Positions 1 to 64,000 of a stretch of DNA of 64,000 bases are shown piece after piece. This DNA is from an uncultured Candidatus Saccharibacteria bacterium (GTDB lineage: Bacteria; Patescibacteriota; Minisyncoccia; Phycocordibacterales; UBA2100). Numbering within the stretch: position 1 is the stretch's first letter; every line of letters starts with the position of its first letter. The notes under the pieces are model-generated. The model had not been told where the DNA came from, made no database searches, and worked only from the letters and a program-made list of their open reading frames with translations. The stretch is taken from contig CAZZHR010000003.1 of the NCBI GenBank assembly GCA_964654205.1, positions 56,839-120,838 on the forward strand, read 5' to 3'. A program made the translations under genes and the position numbers.

Positions 1-1473
1 ATGGAAAGCATCGGAGAGAAGTGCGCGGTCTTCGGTGTGTACGGCAAGGGGCTCGACGTGAGCCGCCTTTCTTTCTTCGGCCTCTATGCGCTTCAGCATC
101 GTGGGCAGGAGAGCTCGGGCATTGCTGTGGGCGACGGCGAGAGTCTTACGGTGCACAAGGGCATGGGGCTCGTCTCGCAGGTCTTCTCGGAAGAGCTCAT
201 ACAGAATCTCAAGGGGCATATTGCTGTGGGGCACAATCGATACTCGACTACGGGAGGCTCGAAGGTCAAGCATGCGCAGCCTATGCTTGCTGCGGGCGCG
301 GGCATGTTGCAAAAAGTGACGTACGACGACCCGAATCCGTCGCTCAACGACTCCGTATCGCTGTGCTCGACGCCAGGGGATGAGGCGATAGCGCTCGTTC
401 ACAACGGCAACTTGCCTGACACGACGCATCTTGCGGCGTACCTCGAGGAGGAGGGCGTCGAGTACAAGGAGTTCTCCGACTCCCGAATGATAGTCGAAGC
501 TATCGCCGCGCAAATGCGCGGCGGCCTTGTTCTTGAAGACGCGATTAAGGCAGTATTCCCGCTCCTGGTAGGCGCGTTTTCGATACTCATCGCCTCCGAG
601 AAGAAACTCGTCGCGATGCGCGATAGCTGCGGCATACGGCCACTCTCGCTCGCGAGGCTCAACGGGGGCTATATTGTCGCGTCGGAGACTTGCGCATTCC
701 ACCCCGCGGGTGCCGAGTATGTGCGCGATATAGAGCCTGGCGAGATGCTCGTGATCGACGAGAGCGGTCTCAAGAGCGAACAGCTTGCGGAGGCTACACA
801 GAAACTCGACATATTTGAGTTTGTGTATTTTGCGCGCCCCGACAGCTCGCTCCTTGGCCGCTCCGTATACGAAGTGCGCAAGGAATTTGGTCGACAGCTC
901 GCCCGCGAGAACAAAATCGAGGCGGACGTAGTCATACCTGTCCCGGAAACGGCGATTCCGTCTGCCATCGGATTTGCAAAAGAGAGTGGCATTCCGTTTG
1001 AAATGGCTCTTACGAAGAACCGGTACATACATCGCACATTTATCCAGCCGGAGCAGCACATTCGCGACCAAGGTGTGAAGGCAAAGCTCACGCCGATAGC
1101 GGAGCTCATTTCCGGCAAACGCCTCGTCATCCTCGACGATTCGATAGTACGCGGCACCACCTCAAAAAAAATTATCGCGATGCTCTTCGAGACTGGCGCA
1201 AAAGAGGTGCATTTCCTCTCCTCGAGCCCGCCCGTGAGGTATCCGGATTTCTATGGAATAGATACGCCGAAGCAAGAGAGTTTGCTCGGAGCGGTCAAGT
1301 CAGTGCCGGAGATGCGCGAATTCCTCGGCGCCACATCGCTCGCGTACCTCTCCTACGAGGGCATGATTCGCGCTACGGGAATTCCGGAGGAACAATTCTG
1401 TACCTCGTGCTTTACGGGTCAGTATCCCATCGATATAGGGAAGCGGAAGAAAGAGGTCAGAATGCTCACATAA
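1..1473 (+). CDS. purF: Amidophosphoribosyltransferase (glutamine PRPP amidotransferase), B. subtilis type with short propeptide and C-terminal Fe-S cysteines
   Basis: N-terminal ...EKCAVFGVYG (catalytic Cys after a short propeptide, as in B. subtilis PurF); PRTase domain (VILDDSIVRGTT); C-terminal CTSCFTGQYP cluster cysteines. ATG at window position 1, so the true start could lie upstream of the window. Confidence 0.9.
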   Translation: MESIGEKCAVFGVYGKGLDVSRLSFFGLYALQHRGQESSGIAVGDGESLTVHKGMGLVSQVFSEELIQNLKGHIAVGHNRYSTTGGSKVKHAQPMLAAGAGMLQKVTYDDPNPSLNDSVSLCSTPGDEAIALVHNGNLPDTTHLAAYLEEEGVEYKEFSDSRMIVEAIAAQMRGGLVLEDAIKAVFPLLVGAFSILIASEKKLVAMRDSCGIRPLSLARLNGGYIVASETCAFHPAGAEYVRDIEPGEMLVIDESGLKSEQLAEATQKLDIFEFVYFARPDSSLLGRSVYEVRKEFGRQLARENKIEADVVIPVPETAIPSAIGFAKESGIPFEMALTKNRYIHRTFIQPEQHIRDQGVKAKLTPIAELISGKRLVILDDSIVRGTTSKKIIAMLFETGAKEVHFLSSSPPVRYPDFYGIDTPKQESLLGAVKSVPEMREFLGATSLAYLSYEGMIRATGIPEEQFCTSCFTGQYPIDIGKRKKEVRMLT

Positions 1474-1636
1474 AGAGCCGGTAAGAGGCCTGGGTGTCTT
1501 TCGTCTTCATGACAGAGCAACCCGAATAAAGCAGCTCAACCCCAGAGTACGGAGTCCGCCGGGGCTCCGTGTTCTGGGGTTGCAGCATTTGACTGTTCAT
1601 TTACAAATACTGACGCTGTGTGTACGCTGTCCCGAT

Positions 1637-2875
1637 ATGGCTTACACACCCTCGGACAAAATCCTAAAGAAGTACGCAGATGTGCTCGTCAATTTCGCGC
1701 TCGGCGGGGGCAAGGGCATTCGAAAAGGCGAAGTGGTGCGCGTCTCGAGCGCAGAGAGCGCGAAGCCGCTCTACATGGCCGTCTGCAAAGCGATAGTCGA
1801 CTCGGGCGGGCATGTGATATCGAATTATGGCCCCGACGACGAGAAGGGCGACAAACGGCGCAATGAGAGTTTCTCGCGCTACTTTTATGAAAAAGCGCAA
1901 CCGCATCAGATAGCATACTTCCCTGAAAAGTACCTCAAGGGTCTTGCAGATACGATAGACCACTCCATATTCATTCTTTCCGATGCAGACCCGCATGCGC
2001 TCAAAGGGGTAGACCCTAAGAAAATCATGCAACGCGGTGTCTCGCTCAAACCATTTAAGGACTGGCTCAATCAGAAAGAATGGAAAGGAAAATTTACGTG
2101 GACTATCGGACTCTATGGCACCCCCGCGATGGCAAAGGAGGCGGGGCTTTCGGAAAAGGAGTACTGGAATCAAATCATAAAGGCTTGCTTCCTCGACGAG
2201 AAAAACCCTATAAGCAAGTGGCAGAGTGTCTATCGGGATATAGAAAAGTACCGCTCGCGACTCAACAAGCTGTCCCCGAAGATAGAACGCCTGCATGCGG
2301 TAGGTCCGGATATGGATTTGTGGATCAAGCTTGGTGAGAAGCGCGCATGGCACGCCGGGAGCGGCCGCAACATACCATCTTTCGAGATATTTACATCGCC
2401 GGATTGGCACGGCACGAACGGCTGGATAAAGTTCAACCAGCCACTGTACCGTTATGGCAACAAAGTGACGGGCATCGAGCTCGAGTTCAAGAACGGTCTC
2501 GTCGTGAAAGCGAAGGCCAAGGAGAACGAAAAACTTCTGAAAGAAATGATAGCCACGAAAGGCGCCAACAAAATCGGCGAGTACTCACTCACCGACAGGC
2601 GACACTCGCGAATTACAAAATTCATGGCGGAGACGCTCTTCGACGAGAACATGGGCGGCAGATACGGCAACACGCACCTTGCGCTCGGCATGTCGTACCG
2701 CGATACCTACGCGGGCGACGTGAGCAAGCTCTCGAAGAAAGAGGCGGAACAGCTTGGCTTCAATGACTCCTCGGTGCACACCGACATCATCTCCACCACG
2801 AGGCGAACCGTGACGGCACACTTGAAGAACGGTTCGACCAAGGTCATCTACAAAGACGGGGAATTCGTCCTCTAG
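1637..2875 (+). CDS. M29 family aminopeptidase (AmpS/PepS/aminopeptidase T-like)
   Basis: N-terminal ILKKYADVLVNFALGGGKGIRKGEVV and C-terminal ...LFDENMGGRYGNTHLALG...SSVHTDII...KDGEF align to the aminopeptidase T/PepS pattern. Internal ATG of ORF 1580..2875 chosen (MAYTPSD). Confidence 0.8.
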   Translation: MAYTPSDKILKKYADVLVNFALGGGKGIRKGEVVRVSSAESAKPLYMAVCKAIVDSGGHVISNYGPDDEKGDKRRNESFSRYFYEKAQPHQIAYFPEKYLKGLADTIDHSIFILSDADPHALKGVDPKKIMQRGVSLKPFKDWLNQKEWKGKFTWTIGLYGTPAMAKEAGLSEKEYWNQIIKACFLDEKNPISKWQSVYRDIEKYRSRLNKLSPKIERLHAVGPDMDLWIKLGEKRAWHAGSGRNIPSFEIFTSPDWHGTNGWIKFNQPLYRYGNKVTGIELEFKNGLVVKAKAKENEKLLKEMIATKGANKIGEYSLTDRRHSRITKFMAETLFDENMGGRYGNTHLALGMSYRDTYAGDVSKLSKKEAEQLGFNDSSVHTDIISTTRRTVTAHLKNGSTKVIYKDGEFVL

Positions 2876-2878
2876 TCC

Positions 2879-3232
2879 ATGGATACTGTTTTCATTCGAG
2901 GCCTTTCAGTGTCGGGCACACACGGTGTCTACGAGCACGAAAGGAATGCAGAACAGGAGTTTCTCGTAGATATCGAAGCGGTATTCGACACACAATCAGC
3001 TGCTGCGTCGGACAGACTCGAAGACACTGTGGACTACGACGCCTTTGCGCGCATCGCGCAGGAGGTTGTGCAGCGCAATTCTTTCTACCTCATCGAACGA
3101 CTCGCCGACACGATAGCGAAAGAATTGCTTAAAAATGAAAGCCGACTTGAGTCAGTGCGGGTCACTATCCAGAAGCCAATGGCGCTCAAGAGCGGCATCC
3201 CGGGTGCTAGTATCGAAAGAAAGCGCGTATGA
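2879..3232 (+). CDS. folB: Dihydroneopterin aldolase
   Basis: MDTVFIRGLSVSGTHGVYEHERNAEQEFLVDIE matches the FolB family N-terminus; about 117 aa. Confidence 0.85.
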   Translation: MDTVFIRGLSVSGTHGVYEHERNAEQEFLVDIEAVFDTQSAAASDRLEDTVDYDAFARIAQEVVQRNSFYLIERLADTIAKELLKNESRLESVRVTIQKPMALKSGIPGASIERKRV

Positions 3233-3867
3233 AAACGGTGTACTTAGTGCGACACGGGGAGAGCGAAATCAACGTGAGCAAAACGTTCGTCGACTACGTG
3301 ATGTCCCCCCTCACTGAGCTCGGCAGGGAGCAGGCGCGGCTTCTTGCCGCACGCGCAGCCAAGCTGGATTTCGAACGGCTTATAGCGAGCCCTATAGAGC
3401 GAACCCGCGAAACCGCGGAGTATATCTCGAAGTCTACTGGACACAGCATCGAATTTGCCGAAGTATTTCGCGAGAGAAACCTACCGGCATCGCTCATTGG
3501 GAAGAGCAAGGACGATCCGGAGGCGCGTCTAGTCGCGGATGCAGCCATCCTGTCCTCTGAGGAAGATACGGCGAAAGTGGAGGAGACAGAGACGTTCTCA
3601 GAGTTGAAAGTTCGCGCGGGCGAAGCGCTTACATATCTCGAACAGCGACCCGAAAGCAGCATTATGGTTGTGGGACACGGCTACTTCACGCGTATGCTGA
3701 TTGCCCGCATGTGGTTCGGCGCGAGTATGACACCAGCAGAATTCAAGCCCTTCATATGGGGCATGCGGACAAAAAATACGGGCATCTCTGTCTTGCGCTT
3801 TGATCCGACTGACACACATCGTCCATGGTGGATGCTTGTCTGGAACGACCACGCGCATCTCGGGTAG
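3229..3867 (+). CDS. Histidine phosphatase family protein (phosphoglycerate mutase-like)
   Basis: LVRHGES...N catalytic RHG motif at N-terminus, HG later (VVGHGYF); start overlaps the folB stop by 4 nt. Confidence 0.7.
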   Translation: MKTVYLVRHGESEINVSKTFVDYVMSPLTELGREQARLLAARAAKLDFERLIASPIERTRETAEYISKSTGHSIEFAEVFRERNLPASLIGKSKDDPEARLVADAAILSSEEDTAKVEETETFSELKVRAGEALTYLEQRPESSIMVVGHGYFTRMLIARMWFGASMTPAEFKPFIWGMRTKNTGISVLRFDPTDTHRPWWMLVWNDHAHLG

Positions 3868-3946
3868 CGGCAACTTCATAAGCGCTTCAGTAGGAACGGC
3901 GCAGTATTGAGGCGGACAGAACTGTCCGGTCGAAATTTTTACAACT

Positions 3947-4105
3947 ATGTATACGATGCTCTACACGGTCGCGGCTATCCTACTCATCATCTGGATTGCG
4001 GGGCTCGCGACATCACAAGAGCTTGGCGGTTTCCTGCACTTGTTCCTCGTACTCTCGATAGCCATCGTGCTTCTTGCGCTCGTGCTTGGCGAAAAGAAAT
4101 CCTGA
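3947..4105 (+). CDS. Small membrane protein, lmo0937-family-like (52 aa), below the ORF-track threshold
   Basis: Translation MYTMLYTVAAILLIIWIAGLATSQELGGFLHLFLVLSIAIVLLALVLGEKKS has two hydrophobic helices. It resembles the widespread ~50-aa lmo0937 family (MLYTIAVIL..WLLG...GG.IHLLLVLAI...). Confidence 0.5.
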   Translation: MYTMLYTVAAILLIIWIAGLATSQELGGFLHLFLVLSIAIVLLALVLGEKKS

Positions 4106-4173
4106 CGATGCGTAAGAGTCGAGCACTGCGCGCGTCAGGGGATTGCTGCAGACTTGATGCAGAAAGAGTTTGT

Positions 4174-4908
4174 ATGAAAATATCTTACACGGCGTGGTAT
4201 ATCAGAAGCATATTCGCATCAATGGCGGTTGTGCTCTGCTTCGCGTGGGGTACGAATGCGGCGCACGCAGATGAAACATCGTCAGTATCTATCGCCAGCA
4301 CGGGGCAGGTTATCGTCAAAAACGCTGTCGTGACGGGAGTCGCGGGATCGGTCATCCACGCGGAAGCTCTCTGGGGCGCCGCAAGGATTGCATTCAGTGT
4401 TCAGACGACAGGTTCGACCCGATTCGTGCCTGACCTCGGCAGCAGGGAAGCGTTGCGGGCAATCGAGAAAGGTCACACGATATCGTTTTCTGGCTCGATG
4501 AGTGGGTCTCTCGCAAAACCTACCGTCAACGCGACGGTCGTGAAGGACACTGAACTGCTCCGTGAATCGGTATCGGTCGTTGGTACGGTGGAAAGCATCG
4601 ACGCGAAAAGCGGCACGTTTGTCCTCAGGACGCCCGAGGGCGCGACGACGATACAGGTGCCTGCGGGGGCTCTCATGTCGCGCAACGGCAACTATACGCG
4701 CGTTGCGGACATTGAGCCGGGAGACTCGGGTAAAGCCACGGGTACGCTGGACACGACTGCCGGTACGCTGCGAGCCAGCCGCGTTACGCTCGTGACCGGC
4801 ACAGAAGAGTCGCTGCCAGAAATCCCAAACACGGGCACGAGCGAGGGGGTGCTCTCGTCCATTATCGGGTGGCTCAAGGGAAGCAGGGGCATACTCTCGG
4901 TGCGCTAG
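4174..4908 (+). CDS. Secreted protein with signal peptide and C-terminal sortase-type sorting signal (IPNTG + hydrophobic stretch + basic tail)
   Basis: Internal ATG (MKISYTAWYIRSIFASMAVVLCFAWGTNAAHA) gives a signal peptide. C-terminus ...LPEIPNTGTSEGVLSSIIGWLKGSRGILSVR resembles an LPXTG-type cell-wall sorting signal. Confidence 0.5.
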   Translation: MKISYTAWYIRSIFASMAVVLCFAWGTNAAHADETSSVSIASTGQVIVKNAVVTGVAGSVIHAEALWGAARIAFSVQTTGSTRFVPDLGSREALRAIEKGHTISFSGSMSGSLAKPTVNATVVKDTELLRESVSVVGTVESIDAKSGTFVLRTPEGATTIQVPAGALMSRNGNYTRVADIEPGDSGKATGTLDTTAGTLRASRVTLVTGTEESLPEIPNTGTSEGVLSSIIGWLKGSRGILSVR

Positions 4909-5008
4909 AGGGTGGGCCGAGTCCGCCCGTAATGATGGTCAAATTTCAGGCTATGCACAGCATAAGCCGCTTGTACGGCCTATCTCACGGGGTATACTCT
5001 AAATCCCT

Positions 5009-5530
5009 ATGACGAGCGGCGCATGGCTCAAATACGGGATAGTCTTTTTGGGCGTCTTGCTCATTCGTCTCATCCCATTCCGCGCTCCCAATGTGGAGCC
5101 GCTCCTCGCCGCTGTAATGCCGCTCACAAAGCGCTACGGCGCTCTCGAAGGTTTCGCGTTTGCCGTCCTCTCGATAGTTATCTACGACGCGCTCACCGCT
5201 GGGTTCGGCATCTGGACGCTCGTCACTGCTGCAGCGTATGGTACTCTCGCAATTGGTGCGCATGTGTACTTCAAGACTCGCAAGCCTTCTCGCGGCAATT
5301 TTGTCCGATTCAGTATCGTGGCAGTCCTCGCGTACGACGTCGTGACAGGACTCACGGTGGGTCCGCTTGCGTATGGCCAGTCGTTCTCGGCCGCGCTTCT
5401 CGGTCAAATACCGTTTACCGTACTACATCTGCTCGGAGCCGTACTTTTCGCCGCAGTCGCGAGCCCGCTGCTCTACAAGTGGCTTCAGGAGTCCGAAGTG
5501 CCTGCAGTTGCATCTGTTAAGATTCAGTAA
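5009..5530 (+). CDS. Polytopic small membrane protein, possibly ECF-transporter S-component-like
   Basis: 173 aa with 5-6 predicted TM helices; ...RLIPFRAPNVEPLLAAVMPL... motif reminiscent of ECF S components; immediately upstream of pyrB. Function not established. Confidence 0.45.
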   Translation: MTSGAWLKYGIVFLGVLLIRLIPFRAPNVEPLLAAVMPLTKRYGALEGFAFAVLSIVIYDALTAGFGIWTLVTAAAYGTLAIGAHVYFKTRKPSRGNFVRFSIVAVLAYDVVTGLTVGPLAYGQSFSAALLGQIPFTVLHLLGAVLFAAVASPLLYKWLQESEVPAVASVKIQ

Positions 5531-5532
5531 CC

Positions 5533-6444
5533 ATGCATCACTTGTTGGAAACGCAGCAGTTTGACAGAGATTTGCTGCGTAGCGTGTTTAATTTGGCTAC
5601 TCGGTTCGAGAACTATCGCGATGATTCGCTGCACGGCAGAATACTCGCCACGCTTTTTTATGAGCCGTCCACCAGGACGCGCTTTTCATTTGAAAGTGCC
5701 ATGTACCGCCTCGGCGGGCACGTGATTACCGCTGAGAATGCGACCGAAGTTTCTTCGTCGACAAAAGGTGAGACGCTTGAGGACACGATTCGCGTGATGA
5801 ACAATTACGCGGACGCTATCGTAATCCGACACCCTGAGACCGGAGCAGCAGAGAGAGCGGCCGCAGTCTCGGACGTGCCAATAATCAACGCGGGCGACGG
5901 CGCAGGCCAGCATCCGACGCAAGCCCTCCTCGATATCTACACAATAGAGCGCGAACTCGGCCGTCTCGACGACATCCACGTCGTCATTGTCGGAGATATG
6001 CGCTACTACCGCGCGGCGCGCTCGCTCGCGTACTTGCTCGGCAAGTTTGACAACGTGCGCATCACGGGTGTGACCGACCCGGAGCTCGCGATAAGCGACG
6101 AGCTCAAGCAGTATTTGGACGAAAAGGGGATAGAGTACGTCGGCACAGACTCGCTTGATGACGCGATGGCCAAGGCTGATGTGGTGTACCAGACCCGCAT
6201 CCAAAAAGAACGTCTCTCACCAGAGGCCTACCAGCGCGCGAAAGGCCGCTACATCATAGACAGGCGGCTTGCCGATTCGATGAAAGATGGCGGCATTATC
6301 ATTCATCCGCTTCCGCGCGTCGGTGAAATCATGCCGGAGGTCGATGATTCGCCTCACGCAGTCTACTTCAAGCAGGTAGGGTACGGCCTCTCTGTACGCA
6401 TGGCGCTGCTCTCGATGCTGCTCGGCGGCAAAACGGTCGTGTAA
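5533..6444 (+). CDS. pyrB: Aspartate carbamoyltransferase catalytic subunit
   Basis: STRTR carbamoyl-phosphate motif, HPTQAL (ATCase-type rather than HPCQ of OTCase), HPLPR near the C-terminus. Confidence 0.85.
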   Translation: MHHLLETQQFDRDLLRSVFNLATRFENYRDDSLHGRILATLFYEPSTRTRFSFESAMYRLGGHVITAENATEVSSSTKGETLEDTIRVMNNYADAIVIRHPETGAAERAAAVSDVPIINAGDGAGQHPTQALLDIYTIERELGRLDDIHVVIVGDMRYYRAARSLAYLLGKFDNVRITGVTDPELAISDELKQYLDEKGIEYVGTDSLDDAMAKADVVYQTRIQKERLSPEAYQRAKGRYIIDRRLADSMKDGGIIIHPLPRVGEIMPEVDDSPHAVYFKQVGYGLSVRMALLSMLLGGKTVV

Positions 6445-6445
6445 T

Positions 6446-6781
6446 ATGGTACGCATGCGCGACAAGCTCTACGTGCTCGCCCTTACGAGCGCGCTCTTGT
6501 TCGGCGGTATCGTGCACGCCTCTTTTTCACATTCGCACGGGGCGCATTCGCATGAGGGGGAATCGGTGATCTGGGCGCAGCTCCACAGCTCTCTTAGGCA
6601 CGAGGACAAAAAACCTCTTGCCACTATGTTCGAGAATCCGCTTTTTCTACTTTTTACTCTCGTCGCGGTGTCGGGAGCGCATGTCGCATACCGAAGCCGT
6701 GACGGGCTCGCGAGTGTTCGTGATCCGTTCGCATCGCGAGGGCTCAAAAGAGGAATTTTGAGGTACAGAGTATTTGGCTAG
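6446..6781 (+). CDS. Small exported His-rich protein (SFSHSHGAHSHEGE), possible periplasmic metal (copper) binding
   Basis: Signal-peptide-like N-terminus, His-rich stretch, second hydrophobic segment; sits directly upstream of the YcnI/YcnJ-like copper genes. Confidence 0.4.
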   Translation: MVRMRDKLYVLALTSALLFGGIVHASFSHSHGAHSHEGESVIWAQLHSSLRHEDKKPLATMFENPLFLLFTLVAVSGAHVAYRSRDGLASVRDPFASRGLKRGILRYRVFG

Positions 6782-6817
6782 CCCGTAACGTCCTATTACT
6801 CTCTAGGTTGTTACAAC

Positions 6818-7489
6818 ATGCTTAAAAAATATATTGCGTCTGTTGCACTCATCGCTTTCGCTATGCCGGTGCTCGCGAGTGCGCATCAGTCTGCTGTGTA
6901 CGAAATTAATGGTGAACAGTATCGGTTTGTCGTCGGCTCGCTGGGTGAGCCGATTGCGGTCGACGACAACACAGGCGTCGAGCTTCGCGTCTATTTGCCA
7001 GGACATGAGAACATGGCGGCACATGACCATCACGCAGCAGGGGGTGCTGTGACTGGCCTCGAGAGCACACTCAAGGTGGAGCTCCAGGCGGGGAGCGCGC
7101 GCAAGACGCTCGACCTTGTGCCGGCGTATGGAGAGCCTGGTTCGTACTATGCCAAGTTCTACCCGACTGTCGCCACAACGCTCTCGTACCGATTTTTCGG
7201 CGAGGTAAACGGCACGCCGGTAGATCTCACGTTTACCTGCCGTGAAGAAGGCGCAGCTGCTGCCAACGAAGGCGAGAAGCAAATCTCGACTGGGGTGAAA
7301 CAGGTATCTAAGACAGGTGGGTTTGGTTGCCCAGTTGAGAAAGAGGCACTTGGCTTCCCCGAATCGTCTGCAGGGATTGCGTCTGTCGCTGAGGCGGCCG
7401 ATACCGCGCGCAGTATGTCGGTGGGTGCATTTGCCGTTGGCATCGTTGCGCTCGCACTTGCGGGCGCTGCGCTTCGCCGCAGGTCGTAA
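6818..7489 (+). CDS. YcnI-like (DUF1775-like) membrane-anchored putative copper-binding protein
   Basis: Signal peptide ...PVLASA followed by mature N-terminal His (HQSAVYE...), beta-rich body and C-terminal TM anchor (AFAVGIVALALAGAALRRRS). Same architecture and gene neighbourhood as B. subtilis ycnI next to ycnJ. Confidence 0.45.
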   Translation: MLKKYIASVALIAFAMPVLASAHQSAVYEINGEQYRFVVGSLGEPIAVDDNTGVELRVYLPGHENMAAHDHHAAGGAVTGLESTLKVELQAGSARKTLDLVPAYGEPGSYYAKFYPTVATTLSYRFFGEVNGTPVDLTFTCREEGAAAANEGEKQISTGVKQVSKTGGFGCPVEKEALGFPESSAGIASVAEAADTARSMSVGAFAVGIVALALAGAALRRRS

Positions 7490-7537
7490 GTGTATATGCT
7501 GCCCGGTCGCGAACGCGACCGGGCAGCATCCCTCCCC

Positions 7538-10339
7538 ATGAAAAGAATCCTCACTTCCATTGTCTTCGCGATCGTAGTGTGGCCTTCGCTCGCGGCCGGG
7601 CACGCGTCGCCACTGTCGTCCTTTCCAGAGTCTTCTTCCCGTCTTGCGGTCGTACCTGCGTACGTCTCGATTCAATTTAGCGAGCGTTTGGATGATGGTG
7701 CGAGCTCGATTGTTGTCAGGGGGCCGGACGGCTCGACAGTTTCGCCCGGTAGAGCGTATGTAGACCAATCAGACCGCAGACGTCTGACGGTGGATGTGAA
7801 CGCCTCGGGCGAGGGCGCATACATCGTCTCATGGAGTGTTGTTTCGTCTGACGATGGACACTTCACGCGCGGATCGTTTCCATTTGTTGTCGGAGATGCC
7901 GCGGCGCTGCCGGACATGCAAAGCGGGAATTTTGAAATAGTGCACGTTTCGACAGGGCTAGAGGCCGTCGCAATGACTGTGGAGCTTTTTGGCAACGGGC
8001 TTATCTGGGCGGCGCTGCTCATATTTTCTCTCGCAGTCAGGCCGCTCATACGAAGCGGGCGCTTCTCGGATGCCGCGCAGTCTCTCATGCGCGGATATGC
8101 GCATCTCGTGTTCATAGGCGCAAGCATGGCTTTGGTCGGTGGTGCAGCCCAGATAGCTGCGAAGTCGCAAGATCTTGCGAGCATACAGAATCTCGCGCTC
8201 CTCGAGGCACTGCAGGTATACATCGGCACAACGGCAGGGGAAGCAACGCTTTACCGTATGCTCGCGGTCGCGTTTGTCACTCTCGTATTTGCCGTATTCA
8301 GACGTGCAATCATGACTGCGCCGCGCTTCACGTGGCAAGAAGGTTTGGTCATCGCGGGCATGTCAGTATTCGCGTACTTTCGCGCGGTCGTCAGCCACGC
8401 AACGGCAAATCCCTTCATACCGGAGCTGTCAGTCGCGATCAACTTCGTGCATCTGATAGAAAAAGACTTCTGGGCGGGCGCGGCGTCGATACTCGTACTC
8501 CTGCTCGTGCTCAAAAGATTCAAGAGTGTCTTTGCGCCGCTCATGCACCAAATCTCCATCATGCTGTCGGTCAACCTCATGCTCGTCGCTCTTACAGGCG
8601 CGTACATCGTGTGGCTGCATCTCAGGACCTTCGACAACCTGTTTGCGACGCAGTGGGGTCTCGTCTTTATGCAACTCCTTATAGTCGCTGTCGCGCTCGT
8701 TGGCGTCCGCACATACCACGTGGTCACGCGAGTTTACCGACCTGTTCTTTTCTCAAAGCTCCTGCCCGCCACGCTCTCTCTTGAAGCAGCGCTCGCCCTC
8801 GCTGTCGTCTTCTATTCGAGCGTGGCTATCATTACGTCACCCCCGCTTCCAGATGCGCGCGGACCCGTGTACAGCCAGTCGGATGAGGGAATAACCGTCG
8901 ATCTTCGTGCCTCGGTTCTCGAAGACCGTGTCGCCCTGCTCTCGCTTACCGGCGGTACACCGCTCGAGCCGTCTGTCACGGTGAGCGGAGAGTCGGTCGG
9001 AACGGTTGTGGTGGTTCCCGAGGTGGCGTTCGCCGGAGGTTACCGTCTGCCGCTGTCACTGATGCAGGCGGACGAGGAGCTGGAGATCACCGTACGCGTA
9101 CCGCAAGAGGGTGCGTACGACGCGATTGTGAGCTTCTCTATTCCCTCGAACGGCTTTGAGCTGAAAGCGCACGCCGCGCAGAGGAGCTTCGATAGCTTCG
9201 CACTTTCAATGGCGCTCGTAGCGATTGGCGCTTTCGCATACGCGTATGTCGTATTCCGACTCTCCCGACGCGCGGTTGTTCTCGTACCCGTTGACAGATT
9301 CGCCTACCCCGTCGCGGTCGCAATCGTCGGGTTCGTGCTCGGTCTCGTCGTTATCACGAGAATAGCGATTGCGTATGCAGGGTTGCCGATTTCCAATCCG
9401 TATAAGGCACAGTGCGAGGCCGATGGCAATATGTGGCACCTCATGCTGCCGATGAAAGCTGGTATACCGCTCTCAGAAACGCCGCGAGAGGGCTGTATGT
9501 GGGGCATGGGCAACTACCAGTACATGTTTGCCGATGAGCGCGAGTATGACTACGTCAACTCATACCCTCCAGCGTTCGCGACTCTCGATTTTGAGAGTGG
9601 CACGCTCATCGCCGGCGTGCCGCAGGACTTCACTGTGTCGGTAAGGTACCCCGACGGCACCCCGGCGAATCTCTTCGTCGATATGGAGAAGCTTGTGCAT
9701 GTGGTCATCGTGAGCCGTGACCAGAGGCACTTCGCGCACATTCATCCCGATGACATGCGAGACCTCACTGAGAGCGAAAAAGAGTCGGCAACGTTCTCAC
9801 TCTCCTACACATTTCCCAGGGCGGGCGAATACCTTATATCAGTCGATTATGCCAACGGAATCCGACTCGAGAGCGCGCAGCAGAGCGTGACAGTCGTTGG
9901 CGCACCAGCTATGGAATCTGACACCGCGCTCTACGCGTCTCCCGCTCGTGTGGGCGATTACGACGTGGCTATGAGTTACACGCAGCCGTTTGCGGGGGAG
10001 GTAAGTACACTCGTATACGAAATACATAAGGAGGGGCAGCCGGCAGTACTGGAGCCATACCTCTCGGCCGCAATGCACATAGCTGTGATAAAGAATGATT
10101 TGGAAGCATTCGCTCACACGCACGGTGAGGTGCACCCGCCGGGTGTCGCGATGCCGCCAGTCATTGTCCGCGACGGCAAAATCGTGCACTCGATGGCGAC
10201 CATGTACACACCGCCGAGCTTCGCATATCCGATAGACGCGCACGTGATATTCCCCGAGCCCGGTCTCTACACAGTCTGGGCGCAGTTCCAAAGCGATGGG
10301 GAAGTATACGCCGTGCCGTTTACCGTGCGTGTGGAATAG
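7538..10339 (+). CDS. CopC-CopD fusion protein (YcnJ-like copper importer) with extended C-terminal extracytoplasmic region carrying two His-rich repeats
   Basis: Signal peptide then a CopC-like domain (HASPLSS..P..S..L..VP..VSIQFSERLDDGASSIVVRGPDGS...). This is followed by ~8 TM helices (CopD-like) and then ~400 aa with repeated ...FAHIHPDDM / ...FAHTHGEVHPPG motifs. Internal ATG (MKRILTS) of ORF 7490 (GTG) chosen. Confidence 0.75.
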   Translation: MKRILTSIVFAIVVWPSLAAGHASPLSSFPESSSRLAVVPAYVSIQFSERLDDGASSIVVRGPDGSTVSPGRAYVDQSDRRRLTVDVNASGEGAYIVSWSVVSSDDGHFTRGSFPFVVGDAAALPDMQSGNFEIVHVSTGLEAVAMTVELFGNGLIWAALLIFSLAVRPLIRSGRFSDAAQSLMRGYAHLVFIGASMALVGGAAQIAAKSQDLASIQNLALLEALQVYIGTTAGEATLYRMLAVAFVTLVFAVFRRAIMTAPRFTWQEGLVIAGMSVFAYFRAVVSHATANPFIPELSVAINFVHLIEKDFWAGAASILVLLLVLKRFKSVFAPLMHQISIMLSVNLMLVALTGAYIVWLHLRTFDNLFATQWGLVFMQLLIVAVALVGVRTYHVVTRVYRPVLFSKLLPATLSLEAALALAVVFYSSVAIITSPPLPDARGPVYSQSDEGITVDLRASVLEDRVALLSLTGGTPLEPSVTVSGESVGTVVVVPEVAFAGGYRLPLSLMQADEELEITVRVPQEGAYDAIVSFSIPSNGFELKAHAAQRSFDSFALSMALVAIGAFAYAYVVFRLSRRAVVLVPVDRFAYPVAVAIVGFVLGLVVITRIAIAYAGLPISNPYKAQCEADGNMWHLMLPMKAGIPLSETPREGCMWGMGNYQYMFADEREYDYVNSYPPAFATLDFESGTLIAGVPQDFTVSVRYPDGTPANLFVDMEKLVHVVIVSRDQRHFAHIHPDDMRDLTESEKESATFSLSYTFPRAGEYLISVDYANGIRLESAQQSVTVVGAPAMESDTALYASPARVGDYDVAMSYTQPFAGEVSTLVYEIHKEGQPAVLEPYLSAAMHIAVIKNDLEAFAHTHGEVHPPGVAMPPVIVRDGKIVHSMATMYTPPSFAYPIDAHVIFPEPGLYTVWAQFQSDGEVYAVPFTVRVE

Positions 10340-10542
10340 CTGCAAACAGTCTGCATATAGAATGTATACTGTATGCATGTGTATTGCATGTCAGACAGCC
10401 CAAAGTAGCGCGCCACAGTACATCATCCTCGCTTCAGTGTTCGGCACGCTCGGACTTGCGCTCGTGCGGCATTGGGTCGCAGGAGTATACAGGCGTATCG
10501 TAGACCGTGTACGCGCGCTCTGAAACTGATGCGCTTCGAGTG

Positions 10543-10734
10543 CTATCCACATAGTGCGATGTATGCACCCCCAGAGGCAAGGAGGAAAATGGTCCACGCG
10601 GTGAGAACGAGCGGGCCGTAGTTGCCCGCGTCAAGCGCGGTCGTGATCAACTTATGAATGAACGTCACGAGGCTAAATGTCAGCAGTGTCATGCCGATTC
10701 CAAACATTACGATAATAAATACGGAGGAAAGCAT
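10543..10734 (-). CDS. Small two-helix membrane protein (63 aa)
   Basis: MLSSVFIIVMFGIGMTLLTFSLVTFIHKLITTALDAGNYGPLVLTAWTIFLLASGGAYIALCG; last gene of the minus-strand ATPase operon. Weak call. Confidence 0.35.
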   Translation of the reverse strand: MLSSVFIIVMFGIGMTLLTFSLVTFIHKLITTALDAGNYGPLVLTAWTIFLLASGGAYIALCG

Positions 10735-10783
10735 ACAAAGGGAGCGGTCTCGCGCTCTGTGCGCGAGACCGCGAAGGTAGAGG

Positions 10784-11239
10784 TCAGCAATCGGCGCTTG
10801 CGAGCCTCCCGTCCTGCAGCTTGATCTGCAGTGCGATAAGCTCATCCATCTTCGGCTTCTCGGGACCGGTGACCGGTGAGCAGCAGTTGAGGAAGGCGAG
10901 CTCTTGCCCGTGGCAGAAGTGCCTCTTTGCGAGCTCGCGGAGCGCGGTACCCGCAAAGATGCGCGTAAGTTGCTTGCCGAGGGTCGAGTTCGGATCCTCG
11001 ACGCCGACTTCTTGTTTGCCGGAGGTGCGCGACTTGTGCACCAGCTTGTGCAGGTAGTCCACTGCCAGCGGCAGGTCTCGCCGCATAGACTCCACGAGCA
11101 CGACCTCGCTCTGCGAGGCATCCATGTGCTCGAGGTCGATGCCGAGGTCTTTCGCCACGGCGTGGACAGATGGAAGCGACATTGCGTATCTCCAAGGAGC
11201 TAAGCCGGCGCGGAATGCGACCGGCGTGGGAGCGCTCAT
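10784..11239 (-). CDS. Cys/His-containing small protein of unknown function (possible metal- or redox-active partner of the upstream ATPase)
   Basis: ORF 10784..11266 (GTG). Internal ATGs at 11239 (GGGAG 9 nt upstream) and 11182 (GGAG 7 nt upstream) are both plausible. C-terminal ...RHFCHGQELAFLNCCSPVTGPEKP...ASADC cluster of 4 Cys + His. No confident family assignment. Confidence 0.45.
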   Translation of the reverse strand: MSAPTPVAFRAGLAPWRYAMSLPSVHAVAKDLGIDLEHMDASQSEVVLVESMRRDLPLAVDYLHKLVHKSRTSGKQEVGVEDPNSTLGKQLTRIFAGTALRELAKRHFCHGQELAFLNCCSPVTGPEKPKMDELIALQIKLQDGRLASADC

Positions 11240-11269
11240 GCATTCGCGCTCCCACGCCGACAACACTTC

Positions 11270-11998
11270 TTAAAGCGCGAGTTGCGTCATACGCCCTTCT
11301 ATATGATGCGCATCATCTGTAAATGGAATGTAGCAGATTGGTGGTCGTGAGAGTTGCAAGAACAACTCGTCCTCCGCGCGATATTTGTTCGCCACAAACT
11401 CGTAGGGGATGCCCGCAATATCAAGCTCATGCGCAATTTGACGAGCAACGCGAACGCTCTGTATTGTCGGCTCCACCACAATGCAGGCGCGGTGGACGCC
11501 GCTCAGAATTCCCGTAGCGACCGGGTCGGTACCGGCGCGTTCGTCTACGACACATATCTGATTCCGGGCAAGTACGAGGTTGGGCAGATACGCTTTGAGA
11601 GGAGCAGCAAGAGAGTGACTGCAATGCTCTCCCGAGCGCACAATATCCGTGTGAGGACCGGCAGTCATGACGCTGAGACAATCGTTCACTTGCACTGCCA
11701 TGGAAGCGGTGAATACGTCAGCTGGGTTTATAGTGAAGCGAATGCCCGTTTCCCGCGCGATTCGGGCAGCATCGAGAAATGAGATGCTATCCGGAACACC
11801 TATGTGTCGCTTAATGCGGCGATTGTCAGCGCCAAGAAAAAGGGAAGGGGAGTCAATTCCAAGGCTGTAGGTCATGTCCATGTTGTGGTCTGCATCGATG
11901 GCGAGCACCGTCTTGCCTTGCGAGAGTGAGTGGCGCACGAATGCAGTGGCCAACGACGATTTACCACTCCCGCCTTTCCCTAAGAATGCGATTATCAT
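11270..11998 (-). CDS. CooC/MinD-family P-loop ATPase (deviant Walker A KGGSGKSS)
   Basis: [39 protein letters not shown] resembles CooC-type (COG3640) maturation ATPases. Start taken at the internal ATG so as not to overlap the divergent Fur-family gene. Confidence 0.75.
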   Translation of the reverse strand: MIIAFLGKGGSGKSSLATAFVRHSLSQGKTVLAIDADHNMDMTYSLGIDSPSLFLGADNRRIKRHIGVPDSISFLDAARIARETGIRFTINPADVFTASMAVQVNDCLSVMTAGPHTDIVRSGEHCSHSLAAPLKAYLPNLVLARNQICVVDERAGTDPVATGILSGVHRACIVVEPTIQSVRVARQIAHELDIAGIPYEFVANKYRAEDELFLQLSRPPICYIPFTDDAHHIEGRMTQLAL

Positions 11999-12009
11999 AT
12001 GCAAGTCGC

Positions 12010-12052
12010 TTGCAACTATATACTCCCATGAGAACACGTCAAGTAGTTGCAA
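12010..12052. promoter_or_regulatory. Divergent promoter region with 9-bp inverted repeat TTGCAACTA-N25-TAGTTGCAA plus additional TTGCAA/GCAAG motifs; candidate Fur/Zur-type operator
   Basis: Perfect inverted repeat seen directly in the sequence between the minus-strand ATPase start (11998) and the Fur-family gene start (12082). A small palindrome GCAAGTCGCTTGC lies at 12001-12013 and a third TTGCAA at ~12058. Confidence 0.4.
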
Positions 12053-12081
12053 TCCGATTGCAAATAAGGTATTCTGCTCGC

Positions 12082-12507
12082 ATGAATGACGAGGAAGCAA
12101 AAGCTGTTCTCAAAGGTGCAGGGCTGCGCGTTACAGCGCCGCGTGTTCGCGTACTTAGCATCCTTGAGGACTCAACGTTACCGGTGAGTGTTGCGGACAT
12201 AGCGCGTGTTATACGGAAGCCGCGCATCGACCAGGTCACCATCTACCGAACACTTGAGACATTTGTCCAAGCTGGGCTCGTGAATCATGTCGAGCTACAC
12301 CAAGGTCGTAGCTTTTTCGAGCTGGCCACGCGAGGCCATCATCACCATCTCGTCTGTCGCGGATGCGGCCGCGTGGAAGACGTGGAAGAGTGCGGGATGG
12401 AGGCCGTCGAGAAGAAGGTCGTCAAGAGTTCGAAGCATTTCGCAGCTGTCGCCTCTCATGCGCTTGAGTTCTTCGGCGATTGCAAGGATTGTGTAAAGAG
12501 CGCCTAG
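12082..12507 (+). CDS. zur: Fur family transcriptional regulator, probably zinc-responsive (Zur) given the downstream ZIP transporter
   Basis: Winged-helix N-terminus (..RVTAPRVRVLSIL..), HHHH...C..C...C..C metal sites (HHHHLVCRGCG ... CKDC). First gene of an apparent operon with ZIP and YibE/F genes; the Zur assignment is inference from context. Confidence 0.7.
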   Translation: MNDEEAKAVLKGAGLRVTAPRVRVLSILEDSTLPVSVADIARVIRKPRIDQVTIYRTLETFVQAGLVNHVELHQGRSFFELATRGHHHHLVCRGCGRVEDVEECGMEAVEKKVVKSSKHFAAVASHALEFFGDCKDCVKSA

Positions 12508-12508
12508 C

Positions 12509-13327
12509 ATGACACTCATCTACCTACTTCTCGGATGTTTTGCAGTCATGCTCTCGTCTCTGAGTGGCAAGCTCGTGACGGTGCGCTACCTGGGACCAAT
12601 CATCGAGCGCAACCTTTCTTTCCTTGTGAGCTTTGCCTCGGGCGTGCTTCTCGTAATTGTATTCGGTCTCATTCAAGAAAGTATCGAGCACACGGGGTCT
12701 CTCACTGCCGGTTTCCCATGGATTGTCGCGGGAGCACTCTTTATTCTCGTCGTATTCCGGTACATCCCCGGCTTCCATCATCACCACGATGAGCACGTGG
12801 GGGGGCACTCGCACGACCGTATCGATGCCAATCGAGTGCTCGCGAGCGATGCTATCCACAACACGACAGACGGTATTTTGCTCGCTGCCGCCTTTTCGGC
12901 GTCACCAGTTCTCGGTGTCTTTGCGACGGTCAGTGTGTTCTTCCACGAGCTGCTACAAGAGGTCTCCGAGTTTTTTGTGTTACGTCAGGCCGGGCTTTCG
13001 ACGCGTCGCGCACTTGTCTACAACTTTATCGCGTCTGGCACCATTCTTATCGGGGCGCTTGGCGGGTACTTTCTCATCGAGCAGTTTGAAGCGCTCGAGC
13101 TACCGATGCTCGGCCTCGCAGCGGGATCGTATCTGATTGTTGTATTCCACGACCTCATTCCGCATTCTATCCGCTCTTCTGTGCGCAGAATTGATTACGT
13201 AAAACACATCGCATGGTTTTTTCTCGGTCTCGCTCTTATGGCTGCACTTACGACGTACTTCGGTCACGGACATGAGGGCGAGGACGAAGACCATGTCGCG
13301 ATAGTCGAACAGGTGATTTTGCTATAA
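12509..13327 (+). CDS. zupT: ZIP family metal (zinc) transporter, ZupT-like
   Basis: 8 TM helices, His-rich loop (HHHHDEHVGGHSHD), ZIP signature region ...FHELLQEVSEFFVL...; starts 2 nt after the Fur-family stop. Confidence 0.75.
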   Translation: MTLIYLLLGCFAVMLSSLSGKLVTVRYLGPIIERNLSFLVSFASGVLLVIVFGLIQESIEHTGSLTAGFPWIVAGALFILVVFRYIPGFHHHHDEHVGGHSHDRIDANRVLASDAIHNTTDGILLAAAFSASPVLGVFATVSVFFHELLQEVSEFFVLRQAGLSTRRALVYNFIASGTILIGALGGYFLIEQFEALELPMLGLAAGSYLIVVFHDLIPHSIRSSVRRIDYVKHIAWFFLGLALMAALTTYFGHGHEGEDEDHVAIVEQVILL

Positions 13328-13334
13328 TCGCCGC

Positions 13335-14450
13335 ATGAAGTGGGGAGCCGCTGCCGCAATCCTGACGCTCTCCCTTATTCCACTCGGGGCAGTGGCTCAG
13401 GAGCTCGTGCCTGAGCAGGAGTCCATCGTCCGCGCGAAAGTGGTCGCCATTACGGCGCAGGGCAACGAAATCATCGCCGGGACTGATGTCTCTGCGCTCA
13501 ATCAGTCGATACGTGCCGAAATTATTGAGGGTGACATGGCGGGGCAGATTGTCACTGTCGAAAACGACTACATTCGCCTCGAAGAAGGCGAGACATTTTA
13601 CCTGCGTATACTCACCGACATCGACGGCACCTCGTATTTCAGTGTCTCCGATCCCTATAGGCTGCCGATGCTCTGGGGACTTATCGCGCTTTTCGTGGCC
13701 GTCGTCGCGCTTTTTGGCGGTATGCAGGGTATCCGTGGCCTCGCGTCGCTTGTCGGAGGACTCTTCTTTATCGTGTATTTGCTCTTGCCTGGGATACTTG
13801 CCGGATACTCGCCGGTGCTTGTTGCTATTGGCGTTGCCTCACTTATTATCGGGCTGGGCTCATACGTCACGCATGGATTCAACAGAACAACCTCCGCGGC
13901 GGTTTTTGGAATGATAGTCACTATTTCGTTTACTGGGCTACTGGCGTGGTTGTCGATACATTTCGGGCGCCTGACAGGTTTCGAATCTGAAGAAGCTGTA
14001 TATCTGCACTTCAACACGGGCGGCGCAATAGACTTCGCCGGGCTTCTTCTCGGAGCCATTATCATCGGCCTCCTTGGCGTTCTCTATGACATAGCAATCG
14101 GCCAAGCGGTGAGCGTGGAGGAAATCAAAAGGGCGGGACAGCACCTGAAGCCGCGCGAGGTGTACCTGCGCGCGCTTCGCATTGGTCGAGAACACACAGG
14201 CGCACTCGTGAACTCGCTTGCCATCGCTTACGTGGGCGTGTCGCTGCCGCTCCTCCTCCTCTTTTACAACACGGGGACGGACAGCATTCTACTCAACATG
14301 AATCGCGAAATTTTTGCTACAGAAATCGTGCGCACCATGGTCGGGTCTATCGGCCTCGTGCTTGCGGTCCCTATCACTACGCTTATCTCGGTATGGCTGC
14401 TCACTGGCCGAGGCGCAGAGAAGCACGCTCATACACATACGCACGCATAG
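13335..14450 (+). CDS. YibE/F family membrane protein
   Basis: Signal peptide, ~100-aa extracytoplasmic N-domain then multiple TM helices typical of YibE/F; C-terminal HAHTHTHA. Confidence 0.65.
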   Translation: MKWGAAAAILTLSLIPLGAVAQELVPEQESIVRAKVVAITAQGNEIIAGTDVSALNQSIRAEIIEGDMAGQIVTVENDYIRLEEGETFYLRILTDIDGTSYFSVSDPYRLPMLWGLIALFVAVVALFGGMQGIRGLASLVGGLFFIVYLLLPGILAGYSPVLVAIGVASLIIGLGSYVTHGFNRTTSAAVFGMIVTISFTGLLAWLSIHFGRLTGFESEEAVYLHFNTGGAIDFAGLLLGAIIIGLLGVLYDIAIGQAVSVEEIKRAGQHLKPREVYLRALRIGREHTGALVNSLAIAYVGVSLPLLLLFYNTGTDSILLNMNREIFATEIVRTMVGSIGLVLAVPITTLISVWLLTGRGAEKHAHTHTHA

Positions 14451-14486
14451 GCTGCCACGGCGCTGTTTTCTGCTATTATTGCCCGC

Positions 14487-15935
14487 ATGAGCGGTGAAGA
14501 CATACGGGCTGAAAGGCTCAGAAAGCTCCAGAGACTACAGGACGCCGGCATGGATCCGTACCCGGCAGAAACGGGTCGGACATTTTGCAACGAGGATTTT
14601 CTCAAGGAATTCGACGCGCTCGGAGACCGTGAAGTGACAATCGCCGGTAGGGTCATGTCGCTCCGCGGACAGGGCGGCATCGTCTTTGCTGACCTCTTTG
14701 AGGGCAAGGCTAAAGCGCAGGCAGTGCTCCAAAAGGGCGAGACGGATGACGCGCTGCTCACGCTTTTTCAAGAGACTGTAGACGTGGGCGATTTCGTCGC
14801 AGTCACGGGCAAGGCCTATACAACAAAGCGAGGTGAGAAGTCGCTGCTTGCAACAAAGTGGAAGATGCTTGCGAAGTCGCTCGCTCCAATACCGGATAGC
14901 TGGTTTGGCCTCAAGGACGAGGAGAAGATTTTGCGCGAACGCTACCTCGACATACTGATGAATCCGGAAGTGCGCGAGATGTTTAAGCGCCGTGCGAAAT
15001 TCTGGAATGCAGTTCGCGGTTTTCTCGCCGAAAAGGGATTTCTTGAAGTGGAGACTCCTGTCATAGAACTTACGCCGGGCGGAGCGGATGCGCGGCCCTT
15101 TGAGACACACCACAATGCACTCGATATCGACGCCTCGCTGCGCATCTCTCTTGAGCTCTGGCTCAAGCGGCTACTCGTCGCAGGTTTCCCGAAGGTATTC
15201 GAAATTGGACGCGTGTTCCGCAACGAAGGTCAGTCGCGCGAGCATTTGCAGGACTACACGATGCTCGAGATGTACGAGGCATACAGCGATATTGAAAAGG
15301 GTAAACGGTTTGTGCAGGATTTGTACCGCTACATCGCAAAAGAGACGTACGGAAAGTATACATTTGAAATTCATGGGCACACGGTCGACCTCGCGGAAGA
15401 TTGGCAGGAAGTGGATTTTTGCCAAATCATCTTGGAACGATACGGTGTGGACGCACTTACGTGCTCCGAAGAAGAGGCGATTCAGGCCGTGCGCGACGCG
15501 CAGATACAGGTAGGAGAAGAGCTCAACAAGCCCCGCGCTATCGATCATCTGTGGAAGGCGATACGCAAGACAATCTCGGGCCCCGCATTCCTGGTGAATA
15601 CGCCTGCGTACCTTACACCCCTCGCAAAGCGACGACCCGAGAATCCTGAGCTCGTGTACCGCATTCAGGTGCTTATTGCTGGCTCGGAAGTCGGCAATGG
15701 ATACGGCGAACTCAACGATCCGCAAGACCAGCGTGCGCGATTCGAAGAGCAGGAAAAGCTCCGCGAGGGAGGCGACGATGAGGCGCAGCGGCTGGATGAA
15801 GAGTACGTCCGCGCGATGGAATACGGCATGCCACCAGCCTTTGGTTTTGGCTTCTCCGAACGACTCTTTGCATTCCTAGAGAATCGCCCTGCACACGAAG
15901 CCCAGATATTTCCTCTGCTCCGCCCGCGCCAATAG
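14487..15935 (+). CDS. lysS: Lysine--tRNA ligase, class II
   Basis: N-terminal OB anticodon-binding region and class II motifs (…FRNEG…, …GYGELND…, …GFGFSERL…). Confidence 0.9.
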   Translation: MSGEDIRAERLRKLQRLQDAGMDPYPAETGRTFCNEDFLKEFDALGDREVTIAGRVMSLRGQGGIVFADLFEGKAKAQAVLQKGETDDALLTLFQETVDVGDFVAVTGKAYTTKRGEKSLLATKWKMLAKSLAPIPDSWFGLKDEEKILRERYLDILMNPEVREMFKRRAKFWNAVRGFLAEKGFLEVETPVIELTPGGADARPFETHHNALDIDASLRISLELWLKRLLVAGFPKVFEIGRVFRNEGQSREHLQDYTMLEMYEAYSDIEKGKRFVQDLYRYIAKETYGKYTFEIHGHTVDLAEDWQEVDFCQIILERYGVDALTCSEEEAIQAVRDAQIQVGEELNKPRAIDHLWKAIRKTISGPAFLVNTPAYLTPLAKRRPENPELVYRIQVLIAGSEVGNGYGELNDPQDQRARFEEQEKLREGGDDEAQRLDEEYVRAMEYGMPPAFGFGFSERLFAFLENRPAHEAQIFPLLRPRQ

Positions 15936-15937
15936 CT

Positions 15938-16480
15938 ATGGCGACGGCCGTGTTTGGCGGCGGGTGTTTTTGGTGCACGGAGGCGGTGTTTGCGATGCTG
16001 AAAGGGGTATCGAAAGTCGAGCCCGGCTACGCCGGAGGTAAGATGGAGAACCCGACATACGAGCGAGTTTCTGAGGGAAACACCGGGCATGCCGAGGTCA
16101 TCCGGGTAACCTACGACCCCGCTGAAATTACATACGAAGACCTTCTGACGGTCTTTTTTGGCTCGCATGACCCGACGACGCCCAACAGGCAAGGTGCCGA
16201 CGTGGGGGAGCAGTACCGCTCGGTGATTCTGTACATGACTGACGAGGAGAAGGCGACGGCCGAGCGAGTGGCCAAAGGTATTCAAGATTCGCTTACCGAC
16301 GGCACTCGCGTCGTTACACAGATAGTGCCACTTGATACTTTCTACCCCGCCGAGGATTATCACAAGGAGTACTTCAAGAACAACACGAGTGCGCCCTACT
16401 GCCAACTCGTCATCGAACCTAAAATCGAGAAGGTGAAAAAACGCTTCTCCGAACTCGTCCGTCCCTCACTTGGAGGTTGA
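15938..16480 (+). CDS. msrA: Peptide methionine sulfoxide reductase MsrA
   Basis: GGGCFWC active-site motif. The stop codon (TGA) lies in the loop of the first REP-like palindrome. Confidence 0.9.
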   Translation: MATAVFGGGCFWCTEAVFAMLKGVSKVEPGYAGGKMENPTYERVSEGNTGHAEVIRVTYDPAEITYEDLLTVFFGSHDPTTPNRQGADVGEQYRSVILYMTDEEKATAERVAKGIQDSLTDGTRVVTQIVPLDTFYPAEDYHKEYFKNNTSAPYCQLVIEPKIEKVKKRFSELVRPSLGG

Positions 16481-16491
16481 ACCTCCAAGTG
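16467..16491. repeat. REP-like perfect palindrome copy 1 (CACTTGGAGGTT-G-AACCTCCAAGTG)
   Basis: 25-nt perfect palindrome read directly from the sequence; loop TGA supplies the msrA stop codon. Confidence 0.9.
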
Positions 16492-16504
16492 TGATACTTG
16501 GCTC

Positions 16505-17125
16505 ATGAGGGTAGAGCTAGCGGACGAAGAACATTATCACGTTTTCAATCGCGGCGTTGATAAGCGAACGATATTCGCGGATGCGCACGACATCGATAGA
16601 TTCCTCACCAGCTTACGCATGTTCAACTCGACCGAGCCTATCGGAAGCATCTACGAGCATCGATTCAATGAGAAACAGTCGGGCGAATCGATTGTAGATG
16701 TGATTGCGTACTGCTTGAATGTAACCCATTACCATCTGATTCTCCGGCAGACGACGGGGCGTGGAATTCAACGATTCATGCAGCGGCTCGCTACGGGCTA
16801 CACGATGTACTTTAACGAGAAGTACAAGAGGACGGGCGCGCTCTTCCAGGGTAGGTACAAGGCGGTGCACATCTCTTCTAACGAGCAACTGCTACACACG
16901 AGCGTCTACGTTAATCTAAACAACCAACTTGGAGGTTCAACCTCCAAGTTGGGCGCTTCGAGTTGGGGAGAGTACCGGGGCAGTGACAATGGGTTCTGCA
17001 AGAAGGATATAGTGCTGGAGCAGTTCGCAACGGTCCAACAATACGAGCTATTTGCGAAGATGTCAGCGGCCGAGATTGCAGAGCGTAAGCGAGCGGAAAA
17101 AGAAATGCAATGGCTTGGAGGTTGA
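16505..17125 (+). CDS. IS200/IS605-family-like Y1 HUH transposase, REP-associated tyrosine transposase (RAYT)-like
   Basis: HYHVFNRG N-terminal motif, HUH motif THYHLIL, and ...ALFQGRYKAV...SVYVNLNN in the position of the RAYT WQxRF.../YIYINP tyrosine helix. The gene is flanked and interrupted by identical palindromes. Confidence 0.7.
   Translation: MRVELADEEHYHVFNRGVDKRTIFADAHDIDRFLTSLRMFNSTEPIGSIYEHRFNEKQSGESIVDVIAYCLNVTHYHLILRQTTGRGIQRFMQRLATGYTMYFNEKYKRTGALFQGRYKAVHISSNEQLLHTSVYVNLNNQLGGSTSKLGASSWGEYRGSDNGFCKKDIVLEQFATVQQYELFAKMSAAEIAERKRAEKEMQWLGG
16926..16950. repeat. REP-like perfect palindrome copy 2 (AACTTGGAGGTT-C-AACCTCCAAGTT), in-frame inside the transposase ORF (encodes QLGGSTSKL)
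   Basis: Same arms as copies 1 and 3, but the loop is TCA instead of TGA so the reading frame stays open. Confidence 0.9.
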
Positions 17126-17133
17126 ACCTCCAA
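17114..17133. repeat. REP-like palindrome copy 3 (CTTGGAGGTT-G-AACCTCCAA[A])
   Basis: 20/21 nt identical to copies 1/2; loop TGA supplies the stop codon of the transposase-like ORF. Confidence 0.85.
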
Positions 17134-17529
17134 ATGCGTATGAACGATGCAGAGTTCGAACAACTGATAGAAGAAGGGTACGAAAAGCTGCCTGAGTGGG
17201 TGCGGGAGAAGATACAGAACGTTGCCATACTTGCAGAGGACGAGCCGAGTGAGGAGGTGCGAGAGAGGGAAGGTCTTGGCGAACACGAGACGCTTCTCGG
17301 CTACTATCAAGGCATCCCACTCACGGAGCGCGGTGAGCACTACGGGGTCGGCATTACAATGCCCGACACCATCACGCTCTATAAGTGGCCTATCGAGCAA
17401 GCGGCGCTGGACGACGGGCTGCCGGTGGCGCAAGTAATCGCCGAAACAATCTGGCACGAGTTTGCGCACCACTTTGGTATGGACGAGCACGAGGTGCAGT
17501 TTCGCGAGAGGCAGCGAGATGGAAGGTAG
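17134..17529 (+). CDS. DUF1025-type zincin-like metallopeptidase family protein
   Basis: MRMNDAEFEQLIEEGYEKLPEWVREKIQNVAILAEDEPSEE...HEFAHHFG (HExxH) matches the DUF1025 family; the start codon directly follows palindrome copy 3. Confidence 0.7.
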   Translation: MRMNDAEFEQLIEEGYEKLPEWVREKIQNVAILAEDEPSEEVREREGLGEHETLLGYYQGIPLTERGEHYGVGITMPDTITLYKWPIEQAALDDGLPVAQVIAETIWHEFAHHFGMDEHEVQFRERQRDGR

Positions 17530-17549
17530 TATTTGTTATACTCGCACGC

Positions 17550-18599
17550 ATGGAATACAGGACGATACCGACCACGGACATAAAAGTCTCTAAAATCTGC
17601 CTCGGTTCAATGAACTGGGGTCAGCAGTGCACGGAAGCTGATGCACACGAACAGCTCGATTATGCTCTGGCGCAGGGAGTCAATTTTATTGATACGGCAG
17701 AGATATATCCAATACCGCCCGACCCGGCAAAACAGGGTACGACGGAGCGCTTCATCGGCACATGGCTCAAGAAGCGCGGCAAGAGAGATAGCCTTGTCAT
17801 TGCAAGCAAGATTGCCGCGTCGAGCAGCATTCGCACGAGACAGATTTGGAGCGGCTCGCGGACGAAGTACGATAGGCGAAATATCCTCGAGGCAATCGAG
17901 GGGACTCTTGAGCGACTCCAGACAGACTATATCGACCTCTACCAGGTGCACTGGCCTGAGCGTGACATGAATATGTTCGGCGTGCGCGGAGTGGAGGAGC
18001 TTCCTGAAGACAGCGGCACGCCTATAGAGGAGACACTTGAAGCACTAAGCGAAGTCGTCAAAAGCGGAAAGGTGAAATACATCGGCATTTCCAATGAGAG
18101 TCCGTGGGGACTTAACGAGTACTTGCGCTTGGCGCGCGAGAAAGGTCTTCCACGCGTGGTGACGATACAGAATCAATACTCCATCATGAACAGGACATTT
18201 GAAATAGGTCTGTCGGAAATCTGTCTTCGTGAAAGTGTCGGACTCCTACCGTACTCCCCGCTCGGCGGCGGTGTCTTGTCTGGAAAATATCTTGGCGGTG
18301 CAAAGCCTGCGGGAGCGCGTCATACGATATTCGATAGAAACCGGGCTCGTTACAACGCGCCACATCTGCAATCGGCAATTGCCGCGTATGTAGAGCTCGC
18401 CAGAAAGCACGGGCTCGACCCGGCACAACTGGCGCTTGCATTCGTGAACGACCGCGCATTTGTTACCTCAAACATCATCGGAGCGACCACACTTGAGCAG
18501 CTCAAAACCGACATCGCGAGCGCGGGCATACAGCTATCAGAGGAGGTGATGGCAGATATTGCGGAGCTCTACAAGGTCATGCCCGATCCGCAGTGCTAA
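17550..18599 (+). CDS. Aldo/keto reductase family oxidoreductase
   Basis: ...ICLGSMNWGQQ...FIDTAEIYP...G..ERFIG... typical AKR N-terminal motifs; internal ATG (MEYRTIPTTDIKVSKI) used. Confidence 0.85.
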   Translation: MEYRTIPTTDIKVSKICLGSMNWGQQCTEADAHEQLDYALAQGVNFIDTAEIYPIPPDPAKQGTTERFIGTWLKKRGKRDSLVIASKIAASSSIRTRQIWSGSRTKYDRRNILEAIEGTLERLQTDYIDLYQVHWPERDMNMFGVRGVEELPEDSGTPIEETLEALSEVVKSGKVKYIGISNESPWGLNEYLRLAREKGLPRVVTIQNQYSIMNRTFEIGLSEICLRESVGLLPYSPLGGGVLSGKYLGGAKPAGARHTIFDRNRARYNAPHLQSAIAAYVELARKHGLDPAQLALAFVNDRAFVTSNIIGATTLEQLKTDIASAGIQLSEEVMADIAELYKVMPDPQC

Positions 18600-18625
18600 G
18601 TACGCGGCGTGGTACTATTTTCCGT

Positions 18626-19864
18626 ATGACGACACTCTCCGAAACGCTGCGTGAGCGGGGGTATGTACACCAGCACTCGTCGGAAACGCTCGAGGAGATA
18701 ACCGACGGACCGAAGCGCACCGTCTATCTCGGTATCGACCCATCGGCCGATTCGCTCCATGTAGGAAACCTTGTAGGCCTTCTCGTGCTCCGACATTTTA
18801 TTGAGAACGGTCACAAGGTCATCATCCTGACCGGGGGCGGGACGGGAATGATAGGAGACCCGGGCGGAAAAAGCGAAGAACGCAATTTGCTCGACGAGGA
18901 GACGGTGGCGAAAAATTCCAAAGCTGTAGCGGCGCAAATACGCAAAGTCTTCGGCGACAAAGATTTTGTCGAGGAGAACAATGCCAAGTGGCTCTCCAAG
19001 CTCAACCTCGTCGAATTCCTTCGCGACGTCGGCAAGTACTTCACGGTCAATGCAATGATAAAGAAGGACATCGTGCGAGACCGGCTCGAAAAGGAGTCGC
19101 CGATATCGTTTACAGAATTCAGCTACTCACTCCTCCAGGGCTACGATTACTTGCACCTCAATGCTGAGTACGGATGCGATGTGCAGGTGGGCGGCTCAGA
19201 TCAGTGGAGCAACATACTCGCCGGTGTGGAATTCATTCGCAGAAAAGAGGAGAAGACCGTGTATGCTCTTACCTGGCCGCTTATCGTCAACAAGGCGACT
19301 GGCAAAAAATTCGGTAAGAGTGAGGGCGGGGCTGTGTGGCTCGACGCAAAGAAGACCTCTGCCTACCAGATGTACCAATTTTTTCTCAATGTCGACGACG
19401 AGTCTGTCGGCGAGCTGCTGCTCAAGCTCACACTTCTTTCGAAAGTCACCATTGACGACGTGGTAATGGACCACGCCAAGAATCCGGGTGCGCGCTTCGC
19501 TCAGCGCAAGCTCGCGGAGGAAGTCACGGCGCTCGTACACGGCAAGGAGGAATCGGGACGTGCACAGCGCGTGACCGAGCTTCTGTTTGGCGATGCAAAG
19601 CAATTGGATGACAAAACGATGCGCATGATAGTCGAATCCGCCGCCGCGACGGCTGTAAGCCCTGGTGAGTCGCTTGTGGACGTACTTGTGAACACGAGGC
19701 TCGCTGCATCAAAGCGTGAAGCGCGTCAATTTCTCGACGACGGTGCGATTTCGCTCAACGGCGCCAAGGTAACTGCAGATACTAAGCTTACTGAGGCGAC
19801 GCTCACGCCCGGCGCGATACTAAAGCGAGGCAAAAGGCACGTCGCCGTGCTACGATTGAACTAA
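18626..19864 (+). CDS. tyrS: Tyrosine--tRNA ligase
   Basis: HVGNLVG (HIGH-like) and KFGKSEG (KMSKS-like) class I motifs, C-terminal S4-like domain. Confidence 0.9.
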   Translation: MTTLSETLRERGYVHQHSSETLEEITDGPKRTVYLGIDPSADSLHVGNLVGLLVLRHFIENGHKVIILTGGGTGMIGDPGGKSEERNLLDEETVAKNSKAVAAQIRKVFGDKDFVEENNAKWLSKLNLVEFLRDVGKYFTVNAMIKKDIVRDRLEKESPISFTEFSYSLLQGYDYLHLNAEYGCDVQVGGSDQWSNILAGVEFIRRKEEKTVYALTWPLIVNKATGKKFGKSEGGAVWLDAKKTSAYQMYQFFLNVDDESVGELLLKLTLLSKVTIDDVVMDHAKNPGARFAQRKLAEEVTALVHGKEESGRAQRVTELLFGDAKQLDDKTMRMIVESAAATAVSPGESLVDVLVNTRLAASKREARQFLDDGAISLNGAKVTADTKLTEATLTPGAILKRGKRHVAVLRLN

Positions 19865-19865
19865 T

Positions 19866-20015
19866 ATGAAAGGCGGCGGATTCGATAAGCGGAATAATAA
19901 GCCTCATTTCGATAAACCCCAGTCGCGTCAATCGACACCAGTGAGGATGCCGTCGCGTGCAGGACAGTTCGGGGCAGGAGGAAAGGGAAGGCGCTCAATA
20001 CCGCGCAGCAAATAG
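19866..20015 (+). CDS. Possible small Gly/Lys/Arg-rich basic protein (49 aa), speculative
   Basis: ATG 2 nt after the tyrS stop; MKGGGFDKRNNKPHFDKPQSRQSTPVRMPSRAGQFGAGGKGRRSIPRSK. Low-complexity composition; no homology assignment possible by eye. Confidence 0.2.
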   Translation: MKGGGFDKRNNKPHFDKPQSRQSTPVRMPSRAGQFGAGGKGRRSIPRSK

Positions 20016-20026
20016 ACTGAGCCGAT

Positions 20027-20136
20027 AGCGGTGGTATACCCCGTGAGATAGATTATCAGCATTTGCGATTCGAAATAAGATTTCGCGGTCCTTCGGTAAT
20101 GACATGGCGTCGACTGCGCGTATCTCATGGGGTATA
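20027..20136. repeat. Inverted pair of the 16-24 nt motif AGCGGTGGTATACCCCGTGAGATA ... TATCTCATGGGGTATA flanking ~70 nt
   Basis: Read directly from the sequence; the same motif pair occurs at 35098-35172, and a single copy at 4981-4996. Confidence 0.85.
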
Positions 20137-20149
20137 GTCCTGCGTGTGA

Positions 20150-21487
<1,338 letters not shown>

Positions 21488-21494
21488 AGCGTGG

Positions 21495-21514
21495 GGGCGG
21501 CCTCTCGGCCGCCC
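21495..21514 (+). terminator. GC hairpin GGGCGGCC-TCTC-GGCCGCCC downstream of tgt (no clear U-tract)
   Basis: Perfect 8-bp stem seen in the sequence 7 nt after the tgt stop. Confidence 0.4.
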
Positions 21515-22084
21515 ACAGCAAATGTGCTTGCGCGATTCAATCGCTCTTTGCTCCCTCCTCGAGCCCTGTCCTTTTCGCTACGTCGAGAATTTTGTCAACG
21601 GGGCAATCTGTCTTCTGCTCCGGCTGCTGCCTTTTCCTGCGAGTCATTAGGACACCTCTCTCCTATGCCGCCGGTAAGCCTATCGCAGGGTTTAGGTGGA
21701 GGCAACTGCATGCAATCTTCATAATTCGTACAGAAACTACGCGATATATTCGCTAGCAGCGATCGTGTACATTTTGATCGTTCATAGCGTTACCGACAAT
21801 CCAAAAGGGGGAGAGGGTGTGTTGCACGAGCAGCCACAAGTCGACAGTGCAAGTGTTGAGCAAGCGCCTCGCTGCTGCGGACGGGGCATGAGGAGAGCCT
21901 CATGCTCCATCGATTCGTTTATCTGCACTGGATGTTACCGGGTACTGGTCATGAGCACCGGGAATCAATCAGCGGATTACGAGATGATGAAGCGAGTCGC
22001 GCGTGAGTTTAAGTACTTCTTCGGCGACGCGTAGCACGGGAGGACGACAGGGGGCGCAAATAGCGCCAAAAGGGCGCACAGACA

Positions 22085-22120
22085 GGCCGGCACCGAGAGG
22101 TGCCGGCCTGATTTCTTTTT
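22085..22120 (+). terminator. Rho-independent terminator GGCCGGCACC-GAGA-GGTGCCGGCC + TGATTTCTTTTT
   Basis: 10-bp perfect stem followed by a T-rich tract on the + strand, immediately upstream of uvrB. Implies a + strand transcript from the unassigned 21.5-22.1 kb region. Confidence 0.75.
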
Positions 22121-22137
22121 GGTAGAGTGTGTAGTTC

Positions 22138-24183
22138 ATGTTGAAAATCCAGTCTACATATACTCCAGCAGGCGACCAACCCAAAGCTATAGAGGCACTC
22201 GTGCAAGGCCTCAGGGAGGGAAAGCGAGACCAGACGCTTCTCGGTGTCACGGGCTCAGGCAAGACATTCACGGTCGCCAATGTGATAGACCGGATTCAGA
22301 AGCCGACGCTCGTGATTGCCCACAACAAGACGCTCGCAGCACAGCTCGCGAGCGAGTACCGCGAGTTCTTCCCTGACGCTGCGGTGCACTACTTCGTCTC
22401 GTACTACGACTACTATCAGCCAGAGGCGTACGTCGCCGTATCGGACACCTATATCGAAAAGGAGGCAATGATAAACGAGGACATCGAGCGCCTTCGCCAT
22501 GCGACCACTCAGGCACTTCTCACGCGCCAAGACGTCATCGTGGTCGCCTCGGTTTCGTGCATATACGGCCTCGGCAGTCCCGTGCAATACGGTAAGGCAA
22601 TTCTCCACCTCAATACGGGTGCGGCGTACACGCGCGCATCGCTCACGCGCACGCTTATCTCGATGTACTTCGATAGAACGGCAGGAGACCTCTCTCCTGG
22701 CACGTTCCGACCGCTTGGCTCCCTTGTGGAAGTCATGCCCGCGCAGGAGCGCGTCGTGTATCGCATCGACCTTGCGGGCGGCACTATCAGGACAATTGAG
22801 GAAATGGACCCCATCACTCGCGAGATACGTCGCCAAGTAGAGACGGCGTACCTCTTTCCGCACAAGCACTATGTCACGCCCGACGATGTAAAAGAGGCAG
22901 CAGTGGCCGATATCGAGACCGAGCTCAAAGAGCGGCTTAAGGTACTAAACGAAAGTGGAAAGATTCTCGAGGCAGAGCGACTGAAACGCCGTACGCGCCA
23001 AGACCTCGCGATGATTAAGGAGTTTGGATACTGCAACGGGATCGAGAACTACTCGCGGCATTTTGACAGGCGCTCGCCAGGAGAGCCATCGTATTCGTTG
23101 CTCTCGTACTTCCCGCACAAGGCCGATGGCTCACCCGATTTTCTCACTGTAGTCGACGAGTCGCACGTCACTATCCCGCAGATTGGCGCGATGTACGCGG
23201 GCGACAAGGCGCGCAAAGAGACGCTCATCGAGCACGGTTTCCGACTGCCGAGCGCGCTCGACAACAGGCCACTGAAGTTCGACGAATTTGAGAAGAGCAT
23301 CGGCCAAGTCATCTACACTTCGGCCACACCGGGTGCTTACGAATCAGCACGCTGCGGGAAGCCCATAGAGCAAGTGATTCGCCCGACAGGCCTCGTCGAT
23401 CCTGAAATAGTTATCCGGCCGATTATCTCGAGCGAGGGGTACGAGGGGCAAGTGCGCGATTTTATACAGGAGGCAGAAACTATTACGAATCGCGGCGCTC
23501 GCTCGATGGTCACGGTACTTACCAAAAAGATGGCCGAGGACCTCGCAACATTTCTGGAAGAGAAGAAGATAAAAGTGCGCTACATCCACTCAGATGTGAA
23601 AACCATTGACCGCATTGAGATTCTCACTGATTTCCGTAAGGGCGTCTTCGACGTGCTTGTAGGTGTGAACCTTCTACGCGAGGGGCTCGACTTACCGGAA
23701 GTGGAGTTGGTAGGCATTCTCGATGCGGATAAAGAGGGGTTCCTCCGCAGCGAGACTTCGCTCATTCAGACCATCGGACGAGCCGCGCGCAACGTACATG
23801 GACGTGTCATTCTCTACGCGGATAACATCACGGGCTCTATGGAGCGCGCCATTGGGGAAACTAATCGCCGCCGCGCGGTGCAGATAGCGTACAACGAGCA
23901 GCACGGTATCACGCCACAGACAATCAAGAAAAAGATTTTCGATATCATGGGCGATATCCAGAAATCTCGACAGGCGACGGTGCGAGAACTTGCCCAGCTA
24001 GACATGTCGGCAGAGAACGCAGATCCAGTAAAGCTTGTGCGGGAGAAGCGGCAGCAGATGCATGAGGCGGCGGACAATCTCGACTTCGAGACAGCAGCGC
24101 TTATACGCGACGAGATTCATGAGCTAGAAAAACTACTCAAGTCGAAGGCGCGCAAATCGCCAAAAGCAGTTCAAATCCAATAG
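22138..24183 (+). CDS. uvrB: Excinuclease ABC subunit B
   Basis: N-terminal ...QPKAIEALVQGL..G...Q.LLGVTGSGKTFT... helicase motifs and C-terminal UvrB/UvrC interaction helix (…DNLDFETAALIRDEIHELE…). Confidence 0.9.
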   Translation: MLKIQSTYTPAGDQPKAIEALVQGLREGKRDQTLLGVTGSGKTFTVANVIDRIQKPTLVIAHNKTLAAQLASEYREFFPDAAVHYFVSYYDYYQPEAYVAVSDTYIEKEAMINEDIERLRHATTQALLTRQDVIVVASVSCIYGLGSPVQYGKAILHLNTGAAYTRASLTRTLISMYFDRTAGDLSPGTFRPLGSLVEVMPAQERVVYRIDLAGGTIRTIEEMDPITREIRRQVETAYLFPHKHYVTPDDVKEAAVADIETELKERLKVLNESGKILEAERLKRRTRQDLAMIKEFGYCNGIENYSRHFDRRSPGEPSYSLLSYFPHKADGSPDFLTVVDESHVTIPQIGAMYAGDKARKETLIEHGFRLPSALDNRPLKFDEFEKSIGQVIYTSATPGAYESARCGKPIEQVIRPTGLVDPEIVIRPIISSEGYEGQVRDFIQEAETITNRGARSMVTVLTKKMAEDLATFLEEKKIKVRYIHSDVKTIDRIEILTDFRKGVFDVLVGVNLLREGLDLPEVELVGILDADKEGFLRSETSLIQTIGRAARNVHGRVILYADNITGSMERAIGETNRRRAVQIAYNEQHGITPQTIKKKIFDIMGDIQKSRQATVRELAQLDMSAENADPVKLVREKRQQMHEAADNLDFETAALIRDEIHELEKLLKSKARKSPKAVQIQ

Positions 24184-24185
24184 GT

Positions 24186-25106
24186 ATGCAAGATGTGCAT
24201 GAAAATCTCCCGCTCGCTCCGACCACCACGTTCAAGATAGGTGGCAGGGCGCAGTACTTTGTGGATGTTCGAAGCGAATCAGAGGTGCGCGAGGCAATCG
24301 CGTGGGCAAAAGAGCGCGCAGTGCGCCTCATAGTGCTTTCAGGCGGTAGCAATGTGCTTGTGCCGGATGGGGGGCTCGACGCGCTTGTCATGCGTCTGCG
24401 TGGAGACCTGTATGAATTCAACGGTGGCGTCGTCGATGCGTGGTCGGGCACGAATCTCTTTACGCTTATTCAGGCAATGGGACGATTGGGATACGGCGGA
24501 TGGGAAAAGCTCGCAGGTATTCCAGGCTCCGTCGGAGGAGCTGTGAGGGGGAACGCTGGGGCGTTTGGACCGGAGATAAAGGATTTCGTGGTCGGCGTCC
24601 GTGCAACCAATAGCAAGACGGGTGAAACGAAGGAGTTTGTGAATACCGCGTGCGACTTTTCATATCGTCACAGCTTTTTCAAAGACAATCCTGAGTGGAT
24701 TATCACGCGTGTGAAGTTGAAGCTAGAGAAGATCGATCCTGCGCAAAGTGCGCGCCTTGCAGGCGAGACAATAGCGGAGCGCGAGCGCCGCCATCTGCAG
24801 AACGTACAGGCTGCCGGCTCATTCTTTATGAACCCGGTAGCGCCAGCCGAAATAGTTGCACTGTTTGAAACAGAAAAGGGCGTGAAGTCGCGAGAGGGCA
24901 GAGTACCTGCCGGCTGGCTTATTGAAAAAGCGGGAATGAAAGGTGCGCGCGTGGGCGGCGCCATAGCGAGCTTGCAGCACCCCAACTACATCGTCAACGA
25001 AGGCACCGCGACCGCGCACGACGTGCGCAATCTGGCTCAACAAATAAAGCTAGCGGTATTTGACCAATTCGGTATTGAGCTGCAAGAGGAGGCCGCGCTC
25101 CTGTAG
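24186..25106 (+). CDS. murB: UDP-N-acetylenolpyruvoylglucosamine reductase
   Basis: FAD-binding N-terminal region (…TTFKIGGRAQYFVDV…, …LSGGSNVLV…) and MurB C-terminal domain. Confidence 0.85.
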   Translation: MQDVHENLPLAPTTTFKIGGRAQYFVDVRSESEVREAIAWAKERAVRLIVLSGGSNVLVPDGGLDALVMRLRGDLYEFNGGVVDAWSGTNLFTLIQAMGRLGYGGWEKLAGIPGSVGGAVRGNAGAFGPEIKDFVVGVRATNSKTGETKEFVNTACDFSYRHSFFKDNPEWIITRVKLKLEKIDPAQSARLAGETIAERERRHLQNVQAAGSFFMNPVAPAEIVALFETEKGVKSREGRVPAGWLIEKAGMKGARVGGAIASLQHPNYIVNEGTATAHDVRNLAQQIKLAVFDQFGIELQEEAALL

Positions 25107-25111
25107 TAGAG

Positions 25112-25136
25112 GGTGGACAGCAACGCTGTCCACCCT
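25112..25136. terminator. Hairpin GGGTGGACAG-CAACG-CTGTCCACCC between murB (+) and a convergent minus-strand small gene
   Basis: Perfect 10-bp stem directly after the murB stop and adjacent to the stop of the minus-strand ORF 25146..25493. Confidence 0.6.
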
Positions 25137-25145
25137 TGGATATGT

Positions 25146-25493
25146 TCACAGAACGCATTCCTCGCATCGATAGAGTCGCATATCATCCCAGGAGCGAGAT
25201 TGCGCGAATCGCCTTGCATTGCCGTCTGATGGAGACACGAAGAAGATGTCCACTCGACGCCTCGTTTCGAGCGCGCCCGTGAGAAGGTACCAGTTGGGTC
25301 TGACAACGCCGGTTGTCTCACCGCGATTGTCCAATCGCTCAACGCGAAAGATTTCGCGATAGCTGCGTCGTCTGTCTACAGCGGAAGCGAGCCGCCGCAC
25401 TTCGTGCACTTCGGCCACGCTCGTGGCATGCGGGTAGAAGAGTGCCTGGACATTACCCAAGCCCTCTACGCGAGACATGAATATTGCGCCCAT
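25146..25493 (-). CDS. Hypothetical 115-aa protein with a strong Shine-Dalgarno sequence (AAGGGAGG-N6-ATG)
   Basis: Internal ATG of minus ORF 25146..25601 preceded by AAGGGAGG. It occupies an otherwise empty 530-nt gap between murB and uvrA and ends next to a hairpin. Arg-rich composition, so a spurious high-GC ORF cannot be excluded. Confidence 0.4.
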   Translation of the reverse strand: MGAIFMSRVEGLGNVQALFYPHATSVAEVHEVRRLASAVDRRRSYREIFRVERLDNRGETTGVVRPNWYLLTGALETRRRVDIFFVSPSDGNARRFAQSRSWDDMRLYRCEECVL

Positions 25494-25636
25494 GGAAGCC
25501 TCCCTTGCTGAGGCGACCATACCGGTGCAAATGGATACAGTCAATAAAATGCGATATAGTGCCTCTGCCCAGTCAGAGTACGACTCTGCGGGGCTACACA
25601 ACCCCTTGCGCCAGCGCGGGGGTCAAAATCATTGAT

Positions 25637-28303
25637 ATGGCAGACAAAAAAAGCAACTTTGATGCCGGCAAAATTATCGTAAAGGGTGCTCGGACGCATA
25701 ACCTCAAAAACGTCACGGTAGAGATGCCGCGGGGCAAAATGATAGTGTTCACCGGCCTCTCTGGTAGTGGCAAATCGTCGCTTGCCTTTGACACCATATT
25801 TGCCGAAGGTCAGCGGAAGTACGTAGAATCGCTTTCCGCGTACGCACGCCAATTCCTCCGTCAAATGCAAAAGCCAGATGTCGACGAGATATCAGGGCTC
25901 TCTCCGGCTATTTCGATCGACCAGAAGAGTCGCTCCAATAACCCGCGCTCCACGGTGGCGACTATCACAGAGATATACGACTACCTGCGCGTGCTCTATG
26001 CTCGCGTGGGTCACCCGCACTGTCCGCAGTGCGGGCGCGAGGTGCGCAAACTTACGAACGAGGAAATTCTCGAGAAAGTTCTGGAAATCGTCGAAGAAGC
26101 GAGCCGTGCGCCGGCTGGCGGAAAGAAGACAAGCGGCAAAAAGCTTACGGGAAGCGTGTCCGGGGACAAGGTGCGCATATCGGCGCCGATGGTGGTAGGT
26201 CGCAAGGGCGAATACTATCAACTCCTCTACGACATGCTGAGCAAGGGTTTCGAGAAGGCAGTGATAGATGGCGAAGAGAAGTCTCTGCGAGAGCGCATCG
26301 TATTATCAAAGAATGACAGACATGACATCGACATTATCGTCGATGAAATATTCGTCTCGGAGTTCAACGATGACTCCAAGGGCTCGCTGGAACGCGCCTC
26401 GGAAGCGATAGAGCGTGCGCTGCATGAGAGCGATGGGCTCGTGCGTATCACCGAGCCGAGCGGCGAAGCGCATATCGTATCGGCCAAATTCATGTGCGCC
26501 TACGATGGCTTCTCGTTCCCAGAAGTAGAGCCGCGCCTTTTTTCATTCAATTCCCCATACGGAGCATGCCCGGAGTGCAACGGCCTCGGTACACGGTACC
26601 TCTGGAGCGACGAGGCCTGTCCGGTGTGCTCCGGTGCGCGCCTCCGGCCGGAAGCGCTTAATGTGTTTCTCGGTAAGGTACATCCGCCAGCTGTCGGAGC
26701 CACAGCGCACAATGGACCCGCTACGGGCACAAACATCGTCAAACTTGCGTCGCTTTCCATCGAGGATGCGATGAAGTTTTTCGAAGACCTCAAGCTCACG
26801 AAAAAGGAGCAGGAGATTTCGCGCACTGTCATCAAGGAAATCACGAGCCGGCTGCAGTTCATGCTCAATGTTGGCATCGAGTATCTTACACTCGATAGAA
26901 AAGCCAACACGCTCTCCGGTGGCGAGGCGCAGCGCATACGCCTTGCATCGCAGCTCGGGAGCGGTCTCGTGGGCGCACTCTACGTGCTCGACGAACCGAC
27001 CATCGGTCTACACCAGCGCGACAATGACAAGCTCATCGAGACGCTCAAGCATCTGCGCGACCTGGGCAATACGGTGCTCGTTGTCGAGCACGATGAGGAC
27101 ACCATCTACGCTGCGGATTACATCGTCGATATTGGGCCCGGTGCAGGTACGCATGGCGGTAACATCGTAGTCTCGGGCTGGCTCGAGGACCTGCTGACAG
27201 CGAAGACCAACAAGTCAGGCTCGCGCACCCTCGCGTATCTTCGCGAAGAAACGGTCATCGAGGTATCAGAGAAGCGTCGTACAGCCGACAAGGGCAAGAT
27301 AAAGATACGCGGTGGCAACAAATTCAATATCAAGAATCTGAATGTCGATATACCGCTCGGCAAGCTCGTCGGCATCACAGGTGTCTCTGGTTCGGGAAAA
27401 TCGACATTTCTCTATGAGATGCTCCACCGCAATCTACAAGCGCGTTTCGATAAGCGTTTCCGCACAGCAAAAACTTACAATGTGAAGGAATTTTCTGGCA
27501 CTGAATACCTTGGGCGCGCAATACTCATCGACCAGTCGCCCATAGGCCGCACGCCGCGCTCGAATCCCGCTACCTACACGGGTGCGTGGACACACATCCG
27601 AGACCTCTTTGCGATGAGTGAGGAGGCGCGTGCGCGAGGATGGAGCCCCGGCCGCTTCTCGTTCAACGTCAAAGGTGGGCGTTGTGAAGCATGTCAGGGC
27701 AATGGCCTCGTCGCCGTGGAGATGCACTTCCTACCGACAGTCTACGTGACCTGCGATGTCTGCAACGGTAGGCGCTTTATGAAAGAAACGCTCGAGGTGA
27801 AGTACAAGAAGAAAAGCATTCACGACGTGCTGTCGATGACGGTTGAAGAGGCGTTGATGTTCTTTGAGGACATTCCGGCGATTTCCGACAGGTTGCAGAC
27901 GCTCGCCGACGTGGGACTTTCCTACCTAGAGCTCGGCCAGAGTGCAACGACGCTCTCCGGTGGCGAAGCGCAGCGCGTGAAGATTGCTTCTGAGCTGTAC
28001 AGGCCGCACATCACCAAGAGTATCTACTTGCTCGACGAGCCGACTGTAGGACTCCACTACGACGACGTCGCGAAGCTCATTCAGATTCTGCAAAAACTTG
28101 TAGAGAGGGGAAACACCGTCGTGGTTATCGAGCACAATCTCGACGTACTCAAGTGCGCCGATTACCTCGTCGACATGGGACCTGAGGGGGGCGAGCGTGG
28201 CGGGCAGATAGTCGCGACCGGAACGCCGGAAGAAGTATCAAAAACAGACGGATCACATACGGGGTACTATTTGAAGAAAATCTTGAAGAAGGGAAAAAAG
28301 TAG
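25637..28303 (+). CDS. uvrA: Excinuclease ABC subunit A
   Basis: Two ABC ATPase modules ([14 protein letters not shown]... and [10 protein letters not shown]...) with zinc-finger cysteines ([25 protein letters not shown]...CDVCNG). Confidence 0.9.
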
Positions 28304-28322
28304 GCGGGAGTTAAAGTTGGGC

Positions 28323-28350
28323 GCCCGACCGGATTGGACTCCGGTCGGGC
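28323..28350. terminator. Bidirectional hairpin GCCCGACCGGA-TTGGAC-TCCGGTCGGGC between convergent uvrA and carB
   Basis: Perfect 11-bp stem in the 250-nt convergent intergenic region. Confidence 0.55.
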
Positions 28351-28551
28351 TTGCTTGTCTTAGGGTACCCCACAGGCGCCTTTCGGAGCTCGCAAATTCT
28401 GCCCGTGCTTTGCGACATGTCGGAGAGCCTAAGCCCGAGGTTGGTGATGCGCCATGACGACGCCCACGGTCCCGCGCAAGGCGGTGGTGTGTGCCCCTCG
28501 GTTCTCAAGCCGCGGTGATTCTAGACTGATCTCGCGACTCGCGCCACTCGC

Positions 28552-31500
28552 TTACTCCACGGTGCGGTACTCGTCCCAACTCCGTACCGCACTTGTGGTT
28601 GCGTGTTCAGCAATCGCCATCACGAAAGCCTCGGCGAGTTGGCGATTCGTGATAAGCGGGATGTTCATGTCGATCGCTTTGCGTCGCACGGCGAATCCAT
28701 CCTCCGTAGGCTTGAGCGCACGCTCTTGGATGTTGATGATAAGGTCGAGTTCACCGGAATTGAGCAAGTCGAGCACGTTGGGTTTCTTGCGCTGGTGCAG
28801 TTTATACACCTTTTTGCTCTTGACGCGATGTTTCGCCAGAAAATCCGCGGTGTGCTCTGTTGCATAGAACACGAAGCCCATGTCGCGCAGCTTCTCAATA
28901 GCGGGTAGAAGTTTTACCTTGTTCTCAACTCCGCCGAGGGAGATGAGTATGTGCTTCTTGGGCAGTCTGAAACCCGCGGCCATCATGGAATTGATGAGCG
29001 CTTCGGCATAGGAGACACCGAAACATGCGACCTCGCCAGTCGACGCCATCTCTACGGATGTGCGTGGATCGGCGCCCTTGATGCGGTTGAACGAAAACTG
29101 CGGTGATTTCACTGCGACAGTATCGAGTTCTAGTGTGCGATACTCGCCGGACACATCACGTCCGAGCATAGCTCTGAGCGCTATGTCAATGAAGTTGTAG
29201 CCAGTGACTTTTGAGACGAAGGGGAAGCTGCGCGAGGCGCGGAGGTTGCATTCGATGACCTGAATCTTGTTGTCTTTTGCGAGGAATTGGATGTTGAATG
29301 GGCCGGTGATGTCGAGCTCTCTGACGATGAGCTTCGCAATCTCTTTCGCGCGCCGTATGGTCTCTAGGTAGGTACGCTGCGGTGGCAACACTACAGTGGC
29401 ATCGCCCGAGTGCGTTCCTGCGTTCTCTACGTGTTCTGTGATGGCGTAGACGACGAGTTTGCCCCTCTTGGCGACGCCGTCGATTTCGATTTCGCGAGCG
29501 TTTTCGATAAACTTTGAGATGACCACAGGGTGGTCGTCGGATATGCTCGCCGCCTTCTTGAGGAATTGTCGCAGCTCCCTTTCATCGTATGCGACGCGCA
29601 TGGCAGCGCCTGAAAGCACGTACGATGGACGAACGAGCACAGGGTAGCCCAATTTTTTTGCCGTCTTGCGAGCCCCACTCTGTGTCGAAAGCTCTGCCCA
29701 ACCGGGCTGGTCTACACCCAGCTTATCGAGCATCTTGGAAAACACGTGTCTGTCCTCGGCGCGATTAATGTTCTCAGGTGACGTGCCAAGTATGGGGACA
29801 CGCGCTTTGTGGAGGTGCAGCGCGAGGTTGTTGGGAATCTGGCCGCCGGTCGAGACGACGACTGATTTCGGCTTCTCGAACTCGATAATGTCGAGAATGC
29901 GCTCCAGTGAGAGCTCATCGAAATACAGTCGGTCGGACATGTCGTAATCTGTCGACACCGTCTCTGGATTTGAATTGATCATGAGCGTACCGTAGCCCTC
30001 CTTCTTGAGCGTCTTTAGCGCTTGCACACACGACCAATCAAACTCAACCGAGGAACCGATGCAGTACGGGCCGGAACCGAGGACCGCGATTTGGTTCTCT
30101 CCTCGCTCGATGTCGTGTTCGCTGCCGTGGTACGTGAGATAGAGGTAATTCGTCTTTGCGGGAAACTCCCCTGCGAGGGTATCAATTTGCTTTATCACGG
30201 GGAGTACGTCGTATTTCTTCCTAAGCGCGCGAATCCTCAGCTCTGTGGTCCTCTTTATGAGGGCAATCTGTGTGTCAGAGAATCCGGCGCGCTTTGCCTC
30301 TGTGAGCGATGCCTTGTTCAATGCGCCACGTTTCAGCTTTCTTTCGATGCGAATAACGTTCTGCATTTTAGAAAGGAACCAAACATCAATTTTTGACATG
30401 GCATGTATGCGATCGAGACTCATACCCTCGCGCAGAGCCTGCGCGAGAGCGAAAACGCGGCGCGTTGTAGGTTCCTGAATTTCCGAGCGGTAGTTCCTAA
30501 AAGCGAAGTTTCCGTTCTTTTGAGCAGTGAAGCCAGTGGCACCGATATTGAGCATGCGAATTGCCTTTTGCAGCACCTCCTCGAAGCTGCGGCCTATCGC
30601 CATGATTTCGCCGACACTCTTCATTTCAGTACCGATGCGGTCTAGTGCGCGTCCGCCGATTTGCGAGTCAAACTTAGCGAGGTCCCAACGAGGCATTTTG
30701 AGCGCGACGTAGTCGAGCGCAGGCTCGAAGCATGCAATCGTCTTTTTGGTTACGGAATTTTTTATGTCTGTGAGGTTGTAGCCGAGGCCGAGCTTGGCTG
30801 CAACGAACGCGAGCGGATACCCCGTGGCTTTCGAAGCGAGGGCGGAGGAGCGGGAGAGGCGTGCGTTGACTTCGATGACGCGATACTCTCCGGTCTTAGG
30901 ATGCAGGGCGTACTGAATGTTGCACTCGCCGATGATACCGAGGTGCCGAATCGTCCTGATGGCCACTTCACGGAGCATGTGGTAGTCGCGATTGGAAAGC
31001 GTCTGCGACGGTGCGACCACGATGCTCTCGCCTGTGTGGATGCCCATAGGGTCGATGTTCTCCATGTTGCAGACCGTGATGCAGTTGTCGGCAGCGTCGC
31101 GTACGACTTCGTACTCGATTTCTTTCCAGCCGCCCAGATACTCTTCTATTAGCACCTGTGGCACGTTGCGGAACACCTCGCCGAGCTTCGCCTTGAGATC
31201 TTTCTCCGACGCGACCATGCCTGAGCCTTCTCCGCCGAGCGCAAAACCCGCCCGCACCATGACGGGGTAGCCGATATCTCTTGCAGCCTTAGCCGCTTCT
31301 GGAATAGTCCGAGCTGCGCGACTCCTTGCGGTCAGCACATCAATTTCCCTTAAGCGAGCCACAAAGAGGTCTCGGTCCTCAGTATCGCGGATAGTTTTGA
31401 CGGGTGTGCCAAGCACGCGAACGCCATGCTTCTTGAGCACTCCATTCTCTTCAAGCTCAAGGCCGAGGTTTAGGGCGGTTTGCCCGCCGAAGGAAAGGAA

Positions 31501-31743
31501 TATCGCATCCGGCTTCTCTTTCGCGATAACCTCTGTGGCGAACGCACGTGTTAACGGCAAGAAGTAGACCGAATCGGCGAGCCCCGAATCCGTCTGGACG
31601 GTGGCAATGTTTGGATTCATGAGCACAATTTTTATACCCTCCTCCCTCATTGCCTTAATGGCTTGGGAGCCAGAGTAGTCGAACTCGCCGGCCTGGCCGA
31701 TTTTCAGGCCGCCCGAGCCGAGCAGGAGCACCTTCTTTGGCAT
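28552..31743 (-). CDS. carB: Carbamoyl-phosphate synthase large subunit
   Basis: MPKKVLLLGSGGLKIGQAGEFDYSGSQA... duplicated ATP-grasp halves and MGS-like C-terminus; about 1063 aa. Confidence 0.9.
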   Translation of the reverse strand: MPKKVLLLGSGGLKIGQAGEFDYSGSQAIKAMREEGIKIVLMNPNIATVQTDSGLADSVYFLPLTRAFATEVIAKEKPDAIFLSFGGQTALNLGLELEENGVLKKHGVRVLGTPVKTIRDTEDRDLFVARLREIDVLTARSRAARTIPEAAKAARDIGYPVMVRAGFALGGEGSGMVASEKDLKAKLGEVFRNVPQVLIEEYLGGWKEIEYEVVRDAADNCITVCNMENIDPMGIHTGESIVVAPSQTLSNRDYHMLREVAIRTIRHLGIIGECNIQYALHPKTGEYRVIEVNARLSRSSALASKATGYPLAFVAAKLGLGYNLTDIKNSVTKKTIACFEPALDYVALKMPRWDLAKFDSQIGGRALDRIGTEMKSVGEIMAIGRSFEEVLQKAIRMLNIGATGFTAQKNGNFAFRNYRSEIQEPTTRRVFALAQALREGMSLDRIHAMSKIDVWFLSKMQNVIRIERKLKRGALNKASLTEAKRAGFSDTQIALIKRTTELRIRALRKKYDVLPVIKQIDTLAGEFPAKTNYLYLTYHGSEHDIERGENQIAVLGSGPYCIGSSVEFDWSCVQALKTLKKEGYGTLMINSNPETVSTDYDMSDRLYFDELSLERILDIIEFEKPKSVVVSTGGQIPNNLALHLHKARVPILGTSPENINRAEDRHVFSKMLDKLGVDQPGWAELSTQSGARKTAKKLGYPVLVRPSYVLSGAAMRVAYDERELRQFLKKAASISDDHPVVISKFIENAREIEIDGVAKRGKLVVYAITEHVENAGTHSGDATVVLPPQRTYLETIRRAKEIAKLIVRELDITGPFNIQFLAKDNKIQVIECNLRASRSFPFVSKVTGYNFIDIALRAMLGRDVSGEYRTLELDTVAVKSPQFSFNRIKGADPRTSVEMASTGEVACFGVSYAEALINSMMAAGFRLPKKHILISLGGVENKVKLLPAIEKLRDMGFVFYATEHTADFLAKHRVKSKKVYKLHQRKKPNVLDLLNSGELDLIINIQERALKPTEDGFAVRRKAIDMNIPLITNRQLAEAFVMAIAEHATTSAVRSWDEYRTVE

Positions 31744-31760
31744 TGTGAATGATTCGCGTG

Positions 31761-32816
31761 TCATATACGAGTCCTAGCGCGCTTGTGTGCGGAGAGGTAC
31801 GAGAGAAACTCGTCGAAAATCCATGCCGTATCGGTGGGACCGGGCGAGGCTTCCGGATGGAACTGCACGGAAGCCCACGGACGCGAGACATGACGGATGC
31901 CTTCTACGGAGCCGTCGTTCGCATTGGTAAACCATACAGCCCAGCTCGTTGAGAGAGTAGATGCATCGACGGCATAGCCGTGATTTTGAGAAGTGATGTA
32001 GCAGCGACCGGTGTCCGCATCAATGCAGGGCTGGTTTTGACCTCGATGGCCGTACTTGAGCTTGTACGTGGATGCCCCTGCTGCTAGTGCGAGGAGTTGG
32101 TTGCCGAGACAGACTCCAAGAATCGGCTTGCCATCACGCATCGCCTTGCGAATGTGGTGGATGGTCACATCGCACATCTGGGGGTCGCCGGGGCCGTTGG
32201 AAAGGACGAGTGCGTCGTACTGGTCTTGCGTGAAGTCGTAGTTCCAGGGGACGCGCGTGACTGTCGTTTCCTTGCGCGTCAGAGAGCGAACAATGTTCTC
32301 CTTCATGCCACAGTCAACCGCAATGATCCGGACAGAGCCGCTGCCGTATTCCCGAATTTCCCTAGGTGACACCCTAGCAACAAGATTCTCCCTGTTTGGG
32401 TCGATAAATTCGTGCGGCTCATCGCGAACTATCTGACCAAGCATGACACCTCGTTCGCGAAGCTTCTTCGTGAGTGCGCGAGTGTCGATGCCGGAGAGTG
32501 CCGGCACGCCGCTCTCTTTCACCCATGTTGAGAGGGAGCGCGTAGCCTCATGGTGGGAGTACACTTCAGAATACTCAGCGACGACGAGTCCGGAAATGTG
32601 CATTCGGTCGGACTCAAATCTTTCCGGGCTTGGGACACCGTAATTGCCTATAAGGGGGTACGTGCAAACGAGAATTTGTCCAGCGAAAGACGGGTCGGTG
32701 AGCGACTCGACGTATCCTGTCATGCCGGTCGAGAAAACGACCTCGCCGGTCATCTCCTTGTCGGCGCCGAAGCTGACGCCCTCGTACACGCTGCCATCCT
32801 CGAGGATGAGTCTCAT
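31761..32816 (-). CDS. carA: Carbamoyl-phosphate synthase small subunit (glutaminase)
   Basis: MRLILEDGSVYEG... N-domain and class I amidotransferase triad region (…VLGVCLGNQLL…, …FHPE…). Internal ATG used; the extended ORF start would overlap carB. Confidence 0.9.
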   Translation of the reverse strand: MRLILEDGSVYEGVSFGADKEMTGEVVFSTGMTGYVESLTDPSFAGQILVCTYPLIGNYGVPSPERFESDRMHISGLVVAEYSEVYSHHEATRSLSTWVKESGVPALSGIDTRALTKKLRERGVMLGQIVRDEPHEFIDPNRENLVARVSPREIREYGSGSVRIIAVDCGMKENIVRSLTRKETTVTRVPWNYDFTQDQYDALVLSNGPGDPQMCDVTIHHIRKAMRDGKPILGVCLGNQLLALAAGASTYKLKYGHRGQNQPCIDADTGRCYITSQNHGYAVDASTLSTSWAVWFTNANDGSVEGIRHVSRPWASVQFHPEASPGPTDTAWIFDEFLSYLSAHKRARTRI

Positions 32817-32825
32817 ATATGAAGA

Positions 32826-32844
32826 GTCCCGCTTGAGGCGGGAC
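32826..32844 (-). promoter_or_regulatory. Perfect hairpin GUCCCGC-CUCAA-GCGGGAC in the carA 5' leader, ending ~9 nt before the start codon
   Basis: Seen directly in the sequence; it lies where an SD would be, so it could sequester the ribosome-binding region. Regulatory role is inference. Confidence 0.35.
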
Positions 32845-32968
32845 AATGAAGACAAAAAAATACACCCAGGTGGGTGCTCGTGTTGAGTGCTGTCTTCGGA
32901 GTCATTAAAGCCTCAGTATAGGGGTAGAAACCGTGCGAACAAATCTTCGTGACCTGTGGAAAACAGTG

Positions 32969-32997
32969 CCGGCCGAGCGCGCGAGGCGCTCGGCCGG
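32969..32997 (-). terminator. Hairpin CCGGCCGAGCGC-GCGAG-GCGCTCGGCCGG after the small minus-strand gene 33009..33215
   Basis: Perfect 12-bp stem 12 nt downstream (minus strand) of the small-gene stop. Confidence 0.5.
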
Positions 32998-33008
32998 GTG
33001 GTAAGCGG

Positions 33009-33215
33009 CTAGAACCGGGTGTCGAATAGACGCGGCTCATCTCGCTCATCATAGAGCGGTTCTTCGACCGCGGATGCGGGTTCCTTGGGTGCGAATAGCG
33101 CCGCAAGAGCACCGATCACCAACGTTAGGATGAAGATAATCGGTATGAGCCATACCGACCAAGGAAGCTCCCAATCAGCAACAGAAAGCCAATGCAAGTG
33201 GTTGGCGTGCAACAT
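33009..33215 (-). CDS. Small membrane protein (68 aa) with strong SD (GGAGGT-N5-ATG)
   Basis: MLHANHLHWLSVADWELPWSVWLIPIIFILTLVIGALAALFAPKEP... has one TM helix and is preceded by GGAGGTAAAC-ATG; divergent from uvrC. Confidence 0.45.
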   Translation of the reverse strand: MLHANHLHWLSVADWELPWSVWLIPIIFILTLVIGALAALFAPKEPASAVEEPLYDERDEPRLFDTRF

Positions 33216-33262
33216 GTTTACCTCCGCTGTCGCAACGGTACGACCTGTGGTATCACGTGTCA

Positions 33263-34495
33263 ATGCAGCGCGCGGATTTAGCGAAGTTCAAACTCCCCGA
33301 TGAGCCGGGTGTGTACACCTTCAAAAAGGGGAGGCGTATTCTCTACATCGGCAAAGCGACGTCGCTGCGCGACAGAGTGCGCAGCTATTTCAGCGGTGAT
33401 GTACCGGAGACTCGCGGGGTGCACATCGAGAAGATGGTCGCCGAGGCGGACAAGGTGAGTTACGAAACCACGCAATCGGTGCTTGAAGCACTCATCCTCG
33501 AGGCAAACCTCATCAAGCGGCACATGCCGCCGTACAACGCCGCATCGAAGGACAACAAAAGTTTCAACTACCTCGTTATCACGAAAGAAGATTTTCCGCG
33601 CGTACTCGTGGTGCGCGGCAGGGAGCTCTACCAAAACTGGAAGAATTCAGACATCAAGTATCTCTTCGGGCCATTTCCACAAGGCCTGGCGCTTCAAGAT
33701 GCACTCAAGATTGTGCGTAAGATATTCCCATATCGTGACAGCAAATGCGTACCGTGCTCCGTGCAGTTACAAAAATCAAAGTCATGTAGACCGTGCTTCA
33801 ACAGGCAAATAGGTCTGTGCCCGGGTGTCTGCAGTGGGGAGATGTCCAAGGCAGAGTACTCTCAGACGGTACGGCACATCTGCCAGCTTTTCTCAGGCAA
33901 TTTCCGTGGACTCAAGAGGCAGCTCACTAAAGAGATGAAGGCGGCCGCAAAGAACGAGCAGTTTGAGCTCGCCTCGAAACTCCGCCGTCAATGTGCGGCG
34001 CTTGAACACATCAAGGATGTTTCGCTCATAAAGGCTGAGCGAGTTTCTTCCGGCGGCGGTGCGCGCATAGAGGCATTTGACGTCGCGCATACTTCGGGAC
34101 AGGAAACGGTAGCAGTGATGACTGTGGTCATGGGAGGGGAGGCATACAAAGCTGCATATCGAAAGTTCAAGATACATACAGCTGAGAACAACGACGTAGC
34201 GGCGCTCGCAGAAGCGCTCGAGCGTCGGCTCGGTCACTCGGAGTGGCCTCTGCCACGTGCATTTGTGGTCGACGGCAGTACAGCGCAGATACGCGCGGCC
34301 GAACGCCTTCTCAAGAAGGCTGGGGTGAACATACCGGTGGTGGGCGTGGTGAAAGATGAGAGGCATAAGCCGATCAGGGTTGCAGGTGAAAGGCGAGTGG
34401 TCGAGGCGTTTGAGAAAGACATTCTGCTCGCCAACAGCGAAGCACACAGATTTGCTATTTCATGGCACCGCAAAAGGAGAGGAAAAATCTGGTAA
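33263..34495 (+). CDS. uvrC: Excinuclease ABC subunit C, short form lacking the C-terminal HhH domain
   Basis: GIY-YIG N-terminus (PGVYTFKKGRRILYIGKATSLRDRVRSY), Cys-rich region, UvrB-interaction helix, RNase H-like endonuclease region (…AFDVAHTSGQETVAVMTVV…). Ends at about 410 aa. Confidence 0.8.
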   Translation: MQRADLAKFKLPDEPGVYTFKKGRRILYIGKATSLRDRVRSYFSGDVPETRGVHIEKMVAEADKVSYETTQSVLEALILEANLIKRHMPPYNAASKDNKSFNYLVITKEDFPRVLVVRGRELYQNWKNSDIKYLFGPFPQGLALQDALKIVRKIFPYRDSKCVPCSVQLQKSKSCRPCFNRQIGLCPGVCSGEMSKAEYSQTVRHICQLFSGNFRGLKRQLTKEMKAAAKNEQFELASKLRRQCAALEHIKDVSLIKAERVSSGGGARIEAFDVAHTSGQETVAVMTVVMGGEAYKAAYRKFKIHTAENNDVAALAEALERRLGHSEWPLPRAFVVDGSTAQIRAAERLLKKAGVNIPVVGVVKDERHKPIRVAGERRVVEAFEKDILLANSEAHRFAISWHRKRRGKIW

Positions 34496-34600
34496 ATGTC
34501 ATATCCCTAGATTGTGTCCGGCCGGCCACAATCCAGGGATATCGAGTAAGGACGGAATTAATTGCGGATAACACCACGCCTGACGCGGTATACTAGTCGC

Positions 34601-35092
34601 ATGAGGCTTGGCAGAATTATTTTGCAGCTTTGTGCCCTTTTCATTGCTGGCGCGATACTGTTTGGCGGATACGCGTGGTACCGCGATCGGCAAGTGGAAA
34701 ACTTTATACGAAGTCCAAAGAGTGCAGCGTCGCTGCGCGCACTGCTCAACCACTGGTCTCAGGCGCCGGCGATGACATGTGTCAGCCAGGCTTCAGGGTT
34801 CAACGCTGCGGAGCGAAGAATGTCTTGGCACTACGAAGGGAAGTCGCGATTCGACACTGTGCGACTGTCGGAGGGTGGTCAACGCAGCCACCTCGTTCTC
34901 GACGCGGAGAATCTGTATGCCTGGGGCGACGGTTCGCAGGAGATAGTCCATCTGACCGCTGACTATCCGATTCCGGATGCGGCAATTGAGTTTGCAGACG
35001 AGATACTTTCCGATGGGCTGTGCGAGATTTGGTGGAGTCCAGACGAATCCGTGTTCCGTGTCCCTGCACACTTACCTCTCATCAGTCTTTAG
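34601..35092 (+). CDS. Hypothetical membrane-anchored protein
   Basis: N-terminal TM helix (IILQLCALFIAGAILFGGYAWY) followed by a ~130-aa soluble domain; no family recognised. Confidence 0.4.
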   Translation: MRLGRIILQLCALFIAGAILFGGYAWYRDRQVENFIRSPKSAASLRALLNHWSQAPAMTCVSQASGFNAAERRMSWHYEGKSRFDTVRLSEGGQRSHLVLDAENLYAWGDGSQEIVHLTADYPIPDAAIEFADEILSDGLCEIWWSPDESVFRVPAHLPLISL

Positions 35093-35097
35093 GCATT

Positions 35098-35172
35098 AGC
35101 GGTGCTATACCCCGTGAGATACACACTCCCGAGTAAGTATTGAGCTCGGAGCTTTCTATCTCACGGGGTATA
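35098..35172. repeat. Inverted pair AGCGGTGCTATACCCCGTGAGATA ... TATCTCACGGGGTATA (perfect 16-bp arms, 35-nt spacer with nested hairpin); the right arm overlaps the TATAAT -10 box of ddl
   Basis: Read directly from the sequence; ddl ATG at 35181 is 9 nt after TATAAT. Confidence 0.85.
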
Positions 35173-35180
35173 ATTTACTC

Positions 35181-36149
35181 ATGACACGCACCATTGTTGG
35201 TGTACTTCGTGGCGGAACTTCCAATGAGTATCCGCTCTCGCTGAAGACCGGCGCAGAGATGCTGCGCGCACTACCGGACGAGCGCTACGATGTCCGCGAC
35301 ATACTCATCGATAGAACGGGTCTGTGGCACTACCGCGGTCAGCCAGCCACTCCGGCGCGTGCACTCGCCCAGCTCGACGTCGTACTCAATGCGCTTCACG
35401 GTGGCGTGGGTGAGGATGGCACGGTGCAGCGCATACTTGAGCGCGCTGCCGTGCCGTACGCAGGCTCAAGGCCACAGCATGCGGCTGCGGCGCTCAATAA
35501 GATCCGCGCGAGGGAAATCCTGAAAATGGCGGGCGTACGCATGCCGCGCGCCCTCTCATTTTCCATAGACAACGGTCTTAATACGGCGGAAATGGCTACC
35601 GCCGTATTCTCGCTTTTTCCGCCGCCGTATGTGGTAAAGCCGCAGAGCGACGGGGCGAGCCACGGCATCGTCCTTGTCCGCACGCTCAACGACTTGCCGG
35701 ATGCGATAGGCGACGTCATAGACGAGTATGGGGCTGCGCTCGTCGAGGAGTATATTCGCGGTGAAGAAGTATCGGTGGGGATTATTGAAAACTTCCGCAG
35801 TGAACCTCTGTACGTGCTCCCCCCGGCTCATGTGCATAAGGACACACCTCATCTGCACCACACGCATCACCACGACGGCCTTTTGCGTCACAGCGTGCCG
35901 AGCAGATTCTCTTTTGAACATAAGCTTTCGCTTGCCGATGTCGCCCGTAGTGCTCATCGCGCGCTCGGGCTTCTGCACTTCTCGCGCAGCGACATCATCC
36001 TTGCGCCGCACGGCATCTATCTTTTGGAAATAAACTCGATTCCCGGTCTCTACCCGAGCGCGACCTTCCCAGCCATGCTCGAGAGCGTCGGGTCGTCCGT
36101 CCGCGAGTTTCTCGAGCACGCGATACATCTGGCCAAGAATCATCGCTAA
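35181..36149 (+). CDS. ddl: D-alanine--D-alanine ligase
   Basis: …IVGVLRGGTSNEYPLSLKTG… N-domain plus ATP-grasp fold; typical Ddl length. Confidence 0.85.
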   Translation: MTRTIVGVLRGGTSNEYPLSLKTGAEMLRALPDERYDVRDILIDRTGLWHYRGQPATPARALAQLDVVLNALHGGVGEDGTVQRILERAAVPYAGSRPQHAAAALNKIRAREILKMAGVRMPRALSFSIDNGLNTAEMATAVFSLFPPPYVVKPQSDGASHGIVLVRTLNDLPDAIGDVIDEYGAALVEEYIRGEEVSVGIIENFRSEPLYVLPPAHVHKDTPHLHHTHHHDGLLRHSVPSRFSFEHKLSLADVARSAHRALGLLHFSRSDIILAPHGIYLLEINSIPGLYPSATFPAMLESVGSSVREFLEHAIHLAKNHR

Positions 36150-36174
36150 TGGCATAATCTCGCTGTTCGTATAC

Positions 36175-36247
36175 GGGCCCTTAGCTCAGTTGGTAGAGCG
36201 CCACATTTGCAATGTGGATGTCAGCGGTTCGAATCCGCTAGGGTCCA
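36175..36247 (+). tRNA. tRNA-Ala (anticodon UGC)
   Basis: Cloverleaf: acceptor GGGCCCT/AGGGTCC with G3:U70 Ala identity pair, D-loop AGCTCAGTTGGTAGAGC, anticodon loop TTTGCAA, T-arm GGTTCGAATCC, discriminator A. Followed by CC but no encoded CCA. Confidence 0.85.
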
Positions 36248-36381
36248 CCGAGGCGCAGAGGAGTTTAGCGTCAGACCATACTTTTGAGACCCTTGCATGA
36301 ACATGAGTCTTGCATGGAGTCTTCATCTCCTTATACTTTGTATTGGTGGAGGGGGTAACTTCCAGTAGAAGGAACCCCGCG

Positions 36382-36804
36382 ATGATATCGACCGATTATC
36401 CGGAATGCGCAAGGAGGGCGGTACGTGCAATGCTTCGGCCATCGAAGACGGTCGGAGCTCACGGTCTGCCCGAGCTCATCATTGAGCTCGGGGATAGGCT
36501 GATTTACGGCGCGAAGATGCACGTGTCGAAGCAGCTCGAACTCTACGCACGGATGGTAGAGGAAGTTGCGCGGCACGCAGATGCACCTCATCTCGACCAC
36601 ATTGTCCTGTACGTGGCAGGACACAGGAGGTTGATAACGTGCATGAAGGTGCATCCGTGCGACACTGTCCTGATGCGATACGCTGAGAAGGCATTGCTCG
36701 CTCCGCATGTCAACCAACCACGTTTCGTCAGGGAGTTGGCAAGACGCTTGCATTGGGCAGCGTCCGCGCAGCAATTCGCAAGGCAGCTAGTCAGGACTCG
36801 CTAG
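36382..36804 (+). CDS. Hypothetical protein (about 140 aa)
   Basis: ORF downstream of tRNA-Ala followed by two terminator hairpins. An antisense ORF of equal size exists, so the coding call is weak. Confidence 0.3.
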   Translation: MISTDYPECARRAVRAMLRPSKTVGAHGLPELIIELGDRLIYGAKMHVSKQLELYARMVEEVARHADAPHLDHIVLYVAGHRRLITCMKVHPCDTVLMRYAEKALLAPHVNQPRFVRELARRLHWAASAQQFARQLVRTR

Positions 36805-36830
36805 CAAGCCATTATCGTCCAGCACTGTCA

Positions 36831-36860
36831 CAGCCTCCGCTCCTAGGAGGCTGGCTTTTT
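36831..36860 (+). terminator. Rho-independent terminator CAGCCTCC-GCTCCTA-GGAGGCTG + GCTTTTT
   Basis: 8-bp perfect stem plus T-tract after the hypothetical gene. Confidence 0.6.
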
Positions 36861-36897
36861 AGACACATTGGAACTGATATACTATTTGCACGGGAAA

Positions 36898-36926
36898 GGC
36901 GACATGCAGTCGTGTCGGCTTTTTTA
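36898..36926 (+). terminator. Second rho-independent terminator (GGCGACA...TGTCGGC + TTTTTT) 40 nt downstream of a TATACT box; contains a 7-codon mini-ORF
   Basis: Hairpin plus T6 tract. ATGCAGTCGTGTCGGCTTTTTTAG (MQSCRLF*) is embedded in the stem. Confidence 0.5.
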
Positions 36927-36985
36927 GTTTATCCAAGCGGGTTCATGAAATAATCACAAAGTACCTGCTATTTCTTGAGACTTCG

Positions 36986-37537
36986 ATGAACAAACGCATC
37001 AGCAGACAAGAGCAATGGGTGAAGCAGTTGGAGCAAGAGTTCCTCTTCGCCTATGACCAGCACTCAGATGCACTCTTTCGGCATTGCCTGATTCGTGTGC
37101 GAGATAGGGAGATGGCCAAGGATATCGTCCAGGAGACGTTTTCGCGCACATGGCTGTACTTATCCGAAGGTAAGAAAGTAGACTACATTCGCGCGTTCCT
37201 CTATCGGGTTGCCAACAATCTCATCGTCGACGGGTCGCGCAAGAAGAAGTCGGCCTCGCTCGACGCGATGATGGAGGAAGACGGTTTCGAAGTCCGCGAT
37301 GAAGATCAGCGAGAACCGGTAGACAAGAGGGTGCTCGGTGACGCGCTCGAAATGCTCGGGTCACTCGATGAGATTTACCGTACCGCAATAACGATGCGCT
37401 ACCTCGATGAGATGTCGCCGCGCGAAATAGCATCGGCGCTCGGCGTTTCCGAGAATGTCGTGTCTGTGAGAATCCATCGCGGCATAGAGAAATTGAGCAA
37501 GATGATGCGTGACAAGCCTGGAATGATGGCTCTGTAG
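36986..37537 (+). CDS. RNA polymerase sigma-70 family factor, ECF subfamily
   Basis: Region 2 (…DALFRHCLIRVRDREMAKDIVQETF…) and region 4 HTH (…MRYLDEMSPREIASALGVSENVVSVRIHRG…). Confidence 0.8.
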   Translation: MNKRISRQEQWVKQLEQEFLFAYDQHSDALFRHCLIRVRDREMAKDIVQETFSRTWLYLSEGKKVDYIRAFLYRVANNLIVDGSRKKKSASLDAMMEEDGFEVRDEDQREPVDKRVLGDALEMLGSLDEIYRTAITMRYLDEMSPREIASALGVSENVVSVRIHRGIEKLSKMMRDKPGMMAL

Positions 37538-37668
37538 AGCCGTTTTTGCCTACCTGTTGAAATTCACTTGCGTTACACCAGCTGTAGGCTATAGTTGCGG
37601 CGAATGTAAGTTTTCCCATAAGGAAAAGGTTGGTTTACATTTTTTAAACGAAGGAACAAGAAAGTGAC

Positions 37669-37998
37669 ATGGCTAAGAAGCTATACGTGGGCGGTCTCCC
37701 GTACTCAACGACGGAAGACGAGCTCCGCGAAGCGTTCTCCCAAGCTGGCGCTGTCGAGTCCGCATCGATCATCATGGATCGCATGACGGGACGCTCGAAG
37801 GGCTTCGGCTTCGTGGAGATGTCAAGCGATGAAGAAGCCCAGAAGGGCATCGACCTCTGGAACGGAAAGGATTTCGGCGGCCGCACTCTCACGGTCAATG
37901 AAGCGAGACCGATGGAGGAGCGCCCGAGAAACAATTTCCGCGGAGGCGGTGACAGAGGCGGCTTTGGCGGCTCCCGTGGGGGCGGCCGCGCTTGGTAA
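37669..37998 (+). CDS. RRM-type RNA-binding protein (glycine-rich C-terminus)
   Basis: RNP2 KLYVGGL and RNP1 KGFGFVEM motifs, GGGDRGGFGGSRGGG tail. Confidence 0.85.
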   Translation: MAKKLYVGGLPYSTTEDELREAFSQAGAVESASIIMDRMTGRSKGFGFVEMSSDEEAQKGIDLWNGKDFGGRTLTVNEARPMEERPRNNFRGGGDRGGFGGSRGGGRAW

Positions 37999-38137
37999 AT
38001 CGCGATTTCGAGAGAACTGCCCGTCCGGACCTATGCGTCAGGGCGGGCTGTTCTTATAGGGTAAGAGGCGACGGATTGTCTCGTCTATAATGCACAGGGT
38101 AGTGTTCTTATGGGAACGCCTCTTGCGTGAAGGCCGT

Positions 38138-39217
38138 ATGAGCAGCGACATCAACGACATATTTCATAGTGCAAAGAAGCATGGGCTTGAAGAACATGAG
38201 CGCAATTCTATGCGCAACATGCTCCGTGCATTCATCTCTGAGCACCCGGCTAAAGCGCCCTTCTCGATACGGGCGATGGATAGTATCGCCGCGTTTGGCG
38301 ATGCATTCGGCACACAATCGACCCGTCGGTACAGGCTTGTACCGGCGACCCTCGCACTCTTTCTCGTGCTCGGCGTGGGTACCTCGTATGCAGCTGAGGG
38401 AGCGCTCCCGGGAGATGCACTGTACGCGGTCAAAATCGGACTCAACGAGCGAGTCCAAGGAGCTCTCGCCCTCTCCGAGTCGGCAAAGACATCGTGGCAC
38501 ACCGCGCGCATAGAAAGACGGCTCGCCGAGGCGGAGTCGCTCGTCGCAAGCGGTAGGCTTACACCCGTTGCACAGGCGGAAATCGAGTCAAGATTGCAAT
38601 CGAGCGTGAAGGCGTACGACGCGCAGGTTGAAAAACTTGCGCTCTCCGAAGGCGACGCAGCTGTTGCTGCGGCACACTCAGATTTAGAGGCGTCGCTTAT
38701 CGGTCACGCGGAAGTCCTCGTGGCTCTTTCAGTAGAGAGCGAAAGCGAGAGCACGGCAGAACCCATTATTCGCTCAGTGATATCGAAAGCGGAGCACGCG
38801 CAGAGCGCGCGCTCCGCAAAAGAGGCGAGCCTTACCTCACGCCAAGACACAGAGAAGGTTCGTAAAGCCGCTCTCGAAAAGCAAGAGAAAGCGCGGAAAG
38901 CGATCGAGAAAGTGCGCGAGAAAGCCTCCTCCGCATTCGTTGCTGCTACGAGCTCGGCGCGAATCGCGGAAGACGCGGCCGACGTGGCGGAGCGTGTCGT
39001 CTCCGAAGCTGAAGAAAAATTCCGAGATGGAGACTACGGCAGTGCGTTCTCGACTTTCCAGGAAGCGATTCGCAGTGTCCGTACCGTGGAGGTGCATATG
39101 GACGCGTCCGAGAGACTGAAAGCCGACGTGCGAGTCTTCACGAGGGGCACGAGCGACAGCTCAAGCGACGCGAGCGCGACGCTCATGATAACTACGGAAC
39201 CTGCTCAGGAAGAGTAG
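38138..39217 (+). CDS. Membrane-anchored coiled-coil protein, possible anti-sigma factor / DUF5667-like
   Basis: Short cytoplasmic N-terminus, one TM helix (LVPATLALFLVLGVGTSYAA), long Ala/Glu-rich extracytoplasmic helical region; located 2 genes downstream of the ECF sigma gene. Confidence 0.4.
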   Translation: MSSDINDIFHSAKKHGLEEHERNSMRNMLRAFISEHPAKAPFSIRAMDSIAAFGDAFGTQSTRRYRLVPATLALFLVLGVGTSYAAEGALPGDALYAVKIGLNERVQGALALSESAKTSWHTARIERRLAEAESLVASGRLTPVAQAEIESRLQSSVKAYDAQVEKLALSEGDAAVAAAHSDLEASLIGHAEVLVALSVESESESTAEPIIRSVISKAEHAQSARSAKEASLTSRQDTEKVRKAALEKQEKARKAIEKVREKASSAFVAATSSARIAEDAADVAERVVSEAEEKFRDGDYGSAFSTFQEAIRSVRTVEVHMDASERLKADVRVFTRGTSDSSSDASATLMITTEPAQEE

Positions 39218-39270
39218 CCACTATCCACAGCGTGCGGGAATCGCGTCGTCGCGTCGCTCATAATGGACGA

Positions 39271-39654
39271 ATGAAATACAGTGCATTCGTCTCTTGGGGA
39301 ATTGTGATGTATGCCATCATGTTCTTGCTTTGGTCAGGCTTTGTTGTCTATGGCTTCGTCGAGGGCGTAGCGCCTCGTCTTGTCGGACTCACAGTGCTTA
39401 TAGTTTTGGCGACCGTAGCCGGACGCTCATTGCGCTTTCACCGATGGCAGGACATCCTTCCGTACTCTCTCTCGTGGGTCGCTGTAGTCGCGATACTCGA
39501 CATAATCCTCACAGTGCCCTTTACGGGCTGGGCGCTCTTTAGTGATTGGAATATATGGGTCGGCTATGCGCTGATTGCATTCGTGCCACTGCTTGCTCCG
39601 CTTTTGAATAGAGCATGGCCACGTGAGGCAACATCCGAGAGTCATGCACCTTAG
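39271..39654 (+). CDS. Small polytopic membrane protein
   Basis: Four hydrophobic helices; no family recognised. Confidence 0.4.
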   Translation: MKYSAFVSWGIVMYAIMFLLWSGFVVYGFVEGVAPRLVGLTVLIVLATVAGRSLRFHRWQDILPYSLSWVAVVAILDIILTVPFTGWALFSDWNIWVGYALIAFVPLLAPLLNRAWPREATSESHAP

Positions 39655-40795
39655 CGCGATAGACACTCACAGATTGTTCGTACGAGCCGCGCTCGCAAGC
39701 GCGCACCTGTTCGCCTGGGTTTTTATTTTCCAGTATTTCTACGTGCAAACCCGATCGATTCCTGCAGCACTTGCAAGCGTACTTCTTACATATGCATTGA
39801 CGCACACTGTTATTGTCCTTTGTACGCCATTTTCCGCAAAGCGACTTCGGCATGGTTTTAGGGGCTCACTTCTCGTTGCTACCGCGCTGCTCGCGACATC
39901 CTTTGCTGTGCTCGCGTTCGCGTTTTCCGGTGCGCTTGGAGATGTCGGCATAGGTATCGCACTCTTCGCCTTGCTTTCAGCGCTTTATCGCGCGTTCTAT
40001 TGGACTCCCTATGCGGTTTCTCGCAGCGTCGCGCCGGCACGTACGCGCGAGTGGGTTGAAGTACTCGTTGCGCTCATGCCACTCGCGGCTGGCTTGTACT
40101 TGGCAATTGACTCGTCCTCAATTGCCGGATTTATGTATGCAGCGGGCGCGCTCACGCTCCTCGCCTGCATACCGCTCTTTGGCGTGCGTGACGTGTACGA
40201 AGGCTACGCTTTCACGTATAGGACATCGTTCCACGAATTGTTCGACGAGCGCAACCGATCGCTTCTGCGCGGCTCAGTGTTATCTGGCATCGAGGCCGCT
40301 GCCTTGTTCATTCTCTGGCCTATTACTGTCTTCACGCTTATCGACTGGTCATACCCACTACTTGGTGTCGTGATGTCCCTCACTCTTATACTGACCTTCC
40401 TAGCAAGAAAGGTGCTGTCGAAACCTATGGAGTCGATGCCTGAGAGCGTACTACCGCTTGTCGCCATATCGGGTTGGGTAATGCGTCTCGGCGTCGGGGG
40501 ATTCGTTTCTGCGATCATAGTAGATACGTACTTTCACGCAATAGGGCGCTCGTCTTATCGAGGGCTTGATATCCACACACAGGAGCATGTGGCCGATAAC
40601 CACACATTCGTCGATGAATACACCGTGTTGAAGGAAATGGGAATGGCGCTCGGCCGCATCGCACTCTGCCTCGCGATGGTCTTCCTGCTGTGGTTCATGC
40701 CGCTTGCGTACGCGCTCATTTGCGCATTCCTACTCGCCGGCCTCGCAGCGGGGCTGTCGGTATACCAGGCACAACGCGCCCGCGCAGCGTATTAA
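39644..40795 (+). CDS. Polytopic membrane protein (10-12 TM), transporter-like (possibly MFS)
   Basis: Continuous series of TM helices across 380 aa. The start is uncertain: 39644 overlaps the upstream gene by 11 nt. Confidence 0.4.
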   Translation: MHLSAIDTHRLFVRAALASAHLFAWVFIFQYFYVQTRSIPAALASVLLTYALTHTVIVLCTPFSAKRLRHGFRGSLLVATALLATSFAVLAFAFSGALGDVGIGIALFALLSALYRAFYWTPYAVSRSVAPARTREWVEVLVALMPLAAGLYLAIDSSSIAGFMYAAGALTLLACIPLFGVRDVYEGYAFTYRTSFHELFDERNRSLLRGSVLSGIEAAALFILWPITVFTLIDWSYPLLGVVMSLTLILTFLARKVLSKPMESMPESVLPLVAISGWVMRLGVGGFVSAIIVDTYFHAIGRSSYRGLDIHTQEHVADNHTFVDEYTVLKEMGMALGRIALCLAMVFLLWFMPLAYALICAFLLAGLAAGLSVYQAQRARAAY

Positions 40796-40834
40796 AGAGG
40801 AAGCCCCGGCAGAGCCGGGGCTGAAGTCGTCGTC

Positions 40835-41434
40835 TCAGAGGAGCTTTGGTTGGAGCTCCGCGAGTTGCGCTGCTGCTCGCAGGTCATCAAAACGTTCGGC
40901 TTCTATTCGCCGCTTCGCAATGATGACTCCGACGGCGCGAGCTTTGAGCGCATGCCACTCACGGTCGTCGAGCATCGGCAGCGGCGAGGTCGTGTCGGCT
41001 CCATACTTGGAACGCTCGTCCATCACCGCGGCGCGACGAACATTGTCCCAGACGGGAAGCGCGTCGGCATCGCAAACGTATGAGATGCGCCGATTGAAAT
41101 ACACGAGCACGCATTCGGTCGGGGAGCCCGAGTCCAGAATAACGTGGTCATGCACTCGCGCGATTCTTTCCTTGATGACCGCGTCGGCTTCGTTCATGCG
41201 ACGGCACGCAAGCTTCCTGGCTGCAGCGAACGCGAGGTTCGATGCACGCAGGACGGCATCGTAGCCCCGCTCCTGGCCGACTTTCATGATGCCGGCGCTC
41301 GTACGCTCGAAGATGAGCGTAATGTCTTCGCCGTCAACGTAGACCTTGCAACGATCTGCGGTTACACGGTCGACGACGCGCACTTCGGGACGCACACTTA
41401 CTGTTCGGCGAATCACGTTTCGTGTGCCTGACAT
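40835..41434 (-). CDS. Hypothetical protein (199 aa) with SD GGAGG-N5-ATG
   Basis: Internal ATG (MSGTRNVIRR...) preceded by GGAGG; no family recognised by eye. Confidence 0.45.
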   Translation of the reverse strand: MSGTRNVIRRTVSVRPEVRVVDRVTADRCKVYVDGEDITLIFERTSAGIMKVGQERGYDAVLRASNLAFAAARKLACRRMNEADAVIKERIARVHDHVILDSGSPTECVLVYFNRRISYVCDADALPVWDNVRRAAVMDERSKYGADTTSPLPMLDDREWHALKARAVGVIIAKRRIEAERFDDLRAAAQLAELQPKLL

Positions 41435-41509
41435 CGTGGCCTCCACTGAGAGAATGAATTGTCTCAATCATTTATGCCACAACACGGGTATATGTCCAGC
41501 GACAAGATG

Positions 41510-41962
41510 TTAGGAAAATAAGCCCTGGACGACCGCTTTCACATCGGCACCGTCTGCGCGGCCGGCGAAATCCTTGATAACAGCGCCCATGAGTTTGCCC
41601 GCGCCCGATGCATCGGAGATGCCGAGTTCCTCCTTCTTTACGCGAGCCACTTTCTCGATGTCTTCGCGCGATGCCATGTGTGGTAAGTATGTCTTGATGA
41701 TTGCGAGTTCCTGAGTTTCCTTTTCAGCAAGCTCGGGCCTATTGCCCTTTGAGAATTGTTCAATGGAATCTTGACGCTGCTTGGCGAGGCGCCTAAGCAC
41801 GACGATGGCGTCGGAATCAGAGATTTCTTCTGTCGGCTTCTTGCCCTTGGAGACGAGTTCGTTGGTGAAGGCAGTAATAGCGCTGCGCAACGTGTCCACG
41901 CGTATTTGCTCGCGTGCTTTCATTGCCACCTTCAAGTCCTCTTTAATCTGTACTTGGAGCAT
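41510..41962 (-). CDS. GatB/YqeY domain protein
   Basis: MLQVQIKEDLKVAMKAREQIRVDTLRSAITA...LSDSDAIVVLRRLAKQRQDSIEQFSKGNRPELAEKETQEL..YLP matches YqeY. A longer ORF form with an N-terminal TM segment (to 42106) exists; the shorter one has TATAAT directly upstream. Confidence 0.7.
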   Translation of the reverse strand: MLQVQIKEDLKVAMKAREQIRVDTLRSAITAFTNELVSKGKKPTEEISDSDAIVVLRRLAKQRQDSIEQFSKGNRPELAEKETQELAIIKTYLPHMASREDIEKVARVKKEELGISDASGAGKLMGAVIKDFAGRADGADVKAVVQGLFS

Positions 41963-42347
41963 GTGAGTAATTATATCAAAAGAAGAAGCCGGTTGGATCC
42001 GGCTTATTTCATAGCTTCGTGCGGGATATGCGCCAAGTAGTATCCAAACGACAAAGGCGATTGCGGCGATGGCCGCAAAGACGCCCAACTTTTGGGCTAT
42101 GCTCATGCGTCCTTCCGGGTCCGACAGGGTACACGATGCAAGTCCCTTCCATCGGACACTCGCGCAATAATACGCGGAAAGTGTAGGAAGTACATGAAAA
42201 CGTTACGTGATACAATCGCCCCATGGATCCCGTCAGAGGCTGCGGTGGTGGTCTGAGGTACGAAGTTTCCTTCGACCATGAAGCTCTATTAGGTATTAGT
42301 GGCACTAACTCAGGCTCGGGAAGCGTCGCTCCCTGCCTCTAAAAGCG

Positions 42348-43427
42348 ATGGAATGGTTTATTGTCGGGCTTCTTGCGCTCAATCTCGCGCTCGTCGCGTT
42401 TATATTCCTGCGCAAACCCTCGGCATCGCAGCAGGATCCTCAGAATCTGCTGCTCCTGCAGAACCAACTGCAAGACCTCGCACGCACGATGGAGAGCAAG
42501 CTCGGAGAGGGGACGAACCGCATGTTCGAGAGTATGCGAACGCAATTCGGTGAATCGCAACGACTTGCGTCGGATATCCGCGACCTCGTAGCGAAGCAAC
42601 TGAGCGAGGTCAAGGTAGAACAAACGAGAACCAACGAAGCAACGACCCGCTTTATGTCGATTGCAGAGCAGCTTGCGAATCTCGAAAAAGTGCTGAAGCA
42701 TCAGAAGCAGCGCGGCAACTTAGGCGAGGCGTCTCTCGAACTCATACTCGGCAACGTCCTACCGCCAGGTTCGTACAAAATGCAGTACGAATTTCCGGGT
42801 GGCGAAACCGTGGACGCCGTAATCGTCACGAAAGAGGGCGTGATTCCAATCGACGCAAAATTCTCTCTCGACAACTACCAGCGACTCGTGCAAGCGATAG
42901 ATGATGAACAGCGCGAGGAGCTAGAAAAGCAGTTTAAAAGCGACTTGAAAATGCGTATCGACGAATGCGCGAAGTACGTCCGGGTGAAGGATGGCACGCT
43001 TCCTTTTGCCTTTATGTACATCCCGGCGGAGGCGATCTATTACGACCTCCTTGTAAACGAGATCGGTTCGGTCAAAGTGAACACGCGCAATCTCATTGAC
43101 TACGCATACAATGAGAAGAAGGTCATCATCGTATCTCCGACCACCTTTGCGGCATACTTGCAGTCGGTGCTATACGGATTCAAGGCGTTCAAGATAGAGG
43201 AGACAGCGAAGGACATAGCGAAGAACGTGGAGAATCTGTCCCGACATCTCAAGGCGTACGAAGACTACTACAAGAAAGTCGGTAACGCACTTTCTACTAC
43301 AGTCAATCACTACAATGCGGGAAGCAAGGAACTAGGGAAAATTGACAAGGACGTCCTGCGCATTACCGGCACGTCTGCTGATCTGGACGTGGCGCTTATC
43401 GACAAACCGTCGCTCGAGAAGGAATAG
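42348..43427 (+). CDS. rmuC: DNA recombination protein RmuC
   Basis: N-terminal TM helix, long coiled coil, C-terminal RmuC nuclease-like domain (…FAFMYIPAEAIYYDLL…, …VIIVSPTTFAAYLQSV…). Confidence 0.8.
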   Translation: MEWFIVGLLALNLALVAFIFLRKPSASQQDPQNLLLLQNQLQDLARTMESKLGEGTNRMFESMRTQFGESQRLASDIRDLVAKQLSEVKVEQTRTNEATTRFMSIAEQLANLEKVLKHQKQRGNLGEASLELILGNVLPPGSYKMQYEFPGGETVDAVIVTKEGVIPIDAKFSLDNYQRLVQAIDDEQREELEKQFKSDLKMRIDECAKYVRVKDGTLPFAFMYIPAEAIYYDLLVNEIGSVKVNTRNLIDYAYNEKKVIIVSPTTFAAYLQSVLYGFKAFKIEETAKDIAKNVENLSRHLKAYEDYYKKVGNALSTTVNHYNAGSKELGKIDKDVLRITGTSADLDVALIDKPSLEKE

Positions 43428-43686
43428 AGATACCCGGCCTTTCGGCCGGGTTAGAGCGCCTTCAGTACAACGCAAGGACGAGCGGCAATACTATCGCGGA
43501 AACCGCTAGGAATGCCGCGAGAATGCCAAGAAGCTGCTTCAGAGCGGCTCTATTTTCGTTCTTGCTTTCGTCGTTGTGAGCGGTGTTGGTCATGAGAAGG
43601 CTCCAGTCCCCAGCCATAGAAATTATACACCCAGAATGTGTCGCTATTGCGCGAAACCGGCGGTTGTCATATAGTGCTCGGACTTT

Positions 43687-44001
43687 ATGGCAAAGATAGC
43701 CATCATAGAGACAGGCAGCAAACAGTACGTTGTCACCAAAGACAGCGTTATTGACATCGAGACCGTGGGTGTCGACAAGGTCGGCGCCAAGGTGACTTTC
43801 GATAGGGTCCTCCTTACCGACGACGGTTCCAAGACCACTGTGGGCGCTCCGTACGTGAAGGGCGCGGAGGTCGTGGGCGAGCTCGTCGAGACCGGCAAGG
43901 ATGCCAAGAAGATCGTCCTTCGCTATCGCGAGAAGAGCCGCTATTCCAAGAAAAAGGGGCACCGCCAGCCGTACGCGCGCGTACGCATCACCAACGTCTA
44001 A
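43687..44001 (+). CDS. rplU: 50S ribosomal protein L21
   Basis: MAKIAIIETGSKQYVV...KIVLRYREKSRYSKKKGHRQPYARVRITNV matches bL21. Confidence 0.9.
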   Translation: MAKIAIIETGSKQYVVTKDSVIDIETVGVDKVGAKVTFDRVLLTDDGSKTTVGAPYVKGAEVVGELVETGKDAKKIVLRYREKSRYSKKKGHRQPYARVRITNV

Positions 44002-44006
44002 GACAA

Positions 44007-44036
44007 AAGGCCGCCCATCGGGCGGCCTTCTTCATT
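44007..44036. terminator. Hairpin AAGGCCGCCC-ATCG-GGCGGCCTT after rplU (weak T-tract)
   Basis: 8-10 bp perfect stem 6 nt after the rplU stop. Confidence 0.5.
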
Positions 44037-44049
44037 CCGCAGAATCTTA

Positions 44050-44277
44050 TCAGTCCGGCAGGTTGAAGCGTGGCGGCAGCTTTTTCGCCTCGCGCAGTTC
44101 CATCCAGCGGTCGAAGTCGCGCGTTTCGCGCGGGTGCTGCCCGTACACGCCTCGATGCATGCGGTAGCGCATGATAAACAGTTGCGCGAGAAGAATCAGA
44201 CTGGCGATTAGCACAGCGCACGCGGCGAGCAGTGCGAGCGATGATTCAGGCCTAATGATAGCCGCGGTGACCACCAT
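44050..44277 (-). CDS. Small membrane protein (75 aa), speculative
   Basis: One TM helix (LALLAACAVLIASLILLAQLFIM); no clear SD. Weak call. Confidence 0.25.
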   Translation of the reverse strand: MVVTAAIIRPESSLALLAACAVLIASLILLAQLFIMRYRMHRGVYGQHPRETRDFDRWMELREAKKLPPRFNLPD

Positions 44278-44406
44278 CGTGACGATGGTAAGCGCTATGG
44301 CGGCATAGACCAGTGCCCTCCTTTCGCGTCACATTTGCGCGAGTAGAGGGTCAGCGATGTGCCACATGACGTATCCCTCCGTTGACTAATAGGCACTTTA
44401 CACCTC

Positions 44407-45018
44407 TTACTTACGACTTTCCAGTGCGCTCTTGATGGTCTCCGGGTCGGCGTACTCGAGCTCGCTCCCGGTCGAAAGTCCGCGCCCCAACTTGGTTATC
44501 CGAACAGATGAGTGACCTCGTAGGTCACTCATCTCTTGTTCGAGACGTGACGCGGTCGCGTCGCCCTCGGGATTCGCGGGAAAGGCGAGTATGACCTCGA
44601 AGCCATCGGCGTGGCGACTTCGTAAGTTGCTAATGCGCTGAATGAGCTGCTTGATACGGAGACCAGCGGCCTTCTCAGACGCGAGCGATATGGTGCCGCC
44701 GAGCACGAAGTAGAGGCCGCGGTAAGTTCCGCTCCGCTCAAGCGCCGCAAGGTCGGAGTCGGACGCGACGACCGCAAGATAGGTGGTATTGCGTTCAGGG
44801 TTGGAACATATGGAACAGGTTTTGCCATTCCCCGCATGGTACCGCATGCAGCTCTCGCATTGCCGCACGCCGCTGCCGAGCTCCTGAATCGCATCGATGA
44901 TCTCGCGACGCAGCGATGGGGAACTGCGCAAGAGGTATGCGACGAAGCGCCCCGCCTGCCTCGGGCCTATACCTGGGAATTTTTCAAAAATTCGGGCGAG
45001 CCGCTCGATTGCATCCAT
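44407..45018 (-). CDS. recR: Recombination protein RecR
   Basis: HhH N-terminus (...FPGIGPRQAGRFVAYLL), C4 zinc finger (CESC...CSIC), Toprim domain. Internal ATG preceded by TATACT (leaderless-type start). Confidence 0.85.
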   Translation of the reverse strand: MDAIERLARIFEKFPGIGPRQAGRFVAYLLRSSPSLRREIIDAIQELGSGVRQCESCMRYHAGNGKTCSICSNPERNTTYLAVVASDSDLAALERSGTYRGLYFVLGGTISLASEKAAGLRIKQLIQRISNLRSRHADGFEVILAFPANPEGDATASRLEQEMSDLRGHSSVRITKLGRGLSTGSELEYADPETIKSALESRK

Positions 45019-45060
45019 CGATGTAGTATACAGAATCAATATTCCGGTGTTACAGCATTA

Positions 45061-45096
45061 CTCCTGTAAACTCACCAATTGGTGAGTTTACAGGAG
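45061..45096. promoter_or_regulatory. 36-nt perfect palindrome CTCCTGTAAACTCACCAA|TTGGTGAGTTTACAGGAG in the divergent recR / small-membrane-gene intergenic region
   Basis: Read directly from the sequence; both flanking genes point away from it, so a terminator role is unlikely and an operator or structured RNA is more plausible. Confidence 0.5.
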
Positions 45097-45164
45097 TGAG
45101 ATTGTTTAGTCCAAAAGAGTCGTGTGCGACACGCACGTTGTACATAACGTGATATCGTAGATAT

Positions 45165-45431
45165 ATGAGAGTTGTCGCGTTGGTAATCTTGGCCTTAATT
45201 TTTACATTGGCATTTTTCATCGATTTCGTTCTTATTAGCTGGCTCGCCACAGACAACAACCAGACTTTCAACGTCTCCCACTACATTAGTGTTATTTTCT
45301 TGGCCGTAGCGACTGTTATTTCATGGTATGTGTTGGTTCGGCGATTACCAAAAAAGATAGAATCACTTTATGTGATGGCAGGGTACCTAGTACTTATCGG
45401 AAGTTACTTTCTGTTCGTGCACAACTCTTGA
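45165..45431 (+). CDS. Small membrane protein (88 aa) in an AT-rich patch
   Basis: Three hydrophobic helices; local GC content is clearly lower than the surroundings. Confidence 0.4.
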   Translation: MRVVALVILALIFTLAFFIDFVLISWLATDNNQTFNVSHYISVIFLAVATVISWYVLVRRLPKKIESLYVMAGYLVLIGSYFLFVHNS

Positions 45432-45434
45432 GAG

Positions 45435-46832
45435 CTAAAACGGTGCAGATTCGCCACCTTGTACCTGCGCTTCGGTTACGAAGTCACCGAAGTCGCTTTT
45501 GTCGATAGAGAGGAACGTGGTCTTCTCCTCGTCGAAGCGGAGCTCCACTTTGCCTACGGGGCCGTTGCGGTGCTTTTCGACGAGGATTTCCGCGATGCCA
45601 GTCTTTTCGTTGCCTGTACGGTTGCCCATCATGTCTTCGCGATGAATGAACATCACAACGTCTGCGTCTTGTTCGATGGAGCCAGAGTCTCGGAGGTCTG
45701 AGAGGCGTGGCTTGCCGCCACGCTGCTCCACCGCACGAGAGAGCTGCGAAAGCGCGAGCACCGGCACATTGAGCTCGCGAGCCATTGCCTTGAGTGAGCG
45801 CGAAATCTCGGTAACTTGCTGCACGAGCGAATCGCTCGCCTTGCCGCTCGTTGGGGTAATGAGCTGGAGGTAGTCGACGATGACGAGACCGAGGTCGCGC
45901 TCCATTTTTAGCCTCCTCGCGACCGATCGCATCGAGAGAACCGTCATGCCAGGCTTATCATCGATGTATATCGGAGCATCGGAGAGCTGCGCGATTGCCT
46001 CCTGGAGCCTGTCGTACTCATCGTCGCGTGAAATTTTGCCCGTGCGAAGCCGCCACGAGTTCACGCCGGCTTGTGCGGCAAGCATGCGGTCGACGAGTTG
46101 CTGTGAACTCATCTCGAGCGAGAATATGCCCACAGATGTCTTGTGCTTTATGGCTGTCTGGCGCGCGATGTCGAGCGCGAGCGAAGTCTTACCCATACTT
46201 GGTCTCGCAGCAAGAATCACAAGGTCAGACTTCTGAAGTCCGGCCAGCATGTTGTCGAGCGTCGGGAATCCGGTCGGTACGCCTCGCATAGAACCTTGGT
46301 GCTTTTGAAGTGATTCGAGACGCTCCCATGCTTCCGCGAGCTCGTCCTTGATAGAACTGAACGTCTGGAGCATTGGTGAATTCGAGACTTGAAATACGGC
46401 AGACTGAGCCTCGTCGAGCACCTGCTCGATATCTCGGTCTTCCTGAAAGCCAAGTTCGCCAATTTTCGCTGCCGCGTCTATCAGCGATCTGAGCACGAAT
46501 TTCGTTTGAACGCTCTGTGCATAATGGCGCGCACTACCTGGCGACGCCGCTGCACCCGCGAGTTCGGAGAGGTACGAAGCACCACCTATATCGGTGAGCT
46601 GCTTGCGCTCCTTGAGTTTGCCTGAGACCGTGACGACATCGATAGGTTCGCCTCTCGCGTGCAGGCTTAGCATCGCATCGAATATCGTTCGATGCTTTGC
46701 CGCATAAAAGGAGTCTATGCCGATAATGTCGGTAATCTCGTACACTGCACTCGGATTGAGCAGAAGTGCACCCAAGAGTGCCCGCTCCATCTCGATGTCC
46801 TGCGGCGGAACGGGCGGGCGGGCTGCTGTCAT
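45435..46832 (-). CDS. dnaB: Replicative DNA helicase
   Basis: N-terminal DnaB domain (…ERALLGALLLNPSAVYEI…), Walker A GARPSMGKTSLAL, RecA-like C-domain; 465 aa with no intein. Confidence 0.9.
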   Translation of the reverse strand: MTAARPPVPPQDIEMERALLGALLLNPSAVYEITDIIGIDSFYAAKHRTIFDAMLSLHARGEPIDVVTVSGKLKERKQLTDIGGASYLSELAGAAASPGSARHYAQSVQTKFVLRSLIDAAAKIGELGFQEDRDIEQVLDEAQSAVFQVSNSPMLQTFSSIKDELAEAWERLESLQKHQGSMRGVPTGFPTLDNMLAGLQKSDLVILAARPSMGKTSLALDIARQTAIKHKTSVGIFSLEMSSQQLVDRMLAAQAGVNSWRLRTGKISRDDEYDRLQEAIAQLSDAPIYIDDKPGMTVLSMRSVARRLKMERDLGLVIVDYLQLITPTSGKASDSLVQQVTEISRSLKAMARELNVPVLALSQLSRAVEQRGGKPRLSDLRDSGSIEQDADVVMFIHREDMMGNRTGNEKTGIAEILVEKHRNGPVGKVELRFDEEKTTFLSIDKSDFGDFVTEAQVQGGESAPF

Positions 46833-47009
46833 GGGGCGATGGTAGCACGGCACCTGTGGCGCGTGGCGGCACACTCATTACGCAATCTGGGACTTTTGTG
46901 TGGAAAACGTCGTCTTTGGCCAGAAGTCGCGGCGGTACTTGACGTGCGGGCAAGGGTTTGATAAAACAAAGCCACAGCAATAAAAATAGTCAAATCGAGC
47001 CATACACAT

Positions 47010-48032
47010 ATGATCTCGTTTTCACCCAAAAACATCACGAAAGAGCTCCTTGCGGAGCTCCCAGAGCGCTCTAAGCGGGTGCTTGTCGACCGTTTCGGCC
47101 TCTCGCCGAAGGGCGAACAGCGCACGCTCGATGCGATAGGCCAGGAGTACGGCATCACCCGTGAACGCATCCGCCAGATTGAAAACCATGGCATAGCGGC
47201 AGTTCGTGATTCCGACGCGTACTCGGAATTCGCGCATGCACTTGAAGAGCTCAAGAAAGCCGTCTTGAATCTTGGCGGCATCCTCTCTCAGGAATCACTT
47301 CTTGGTCATGTCGCAAAGACTGACGCAGATCACAACCACATCATATTCCTTCTCACAGTAGGTCATCATTTTGACGACAGGCGCGAGAACACGGATTTCC
47401 GCGCACGCTGGCACGTGGACGAACAGCTCGCTGAACAGGTAGAAGAGGCACTCGGCAATCTCTACGAATCTCTCGAGTCCAACAAGCTTACTCCCGAGGA
47501 CGAGTTCCTCGCTACATTTACGAAACATCTCCGCCAGGCAGGAGTGAAGGCGCGCGACAATGACGTCATGCTTCGCTGGCTCCACATTTCAAAACGCATT
47601 GGCCGCAATCCGCTCGGCGAATGGGGTCGCACCGAGTCGCCCCATGTCCGCATCAAGAACACGCGCGATTTCGCGTACCTCACACTCAAGCGCCATGGAT
47701 CACCGATGCACTTTACGGAAGTGGCGAAGGGTATCGAGAAGCTCTTCGGACGAGAGACGCACCCTGCAACGACGCACAACGAGCTCATCAAGGATTCTCG
47801 CTTCGTACTTGTCGGGCGCGGTCTGTACGCACTGAAAGAGTGGGGCTACGAGCCGGGTGTCGTGCGCGACGTCATTCGTGGCATACTTGAACGCGAAGGC
47901 GCGCTCACCCGCGATGAGATTGTTGATAGGGTCAAGCGCGAGCGCTATGTGAAAGACGCCACCATCGCGGTGAACCTACAGAATCCGATGTTCGTGCGTC
48001 AGAGTGACGGCAAGTACGCTCTTGCGAAATAG
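47010..48032 (+). CDS. DNA-binding protein with sigma-70 region-4-like HTH (N-terminal) and HARE-HTH-like winged helix (C-terminal)
   Basis: …RVLVDRFGL…TLDAIGQEYGITRERIRQIE… resembles a sigma r4 HTH; …FTEVAKGIEKLFGRE…FVLVGRGLYALKEWGY… resembles the HARE-HTH / RpoE-delta N-domain. Confidence 0.5.
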   Translation: MISFSPKNITKELLAELPERSKRVLVDRFGLSPKGEQRTLDAIGQEYGITRERIRQIENHGIAAVRDSDAYSEFAHALEELKKAVLNLGGILSQESLLGHVAKTDADHNHIIFLLTVGHHFDDRRENTDFRARWHVDEQLAEQVEEALGNLYESLESNKLTPEDEFLATFTKHLRQAGVKARDNDVMLRWLHISKRIGRNPLGEWGRTESPHVRIKNTRDFAYLTLKRHGSPMHFTEVAKGIEKLFGRETHPATTHNELIKDSRFVLVGRGLYALKEWGYEPGVVRDVIRGILEREGALTRDEIVDRVKRERYVKDATIAVNLQNPMFVRQSDGKYALAK

Positions 48033-48120
48033 ATCGCTCTATCTCTCCTCGTCACAAAGAGCGCCGCGAGGCGCTCTTTTCGCGTCATGTCATGCATATA
48101 CGATGGTATAATTTTGCTCA

Positions 48121-49560
48121 ATGAGTGAGAAGACGGGTTGGGCAAGACAGTGGGATATGTATTCCGGCGGCATGGGCAGCCTTCTTTCGATCGACAACTG
48201 GGTCGACTGGATGGGCGGCTGGGGAATGTCGAGAGCTCTCTTTCTGTGGATTCTGTTTGCAGCGGAGTATCTGTGGCTCATGCACCTGATACCGCACCTC
48301 CCCCTGTATACATTCAATTGGCTTGTAGGTACGTCGCCCATATGGCTACCTGTAATTTTAGTGATGGCTGCGTGGCGCGTATGGATATGGTACGTGCATT
48401 CGCTCTTTCTATCCGGTCGCAACCCGATACTGCTCGAGATGAAAGTGCCGCGCGAGATTGATAAATCGCCGCGCGCGATGGAGATTGCGTTCTCTCTGTT
48501 CGCAATATCGTCGGGCGAAACGACGTTCATTCATCGCGGGTGGAAAGGCCAGGTCAGACCATTCTTTTCATTCGAAATGGCGAGCTTTGGCGGCGAGATT
48601 CATTTCTATGTGTGGTGCTGGAAGAACTACAAGAGTGAGGTGGAGAGCGCGATATACGGCCAGTACCCCGAGGTCGAACTTCACGAGGTTGAGGATTACG
48701 CGACAAAATTCGAGTTCGACCCAAGCAAGCACGCGGCCTTTGCAGCAGAGTGGAGACTCGAGTGCTACCACGGTATCAGTGCCGGAGATTTCCGTATCAA
48801 CGCATACCAGCCGAGGTCGTACGTGGATTTTGAGCTCGATAAAGACCCGAAATCAGAGCATCGTGTGGACCCGCTTGCGACGGTTCTCGAATTTATCGGC
48901 AACATCGAACCGCATGAACAAATATGGATACAACACATCATCAGAAAATGCGGCAAGAAGAATATTCTTTTCACGTACGACGAGGACCACGACTGGCTAC
49001 ACGCCATCGAACATGAGGTTGAACGAATCCGAGCCAAGGCCGCTACGGTGAATCCTGGAGACGTCGAGTCAGTTGAGAAGGAGCTCCATATGGAATTCGA
49101 GCGTGCACCGCAGGCTCGCCCCTCATGGCGCCAACAAGAGCAGCTACGTTCGCTCGAGCGCCATATGAGCAAGTACCCATTTGAATACGGTGGCCGCGCT
49201 ATATACATATCGGGCAATGGCCACTTGCACGGACCGACCTACACCGGAATGCGATGGCTATGGAAGCCGATGGGCAATCCCAACTATCTCTCGCAACTGC
49301 GTCCGAGACGATGGAGCTGTGACTTCGACTACCCGTGGCAAGACGTAGCGGATATCCGGTTCAATAACCAGATTCGTCGCGCCCTCGACGCGTTCCGTCG
49401 CAGGAGCTTTTTTCATACGCCATGGATTATACCTACCAACATTCTCACCAACGAGACACTTGCGACGATTTGGCACCCACCGAGCAGTACGGTGCAGGTT
49501 CCCGGACTACGCCGCATTCCTTCTACGAAAGCGAGCGCGCCATCAAATCTTCCTAAGTAG
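48121..49560 (+). CDS. Large Trp-rich hypothetical membrane protein (479 aa)
   Basis: 2-3 N-terminal TM helices then ~380-aa soluble domain rich in W/H/R; no family recognised. Confidence 0.4.
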   Translation: MSEKTGWARQWDMYSGGMGSLLSIDNWVDWMGGWGMSRALFLWILFAAEYLWLMHLIPHLPLYTFNWLVGTSPIWLPVILVMAAWRVWIWYVHSLFLSGRNPILLEMKVPREIDKSPRAMEIAFSLFAISSGETTFIHRGWKGQVRPFFSFEMASFGGEIHFYVWCWKNYKSEVESAIYGQYPEVELHEVEDYATKFEFDPSKHAAFAAEWRLECYHGISAGDFRINAYQPRSYVDFELDKDPKSEHRVDPLATVLEFIGNIEPHEQIWIQHIIRKCGKKNILFTYDEDHDWLHAIEHEVERIRAKAATVNPGDVESVEKELHMEFERAPQARPSWRQQEQLRSLERHMSKYPFEYGGRAIYISGNGHLHGPTYTGMRWLWKPMGNPNYLSQLRPRRWSCDFDYPWQDVADIRFNNQIRRALDAFRRRSFFHTPWIIPTNILTNETLATIWHPPSSTVQVPGLRRIPSTKASAPSNLPK

Positions 49561-49569
49561 AACGCTCGT

Positions 49570-50598
49570 ATGCCTCCTATAGAACCAGAGGTGCAACGCG
49601 TCGTTACCGACCTTGACCAGTTTCAGCAGCGTCTTTCGAGCAGATGGCGTGAGAACGTGAATAAGCGGTCGCTTGTCATCCTTGCCGCGCTCGGTATGGT
49701 TCTCTTGTATACGTACCTGTTCCATGTACGTGCCCCCAATGATTTTCCTATAGGTGAGCTTGTCGCGGTAGAAAGCGGCCGCTCGGTGAGCGAGCTCGCG
49801 TACGACCTCAAGGCGCATGGCGTCATCCGCTCACCGCTTGTATTCAAGGGTTTGATACTTGTACTTGGTTCAGACCGCACAGTGCGTGCGGGCGACTATC
49901 TCTTTAAGGAGCCGAGAGACGTGCTGAGTATTGCGCGCGCAATGGCCGCCGGAGCGTTTGGCCTCGAGCCGATACGCATACGCATTCCGGAGGGAGCACA
50001 TACGAGGGAAATAGCGGCCATTTACGACAGCTTCTTGCAGCGATTCGATGCGGATGCGTTTGTATCAAAAGCACAACCACAAGAGGGATATCTGTTTCCG
50101 GATACGTACTTTTTCTTGCCGAATGCGACTGAAGATACGGTTATAGCGACCATGCGCCAAAACTTTGATACGCAGCTCGCAAAAGTTCTGCCACAGATAG
50201 AAGAGTTCGGTGAGCCGTTGTCTGATATCATCATTCTCGCTTCTATCATTGAGAAGGAGGCGCGCAACTCGGATGACCGACGTAAAATATCGAGCGTCCT
50301 GTGGAACAGGCTTGAGCGCGACATGGCACTCCAGGTCGACGTCACATTTCTCTATACCATCGGCAAGGGGACCTTCGAGCTCACGAAAGACGACCTCGCG
50401 AGCGATTCGCCGTACAACACATACGTCAACAAGGGTCTACCTCCCACACCAATAGGAAGCCCGTCGCTCGACGCCATCCTCGCTGCTGTGCAGCCGGCGG
50501 ACACTGACTACCTTTTCTTCATGGCAGACCTCACGGGAGTGACACATTTTTGCAGGACGCACGCGTGCCATGTCGCTAACAAGGCGCGGTACTATTAG
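49570..50598 (+). CDS. mltG: Endolytic murein transglycosylase MltG (YceG-like)
   Basis: N-terminal TM anchor and YceG domain with …GLPPTPIGSPSLDAILAAV… C-terminal signature. Confidence 0.8.
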   Translation: MPPIEPEVQRVVTDLDQFQQRLSSRWRENVNKRSLVILAALGMVLLYTYLFHVRAPNDFPIGELVAVESGRSVSELAYDLKAHGVIRSPLVFKGLILVLGSDRTVRAGDYLFKEPRDVLSIARAMAAGAFGLEPIRIRIPEGAHTREIAAIYDSFLQRFDADAFVSKAQPQEGYLFPDTYFFLPNATEDTVIATMRQNFDTQLAKVLPQIEEFGEPLSDIIILASIIEKEARNSDDRRKISSVLWNRLERDMALQVDVTFLYTIGKGTFELTKDDLASDSPYNTYVNKGLPPTPIGSPSLDAILAAVQPADTDYLFFMADLTGVTHFCRTHACHVANKARYY

Positions 50599-50624
50599 GC
50601 TCGAAAGTTTGCTAGGGTGCGCAC

Positions 50625-51674
50625 ATGCGCCAGAAAATCTTCGTCGGTATCTCAGGCGGCGTCGATTCGGCTGTTTCAGCCGCGCTTCTTAAGCGCCAAG
50701 GTCACGACGTAGTCGGTGTATTCATAAAAATCTGGCGCCCAACCTTCCTCGAGTGCACGTGGGAAAAGGACCGCATCGACGCCATGCGCGTCGCAGTGAG
50801 CCTTGGGATTCCGTTTAAGGAAGTCGACCTCTCGGAGGAGTACGAGCGCGAGGTCATACGCGACATGACCGAATCATACAGGGCTGGACGAACACCGAAT
50901 CCGGACGTCGAGTGCAACGAGAAGATAAAATTTGGCGCGTTCTTCGAATGGGCTATATCTCAGGGCGCAGATGCGGTAGCGACGGGACACTATGCGCGGA
51001 CCCATACCGTGTCCGATGGCACGGCGCTCCTGCGCGGTGTCGATGCCGACAAAGACCAGTCATACTTTCTGTATCGCATTCCGACAGGTCACTTATCCCG
51101 CGTGCGCTTTCCAGTAGGAGAACTGCTCAAGGCGGACGTGCGGAAACTTGCTCGCGGGTTGTCACTTCCCGTCGCCGAAAAGAAGGACAGTCAGGGACTG
51201 TGTTTTGTCGGCGACGTAAGTCTACCGGAATTTCTGAAGCGCTACATCGAGGTTCGCAGTGGCGATGTGCTCGATAGGGAAGGGCGCGTCATAGGCGAGC
51301 ATGAGGGGGCGGCACTTTATACAATCGGACAGCGGCATGGCTTTATTGTGAGCAAGAAAGACGCTCGTGGCGCGCACTTCGTAACGAACGTAGACGCTGC
51401 CGCAAACACGATAACAGTGTCGAGCGATGTCTCTGATTGCAGACGCCTATCGGTATGGATTGACCACGCGCACCAACTTCGCACTTGGAAGGATGGGGAG
51501 CGTTTGTCCGCTCAATCGCGCTATAGAGAGAAGCCGTTCGCTATTGGTATACGTCTCAGTAGCGATGGTATAGCCGCCGATTTTCGCGACTCGCAACTCG
51601 TCTCTTCAGGGCAATCACTCGTGCTTTACGATGGGGAGAGGTGTCTGGGCGGGGGGCGCATTCGATGTATATAG
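50625..51674 (+). CDS. mnmA: tRNA-specific 2-thiouridylase MnmA
   Basis: PP-loop (VGISGGVDSAVSA), catalytic Cys region, C-terminal barrel. Confidence 0.9.
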   Translation: MRQKIFVGISGGVDSAVSAALLKRQGHDVVGVFIKIWRPTFLECTWEKDRIDAMRVAVSLGIPFKEVDLSEEYEREVIRDMTESYRAGRTPNPDVECNEKIKFGAFFEWAISQGADAVATGHYARTHTVSDGTALLRGVDADKDQSYFLYRIPTGHLSRVRFPVGELLKADVRKLARGLSLPVAEKKDSQGLCFVGDVSLPEFLKRYIEVRSGDVLDREGRVIGEHEGAALYTIGQRHGFIVSKKDARGAHFVTNVDAAANTITVSSDVSDCRRLSVWIDHAHQLRTWKDGERLSAQSRYREKPFAIGIRLSSDGIAADFRDSQLVSSGQSLVLYDGERCLGGGRIRCI

Positions 51675-51716
51675 ACTGTGTACAGCTGCGGCGCGCACGC
51701 GGATTGTACGGTTACA

Positions 51717-52136
51717 ATGCAGGAAATGCTCGACCTCACGCGCCGTCTCGTATGGTTCTTCGTGGTTGCTTCAGCGCTGACGTATTCGGTATTTCTTGTC
51801 GCGGGGAACGCCATTCACACTGAAGCTCTCGGCAAATCTCGTGTGGTGCTAGTGCGCGACTTTCTAAGGGCTGGTGAGCACCATCTTTCCGGCATGGTCA
51901 TGGTGCCATCGACATGCTTGCAACTTTCTGTGTCTACGCGAGACGTGGGGGACTCCACGTACCTTCTCGAGTTCACCACATGGGAACAGCCGTATATAGA
52001 CTGCGTGCCAGAAGACACGCCGCGCGCTTTTCGCGCAGTGGTTTTCGCGCCCTCTGTCGGCGTGCGATTTATCGGCACGCTCGACGGAGGACCGCTTGAA
52101 CTTGCGGTCACTCCCGCGACGGAGCACAGATACTGA
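51717..52136 (+). CDS. Hypothetical membrane-anchored protein
   Basis: One N-terminal TM helix; internal ATG of ORF 51678..52136; no family recognised. Confidence 0.3.
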   Translation: MQEMLDLTRRLVWFFVVASALTYSVFLVAGNAIHTEALGKSRVVLVRDFLRAGEHHLSGMVMVPSTCLQLSVSTRDVGDSTYLLEFTTWEQPYIDCVPEDTPRAFRAVVFAPSVGVRFIGTLDGGPLELAVTPATEHRY

Positions 52137-52138
52137 CT

Positions 52139-52963
52139 ATGTCTCACGTCCTCATTACGAAAGCGGATGGCGAGCGAGAGCACTTCGACCCTGCAAAGCT
52201 TGAGCGCTCACTCTCGCACGCGGGCGCGTCTTCCACCGCGAGCGCGCGAGTCCTGTCGCAGGTCACGCATGAACTCCGCCCGCTCATGACGACGGAAGAG
52301 ATTTATCGCCGAGCTTTTGAGCTTCTAAAAAGGGAAGAGCGCGCGCCCGTGGCAGCACGGTACTCTACCAAGCGAGCAGTGTACGCCCTTGGGCCTTCCG
52401 GTTTTCCGTTTGAACAATTCCTTGCCGAAATATTGCGCGCGCACGGCTGGAGTGTCCGCACGGACATGTCTCTGACAGGGCGCTGTGCTCCGCATGAGGT
52501 CGATGTGCTTGCCGAAAAGGACGGACGCAAAATCGGCATAGAATGCAAGTTCCACAACGAACCAGGCGGTAAAACAGATATCAAGGACGCACTTTATGTG
52601 CATGCCCGGTATGAAGACCTAAAACAAGCGCCTATGGAATCATCTCGAGTGGACGAAGGGTGGCTCGTGACGAACACGCAATTCACGAGCAACGCCATCC
52701 GATACGCTCACTGTACGAATCTCACGGTTCTCGCGTGGGATTATCCAAGAACGCGCGGCCTCATGCAGATGATAGAAGAGGCGAAAGTGCATCCGCTTAC
52801 CTGCCTGACGACACTCACGGATGGCGAGAAGAGGCGACTCCTCGACAATCGGATCGTCTTATGCAAATCAGTCCAGACAGAGCATGTCCTGAGAGAGTAT
52901 GGCGTCGCGCCAAACCGCATTCCACAAGTGCTCGACGAGGCGAAGCGACTCTGCAGCGTCTAG
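52139..52963 (+). CDS. ATP-cone domain protein fused to a restriction-endonuclease-like (Mrr-cat-type PD-(D/E)XK) domain
   Basis: N-terminal …VLITKADGEREHFDPAKLERSL… (ATP-cone-like); …HEVDVLAEKDGRKIGIECKF… (D…E.K nuclease motif). Confidence 0.55.
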   Translation: MSHVLITKADGEREHFDPAKLERSLSHAGASSTASARVLSQVTHELRPLMTTEEIYRRAFELLKREERAPVAARYSTKRAVYALGPSGFPFEQFLAEILRAHGWSVRTDMSLTGRCAPHEVDVLAEKDGRKIGIECKFHNEPGGKTDIKDALYVHARYEDLKQAPMESSRVDEGWLVTNTQFTSNAIRYAHCTNLTVLAWDYPRTRGLMQMIEEAKVHPLTCLTTLTDGEKRRLLDNRIVLCKSVQTEHVLREYGVAPNRIPQVLDEAKRLCSV

Positions 52964-52978
52964 GGGTATAATGCCGGC

Positions 52979-53476
52979 ATGCCAAGCCCGCATTTTTTTC
53001 TCGACCCGACGGTTGTGATGTTTGGAAAGCTCGTTCTCGCCATGCTTCTGGGCGGCCTCATCGGTACGGAGCGCGCGCTCCTTGCAAAGCAGTATGCCGG
53101 TACACGCACATTCGCACTCGTTGCCCTGGGCGCCTGTCTCTTCATCGTACTGGGCAACTTCGTAAATGTCGCGTTCTTGGGTGTGGCAGACATCCAGCCT
53201 ACATTCGTCGCAGCCGCCGTCATCACGGGCATTGGCTTCCTCGGCGGTGGACTCATTGTCTTTCGGCACGACTCGCTCCATGGGGTAACTACGGCCGCGG
53301 GCTTGTGGATGACCGCCGCCATCGGCATGGCTGTTGGCTTCGGACTGTACGCGCTCGCAATCTTCGCCTCAATTCTCATACTGATGCTTTTTACAGGCAT
53401 GTGGTATGTCGAGAACAAGTTTAAACATTGGTTTGCGGAACATCGCGAAGAAATCCTCCCGCCTGCGCAGTTCTAG
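52979..53476 (+). CDS. mgtC: MgtC/SapB family membrane protein
   Basis: …LLGGLIGTERA…AGTRTFALVALG…GIGFLGGG…VTTAAGLWMTAAIGMAVG… matches the MgtC family. Confidence 0.75.
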   Translation: MPSPHFFLDPTVVMFGKLVLAMLLGGLIGTERALLAKQYAGTRTFALVALGACLFIVLGNFVNVAFLGVADIQPTFVAAAVITGIGFLGGGLIVFRHDSLHGVTTAAGLWMTAAIGMAVGFGLYALAIFASILILMLFTGMWYVENKFKHWFAEHREEILPPAQF

Positions 53477-53504
53477 CAGGAGAGTGCGGTGCTATACTCG
53501 CGGG

Positions 53505-54302
53505 ATGAGCAACTACTATAAGCCCGACAGGAATCCAAACTGGAACTACGGTGGCGAGCGCTTCCGTCTCTCTCGCTCCAAGATCTCGCTTTTCATGGAG
53601 TGCCGTAGGTGCTTCTACATCGACAACAAGCTCGGCACCGCTAGGCCGCCGGGCTTTCCGTTCAATCTCAACAGCGCTGTCGATGCACTCCTGAAGAAGG
53701 AATTCGATGTTCACCGAGCTAATGGAACACCGCATCCGCTCATGGAGGCCTACGGCCTCAAGGCAAAGCCATTCGATCACCCTAAAATGGACACGTGGCG
53801 CGATTCACTTCGCGGGGGAATCGTGTACGAGCATGAGACGGGGCTCACAGTCTGTGGGGGCGTGGATGACATTTGGGTCAACGAGGATGGCGAGCTCATC
53901 GTCGTCGACTACAAAGCCACGAGCAAGGACGAGAAGATTGAGTCGCTCGACGAAGAGTGGCACATCGGCTACAAACGGCAAATTGAAATTTACCAATGGC
54001 TTCTCCGTCGGAACGGATTCAAGGTTTCAAACACCGCGTACTGGGTCTATGCAAATGCCAGCAAGGAAGAGGAGGCCTTCGACGGAAAGCTTGTGTTCGA
54101 TGTCACGCTCGTCCCACATACCGGCGACGATTCGTGGGTTGAGGGGACACTACAAGAGCTCAAGCTGTGTCTCGATTCTACCGAGCTTCCGGAGCCTGCC
54201 CCGGACTGTGATTACTGTCGGTACCGAGAAGCCGTGGGGAAAAAGATGCTCGCTTTTGCCAAGAAGAAACCTGCGGGAGAATCCGGTACTCTCGGAATAT
54301 GA
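53505..54302 (+). CDS. PD-(D/E)XK superfamily nuclease, Cas4/RecB-like with N- and C-terminal Cys pairs (putative Fe-S)
   Basis: …DGELIVVDYKA… (D..D.K), QIEIYQWLL (QxxxY), CRRC near the N-terminus and CDYC near the C-terminus. No cas genes nearby. Confidence 0.6.
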   Translation: MSNYYKPDRNPNWNYGGERFRLSRSKISLFMECRRCFYIDNKLGTARPPGFPFNLNSAVDALLKKEFDVHRANGTPHPLMEAYGLKAKPFDHPKMDTWRDSLRGGIVYEHETGLTVCGGVDDIWVNEDGELIVVDYKATSKDEKIESLDEEWHIGYKRQIEIYQWLLRRNGFKVSNTAYWVYANASKEEEAFDGKLVFDVTLVPHTGDDSWVEGTLQELKLCLDSTELPEPAPDCDYCRYREAVGKKMLAFAKKKPAGESGTLGI

Positions 54303-54556
54303 AGACATTTGCGGACAAAGTGCGCGATATCGTGCGACAAATACCGAAAGGTGACACCCTGACGTACAAAGAGGTAGCGACCAAGGCGGGCAACCCGAAG
54401 GCGGCACGAGCCGTAGGAGCCATCATGCGCTCCAATCACGACCCGAGCGTACCGTGCCATCGTGTCATCGCATCCGACGGGACGATGCGCGGATACAATC
54501 GCGGCGGCGCGGAGCGCAAGCGCGAGATTCTTCTTGGGGAGGGCTATCGTTGCTAG
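54299..54556 (+). CDS. MGMT-family (O6-alkylguanine-DNA alkyltransferase C-terminal domain) protein, stand-alone 85 aa
   Basis: HTH region plus active-site PCHRV motif; N-terminal domain absent. Confidence 0.7.
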   Translation: MKTFADKVRDIVRQIPKGDTLTYKEVATKAGNPKAARAVGAIMRSNHDPSVPCHRVIASDGTMRGYNRGGAERKREILLGEGYRC

Positions 54557-55824
54557 ATTTTGAGTAGTCTTTGCAGCGATGCGGCGTCGTCATGAGGCCC
54601 GATGATTGAGAGATTCAGGTGACGCGTCTTGAAGACATCCTGCGCGACGCGATGTACATCTGCCGCGGACACAGCGTCGATGAAAGCGACGTCCTCGTCG
54701 AGCGTGCGTATCTTGCCGAGATTGACGACGGAAGTGGCCGCGTGTTCCGCGACGCGGTCTGATGTTTCGAGTGCGAGCGTGAGCGAACCTTTGAGGTACG
54801 CTTTGACTTTTTTCAGCTCCGCAGCCTGTATCGGTGCACGACGCAGTTTCTTCAGCTCTGCCAAGATAGTCGCTAGTGCGTTCTTGAGTTTGCCGTGCTC
54901 CACTCCCGCCTGCACGACAATTGTACCTACATCCGGGTATTTATCAGTCCACGCGTGAACCGAGTAGGCAAGTCCGCGCTTCTCGCGCACTTCAGTGAAG
55001 AGCCTGCTGCTCATACCGCCACCGAGAGCCGAGGTGAGGACTTCGAGCGCATACTCGTCCGGGTGCCCGTACGGGTAGGCGGGGAGGCCAAGCATAAGCT
55101 GTGTCTGGTCTGTCTGTTTGCGCTTTACCGAGACGCGCGGCTCCGACTGGTCGTGCGCGAAGGGAAGCGGAGTGCTCACGTCACCCGTAGGAAGTACAGA
55201 AAAGTCCCTCTCAATCCTCTTGAGGACGGTATTCCTGTCGAATGAGCCCGCGACGCACACGACAGTATTGCCAGCCGTGTAGTGCTTCTTGTGATACGTC
55301 GCGAAATCCTTCTGCTTAAAGGCGCGGATGTTTTCTTTGGGTCCGAGGATAGACCTGCCGAGCGGGTGGTCTTTGCCAAACATAAGCGCATCGAATACAT
55401 CGCCGATATTTCGCATCGGGATGTCCTCGTACATGTCGATTTCTTGAATTATCGCACCGCGTTCTTTTGTAATCTCGCGAATGGGAAGTGTGGAGTTGAG
55501 AAAAATGTCGGATATCACATCGAGCGCAGTGTCTAGAAACTCGCTGCTCACTTTTGCGTAGTACGCCGTGCGCTCCTTGGCAGTAAACGCGTTGTACACG
55601 GCGCCAACTCCATCGAGCTCCTCGCTAATAGCTTTCGCACTTGGTCGCTTCTTCGTGCCCTTAAAAAACATGTGTTCGAGGAAGTGTGCGAGACCGTTCT
55701 CCCGCTCTGTCTCATAGCGCGACCCTGTGCCCGTCATCACCATGACCGACGCCGTATCCACGCCCGACATAGGGACGAGGATGACGCGCAGGCCATTGTC
55801 GAGCGTAAGAATTTCGTGCTTCAT
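54553..55824 (-). CDS. M16 family (pitrilysin/insulinase-like) zinc peptidase
   Basis: Inverted zinc motif HFLEHMFFKGT (HxxEH) near the N-terminus; two-domain M16 architecture. Internal ATG preceded by TATACT. Confidence 0.8.
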   Translation of the reverse strand: MKHEILTLDNGLRVILVPMSGVDTASVMVMTGTGSRYETERENGLAHFLEHMFFKGTKKRPSAKAISEELDGVGAVYNAFTAKERTAYYAKVSSEFLDTALDVISDIFLNSTLPIREITKERGAIIQEIDMYEDIPMRNIGDVFDALMFGKDHPLGRSILGPKENIRAFKQKDFATYHKKHYTAGNTVVCVAGSFDRNTVLKRIERDFSVLPTGDVSTPLPFAHDQSEPRVSVKRKQTDQTQLMLGLPAYPYGHPDEYALEVLTSALGGGMSSRLFTEVREKRGLAYSVHAWTDKYPDVGTIVVQAGVEHGKLKNALATILAELKKLRRAPIQAAELKKVKAYLKGSLTLALETSDRVAEHAATSVVNLGKIRTLDEDVAFIDAVSAADVHRVAQDVFKTRHLNLSIIGPHDDAASLQRLLKI

Positions 55825-56010
55825 CGGCGCATAGTATAGCCGACCACCATGCACGGCAAATGAGGACTCTTGACAATACTGACTGATAAGTGCTTAATCA
55901 GTATGGCTTGTTCCTTGGAAATCTAATGGGTCTATGGGTACCTCGTCCCGCCTAGATACTCCACTGAACTGCCGTATCATCAAAACGCCCACACAGAGGA
56001 GTAGGCATCG

Positions 56011-57036
56011 ATGAACACTGGCAACAGCATCGTCATTCCGAACGTCAACGTTCTGGAGCAGCATGGCGATCGGATGTACACTTTCACCTTGAGCGCCGAG
56101 CTGCTCGTCGCACTCGGCAAGGTCGAACGCTTCGGCGTCGACCCCAGCGGCGTGAACCGGAAATTGGATGACGACCATGCGACCGCGATTGCGGAGGCGA
56201 TGCTCGATCGCTCGATCGTCTGGATCGAGGCAATCCTCGGCGATCTCGGTGGCGGCTGGCTCTACGACGAGTCTGCGCGTACGCTCACCGGTCCCGCGGA
56301 CGCCTTCCTGTCGATCGACAACGGGCAGCATCGACGCCGTGCGCTGGAACTCATCAACGCGCTCGAGAGGGAGCATCTCTCGTTCAGTATCTGCGCGACG
56401 ATGAACATGCCGTTCGAGCGTCGGCTCAAGATCTTCCGTATGCAGCGGCACCAGAAGCCGCTCGATGCGCGCCTCGACCTCGCGCAGCGGAATGTCCTCG
56501 GCGAGTGGAAGTCTCCGCTCGATAAGGAGGCCTACGACTTGTTGTTGCTCCTGAGCTCCGACGTGACGTCGCCGCTCAAGGGCCTCGTCCTTCTGGAAGA
56601 GCAGGAGAAGCGGCCATACGAAGGCCGGCATCGCCCGGTGGGCATCAACGGCAAGGGTCTGCACAACACGATCCGCAGTGTGATCGGGCCGAGCAGCCCG
56701 CTGCACGCGCTCTCGCCGGAGAAGCGGAGGACCACCATCCTCTCGCTCATCCAGCTCGCAGCGCAGATCTGGCCGAAGCAGTGGAAGTCGGACAAGCACA
56801 TCCTGACGACGGCGCGGGGCATCAACGCCCTGCTCGGTCTCATGGTGAGCTCTCCGAATTTCCGCGGGACGATCGGTGACGACTTCTCGCCCGAATCGTT
56901 GCGTCGCGGCCTGGAGTTTGCGGAGTCATTTTCGTGGAGCTCCGCCGACTGCCGCAACGCGAGCGTGCGCGAGATCATCTCGCGTATCAACCAGTCGATT
57001 GGCCGCAACAAGCGCACAAAGAAGGTCGCCGCGTAA
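56011..57036 (+). CDS. DGQHR-domain protein (DndB-like), solitary
   Basis: …FLSIDNGQHRRRAL… matches the DGQHR signature of the DndB/ParB-like family. The gene has its own SD (GAGGAG) and terminator, and its GC and GC3 are markedly higher than in the neighbouring genes. Confidence 0.6.
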   Translation: MNTGNSIVIPNVNVLEQHGDRMYTFTLSAELLVALGKVERFGVDPSGVNRKLDDDHATAIAEAMLDRSIVWIEAILGDLGGGWLYDESARTLTGPADAFLSIDNGQHRRRALELINALEREHLSFSICATMNMPFERRLKIFRMQRHQKPLDARLDLAQRNVLGEWKSPLDKEAYDLLLLLSSDVTSPLKGLVLLEEQEKRPYEGRHRPVGINGKGLHNTIRSVIGPSSPLHALSPEKRRTTILSLIQLAAQIWPKQWKSDKHILTTARGINALLGLMVSSPNFRGTIGDDFSPESLRRGLEFAESFSWSSADCRNASVREIISRINQSIGRNKRTKKVAA

Positions 57037-57061
57037 GCAAAACGCCCACAGCCGAATCCTA

Positions 57062-57094
57062 AGAGGCCGCAGCAATGCGGCCTCTTTCTTTTTG
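57062..57094 (+). terminator. Rho-independent terminator AGAGGCCGC-AGCAAT-GCGGCCTCT + TTCTTTTTG
   Basis: 9-bp perfect stem plus T-tract 25 nt after the DGQHR gene stop. Confidence 0.75.
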
Positions 57095-57120
57095 TATGGA
57101 AGCGCGCTACTTTGTTGTGA

Positions 57121-59040
57121 ATGACAGTCAACGAAGTTCGGCGGAAATATTTAGAGTTTTTTAAGACTCAGGGGCATACGGTCATTCCATCCGCGTCGCT
57201 CGTGCCGCAGAATGACCCGACCACCCTTTTTACAGGAAGCGGCATGCAGCCCCTCGTACCGTACCTCCTCGGAGAGCCGCACCCCAAGGGCAGTAGGCTC
57301 GTCAACAGCCAGAAAAGCTTTCGAGCGGAAGACATTGAAGAGGTGGGCGACAATCGTCACACCACATTTTTTGAGATGCTCGGCAATTGGTCGCTCGGCG
57401 ATTACTTCAAACAAGAGCAGCTCCCATGGTTCTTCGAATTTCTCACTCAGGATATTGGCATCGACCCGTCGAGACTGTACGTGACCGCATTTATCGGCGA
57501 TGAGGCCAACAACGTGCCGCGAGATACAGAATCGGCGGAGATATGGCAGCGACTCTTTTCCGAAAAGGGAATCGACGCAGAGATTCGCGAAGTGGGGAGC
57601 GAGGCCGATGGCTATCGACTCGGCATGCGTGGCGGGCGCATTTTCTACTACAACGCCAAGAAAAATTGGTGGAGCCGTGCCGGTGTGCCAGAGAATATGC
57701 CCCCGGGTGAACCGGGCGGCCCAGACAGCGAGGTCTTCTATGATTTCGGGACGCCACACGATGCCAAATACGGTCCCGAGTGTCACCCCAACTGCGATTG
57801 CGGTCGATTTATGGAAATCGGCAACTCAGTCTTCATGCAGTACATCAAGCAGTCGGACGGTAGTTTTCAGTTGCTCCCCAAGCAGAACGTAGACTTCGGA
57901 GGCGGCCTCGAAAGAATCACAGCTGCCAAGAGCGGTGACTCTGACGTGTTTAAGACGGATGTCTTCTGGGACGTGATTCTTCTGCTTGAGCAGTTCTCTG
58001 GCAAGCAGTACAGCGATAGCCGCTATTTGCGCTCGTTCCGCGTGGTTGCCGACCACATGCGCGCCGCGGTGCTCATGCTGGGCGATGGTGTGCGACCATC
58101 CAACACAGAACGCGGTTACATATTGCGCCGGCTGCTCCGACGCGCCTCACAGCACGTGCAGAAGCTCGGCATTGCTGCGGAGAAACAGGAAGACAGCATG
58201 CTCGTGCGCGCAGCAGTCATACTTATTGAGAAGTACAAAGGTGCTTATAGCGAGCTCGACGGGGAGCAGGCCTACAAAGACATCACCGGTGAAATCTGGA
58301 AGGAGGAAGTGCAGTTTGGCCGCACACTCGTCGCTGGCATGAAGGAGTTTGAGAAACTCTCAGGCTCGAACATTGGCGCTGAAGATGCGTATATGCTCTT
58401 CACGACGTACGGCTTTCCTTTCGAAATGACGCAGGAACTAGCGCAGGAGCGGGGAATTCCGGTAGACGTTTCCGGGTTTAAGGAGCTCATGAAAAAGCAC
58501 CAGGAAACATCGCGCGCGGGTTCAGAACAAAAATTCAAAGGAGGCCTCGCTGACCACTCTGAGAAAACGACGCGATTGCACACGGCGCACCACTTGCTCC
58601 TCAAGGCTCTGCAGATAGTCCTCGGTCCACACGTAAAGCAGCGCGGGTCCAACATCACATCGGAGCGACTTCGCATCGACTTCTCACACGGAGAGAAGAT
58701 GACGAAAGAGCAGCTTGCCGACGTCGAGCGTATCGTCAATGAGCGCATACGAGATGCCCTGCCGGTCGTTCGTTCGACACTGCCGAAAGAGGAGGCGGAA
58801 ATGCTCGGCGCGGAGCACGAGTTTGGCGCAAAATATCCTGACACAGTTTCCGTATATTCGATTGGTCCTGTCGGCGCGACGCTTGAGAGCCCCGCTTTTA
58901 GCGAGGCGTATTCAATCGAATTTTGCGGGGGGCCACACGTCGCAAACACACGCGAAATCGGGGAAGGCGGTACGTTTAAGATCCAAAAGGAGGAGGCCGT
59001 TGCATCGGGTGTGAGGCGTATCAAAGCGGTGCTCGTGTAG
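57121..59040 (+). CDS. alaS: Alanine--tRNA ligase, short form (catalytic + editing domains, no C-Ala domain)
   Basis: Class II catalytic core (…FTGSGMQ…, …FFEMLGNWSLGDYFK…), editing-domain HxxxH…CGGPHV motifs. Ends at 639 aa. Confidence 0.85.
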   Translation: MTVNEVRRKYLEFFKTQGHTVIPSASLVPQNDPTTLFTGSGMQPLVPYLLGEPHPKGSRLVNSQKSFRAEDIEEVGDNRHTTFFEMLGNWSLGDYFKQEQLPWFFEFLTQDIGIDPSRLYVTAFIGDEANNVPRDTESAEIWQRLFSEKGIDAEIREVGSEADGYRLGMRGGRIFYYNAKKNWWSRAGVPENMPPGEPGGPDSEVFYDFGTPHDAKYGPECHPNCDCGRFMEIGNSVFMQYIKQSDGSFQLLPKQNVDFGGGLERITAAKSGDSDVFKTDVFWDVILLLEQFSGKQYSDSRYLRSFRVVADHMRAAVLMLGDGVRPSNTERGYILRRLLRRASQHVQKLGIAAEKQEDSMLVRAAVILIEKYKGAYSELDGEQAYKDITGEIWKEEVQFGRTLVAGMKEFEKLSGSNIGAEDAYMLFTTYGFPFEMTQELAQERGIPVDVSGFKELMKKHQETSRAGSEQKFKGGLADHSEKTTRLHTAHHLLLKALQIVLGPHVKQRGSNITSERLRIDFSHGEKMTKEQLADVERIVNERIRDALPVVRSTLPKEEAEMLGAEHEFGAKYPDTVSVYSIGPVGATLESPAFSEAYSIEFCGGPHVANTREIGEGGTFKIQKEEAVASGVRRIKAVLV

Positions 59041-59194
59041 ACTTTTTGTGCGTTGGGCAATACGCGCCGTATTATGCGTGATACGTTCAGTGACATATAC
59101 GCGAAACTTTTTTGTGGAAAAATTTCGAACGACTGCCGCGATTTGTACACTGCAGCCAGATTGTGCCGTATCCCACAGGGTATACTGAATACAA

Positions 59195-60337
59195 ATGATA
59201 CACATGAATTTGCCGTTCACGCGACAGAAGGTCGTCGCGGTCGTCGACGTAGCTCCTGGCGGCGCCTCTGTTGCCATACTTTCATGTCCGGACGGCGCCC
59301 CGTCGACCGTGCGCGCGTCCGCACGCTCCGTACTCTCTCTAGAGGCGCGTACAGAGGCGCAATCGAAGGCGCTCATAGGAGGACAGGTGAAGGAGGCTGC
59401 CGAGCAAGCAGTAAAGCTCTACACAGCCGCCGGTCAAAACGGCGCAGTGACTGAAGCGTACGTTGTGGTGCATGCACCATGGGCACGCTCCGTAATAGTC
59501 CGAACGCATGAGCTGTACGAAACGGACACTAAAATGAGCGCGGAGCACATCGCATCTATCGGTAAGAGCTCACTCGCGAACATCCGCGACGTGGATAGTG
59601 CGCGACTGCTCGAGGGGAGCGTAATTCAAGTGTCACTCAATGGGTACCCCACCGCATCTCCGCACGGCATGAGCGCCCGCTCTCTGGAGGTGACGTCTCT
59701 CGCAAGCGACTGTGATGAGTCTGTGCAATCGGCGGTGGAAGGATCGGTACACACTGTGTTTCCCGTAGCGCGCGTCTCTTGGCGCACGGGAGTCCGAGCG
59801 CTTTTTGCTGTTGCGCGCGAGGCATTGCCGCATGAGTCGTTTCTCGCCGTCGACATGGGCGTCGACAATACGCATCTCATATCAGTGCATGAGGGTGGCA
59901 TCGACCAGCTCGTCATTCCTGAGGGGAGCAGGACAGTGCTCTCACGCATCGCCGGTACGCGAGCGCCCGATGAGGTGCTCGGCATTTTGCGGATGATATC
60001 GCGAGACGCGTGTTCATCAGAAGCCTGCGCGTCGATAACGCAGGCGCTTGCAAGCGCGGAATCCGATCTTGTAAGAATCTTCGGAGAGGCACTCGCGAAA
60101 GTCTCAGCGAAAGGGAAGGTGCCCAACGACGTCGTGCTTATCGTGCACCCGAGCCTCGAGTCCTGGCTATCGGCATTCCTGTCGCGTATCGACTTTGCGC
60201 AATTTACTATAACGTCGATGCCGCTCACTATTCACGATGGGCGCGCGATGGATATTGCCCGGTGGGTGGGCGGCGCCGACACCTCCGACGCCCTCACTAT
60301 CGGGAGTGCCCTTGTCAACATTGAATCACGAAGGTAG
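59195..60337 (+). CDS. Hypothetical protein, possibly actin-fold ATPase of the PilM/FtsA type
   Basis: …KVVAVVDVAPGGASVAIL… and …FLAVDMGVDNTHLISVHEGGIDQLVIPEGSRTV… resemble the phosphate-1 and phosphate-2 regions of PilM/FtsA-like proteins. Weak, by-eye only. Confidence 0.3.
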   Translation: MIHMNLPFTRQKVVAVVDVAPGGASVAILSCPDGAPSTVRASARSVLSLEARTEAQSKALIGGQVKEAAEQAVKLYTAAGQNGAVTEAYVVVHAPWARSVIVRTHELYETDTKMSAEHIASIGKSSLANIRDVDSARLLEGSVIQVSLNGYPTASPHGMSARSLEVTSLASDCDESVQSAVEGSVHTVFPVARVSWRTGVRALFAVAREALPHESFLAVDMGVDNTHLISVHEGGIDQLVIPEGSRTVLSRIAGTRAPDEVLGILRMISRDACSSEACASITQALASAESDLVRIFGEALAKVSAKGKVPNDVVLIVHPSLESWLSAFLSRIDFAQFTITSMPLTIHDGRAMDIARWVGGADTSDALTIGSALVNIESRR

Positions 60338-60373
60338 CGAGTGGTACGACGTACGATGATATAATTTGGTCTC

Positions 60374-61723
60374 ATGGCTAAGGATTACTTTCAGGATATC
60401 ATCCCGCCTTCGCCGAGAAAGCATTATGCGGCGCACAAGAGAGCGACGGATGGCGACGCCGTGAATGTTCCGATACACACTGATCCCGAACCGATGACGC
60501 GCTCCATTCGCAACATTTCCGCACCGAGCAGAAGTCGCTCCCGTCCCATACCTGAACGACCCTCGCCAGCTAGGCGAGAGGGACGACGCGGTCTCACATT
60601 CATCGTGTGGGTTATCGCAGTCGTTGCCGTGCTCACCCTTGCCGCCCTGCTCCTCGTTGCACTTCGGCCTACCCGAGTGAGTGTCGAGCCTCGTACGCAC
60701 GTCCTTACCTTTGTTGGCGAGACATTTACCGCAGTCCCTACCCACCTCGCGACGGCTTCAGATCTCCCCTACGAGATGGAGACTTTCGAGCTGGAGGATT
60801 CTGAACTCGTCCCAAGTAGCGGCGTTGTCTACGCGGAAGAAAAATCAAGCGGAAATATCATCGTATACAACGATTTCCAATCCGAACCACTCAGACTTGT
60901 AAAGAATACTCGCTTCGAGACCCCTGCTGGACTCATATTCCGCTCCCCGGCAGACATCACTATTCCTGGAAGGCGTGCTGGCGCCCCGGGCCAGGTCGAG
61001 ATTACTGTGGTCGCCGACCAGCCCGGGGAGCAATACAACGTTGCCGCCGGGAAGTTTACGATACCCGGCCTCAGATCTTCTCCCGACATGTATGCGCAGG
61101 TGTACGCCGAGTCGAAGCAGCCTTTCTCGGGCGGATTCGTCGGTGAGCGTCCAGGGGTCGCCGCAGGTGCGCTCGAGAGTGCTATCGCAAGCGTACGTGC
61201 CCGTCTTGAAGCAAAGGCCGCAGAGTCGCTTGCACAGACGTCTGACGACTCGATTCGCCTCTCAAGTCTTGCGCGCATCGAATACGTATCTCTACCAAAC
61301 ACTTCCGATACCAGCGGCGGGGTGCGTATCAGCCAGAGGGCTCGCGTGAGCGTCCCCGTGTTCTCATCGCAGGTATTCGCCTCGGCAATTAGCGGCGCAG
61401 CGGTAGACGCAAGCGACATTGCCGCCATTCGCATACTCCCGCGGAATGACTTTCAGATTACGCCTGCCGGCACGTCTACGACTCCTGGCGATACACAGAT
61501 TACATTTGCTCTGCAGGGTGCCGCCCTACTCGTGTGGGACGTTGACGAACAAGCCCTTCAAGAGGCCCTTGCAGGCAAGGAGAAAGTCGCCTTTGAAGCC
61601 ATTGTTGCCGGGTTCCCCTCTATACAAGGGGCGACCGCACGAATAGAGCCCTTCTGGCGGAGCACGTTTCCCGATGTCCCGGCAGACATAGAAATTCGGG
61701 TGACTGAGCCCAGTGCAAATTAG
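60374..61723 (+). CDS. Hypothetical bitopic membrane protein (Pro/Arg-rich cytoplasmic N-terminus, one TM, ~340-aa beta-rich extracytoplasmic domain)
   Basis: TM helix LTFIVWVIAVVAVLTLAALLLVAL; no family recognised; directly upstream of infA. Confidence 0.4.
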   Translation: MAKDYFQDIIPPSPRKHYAAHKRATDGDAVNVPIHTDPEPMTRSIRNISAPSRSRSRPIPERPSPARREGRRGLTFIVWVIAVVAVLTLAALLLVALRPTRVSVEPRTHVLTFVGETFTAVPTHLATASDLPYEMETFELEDSELVPSSGVVYAEEKSSGNIIVYNDFQSEPLRLVKNTRFETPAGLIFRSPADITIPGRRAGAPGQVEITVVADQPGEQYNVAAGKFTIPGLRSSPDMYAQVYAESKQPFSGGFVGERPGVAAGALESAIASVRARLEAKAAESLAQTSDDSIRLSSLARIEYVSLPNTSDTSGGVRISQRARVSVPVFSSQVFASAISGAAVDASDIAAIRILPRNDFQITPAGTSTTPGDTQITFALQGAALLVWDVDEQALQEALAGKEKVAFEAIVAGFPSIQGATARIEPFWRSTFPDVPADIEIRVTEPSAN

Positions 61724-61769
61724 TGTCTTGACGCAAGGTCGACTTGCTGCTATTCTTCGCCCCGCAGAT

Positions 61770-61976
61770 ATGGCCGAAACGAAAGAAGTCGAGGGAGTCG
61801 TCGATGAGGCACTCCCGAATACACTCTTTCGTGTAAAGCTCGAGTCCGGTGAGATAGTACTCGCGTACCTCGCAGGAAAGATGCGTCTGCATAGAATTAA
61901 GGTGCTCGTCGGCGATCGCGTGCAGTTGCAACTTGATCCATACGGCGGCAGGGCTAGAATAACGCGGCGCTTTTAG
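61770..61976 (+). CDS. infA: Translation initiation factor IF-1
   Basis: …[33 protein letters not shown]…I..GDRV… matches the IF-1 S1-like fold. Confidence 0.9.
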
Positions 61977-61987
61977 CCGCTTCTGTC

Positions 61988-62101
61988 ATGAAAGTCAAAG
62001 CTTCCGTTAAGAAAATTTGCATGCATTGTCGGCACGTCAAAAGACGCGGTCGGTTGTGGGTCATTTGTTCAAACCCCCGTCACAAGCAGCGCCAAGGCTA
62101 A
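61988..62101 (+). CDS. rpmJ: 50S ribosomal protein L36 (37 aa; below the ORF-track threshold)
   Basis: [37 protein letters not shown] matches bL36 with its zinc-ribbon C…C…C…H. Confidence 0.85.
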
Positions 62102-62125
62102 TCACAACAATTTCACATTTCAACC

Positions 62126-62506
62126 ATGCGTATTGCGGGAATCACCATACCTGATGAGAAACGACTCGAGATAGGCCTCACGGCTATTTATGGCGTCGGT
62201 CGACCTCGTGCTCAGGCAACCCTTTTAGAGCTGGGTATCGATCACGGCAAGCGCCCGAAAGACCTCTCAACGCAAGAGGAGTCGGCACTTCGCGAGAAGC
62301 TCGAGAAATTTACCATCGAGGGTGAATTGAAAAGGCAAATTTCTGGGAACATTCGTCGCCTCAAAGATATCAAGGCGCACAGGGGAAATCGACACCTCAA
62401 GAAACTTCCGGTTCGCGGTCAGCGCACCAAGACAAATTCCCGTACCGTCCGTGGCAACGTCCGCAAGACAATGACGAGCGGTAGACGTAAGCTCGAGAAG
62501 ACATAA
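62126..62506 (+). CDS. rpsM: 30S ribosomal protein S13
   Basis: MRIAGITIPDEKRLEIGLTAIYGVGRPRAQ… matches uS13. Confidence 0.9.
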   Translation: MRIAGITIPDEKRLEIGLTAIYGVGRPRAQATLLELGIDHGKRPKDLSTQEESALREKLEKFTIEGELKRQISGNIRRLKDIKAHRGNRHLKKLPVRGQRTKTNSRTVRGNVRKTMTSGRRKLEKT

Positions 62507-62703
62507 GGGCTTGTCCCACGAAATGAGCGCATTACGTGCGTTCATTTCGTGGCTGACAAACCTTACCCAGCACCTTCTGCGGACAGTGTTGACCGCGAGG
62601 TACTGGAAAGGGTCTGTTTATTCACGATACAGCACGTCTTGGCGTGAGAAGGTGCTGGGTGTAAGAGCTTCTACGCTCGCTACACTCGCTAAGAATCTCT
62701 AAC

Positions 62704-63138
62704 ATGGGAAAGAAACGAATCATCAGAAAATCAGGTGGCACGGTGGACGCGGGGCTGAAGTCGCGCTCACTTGCGCGCACCGCGAAGAAGAATATTGTCG
62801 CGGGCACGCTCCACATCCATGCTACTTACAACAACACGAAGGTGCTTCTCACCGACAAGAATGGTAACGCAGTCGCCTGGTCTTCGTCTGGAAGTCTCGG
62901 ATTTTCTGGCGCCAAAAAAGGCACGCCCTTTGCTGCCGCCAAGGTTGGCGAGCTTGTCGGAGATAAGGCAGCAATCATCGGCGTGAAGGAAGTTGATGTC
63001 GTGATACGCGGTGTCGGCGCGGGTCGCGAGAGCGCGCTTCGAGGATTTGCGGGCAAGGGCATCGATGTGACGCGCATTGCCGATGACACTCCTGTGCCCC
63101 ACAACGGACCACGTCCGCCGAAGCCAAGGCGCGTATAA
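62704..63138 (+). CDS. rpsK: 30S ribosomal protein S11
   Basis: …GTLHIHATYNNTKVLLTDKNGNAVAWSSSGSLGFSGAKKGTPFAA… matches uS11. Confidence 0.9.
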   Translation: MGKKRIIRKSGGTVDAGLKSRSLARTAKKNIVAGTLHIHATYNNTKVLLTDKNGNAVAWSSSGSLGFSGAKKGTPFAAAKVGELVGDKAAIIGVKEVDVVIRGVGAGRESALRGFAGKGIDVTRIADDTPVPHNGPRPPKPRRV

Positions 63139-63176
63139 TGCGCGGAACACATTACGTAATGCACTAAAGTCTTTTC

Positions 63177-63776
63177 ATGCTACCCGTAAAATCTAAGTAC
63201 AAAATCGCGAAGCGCCTCGGCAACGGCGTCTTTGAGCAGACGCAGACACAGAAGTTCGCGCTCTCAGAGGCACGTTCTCGCAAAGAGAAGCGCGGACGCG
63301 GCGCGTCGGACTACGGCAAACAGCTGCTCGAGAAACAGCGCGTGCGCTACACATACGGGCTCGCGGAGAAACAGCTTTCAAACTACGCCCATAAAGCGAT
63401 CACCGAGCCAGACCCGTCGCTCTCGCTCTATCGGACGCTAGAGATGCGCGCAGACAGCGCGGTCTACCGGGCTGGTTTTGCCTCCACGCGACGCGCAGCG
63501 CGCCAGATGGTGAGTCATGGACACATCACTATCAATGGCCGCCGCACTACAGTGCCTTCGCATGAGGTAAAGAAGGGCGATGTGATTTCTGTACGCGAGG
63601 GCAGTCGCACAAGTCCGCTTTTTGCGTCGCTTGCCGAGAAGGAGGCCCGTTCGATACCACAGTGGCTTTCTGTAGATCTCAACTTGCTCAAGGCGGAGGT
63701 CACCGGTGAGCCGATGTACTCTTCGGCGGAAGTCGGATTGGACCTCGCGACGGTGTTTGAATTCTACAGCAGATAA
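63177..63776 (+). CDS. rpsD: 30S ribosomal protein S4
   Basis: N-terminal …KYKIAKRLG… and S4 RNA-binding domain (…RQMVSHGHITINGRRTTVPSHEVKKGDVISV…). Confidence 0.9.
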   Translation: MLPVKSKYKIAKRLGNGVFEQTQTQKFALSEARSRKEKRGRGASDYGKQLLEKQRVRYTYGLAEKQLSNYAHKAITEPDPSLSLYRTLEMRADSAVYRAGFASTRRAARQMVSHGHITINGRRTTVPSHEVKKGDVISVREGSRTSPLFASLAEKEARSIPQWLSVDLNLLKAEVTGEPMYSSAEVGLDLATVFEFYSR

Positions 63777-63845
63777 TGTATAATGTTCGCGATTTTTAGC
63801 CCCTTTATTATTCACTTTATGAGCGCTGCAGACTAATTTTAGTAT

Positions 63846-64000
63846 ATGTCGGATTACCACATCGCACTTCCTTCAAAACCCCGCGTCGTTTCTGAAAGCG
63901 AACGCAGCGGTACCTACGAGATAGACGGGCTCTACCCGGGTTATGGGTTCACGCTCGGCAACAGTCTTCGCCGCATCATTCTCTCCTCGCTCCCGGGCGC
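63846..64000 (+). CDS. rpoA: DNA-directed RNA polymerase alpha subunit (5' partial, truncated by the window end)
   Basis: …[20 protein letters not shown]… matches the alpha NTD; continues beyond the window. Confidence 0.8.

Follow-up and report, generated by a model that had tools for sequence, protein, structure and literature searches.

When a single short palindrome recurs just before, within and at the end of a transposase-like gene, is that gene a mobile element, the relic of one, or the resident enzyme of a hairpin family that it recognises? The question is raised by a locus in the 64-kb stretch of DNA from an ultra-small CPR bacterium analysed here (the window), in which TTGGAGGTT-N-AACCTCCAA is matched exactly at three places: 16470-16488 and 17115-17133, each with G at the centre, and 16929-16947, with C. 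Chance matches to this sequence numbered 0 in 100 shuffles, and the preliminary description, which had reported one perfect palindrome three times around and inside the open reading frame, is correct on this point. The function of RAYTs, and the way in which REPs spread and stay uniform, are the wider questions on which such a locus bears. We consider it likely that the locus is REPtron-like and belongs to a CPR-specific branch of Y1 HUH proteins, i.e., that one copy of a gene, encoding an ssDNA nuclease-ligase that recognises hairpins, is joined there with its cognate palindrome, which sits in fixed slots in and around the gene.

Around their common core, the three copies differ in the extent of their stems. 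The copy in the upstream slot, P1 (16467-16491), reads CACTTGGAGGTT-G-AACCTCCAAGTG and pairs perfectly over a stem of 12 bp; P3 (16924-16952), which lies in frame within the gene, reads CCAACTTGGAGGTT-C-AACCTCCAAGTTGG and is likewise perfect, over 14 bp; and P4 (17114-17134), CTTGGAGGTT-G-AACCTCCAA(a), has a 9-bp perfect stem. Their folding energies as ssDNA are -11.8, -14.7 and -7.5 kcal/mol, respectively (z-scores of -5.7, -7.1 and -3.7). The P2 slot known from relatives is empty in the window (16667-16690, plus strand; aa 55-62, NEKQSGES, as placed by family alignment A1), and the resulting pattern of P1, P3 and P4 is the commonest in the family. The 64-kb window has no fourth copy, even of the 15-nt core with two mismatches. 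No RNA family was found over the hairpins by Rfam, searched with the region at permissive thresholds and with the whole window; the sole Rfam match in the window is a tRNA-Ala at 36175.

The gene (16505-17125, plus strand) encodes a TnpA_REP-like Y1 HUH protein of 206 aa, recognised by both Pfam and fold. Its match to Pfam PF01797 (Y1_Tnp; 27.6 bits where the cut-off is 23, E 3.3e-6) aligns aa 60-137 with positions 37-119 of the 121 in the profile and includes the HUH motif H75-Y76-H77 (16727-16735, plus strand), ending at the third residue of the catalytic-tyrosine motif Y135-V-N-L-N139 (16907-16921, plus strand). H75, H77, Y135, N137 and N139, the last being the polar metal ligand four residues past the catalytic Y135, are invariant across the 26 sequences of alignment A1. 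The tyrosine motif has the family consensus YVNLN[ND] and reads Y-V-N-L-N-N in the window protein; the position before HUH is T74 in this protein and N in at least 90% of family sequences. Homologues numbered 1868 at E <= 1e-3, those among the 120 matches listed being full-length.

A sequence-profile search of the PDB returned no match, and relatives were found by fold comparison alone. The AF2 model (pLDDT 88.4, with dips at aa 51-60 and aa 141-150) is best matched by 4er8_A (E 1.6e-5, TM-target 0.67), E. coli TnpA_REP in complex with a REP hairpin, and it also matches the TnpA folds of IS608, ISDra2 and IS200. The NCBIfam RAYT equivalog NF047646 scores 19.6 bits, short of its cut-off of 80; the class-2 motif Y---NP is incomplete, with N present at +4 and P absent at +5; and Pfam detected no HTH domain in the ORF. 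Profile comparison, which the preliminary description had proposed as a check, gave a divided answer, Y1_Tnp being passed and the RAYT cut-off failed. Its reading of the ORF as an HUH Y1 transposase-like protein stands on the Y1_Tnp score, the invariant HUH and tyrosine residues and the 4er8 fold, and assignment of the ORF to the Y1 HUH proteins of the RAYT/IS200 superfamily is supported.

The palindromes also shape what is translated. P3 encodes Q141-LGGSTSK-L149 in frame, and its central base, C, yields TCA (Ser) at a point where G would yield a TGA stop. This copy had been described as lying in frame and encoding QLGGSTSKL, which is accurate, and as occupying the catalytic-tyrosine helix, which is not: The peptide follows directly after it, beginning two residues past Y135-V-N-L-N139, where the structural model has a loop predicted with low confidence. 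The TGA in the loop of P4 (17123-17125) is the stop codon of the HUH ORF, and the TGA in the loop of P1 (16478-16480) ends the upstream msrA, so that the two genes do have their stops inside palindrome loops, as first reported.

The msrA gene (15938-16480, plus strand; Pfam PMSR, 208.8 bits) has its last four codons (SLGG) as well as its stop inside P1. Orthologues with 80-88% identity end in ...ELVRQ or ...ELVKQ and lack the SLGG tail, confirming the suspicion that msrA normally does without the LGG extension; and in L203, a syntenic relative, the msrA stop is a TAA directly before P1. The tail may be a by-product, in which msrA lost its own stop and reading continued into P1. On the other side, the ATG of a Zincin_1 gene (17134-17529, plus strand; Pfam Zincin_1, 80.3 bits) adjoins the 3' foot of P4. 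This gene, also present in L203, is a neighbour and lies outside the system.

Could the three palindromes simply be the work of chance or of mis-assembly? We give this virtually no probability: In addition to the shuffles, which produced no match, the same arrangement recurs in a Logan assembly made independently (L120), on contigs from JGI for a related organism (L203, L204) and at dozens of homologous loci, and together these observations have already refuted an artefact.

Comparison of the window with L203 shows which parts of the locus are held most constant. Identity is 90-96% in the palindromes, 54-68% in the gene and 76% in msrA; the HUH proteins are 68% identical, and the same three palindromes are kept. 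Because synteny and palindromes have been retained at this level of protein identity, the locus looks long-resident and vertically inherited in the window genome rather than recently inserted. The preliminary description had allowed that the element might be very recently active or inactivated, neither of which agrees with a syntenic relative that keeps its palindromes at 68% identity and with catalytic residues that are intact. In L201, the closest msrA relative, the HUH gene is absent from the syntenic site and no remnant palindromes were found there; a 'GGSTSS' insertion in its msrA was considered as a hairpin-coded peptide and rejected, the DNA not being palindromic. Most homologous loci have different neighbouring genes from one another, with lysS nearby in only 3 of 80. 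Family-wide synteny was accordingly rejected as evidence of domestication: Only lysS recurs, and synteny with the window is confined to L203 and L204.

The arrangement had been presented as an unusual, compact, single-locus oddity. It is not, since about 70 of 80 homologous loci from CPR metagenomes carry one lineage-specific palindrome in up to four fixed slots. The unit is a 21-nt palindrome, CTTGG-N11-CCAAG, equal to seven codons, and this length holds in 156 of about 190 hairpins. Of the slots, P1 is upstream of the start; P2 is in frame near aa 58, ahead of the HUH motif at aa 75-77; P3 is in frame just past the catalytic-tyrosine motif (aa 141-149 vs. 135-139); and P4 is on or just after the stop. 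Occupancy among 72 homologous loci is 50 for P1, 34 for P2, 40 for P3 and 55 for P4. The in-frame conservation of the P2 and P3 slots exceeds what passive tolerance alone explains. Judging from these sequences, the window locus represents the norm in a branch of the known REP/RAYT systems that has been little described.

The palindromes are the best-conserved part of the locus, and they are also diverse, with at least 35 distinct apical arms among the loci. Within one gene the copies are the same; they differ from lineage to lineage and from paralog to paralog, and where diverged paralogs share a contig, each has its own palindrome in the same slots (CTTGGCGGTT-C-AACCGCCAAG is an example of a variant foreign to the window gene). 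Arm sharing is 100% at protein identities of 80% or more and 2% at 45-55%. Compensatory changes occur at 10 of 11 stem pairs, but these hairpins were pre-selected for perfect stems, and the count describes diversity and is no proof of pairing; the unbiased evidence comes from an anchor test, which found 212 units at HUH genes vs. 19 in 579 kb elsewhere. In close relatives P1 and P3 are altered together, and imperfect units are repeated identically in three to six slots (L159, L189). Such concerted change and such identical imperfections need ongoing copying. We also considered structure at the RNA level, which was rejected: Most stem positions that depart from Watson-Crick pairing are not G-T, and P1 is upstream of the inferred transcription start, making an RNA-only role unlikely.

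That start is placed by a putative sigma70-like promoter around P1 (16470-16498, plus strand), composed of a -35-like TTGGAG (16470-16475), a 17-nt spacer, an extended-10 TG (16490-16491) and a -10 GATACT (16493-16498). The promoter claim is based on a family-wide test of geometry with internal controls. Of the P1 copies that face the gene, 38 of 58 show the geometry TTGGNN-17-TAnnnT, compared with 0-5% for every other copy or direction and a background of 2.8%. An extended-10 TG occurs at 45 of 57 loci, and the distance from the end of the -10 to the ATG is 6 nt in 31 of 57, as it is in the window; GATACT is kept in L203 despite a spacer that is only 54% identical. A generic promoter scan of the window did not list the P1 promoter because TTGGAG matches the -35 consensus at 3 of 6 positions, namely TTG. 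Since the -10 ends 6 nt ahead of the ATG, the geometry implies that the mRNA from P1 would be leaderless, with transcription starting at the ATG.

Outside the gene, the check for further copies covered the other 63 kb of the window and found none. In other CPR genomes with an HUH gene, dispersed copies occur on several contigs and are sparse (9 in 536 kb of flanking sequence, or 0.017 per kb), often forming inverted doublets: 28 of 32 close pairs are inverted. About half of the dispersed copies are inside ORFs. The UvrB of one such genome (L069) contains a 14-aa doublet inserted relative to the window's own UvrB; alignment to copies without the unit revealed insertions in TsaD, DUF4015 and a class-I aaRS; and the LigA and ArgRS ORFs carry the unit in frame. 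That the palindrome flanks and interrupts the gene, co-varies with lineage and is dispersed elsewhere supports the view that it behaves as a REP-like cognate hairpin. On phage, plasmid and viral contigs no close relatives of the protein were found, only distant Y1 proteins of 24-31% identity.

How does this branch relate to systems already described? The REPtrons of the E. coli yafM type (subclass 2.2), to which 4er8 belongs, resemble it in having a Y1 HUH protein, 4er8_A being the best fold match, and a low-copy gene flanked by specific hairpins, here P1 and P4 and present at most of the 80 loci (PMC6006769). Each paralog having its own hairpin family, and the REPIN-like inverted doublets seen in related genomes, are further points of likeness (PMC6006769). 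The differences are that the NCBIfam RAYT cut-off is failed and YVNLN[ND] replaces Y---NP; that the hairpin is a perfect 21-nt palindrome with feet (A)CTTGG...CCAAG(T) and no conserved GT[AG]G 5' of the stem; that very few copies exist outside the gene (0.017 per kb), about half of the dispersed ones being in ORFs; and that the hairpins occupy fixed in-frame slots, with one belonging to the promoter.

In-frame REPs within the tnpA_REP gene itself were reported for TnpAY1 subclass 2.4, and some of 2.8, by Quentin et al. 2018 (PMC6006769), and those in-gene copies, like the ones described here, keep the frame, fall in predicted peripheral loops and accompany flanking copies (PMC6006769). Members of subclass 2.4 have NH[IFV]H, WQ and YIxNNP motifs with 'double-foot' GT[AG]G...C[TC]AC REPs and come from Cyanobacteria and Bacteroidetes (PMC6006769), whereas the proteins of this branch have (N/T)HYH, FQ (LFQG) and YVNLN, their hairpins have feet CTTGG...CCAAG and their hosts are CPR. 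The slot positions do not match either, P2 preceding the HuH motif here and P3 following the Y motif. Subclass 2.1 proteins possess a C-terminal HTH/DnaA_C-like domain, have a median length of 238 aa and lack associated REPs (PMC6006769). When compared by motifs and description, this subclass (Bertels group 1, TIRYT-like) is similar in its NH[YF]H, FQ and Y[IV]HLN- motifs and in an SS motif just past the tyrosine helix (the family SSW at 152-154 here), and differs in that the window protein has 206 aa, no detected HTH and cognate palindromes. The IS200/IS605 TnpA proteins share the fold, the HUH/Tyr chemistry and hairpins at both ends of a tiny gene unit; but Y---Q is lacking here (N at +4), as are tnpB and any sign of multicopy near-identical elements, and their distinct, imperfect subterminal hairpins contrast with an identical perfect palindrome at both ends and inside.

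Features that had seemed unprecedented have in fact been published: In-frame REPs in tnpA_REP are in PMC6006769, and both intragenic REPs and REP-supplied stop codons are in Di Nocera et al. 2013 (PMC3733652). Those intragenic families bear GTAG or CGTC tags, occur in Proteobacteria and other phyla, and include REPs that supply stops and REPs contained within larger target palindromes, both of which have counterparts here (PMC3733652). Intragenic REPs and the Rickettsia palindromic elements (Ogata et al. 2000, cited there) also lie in frame in uvrB, DNA ligase and tRNA synthetases (PMC3733652). The CPR case differs in its untagged 21-nt unit, in its hosts, and in that the unit is explicitly tied to a Y1 gene which co-varies with it and carries it in fixed slots. 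Literature searches for RAYT or REPIN in connection with CPR or Patescibacteria yielded no relevant paper.

By analogy with TnpA_REP and the IS200/IS605 TnpA proteins, the protein would bind the ssDNA hairpin of the palindrome and cut and rejoin at its foot, a pairing of protein with hairpin that we infer from co-variation and fold. Because the hairpin is without the GT[AG]G guide tetranucleotide, the cleavage site is not inferable by analogy. Cutting and rejoining could copy the unit to new sites and could also keep the gene's own copies homogenised, by a route either enzyme-driven or recombinational. Since P1 covers the region from the -35 to the extended-10, binding of the protein or extrusion of the hairpin there would switch transcription off, amounting to autoregulation. 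P3, and P2 in relatives, would be tolerated because the residues that they encode form flexible loops on the protein surface, and P4 would mark where the gene ends, in the window also giving the stop codon. Several observations count against this reading: the RAYT score far below its cut-off, the missing P of the class-2 motif and the T before HUH, the absent guide tetranucleotide, the lack of further palindromes in the window together with their low density in relatives, the -35-like hexamer that matches only TTG, and the in-frame conservation of P2 and P3, for which tolerance alone does not account.

Against this REPtron-like reading stand two others, both of which have some evidence in their favour. 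The locus might be a minimal autonomous IS200-like IS of about 670 bp, with P1 and P4 as its left- and right-end hairpins and the gene transposing whole; such an element would fit hairpins that closely bracket the gene, a protein of the IS200/IS605 TnpA superfamily, neighbourhoods that differ at most homologous loci (lysS in 3/80), and L201, the closest msrA relative, being without the gene at the syntenic site. We find it improbable nonetheless, since the window has a single copy in 64 kb and the same-contig paralogs are strongly diverged, with different hairpins and no near-identical copies; the class-1 Y---Q motif is absent, N being at +4 (PMC6006769); the two end hairpins are one and the same perfect palindrome, a further copy of which inside the gene would cut the IS apart; a locus that keeps synteny and palindromes at 68% protein identity points to long residence; and phages, plasmids and viral contigs have no close relatives.

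The long residence of this syntenic locus is itself compatible with a domesticated or relic state, in which the palindromes are no longer mobilised in the window genome and act only as cis-regulatory DNA or RNA elements, e.g., as promoter or operator, as mRNA 3'-end stabiliser or terminator, or as a brake on translation. The window has no extra-genic palindrome copies, P1 is part of a conserved promoter, P4 sits at the gene 3' end in 55 of 72 loci, and T74 of the window protein stands in place of the N of the family, all of which speak for this alternative. What makes it unlikely is that the catalytic residues are all retained across the family, that P1 and P3 change in concert and identical imperfect units fill up to six slots, and that units have inserted into housekeeping genes of related genomes; and the mismatches that are mostly not G-T, with P1 upstream of the inferred start, disfavour its RNA-only forms.

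A bolder version of the REPtron-like reading, which we regard as doubtful, takes the in-gene hairpins for a self-referential circuit of control and maintenance, with the substrate serving as promoter and the enzyme editing its own gene. Autoregulation at P1 would then sense single-stranded or extruded DNA; P2 and P3 would be self-editing sites into which the current hairpin variant is re-copied; flipping of the unit, through a C-to-G change at the centre of P3, could turn Ser TCA to TGA; and segments between hairpins might be excised, such that protein sequence and expression would both be coupled to the state of the DNA target. The flip-to-stop idea, which predicts truncated homologues ending LGG* at P3, was rejected: No such ends were seen in the short homologues inspected. 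If true, the circuit would offer a minimal, experimentally tractable model for RAYT function.

For the window alone the result is modest, i.e., a typical, long-resident member of its family. The CPR branch as a whole offers a stripped-down system with a 206-aa enzyme, a perfect 21-nt palindrome and a handful of copies per approximately 1-Mb genome, and because up to four fixed slots of the gene itself record the hairpin, its co-evolution, homogenisation and regulation are directly readable in the sequence. A promoter set within a hairpin provides a concrete model of autoregulation that is open to test. The in-frame insertions in UvrB, TsaD, aaRS and others show that units reshape essential proteins in genomes that are already minimal. 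Annotation is affected as well: The units give rise to inserts such as LGGSTSK or LEVEPPS and to false stops or extensions, of which the SLGG tail of msrA is one.

Searching the whole window for TTGGAGGTT-N-AACCTCCAA returned exactly three matches (16470-88, 16929-47 and 17115-33), where shuffles lead us to expect none, which bears out the three copies that the preliminary description placed at the Y1 gene (ORF 16505-17125, 206 aa); relaxing the 15-nt core to as many as two mismatches yielded no extra copy anywhere in the 64 kb. The copies occupy slots that we term P1 (upstream of the start codon), P3 (after the tyrosine motif) and P4 (at the stop), and a further slot, P2 (in frame near residue 58), is empty. 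Their perfect stems measure 12 bp for P1 (16467-91), 14 bp for P3 (16924-52) and 9 bp for P4, with single-stranded DNA folding energies of -11.8, -14.7 and -7.5 kcal/mol, respectively, far exceeding those of shuffled controls. As had been proposed, the outer copies supply stop codons, the TGA of msrA (16478-80) forming the loop of P1 and the TGA of the Y1 ORF that of P4. P3 is in frame and codes for Q141-LGGSTSK-L149; because its central base is C, the loop codon is TCA and the frame stays open. This much of the original account of P3 stands, but not its location within the catalytic-tyrosine helix, since P3 begins two residues after Y135-V-N-L-N139. Unrelated to this palindrome are a 38-nt perfect palindrome with 19-bp arms and no loop (45060-45097) and hairpins with 16-bp (7496-7529) and 13-bp (44506-44534) arms.

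That the ORF resembles an HUH/Y1 transposase is confirmed by its score against the Pfam Y1_Tnp profile (27.6 bits, threshold 23); it falls well short of the cut-off for the NCBIfam RAYT equivalog (19.6 bits against 80), and the family profile found no match among PDB sequences. The AlphaFold model is confident (pLDDT 88.4), and its best fold match is E. coli TnpA_REP with its REP hairpin (4er8_A, E 1.6e-5), followed by the TnpA proteins of IS608 and ISDra2. Confidence dips at residues 51-60 and 141-150, the two hairpin-coded stretches. Across the family alignment H75, H77, Y135 and N139 are invariant, and the window protein departs at a single near-invariant site, with T74 in place of N just before the HUH motif. 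The ORF has 1868 homologues in a 90%-clustered collection, the best 120 of which are all full-length, and the family profile gathers 1083 clusters (50% identity) at E <= 1e-30; close relatives were not found in phage, plasmid or viral collections.

The arrangement in the window recurs throughout this family. At the DNA level, across 80 metagenome loci, the homologous gene typically has a single perfect palindrome, specific to its lineage, at as many as four set positions: ending about 12-20 nt 5' of the start codon (P1), in frame at about residues 57-62 (P2), in frame directly after the tyrosine motif (P3), and on or just 3' of the stop codon (P4). Because an identical arm (the lineage-specific apical part) fills at least two slots in 70 of the 80, the locus is a typical member rather than the unusual, compact single-locus case it was first taken to be. 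Among the 72 loci scored for occupancy, P1 was filled in 50, P2 in 34, P3 in 40 and P4 in 55, and the commonest pattern is that of the window, P1+P3+P4. Correspondingly, the peptide after YVNLN varies in the protein alignment (LGGSTSK, LGSSTPK, LGDSVSK, LGHSVSK, LGSSASK, etc.) and is often repeated in the variable loop near residue 58 and at the C-terminus. In 156 of about 190 hairpins the unit is CTTGG-N11-CCAAG, a constant 21 nt or seven codons; apparent differences in loop size thus reflect the extent of central pairing. At least 35 different apical arms occur, with compensatory double changes at 10 of 11 stem positions among sequences pre-selected for perfect stems. An unbiased search that used the constant feet as anchors recovered 212 units at genes versus 19 in 579 kb elsewhere, their apical pairs overwhelmingly Watson-Crick and the exceptions mostly not G-T.

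A gene and its hairpin go together, and the copies within a gene stay uniform. Where one contig holds diverged paralogs (L127, L145, L146, L150, L198), these fill the same slots with different palindromes, and arms are always shared at protein identities of at least 80%, in 16% of cases at 65-80%, 6% at 55-65% and 2% at 45-55%. In three close relatives (L152, L167, L179) the centres of P1 and P3 have changed alike, and the "empty" P2 of this clade still holds a non-palindromic stretch of equal length. Imperfect units are repeated identically in six slots of L159 and three of L189, which points to copying and not to independent selection for pairing. The window's 19-nt palindrome also occurs, unaltered, in Y1 genes with only 45-50% protein identity (L001, L045, L072, L105, L087) from Niyogibacteria, Saccharibacteria and other CPR groups, while Y1 genes far more closely related carry different arms. 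The pattern implies repeated switching among a small number of variants, horizontal transfer, or extreme conservation.

The system has been at this site for a long time. The window gene is neighbored by lysS, msrA and a Zincin_1 protein gene, and a JGI relative (L203/L204), with 68% identity in its Y1 protein, shows a matching gene order (FUR, Zip, YibE_F, lysS, msrA, Y1_Tnp, Zincin_1, AKR, tyrS); one window ORF matches the aldo-keto-reductase gene of L203 at the same place, and another occupies the position of its tyrosyl-tRNA synthetase gene. L203 carries the window palindrome in the same three slots, with centre bases likewise G, C and G. Nucleotide identity between the two loci is 0.76 for msrA, 0.75 for the Zincin_1 gene, 0.68 and 0.54 for the 5' and 3' parts of the Y1 gene and 0.54 for the spacer from P1 to the ATG, versus 0.96, 0.90 and 0.91 for P1, P3 and P4. 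Synteny, shared slots and palindromes better conserved than the gene itself imply an old and strongly constrained system, and the element is not a recent arrival, contrary to the suggestion of very recent activity. The msrA of L203 stops at a TAA just 5' of P1, and 18 orthologues end in ...ELVRQ, ...ELVKQ or similar, so the SLGG tail in the window, the LGG extension noted at the outset, is a lineage-specific read-through into the hairpin. In both loci the msrA stop and the Y1 start share a frame, with eight sense codons between them (window 16478-16507), probably by coincidence, since the chance is 1 in 3; read-through of that stop would fuse the MsrA and Y1 proteins.

The msrA homologues that are 80-88% identical carry the names Candidatus Paceibacterota or Kaiserbacteria, which makes the source a CPR (Patescibacteria) bacterium. 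The closest relative of the window's msrA, from the same sample (L201, GCA_964594735.1), is at a locus with neither a Y1 gene nor any palindrome remnant. There, a 258-aa ORF without a Pfam domain and a methyltransferase (L201:4625-6302) take the Y1 position between msrA and the Zincin_1 gene, and an extra 76-aa ORF lies between lysS and msrA. This site seems to be a local hotspot of gene turnover.

The feature is real and its core interpretation sound: the locus is long-resident and REPtron-like, and typical of a CPR branch of RAYT-like Y1 genes that has been little described. Against an autonomous IS200-like element, which we consider unlikely, stand the single copy, the diverged paralogs, the identical palindrome inside the gene, the absence of the Y---Q motif, and the conserved synteny. 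That the locus persists in the window's genome as a purely regulatory relic we consider rather improbable.

Y1 proteins have been split into 12 subclasses, with REPtron arrangements, and in-frame REPs lie within the tnpA_REP gene of subclass 2.4 and some 2.8 members (Quentin et al. 2018, PMC6006769); REPs are also reported to provide stop codons and to lie within uvrA/B, ligase and tRNA-synthetase genes and within target palindromes (Di Nocera et al. 2013, PMC3733652). Each feature initially called unusual therefore has precedent. The CPR branch nevertheless stands apart in several respects. Its motifs ((N/T)HYH, FQ, YVNLN[ND], SSW) are closest in flavour to those of subclass 2.1, which is described as REP-less; its hairpin has no GT[AG]G foot; the copies within the gene are confined to two set positions, neither of them between HuH and Y; its copy number is very low; and P1 apparently serves as a promoter part. 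In our literature searches, no paper connected CPR bacteria with RAYTs or REPINs.

The promoter assignment comes from sequence geometry. Of 57 loci, 36 have their best -10-like hexamer exactly 17 nt downstream of the left-arm TTGG and 31 have a -10 that stops 6 nt short of the ATG; in 45, an extended-10 TG comes from the right foot (...CCAAGTG). A -10-like hexamer at this exact spacing occurs in 38 of 58 gene-facing P1 copies, versus a background rate of 2.8% and only 0-5% of reverse P1, P4, internal or dispersed copies. The window has the exact geometry (TTGGAG at 16470-75, 17 nt, GATACT at 16493-98, 6 nt, ATG at 16505; TG at 16490-91), and L203 retains GATACT despite a diverged spacer around it. 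We infer that P1 forms part of the Y1 promoter; a generic promoter scan missed the site, TTGGAG agreeing with the -35 consensus only at TTG. With this spacing a ribosome-binding site would not fit, and family members share the N-terminus (MRK...) from residue 1 onward; the Y1 mRNA is therefore probably leaderless. Protein binding or hairpin extrusion at P1 would likely turn the gene off.

The exact window palindrome extends well beyond Y1 genes: at least 119 stretches in a collection of species-level genomes contain it, almost all from CPR MAGs (Paceibacterota, Saccharibacteria, Niyogibacteria, Moranbacteria, Yonathbacteria and others), with a handful of non-CPR matches compatible with chance. 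Among the 119 stretches in the matches listed and a Logan-assembly copy of the window locus, only 15 of 120 also have the gene; stand-alone copies occur on other contigs of gene-bearing genomes (e.g., JBBUBU01, DOAO01, JACROR01, CAZOFV01). Around homologous genes, the flanking sequence rarely holds the lineage palindrome (9 copies in 536 kb), so finding no extra copy in the window is unsurprising. Long ORFs enclose 47 of the 97 stand-alone copies, translating them as LGGSTSK or LEV(E/Q/K)PPS, and none of the copies forms the stop of a long ORF. The hosts are real genes, including class-I aaRS (L054), LigA (L029), ArgRS (L116), TsaD, UvrB and DUF4015 (L081), and the UvrB of L069 (1959-4124) contains a 14-aa doublet absent from the window's own UvrB. 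In alignments with copies lacking them, the units of UvrB, TsaD, DUF4015 and the class-I aaRS appear as clean insertions, indicating that the unit has moved. Other CPR genomes thus carry single units or inverted doublets in the reading frames of essential housekeeping genes; the TsaD genes of two such genomes (L048:2308-3600, L049:1528-2697) share an insertion site, one with a doublet and one with a single unit. A second core lies within 80 nt of 32 of 111 copies, inverted in 28 of the 32, as in REPINs.

In dispersed copies (L001-L119; e.g., L098:7130, L055:7211, L038:3228, L037:7841), and in P1 of L138 and P4 of L123 and L186, complementarity often runs past the conserved 23-nt core through copy-specific flanking bases. 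Among 105 copies, 31 gain three or more extra pairs where 1.6 would be expected, and 16 gain five or more where 0.1 would be. This suggests insertion into the centre of existing palindromes, as reported for some REPs (Di Nocera et al. 2013, PMC3733652), or palindrome growth. Some intergenic copies present an A-run, hairpin and T-run, like bidirectional terminators. In Elusimicrobia or unclassified MAGs (L039:4683-4718, L078:1621-1656, L053, L097, L110), the window palindrome directly adjoins a second hairpin with the same apical part and a different foot (CGGAGGTTCAACCTCCG beside TTGGAGGTTGAACCTCCAA), which may represent a related repeat family outside CPR.

Follow-up and report, generated by a model that had tools for sequence, protein, structure and literature searches.

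Two adjacent genes on the + strand, here called A and B, lie between alaS and the ribosomal-protein genes that begin with infA near the end of the window (the whole 64,000-nt stretch analysed). Gene A (59195-60337) encodes a 380-aa cytoplasmic protein without sequence-family assignment that, judged by its predicted structure, is an actin-fold protein of the FtsA/PilM type. Gene B (60374-61723) encodes a 449-aa bitopic membrane protein whose ectodomain, from its ORF, homologues and AlphaFold2 (AF2) model, resembles phage baseplate wedge proteins. The two genes are invariably linked in relatives and we tentatively propose, at somewhat short of an even chance, that their products would form a two-component membrane-spanning scaffold working on the same principle as FtsA-FtsN and PilM-PilN.

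Both ORFs were found exactly as the initial annotation had given them (380 aa and 449 aa, both +), and they are more than chance ORFs since homologues are numerous and confident folds were obtained for both. Upstream lies alaS in its short 639-aa form (57121-59040, +), recognized by Pfam, NCBIfam and synteny. The expected downstream genes were likewise matched by ORFs, family models and synteny: infA (61770-61976), rpmJ (61988-62101), rpsM (62126-62506), rpsK (62704-63138) and rpsD (63177-63776), all on the + strand and together making a block from 61770 to 63776. The rpoA gene, which had been listed with them, falls past the window end and is seen only in relatives, where it is next in line. 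The start of infA is most likely the ATG at 61770 (giving 68 aa) and not the GTG at 61713, and infA therefore does not overlap B. None of the long ORFs in the 59 kb upstream is secY, adk or map.

Is the insertion of such a pair into a ribosomal-protein cluster unusual, as first supposed? It is not a local oddity, because the order alaS-A-B-infA-rpmJ-rpsM-rpsK is kept in every related locus examined (~170). In all 91 + 3 + 80 related loci, wherever the contig reaches, B directly neighbours A with order and strand unchanged, and this extends down to ~25% identity between A members. The initial annotation would have counted against its own idea a pair that was an ordinary, lineage-wide companion of infA and whose function was known; of this, only the lineage-wide occurrence applies.

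A and B appear to be served by separate promoters. A -10-like box (TATACT, 59181-59186, +) ends 8 nt upstream of the A start codon (ATG), and an extended -10-like box (TGaTATAAT, 60357-60365, +) ends 8 nt upstream of that of B. Of 55 distinct related loci, 54 have a TAnnnT box whose end lies 6-9 nt 5' of the A start; at the B start a -10-like box 6-11 nt upstream occurs in 37 of 55 loci, and in 32 of these it carries the TG extension. The leaderless-type starts described earlier as TATAnT-N9-ATG are thus real and conserved, with a spacing of 8 nt and not 9. Such starts are a genome-wide habit, being found at 13 genes in the window.

The separate -10 boxes, together with a spacer of 13-151 nt, agree with a reading in which the two products make no contact but are independent lineage-specific proteins with inherited synteny, the conserved N-terminal peptide of B (described below) binding some other partner or serving in targeting or insertion. 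The whole mnmA-to-dnaJ neighbourhood is syntenic in relatives, so that neighbours here need not be functionally linked, and in a highly syntenic small genome the adjacency of A and B could be a frozen accident, which counts against the scaffold model. On the other hand, A and B stay adjacent where intervals nearby gain or lose genes (for instance that between the M16 peptidase gene and alaS), and an anchor-less FtsA/PilM-type protein paired with a bitopic protein that carries a conserved N-terminal peptide fits two solved precedents. We regard the no-contact reading as distinctly unlikely.

The initial suggestion of an actin fold for A was borne out by the model, which has an actin/ASKHA fold that lacks subdomain IB and carries an IC (SHS2) subdomain within domain I, the arrangement of FtsA. 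The SHS2 module (aa 97-173; 59483-59713, +), a hallmark of both FtsA and PilM, was assigned by secondary-structure order, structural alignment and conservation. Its elements run strand-helix-strand-strand (E97-113, H116-128, E138-148, E160-173), and it carries a conserved E140 and an LNGYP block. About 330 residues of A align structurally with FtsA, compared with only ~230-250 for actin-fold proteins that have no IC subdomain. The PilM structural score is nearly equal to the FtsA score, and like PilM the A protein has an FtsA-like actin fold without a membrane anchor. It ends at aa 380 with the final helix of the fold (366-379, well predicted), and its homologues stop at the same place; neither the model nor the homologue alignment contains a C-terminal amphipathic membrane-targeting helix or tail. 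A would therefore need a membrane partner.

The two motifs quoted for A in the initial annotation are present as well. The phosphate-1-like loop AVVDVAPGGAS (aa 15-25; 59237-59269, +) lies between strands 1 and 2 of the model, and the phosphate-2-like loop is LAVDMGVDNTHLISVHEGG (aa 217-235; 59843-59899, +). Homologues keep the key residues D18, G22, D220 and T226 with little or no variation. An hhalign comparison pairs VDMGVDNTH of A with VDIGGGTMD of E. coli FtsA (probability 26%). In the alignment the phosphate-2 loop has lost its Gly-rich character, and by our reading of the same alignment the adenosine GG motif appears to be replaced by HPS or HPD. The nucleotide site is thus partly degenerate, which makes FtsA-like polymerisation uncertain. 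The most conserved block of the family is elsewhere: RIDFAQFTITSMP (aa 331-343; 60185-60223, +), with invariant R331, D333, F334, Q336, F337, T340 and P343, has the top 10-aa conservation (0.84) and is retained in the most distant members, making it a candidate partner-binding surface.

Sequence databases miss the FtsA/PilM-type nature of A. Pfam, NCBIfam and PHROGs gave no match to the window protein, and the FtsA models (PF14450, PF02491 and NCBIfam ftsA) gave none at E ≤1. Across the family the most frequent weak Pfam match is FtsA PF14450 (4 of 33 members, best E 0.01), followed by Actin and then by HSP70 and FGGY_N with one member each. PilM_2 (Pfam) and pilM (NCBIfam) matched neither the window protein nor any of the 33 members. 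In a profile search against PDB sequences the only match was Thermotoga maritima FtsA, at a non-significant E of 0.23. Since kinases share the actin/ASKHA fold, A might be thought to be no scaffold protein but a metabolic ASKHA enzyme, either an activase or a kinase acting on a sugar or an acid; weak FGGY_N or DDR matches in single members and the conserved Asp residues of both phosphate loops go in this direction. Such an identity is barely credible, and we rejected it.

Could A be simply the divergent FtsA of this lineage, binding FtsZ, with B as an FtsN-like late-division protein whose tail activates it? The actin fold with its IC subdomain is shared with the FtsA of the FtsA-FtsN divisome pair (PDB 7Q6D, 7Q6I), but several features set A and B apart from that pair. 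A has no C-terminal membrane-targeting helix, the sequence comparisons with FtsA are as weak as given above, and its PilM scores nearly match its FtsA scores. Gene A is outside any dcw or ftsZ context: in ~170 loci it is always between alaS and B, none of them showing ftsZ, ftsQ or a mur gene as its neighbour, and the murB and ddl genes of the window have no fts genes alongside. B, for its part, has a baseplate-wedge-like ectodomain in place of the SPOR domain of FtsN. Searches with E. coli queries found no ftsA, ftsZ or ftsQ in the window or in the loci of relatives; as these loci cover only the syntenic neighbourhood, this says little about whole genomes. Taken together, these points make a divergent FtsA proper unlikely, though still worth weighing.

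The ectodomain of B (aa 97-449; 60662-61720, +) is collinear with wedge proteins of the Baseplate J/gp47 type, and by both sequence and fold homology it is a relative of them. The AF2 model (pLDDT 83.7) has the multi-domain wedge-protein fold, with a beta-barrel at about aa 100-260, a long helix at 264-287, and alpha/beta domains from there to the end; the structural counterparts are wedge proteins of the Baseplate J/gp47/gp6 type from Mu (gp47), cyanophage A-1(L) (gp31), phi812 and diffocin. At the sequence level the window protein scores 13.9 bits against PF04865, below the gathering score of 21.1, but 32 of 52 homologues match this family at E ≤0.01 (best 6.7e-6), the baseplate wedge subunit profile phrog_6 matches at E 1.6e-7, and many of the at least 196 homologues carry a precomputed PF04865 match. 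A profile search of B against PDB sequences gave nothing significant. The barrel alone (~145-165 residues) is also common to GlxA of Streptomyces lividans (PDB 4UNM), a galactose oxidase homologue, the rest of which is unmatched in B.

The outer domain of B is not PilN-like, PilO-like or POTRA-like, types that the initial annotation had listed for checking; the baseplate-wedge fold and sequence matches were found instead. This bears on the possibility that the pair belongs to a type IV pilus or a competence machine, as a divergent alignment subcomplex of the PilM-PilN type. A does have the anchor-less FtsA-like fold of PilM in the type IVa pilus alignment subcomplex (PDB 2YCH, 5EOU, 3JC8). However, the outer domain of B does not have the PilN/PilO fold, PilM_2 and PilN Pfam signals are lacking in the respective families, and none of pilB, pilC, pilT, pilO, pilD or pilin genes is near the pair in any locus. 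The cytoplasmic tail of B (~70-135 aa) is much longer than that of PilN (~30 aa; PMC7613929). We give a pilus or competence role only a slim chance.

The homology of B to wedge proteins by sequence and fold might be taken to mean that B is the remnant of a prophage or of a contractile injection system. Yet no contractile-tail genes (gp25/W, gpI, tube or sheath) and no other phage genes were found beside B, its neighbours being alaS, A, infA and ribosomal genes in all loci; B has been kept by vertical descent at a single core-genome position across ~170 loci; its GC content is ordinary for the region; and, unlike tail wedge proteins, it has an N-terminal membrane anchor and a conserved cytoplasmic tail. 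The chance of a phage remnant is next to negligible, and this reading too was rejected. The label 'baseplate J/gp47 family protein' is misleading for B if taken as a prophage marker.

The membrane topology given for B in the initial annotation, a Pro/Arg-rich cytoplasmic head, one TM helix and a large outer domain, agrees with both the AF2 model and the charge distribution. The transmembrane helix (aa 73-96; 60590-60661, +) coincides with an AF2 helix and with the one hydrophobic window (mean KD 2.7-3.1). K and R are more numerous N-terminal than C-terminal of this segment, a bias that fits an N-in (type-II bitopic) orientation under the positive-inside rule, the single criterion for it. The Pro/Arg-rich stretch at aa 1-66 is disordered (pLDDT <50). 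It begins with a nearly invariant peptide, MAKDYFQDIIPP (aa 1-12; 60374-60409, +), the proposed docking motif for A. Its consensus is MAKDYFQDIxPP, with MKDYFVDL and MAKEFTQDITPP in distant members; the first 10 residues are the most conserved decamer of B (0.89) and are directly followed by its least conserved stretch. Synonymous positions in the codons of the peptide vary freely, which argues that selection acts on the peptide and rules out a constraint on the RNA, as in a leaderless mRNA. Inside the variable tail there is a second conserved motif, RSIRNIS (aa 43-49; 60500-60520, +), in which I45 and R46 are invariant and I48 nearly so, with RGIRNI in distant members. The N-terminal peptide and the conserved blocks of A are both too invariant to give a covariation signal.

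How might the two proteins work together? In both known pairs the IA-IC cleft is the binding site: that of FtsA takes up residues 1-8 of the bitopic FtsN, and that of PilM the N-terminus of PilN (PMC7613929). By analogy, the N-terminal peptide of B may dock into A, with the IA-IC cleft as the likeliest site, and so recruit the anchor-less A to the membrane, with the variable disordered tail serving as a long tether for the docking peptide. A may further oligomerise, which would couple the cytoplasm to the wedge-like ectodomain of B. We infer a housekeeping role in the envelope or in division, and not an accessory function of the pilus kind, because the window holds one copy of the pair, its place among core genes is the same in every related locus seen, and each of the two genes has its own promoter. 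As a separate observation, the start of B (MAKDYF) looks like that of E. coli FtsN (MAQRDYV), a likeness of a few residues only that may be due to chance. An 868-aa A-B 'fusion' (P0245) is probably a stop-codon read-through by the gene caller and was not taken as true fusion evidence.

Patescibacteria of the Kaiserbacteria type are ultra-small, have not been cultivated and are probably episymbiotic, and to our knowledge almost nothing is known of their division, envelope construction or attachment to host cells. Nothing relevant turned up in literature searches on baseplate J in Patescibacteria/CPR and on FtsA or PilM in Kaiserbacteria. A lineage-wide, apparently single-copy pair such as A-B is thus a testable candidate for one of these processes. 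In phage tails the baseplate wedge module builds ordered oligomeric rings. A more speculative extension of the scaffold model, and an improbable one, is that A polymerises beneath the membrane and, by way of the B tails, arranges the exapted wedge module into an ordered structure at the cell surface; this would be an undescribed trans-membrane machine of ultra-small Patescibacteria, either for division or wall growth in place of an FtsA-based system or for host attachment. The pair would clearly exemplify how a phage tail module can become part of a core cellular protein. If the A-B scaffold model is true, it would also be the third example, after FtsA-FtsN and PilM-PilN, in which a bitopic partner uses its N-terminal peptide to hold an actin-like scaffold.

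The A family itself is large. A word-index search gave 35 homologues and a profile search 2,504 representative clusters, with at least 1,500 weaker relatives at E 1e-10 to 1e-30; a third search, with a profile of distant members, returned only 2 proteins. As these 2,504 clusters are without annotation, gene A merits definition as a family.

Genes A and B lie on the forward strand at 59195-60337 (380 aa) and 60374-61723 (449 aa), exactly where the initial annotation had placed them, and their GC content is ordinary. Upstream of A is alaS (57121-59040; Pfam tRNA-synt_2c, NCBIfam equivalog NF002436, 677 bits); its product is a short-form alanyl-tRNA synthetase of 639 aa that terminates directly past the editing/SAD domain. 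Downstream of B come infA, rpmJ (61988-62101, 37 aa), rpsM, rpsK and rpsD. A mechanical ORF list begins infA at GTG 61713 (61713-61976), overlapping B, but this start was discarded because it is contradicted by the relatives, all of which have a 68-aa IF-1, and by gene calls on identical contigs. For the same reasons the start is most likely ATG 61770 (68 aa, ORF ending at 61976), so that infA does not overlap B. A promoter-like site (TTGACG-17-TGcTATTCT, 61728-61756) precedes this ATG; as infA thus appears to have its own promoter, co-transcription of A and B with the ribosomal genes is not implied. About 45 long ORFs from the preceding 59 kb were compared with Pfam; the scans identified uvrABC, murB, ddl, dnaB, recR, mltG and mnmA, along with pyrimidine and purine genes and several aminoacyl-tRNA synthetases, and no secY, adk or map.

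Is this arrangement a peculiarity of one genome, as its apparent oddity had suggested? A word-indexed search returned 35 homologs of A, none of them annotated and the named ones all from Candidatus Kaiserbacteria or Paceibacterota, and a profile search of 1.84 billion representative proteins returned 2,504 clusters at E <= 1e-3 and 315 at <= 1e-30. B has at least 196 homologs, some of which NCBI calls 'baseplate J/gp47 family protein'; in a pattern scan limited to a single genome for each GTDB species, 129 species-level genomes contained relatives of B. In HMM and phmmer scans the order alaS-A-B-infA-rpmJ-rpsM-rpsK was present wherever the contig was long enough, in 91 loci and in 80 further loci that were collected from metagenomes with distant A members as seeds. 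It also surrounds the most distant A members among the matches listed, which in their alignment (A3) are no more than 22-29% identical to the database homolog P0301; the fetched set as a whole is partly redundant. Further downstream the relatives have rpsD-rpoA-rplQ-rplM-rpsI, after which grpE-dnaK-dnaJ come in most of the longer loci. Since the order is identical across these loci, the splitting of the ribosomal super-operon before infA, with alaS-A-B at that point, is fixed throughout a large clade of Patescibacteria and is not an event in one genome. Many of the GTDB representatives bearing the locus (e.g. L012, L015, L018 and L021) are TPA assemblies titled 'uncultured Candidatus Saccharibacteria bacterium'. 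These titles look like generic mislabels, because gene order and protein identities group the genomes with Kaiserbacteria-type Paceibacteria.

Protein A has no family match in Pfam, NCBIfam or PHROG. Its AlphaFold2 model, built with a 33-sequence alignment, is confident (mean pLDDT 88.8, pTM 0.87). Among its fold matches there is a clear gap to ParM (14.8), and beyond the gap EutJ, Hsp70, MreB, actin-related proteins and sugar kinases score 11-14 over about 200-250 aligned residues. The extra aligned length of A corresponds to a strand-helix-strand-strand insert (aa 97-173) that, in the model, is the IC/SHS2 subdomain, the feature that sets FtsA and PilM apart from other actin-fold proteins. 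Sequence-level signals agree faintly with an FtsA-type fold: among weak Pfam matches of family members FtsA is the commonest (4/33, best E 0.01), with Actin next and HSP70 and FGGY_N after it (one member each); the sole match of the family profile to PDB sequences is T. maritima FtsA (E 0.23, at equivalent positions); and hhalign aligns VDMGVDNTH of A with VDIGGGTMD of E. coli FtsA (probability 26%). D18 and G22 (phosphate 1), D220 and T226 (phosphate 2) and G244 are among the conserved residues. The phosphate-2 loop is degenerate instead of Gly-rich as usual and, as read from the alignment, the adenosine GG motif is apparently replaced by HPS/HPD, so that nucleotide binding by A is uncertain. 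Conservation is highest in RIDFAQFT (aa 331-340), LNGYP (147-151), HAPW (92-96) and C273-x4-C278. This nearly invariant Cys-x4-Cys pair (RDACSSEAC; residues 273-278, window 60011-60028) lies in a helical region past subdomain IIA and is retained in distant members, though missing from a few. The chain stops at the last helix of the fold, with no FtsA-type C-terminal amphipathic tail.

In the AlphaFold2 model of B (pLDDT 83.7) aa 1-66 are disordered, aa 73-96 form one helix and the C-terminal part is predicted well. The bitopic layout with a Pro/Arg-rich cytoplasmic head that had been proposed for B is supported. Across 54 homologs there is a single strongly hydrophobic window with more Lys and Arg on its N-terminal side than after it, as expected if the N-terminus is inside and the C-terminus outside. 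Contrary to what had been considered, the ectodomain resembles neither PilN nor PilO nor POTRA. Foldseek aligns it with solved Baseplate J/gp47-type phage wedge proteins over 340-380 columns, approximately the whole ectodomain (probability 1.0, E 3e-7 to 5e-5); differing domain orientations account for the low TM-scores. The PHROG family phrog_6 ('baseplate wedge subunit') also matches B (E 1.6e-7), and among 52 homologs 41 match the GlxA barrel and 32 Baseplate_J, for which B of the window itself scores under the Pfam cutoff. B is a true, if distant, relative of the wedge proteins.

The top conserved decamer of B is its very start, MAKDYFQDII (residues 1-10; 0.89). Directly after it conservation drops to its lowest (0.22-0.40), and beyond this stretch lies a second small motif, RSIRNI (aa 43-48). 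Distant members retain MKDYFVDL or MAKEFTQDITPP, plus RGIRNI, while the tail varies in length, the transmembrane segment of homologs beginning at aa 69-137. Selection on the 5' end of a leaderless mRNA could be thought to conserve this start, but synonymous positions in codons 2-12 vary freely, which rules this out and indicates selection on the peptide. One database entry (P0245, 868 aa) joins A and B in one ORF, with ...SSHAGEWYTLDS-MTKEYFDDITPP where they meet; this probably reflects a gene caller that ignored a stop codon and not a real fusion.

The TATAnT-N9-ATG starts attributed to both genes exist, but with a spacing of 8 nt: a TATACT box (59181-59186) before A and a TGaTATAAT box (60357-60365) before B, both on the forward strand. 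Among 55 related loci, 54 have a -10-like box 6-9 nt upstream of the ATG of A and 37 have one 6-11 nt upstream of that of B. Within the window 13 long ORFs have an ATG 6-8 nt past a TATAAT/TATACT-type box (13335, 17550, 34601, 35181, 41962(-), 45018(-), 48121, 51726, 52979, 53505, 55824(-), 59195 and 60374) against 0.17 expected from shuffles. Leaderless-type starts are thus a habit of the genome and not a mark of the pair, and leaderless or near-leaderless mRNAs seem, from these boxes, to be common in it.

How might A and B work together? Wedge modules of the B type form ordered rings in phages. In two solved systems, FtsA-FtsN and PilM-PilN, an actin-fold protein of the FtsA type has a bitopic partner in the membrane, whose very N-terminal end is bound in the IA-IC cleft (PMC7613929). 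A has the same fold class and, like PilM, no membrane anchor; B, encoded immediately downstream, is built as such a partner would be, with a short, nearly invariant N-terminal peptide, a flexible cytoplasmic tether and a single transmembrane helix. Given these precedents, we propose that the N-terminal peptide of B docks on A and would keep it at the membrane, B thereby linking a cytoplasmic scaffold, which may be oligomeric, to its extracytoplasmic module. Contact between the two proteins, its location and any polymerization are inferred by analogy. The start of B (MAKDYF) also resembles that of E. coli FtsN (MAQRDYV), which may be taken as a lead only. The lineage-wide, apparently single-copy occurrence of the pair in a core-gene neighborhood with no pilus genes nearby argues for a housekeeping role in the envelope or division rather than in a pilus.

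A is like FtsA and PilM in fold and predicted partner logic but fails the sequence-family tests of both, and it lacks the membrane-targeting helix and dcw context of FtsA and the pilus context of PilM. B differs from Baseplate J wedge proteins in being membrane-anchored and chromosomal, with no tail genes alongside. A literature search found no mention of the pair, or of baseplate-J-like proteins in the bacteria that bear it. By analogy, then, the two would constitute an FtsA/PilM-type scaffold and an unprecedented partner, with a predicted physical interaction. The finding is solid and the pair so far unannotated; it bears on the cell biology of uncultivated ultra-small bacteria.

Some other features of the window deserve comment. 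Between an M16 peptidase gene and alaS is a GC-rich patch (0.626) with a DndB-like ORF (56011-57036; Pfam DndB E 2.4e-6, under the cutoff). The interval 55855-57120 varies among relatives and looks like a local insertion hot spot: locus L001 has a sigma factor and a 602-aa unknown protein there, L005 has other genes, and in L003 and L010 it is empty. An IS200-like Y1 transposase-family ORF occurs at 16505-17125, and a similar Y1_Tnp gene lies between grpE and dnaK in L001. A 949-aa protein (7490-10339) begins with a CopC domain and also matches a filamin-type repeat, though below threshold. Large ORFs without a Pfam match are 3907-4908 (333 aa), 39623-40795 (390 aa) and 48121-49560 (479 aa), the last of which has a likely ortholog at the same position in L003 that itself gives only a weak DUF8128 match.

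Follow-up and report, generated by a model that had tools for sequence, protein, structure and literature searches.

An apparently undescribed three-hairpin palindromic repeat family in the infA–rpsI operon of Kaiserbacteria-like CPR bacteria

The window analyzed here, a 64-kb stretch of DNA, ends on its 3′ side in a ribosomal protein operon, in which a DUF gene (60374–61723) overlaps infA (61713–61976), followed by rpmJ (61988–62101), rpsM (62126–62506), rpsK (62704–63138), rpsD (63177–63776), and rpoA, of which only the start (from 63846) lies inside the window. The gene calls for rpsM and rpsK, both on the + strand, were confirmed, and they delimit a spacer of 197 nt (62507–62703) between the rpsM stop codon TAA (62504–62506) and the rpsK start codon ATG (62704–62706). 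A first-pass annotation of this DNA had described an unusual, strongly structured insertion that exactly fills this gap, and folding bears this out, with z-scores of about −6 to −8 against shuffled sequences. The RNA of 62500–62710 folds at −88.9 kcal/mol compared to −61.7 ± 4.3 kcal/mol for dinucleotide shuffles (z = −6.3, none of 200 shuffles being as good), and the same region yields z = −7.2 when folded as single-stranded DNA and z = −8.5 as antisense RNA. The premise that rpsM and rpsK normally lie close together is also correct: the spacing in relatives is often 3 nt (13 of 79 loci) and is ≤11 nt in 30 of 79. An identical spacer sequence is present in an independent Logan contig (SRR15237804), so that the spacer is not an assembly artefact of a single record; exact-protein look-ups for strain-level presence or absence returned this one identical contig only. 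No promoter-like or terminator-like site was found inside 62507–62703, whether a GC hairpin with a U tract or −35/−10 boxes, and a leaderless promoter considered in the 3′ arm of the last hairpin was dropped after inspection by eye because its hexamers were poor.

The spacer folds into three consecutive hairpins on the + strand, hereafter H1, H2, and H3, followed by AAC and the rpsK AUG. In the 5′ hairpin, H1 (62507–62563), an outer stem pairs 62507–62515 (GGGCTTGTC) with 62555–62563 (GACAAACCT) and encloses an inner hairpin (62516–62552), which had already been noticed as a stem and proves longer than described, with 16–17 bp including one G·U. This inner hairpin stands in place of the usual H1 loop (UAUGAGCnAAGCGAAUU), and the corresponding H1 subtype, with a long near-perfect hairpin instead of that loop, is shared by the window, L050, L058, L102, and L105. 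The long central hairpin H2 (62564–62661) is closed by a 15-bp outer helix between 62564–62578 (UACCCAGCACCUUCU) and 62647–62661 (AGAAGGUGCUGGGUG), in which the previously noted long-range stem can be recognized (14–15 bp, 62564/5–62578 with 62647–62660/1). Neither of these two earlier stem sequences recurs elsewhere in the 64-kb window. The H2 apex (62579–62646 here) is variable, ranging across the family from 17 to >100 nt and being unrelated between genomes, and the H2 base shows a conserved ACCC...GGGU pairing. A GUAAG tag (62661–62665), found as gtaaga, gcaaga, or ctaaga in nearly all copies, marks the passage from H2 to the foot of H3, and the same tag in inverted form, (C)UU(U/A)AC, separates H1 from H2. 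The 3′ hairpin H3 (62664–62700; arms 62664–62672 and 62692–62700) is the most conserved module, with two CUCGC motifs in its loop (62673–62691) that take the form ..CUCRY-N3-6-YUCRY.. across the family. A CUAAC tail (62699–62703), conserved in most copies, then abuts the rpsK start codon.

The family order is thus stop codon, H1, (C)UU(U/A)AC, H2, GUAAG, H3, CUAAC, and AUG, over a total length of 120–290 nt. The AUG-proximal H3 is far better conserved than H1, one locus (L104) retains H3 alone, and the same H2 type is found with different H1 types, which reflects recombination of modules. An alternative "rod" fold, in which the 5′ module pairs with the 3′ module, appears in some minimum free energy folds and was rejected because the local H1 and H3 stems covary, while the likeness between H3 and the rpsM 3′ end, and that between H2 with its tag and the infA 3′ end in L050, were judged to be due to chance.

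We then searched for this architecture in relatives. An S13 protein scan of species-representative genomes provided 80 loci, all from Kaiserbacteria/Paceibacteria-type CPR metagenome-assembled genomes (MAGs), and nine of these (L038, L040, L044, L050, L054, L057, L058, L060, and L061) share the architecture of the window. Scanning metagenomes with an anchor made of the element's 3′ end and the rpsK start added ~12 further distinct members, down to ~51% S13 identity. Covariance models built from the relatives, one for H3 (R1) and one for the full length from nine short natural copies (R2), identified ~45 distinct copies in Paceibacteria genomes and metagenomes; the bit scores of these short-calibrated models are reliable, while their E-values are rough. 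R1 scores 74.1 bits at 62657–62708 in the window, where searches with R1 (filters off), R2, and a repeat search detected no second copy. A 10-mer resembling H1 in the rpsD–rpoA spacer (63817–63826) scored 1.7 bits with R2 and was not retained as a remnant, and viral contigs yielded only weak, pattern-driven matches of ≤23 bits. Several loci represent the same organism from different sources, namely L050/L084, L090/L101, L105/L112, L054/L107/L115, L038/L089/L091/L099/L113, and L044/L111.

No known RNA family accounts for these sequences. With Rfam 15 at gathering thresholds, the only match in the whole window was one tRNA; at E ≤ 10, positions 62300–62900 returned only chance, sub-threshold miRNA-like hairpin matches, and the other copies of the element had no match. 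The literature searched on intergenic repeats, MITEs, and REPs of CPR/Patescibacteria likewise yielded no description of the element. As an outcome that would speak against its own reading, the first-pass annotation had named a spacer absent in all relatives and matching a known insertion sequence remnant, and the result comes close to this: the element is indeed absent from the closest relative and does belong to a repeat family, but that family is not a known one. Overall, the window spacer belongs, as a single copy, to a family of three-hairpin palindromic repeats in Kaiserbacteria-like (CPR) bacteria that appears not to have been described before.

Spacer length proved hypervariable and all three helices covary in the comparison across relatives, as the first-pass annotation had suggested examining. 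Among the 79 loci measured, rpsM–rpsK spacers range from 1 to ~230 nt, the short ones typically reading TAA-acc/aac/tat-ATG. For H3, a MAFFT alignment of 23 modules was evaluated against 500 column shuffles and slid controls: 78.7% of cells are paired, 9 of 13 pairs are changed on both sides, no shuffle reached the observed score (0/500), and the slid controls fall far below the observed pairing. When 29 distinct copies were aligned to R2, 89.9% of cells were paired over the whole structure (96.5% in H2), compared to ≤48.7% in slid controls, and 28 of 35 pairs were changed on both sides (189 such cells), a level matched by none of 500 shuffles. Covarying pairs are distributed over the H1 outer stem (9/9), H2 (10/13), and H3 (9/13). 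This second alignment is fitted to R2 and hence leans towards the structure, but it agrees with the MAFFT-based H3 test and with a direct tally of the H2 arms, in which positions 5–12 each show three to five Watson–Crick pair types. The three-hairpin structure is therefore real.

Copies of the element occupy nine junctions of a single operon, ordered DUF–infA–rpmJ–rpsM–rpsK–rpsD–rpoA–rplQ–rplM–rpsI. Besides rpsM–rpsK, these are the infA–rpmJ, rpmJ–rpsM, rpsK–rpsD, rpsD–rpoA, rpoA–rplQ, rplQ–rplM, and rplM–rpsI junctions, plus, in one instance, the position upstream of the DUF gene that overlaps infA. All copies are oriented in the gene direction, each occupied junction holds a single element, and an operon may contain up to five (5 in 6.4 kb in L061; 5 in 10.8 kb in L050/L084). 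The boundaries are strict: the first helix begins 0–3 nt past the stop codon in ~40 of 45 distinct copies, some of which form a TAG stop with the element's own first bases, and nearly all 3′ ends are CUAAC, or CUAAGAC/CUAAGAU, directly before the AUG (within a few nt). The element replaces the whole spacer, rather than leaving the 3–40 nt seen at empty junctions. The window and 38 element-bearing loci, among which several organisms are represented more than once, contain 69 copies in 131 kb of infA–rpsI operon versus 1 in 168 kb outside, the latter lying directly upstream of the infA-overlapping DUF gene. Because the loci were retrieved by means of S13 or of a pattern including the rpsK start, the rpsM–rpsK junction is over-represented and the sampling is centered on one operon. 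Lack of room does not explain the restriction, since the window offers 12 co-directional spacers of ≥120 nt. The neighbors of the operon in these genomes are alaS and the DUF gene at one end and grpE/dnaK at the other, which places the other ribosomal protein operons (S10/spc/str) outside the sampled DNA. The restriction may concern highly expressed translation operons and not infA–rpsI alone.

Next, we evaluated how copies are related within and between genomes. In L050, the copies at infA–rpmJ and rpsM–rpsK are 98% identical, differing at 4 of 200 positions, and this identity runs exactly from the stop codon TAA to the start codon ATG between unrelated flanks. Other within-genome pairs at different junctions follow the same trend, the highest identities being 0.98, 0.93, 0.93, 0.85, and 0.83, and the most similar copies tend to occupy neighboring junctions; for the same junction in different genomes, median identity is 0.52 and the maximum 0.81. 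Occupancy is patchy. The element is absent at rpsM–rpsK in 70 of the 80 related genomes, among them the closest relative, L001 (S13 92% and S11 98% identical to the window), which has an unrelated 78-nt spacer and no copy in the 6.4 kb searched. L059, which adjoins the window in the S13+S11 neighbor-joining order, carries copies at infA–rpmJ and rpmJ–rpsM and has a 3-nt rpsM–rpsK spacer without a copy. Carriers are partly clustered, with a clade (L054-L058-L050-L061-L057-L064) and a pair (L040-L044) in which all members carry the element, and are otherwise scattered. These comparisons show that the element duplicates within genomes and that junction occupancy turns over between close relatives.

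The palindrome is symmetric at two levels. First, H1 is an inverted copy of H3: minus-strand matches of both R1 and R2 fall on H1 positions, and the reverse-complemented H3 of the window can be aligned with the part of R2 that models H1. Between the H1 and H3 loops, 87.9% of cells are complementary, without covariation (468 of 500 shuffles as high), which indicates two conserved inverted motifs rather than a selected contact, and a kissing loop–loop interaction was rejected on this basis. Second, the helices carry no preference for the sense strand. Long-lived functional RNAs normally display a sense-strand G·U excess, while the non-Watson–Crick cells in the three aligned helices comprise 14 G·U and 16 A·C. 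The antisense fold is favored by a mean of 1.9 kcal/mol over 45 copies, with sense better in 17 of the 45, and the window element itself folds at −85.6 kcal/mol in sense and −87.7 kcal/mol in antisense. The missing G·U excess points to a constraint that is symmetric between strands, with a DNA palindrome, recognition of single-stranded DNA on either strand, or "correction" of the palindrome by template switching as candidates. A looser tally of the H2 outer helix counts 29 GU against 11 AC, partly from a conserved basal U·G, and hints at some sense-strand constraint. Taken together, these sequence patterns point to a palindrome that would be maintained at the DNA level, in the manner of REPINs or MITEs.

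Several described repeats resemble the element in part. ERIC, Correia, and BOX sequences are MITE-like, co-transcribed intergenic palindromes dispersed genome-wide in both orientations, with a TA duplication in the case of Correia. They share with the element the form of an imperfect palindrome (100–200 nt) located in intergenic DNA that is transcribed, as well as an uneven distribution over orthologous sites, variants built from modules, and insertions in the interior; unlike them, the element occurs in one orientation and in one operon of a CPR host, and no duplication was found. H1 and H3 with their tags also recall the terminal inverted repeats of MITEs. A target-site duplication is not definable here, as the flanks have in common only the TAA/TAG stop codon at the left end and, at the right end, the UAA of CUAAC, and a simple target duplication does not match the sequence of empty sites such as TAA acc ATG.

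The nearest described kind is the REPIN/BIME. REPINs consist of two inverted REP hairpins and a spacer and are thought to be mobilized by RAYT Y1 transposases (PMC3337134), while REPs carry a GT[AG]G tag 0–2 nt 5′ of the hairpin foot and Y1 enzymes recognize such hairpins in single-stranded DNA (PMC6006769). Here, two imperfect hairpins of ~35 nt (H1 and H3) are similarly inverted around a spacer, the whole can form one long hairpin, and the foot of the hairpin is marked by a short conserved tag, GUAAG in place of GT[AG]G; the element is likewise extragenic, non-coding, and multi-copy, with sequence families within genomes, and the host encodes a Y1_Tnp-like protein. However, the tag, although similar in position, reads GUAAG, GCAAG, or CUAAG rather than GT[AG]G, the spacer in turn forms a long hairpin that covaries and has conserved ACCC/GGGU base pairs, the element is confined to one operon and one orientation and exactly abuts stop and start codons, and its genome-wide copy number appears low (1 in 64 kb of window). 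The candidate Y1_Tnp/RAYT-like protein (16505–17125) matches PF01797 at 27.6 bits (cut-off 23) and scores 19.6 bits against the RAYT model REP_Tyr_transpos (cut-off 80). Its gene is flanked and interrupted by a different 19-nt palindrome (TTGGAGGTTSAACCTCCAA), unrelated to H1/H3, and no Y1 homologue was found in any of the other loci examined. Membership in a REP/RAYT system is thus not established. By position, the closest analogue is the MIRU family of short in-operon repeats, which are gene-oriented and apparently mobile, lie at start codons, and preserve downstream expression (PMC12548453; PMC3184786), as the element likewise lies within an operon, in gene orientation, and at start codons. 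MIRUs are 40–100 bp, often tandem, and dispersed, and work through an internal ORF that is coupled to the gene behind it with a spacing of −4 nt, whereas the element is a three-hairpin palindrome, single at each junction, without a conserved ORF: a UAA 1 nt before the AUG is conserved, and no frame is open across members.

On balance, we lean towards an element that propagates as DNA in the manner of a REPIN or MITE and is a tolerated passenger in the transcript. The family would then multiply as a non-autonomous palindromic replicator whose hairpins matter as single-stranded or cruciform DNA, and a Y1 (HUH) transposase-like enzyme could act on these hairpins, or template switching could keep them perfect. 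Being part of an operon, the element is co-transcribed, and its tight fold would keep the rpsM stop codon and the rpsK AUG separated by only a few unpaired nucleotides. Re-initiation would then still be possible, as would a shunt across the feet of the helices, and this is probably why the insertion is tolerated. No Shine–Dalgarno (SD) signal was detected in the host, where an SD-like 4-mer precedes 8 of 61 genes against a background rate of 0.16. Given this lack of SD signal and internal cistrons that are normally 1–3 nt apart, an insert is probably viable only if it is folded from stop codon to AUG, which would explain both the strict boundaries and the near-perfect stems. Against such a mobile-DNA reading stand the single copy in the 64-kb window, the lack of a definable target duplication, the different palindrome around the Y1-like gene and its low RAYT score, the lack of Y1 homologues in the other loci examined, the hint of sense-strand constraint in H2, and the much better conservation of H3, the module retained alone in L104, than of H1. 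In addition, a freely transposing REPIN or MITE should be dispersed, and the distribution of 69 copies inside the operon versus 1 outside argues against this. The operon restriction, the replacement of whole spacers, and the similarity of neighboring copies leave local copying, a filter imposed by translation, or a genuine RNA role as possibilities.

The restriction in particular keeps alive an RNA-level role, in processing or "punctuation", that we consider unlikely but worth serious attention. Under this alternative, H2 would be an RNase III-type site and H1 and H3 would protect the resulting cistron ends, H1 guarding the upstream 3′ end and H3 the downstream 5′ end, with the AUG 3 nt from the helix foot; copies would arise by duplication within the operon and be homogenized by gene conversion. 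The early operon of phage T7 offers a precedent, with repeated RNase III processing hairpins between cistrons, as do intercistronic REP stabilizers. The likeness lies in related hairpins between cistrons and in long duplexes flanked by potentially end-protecting structures, whereas the element has an inverted-repeat (DNA-type) symmetry, is dispensable, and varies between close relatives. Beyond the confinement to one operon, an RNA function is favored by the strict stop/start geometry and single orientation, by the H2 helix (13–22 bp), which resembles a substrate and stays perfect despite free variation in its sequence and apex, and by H3, which is best conserved and survives alone in L104. 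A host without SD signals also needs another arrangement for its internal cistrons, and the GU over AC excess in the loose H2 tally is in line with such a role. However, G·U is about equal to A·C in the aligned helices and the antisense strand folds at least equally well, so that a sense-strand signature is lacking, and there is no obvious reason at the RNA level for H1 to be H3 inverted, with loops that are complementary but show no covariation. Spacers of 1–11 nt or unrelated inserts are found in many close relatives, the closest among them, which makes the element dispensable, and occupied junctions differ between neighboring genomes.

A bolder reading, to which we give somewhat less credence still, is a functional, self-propagating "operon punctuation" of SD-less CPR, i.e., RNA modules cut at H2 or bypassed by terminating ribosomes that would spread only within the infA–rpsI transcript or operon. 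If true, these modules would uncouple or re-couple neighboring cistrons of that operon and spread via local copying, or via RNA-level re-insertion and reverse transcription, which would account for boundaries that run exactly from stop to start codon, for the uniform orientation, and for the confinement to a single operon.

The remaining explanations fare far worse. An autoregulatory ribosomal protein site had been proposed by the first-pass annotation; such a leader, bound ahead of rpsK by S11, S4, or S13 so as to repress translation, would suit both the position directly 5′ of a ribosomal protein start codon and the strong conserved structure with its conserved loop motif. It is nonetheless very improbable, and largely refuted by the presence of the same element before eight other genes, including at infA-proximal, rpoA, and rplM–rpsI junctions. 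The element is also absent from most relatives, L001 among them, its interior is hypervariable, and no Rfam ribosomal protein leader model matches it, permissive thresholds included. Slightly less credible again is a recombination site that folds as a single strand, like integron attC, or a target of some other site-specific recombinase. Integron attC sites have RYYYAAC and GTTRRRY boxes at their two ends. The imperfect palindrome, with conserved ends, a variable center, one orientation, and a constant position between ORFs, fits this pattern, as does the AUCUAAC 3′ end, which conforms to RYYYAAC; but the 5′ ends lack a matching GTTRRRY box, the flanking genes are core ribosomal protein genes in conserved order rather than cassettes, and no integrase was found in the loci or near the window operon (five window proteins scanned against Pfam). 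Finally, a small protein gene translationally coupled to rpsK is close to inconceivable: the 63-codon ORF pointed out earlier (62511–62702, + strand, from TTG) is present and ends 1 nt before the rpsK ATG, but its frame stays open in just three members (the window, L040, and L044) and carries stops in 7 of 10 family members examined (L050 and L058, with the closest element type, and five others), amino-acid conservation is lacking, the H2 interior encoding about one-third of the would-be protein is unrelated between members, the stop codon is merely the UAA of the family-wide CUAAC tail, and by our own arithmetic a 63-codon frame would be open by chance with a probability of ~5% per frame at this composition. 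The element is thus neither a protein gene nor an rpsK-specific riboregulator.

Overall, some CPR/Paceibacteria carry a duplicating structured element inside infA–rpsI, a core gene string that commonly serves as a phylogenetic marker. Spurious small ORFs are to be expected from gene callers in element-filled spacers, and near-identical copies a few hundred bases apart can confuse both the assembly of MAGs and the extraction of marker genes. Restriction to one operon is itself unusual for palindromic repeats. An insert of 120–290 nt that is tolerated only as a tight stop-to-start fold would, moreover, provide a handle on how internal cistrons are initiated in these organisms, whether by re-initiation, shunting, or processing.

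Four strong inverted repeats were detected elsewhere in the window (35106-35172, 45060-45097, 1537-1582, and 7496-7529); one has 28-nt arms that are 82% complementary, and another is a perfect 19+19 palindrome. None of the four resembled the three-hairpin element (hairpins H1, H2, and H3) found between rpsM and rpsK; most likely they represent terminators or hairpins of another kind. A separate 19-nt palindrome, TTGGAGGTTSAACCTCCAA, occurs three times in the 64 kb window, exclusively within 16470-17133, around an IS200-like/RAYT-like Y1_Tnp ORF with an HYH motif (16505-17125). One copy lies directly upstream of this ORF (16470-16488), one is located within it, in frame, and encodes LGGSTSKL (16929-16947), and one spans its stop codon (17115-17133). 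This looks like a REPtron-like layout, with a REP interrupting the transposase gene.

Across upstream regions in the window, no Shine-Dalgarno enrichment was found (SD-like 4-mer in 8 of 61 predicted genes; background rate, 0.16). Two boxes, TATACT and TATAAT, are found 8 nt ahead of the ATGs at 59195 and 60374 (regions 59170-59194 and 60349-60373), which suggests that the transcripts are leaderless. At the end of rpsD, a promoter-like TTGAAT-16-TATAAT sequence (63757-63784, 10/12 matches) may represent an internal promoter for rpoA.

In the rpsD-rpoA spacer, TTATGAGCGC (63817-63826) matches a stretch of the H1 loop in other element copies at all 10 positions. This site could be a decayed solo H1, although this candidate is unconfirmed because it scored just 1.7 bits against R2, the full-length covariance model of the element. 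Among related CPR loci, the short rpsM-rpsK spacers (3382-3390) of L003, L004, L007, L028, and L075 read TAGATATCT, TAGATATTT, TAGAT, and TAGGT, and look like the two feet of H3 (UAGAU...AUCU) fused together. Judging from this likeness, these spacers may be footprints left by element deletion.

A GC-rich mini-hairpin, CCCGCCTGCGCC..GGCGGGCAGG, occupies the same site within the H3 5′ arm in three copies of the element (L047 723-958, L040 1072-1219, and L090 1008-1249); it forms a second palindrome, of small size, embedded in the larger one. The motif CGAAUAGGG / CUAUUCG, common to some H2 apexes (L040, L082, L110, and L054), may be a further optional module.

Finally, several additional insert families of 70-150 nt, unrelated to the element, occupy the rpsM-rpsK spacer in relatives (L001, L036, L013, L021, L035, L002, L027, L024, L008, L029, L033, L055, L031, L043, L053, L039, L064, L046, and L069; locus positions about 3381-3580 in most). 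Many of these are hairpins or tandem/inverted repeats of short units. In this clade, the rpsM-rpsK junction seems to act as a catch-all site for palindromic inserts.
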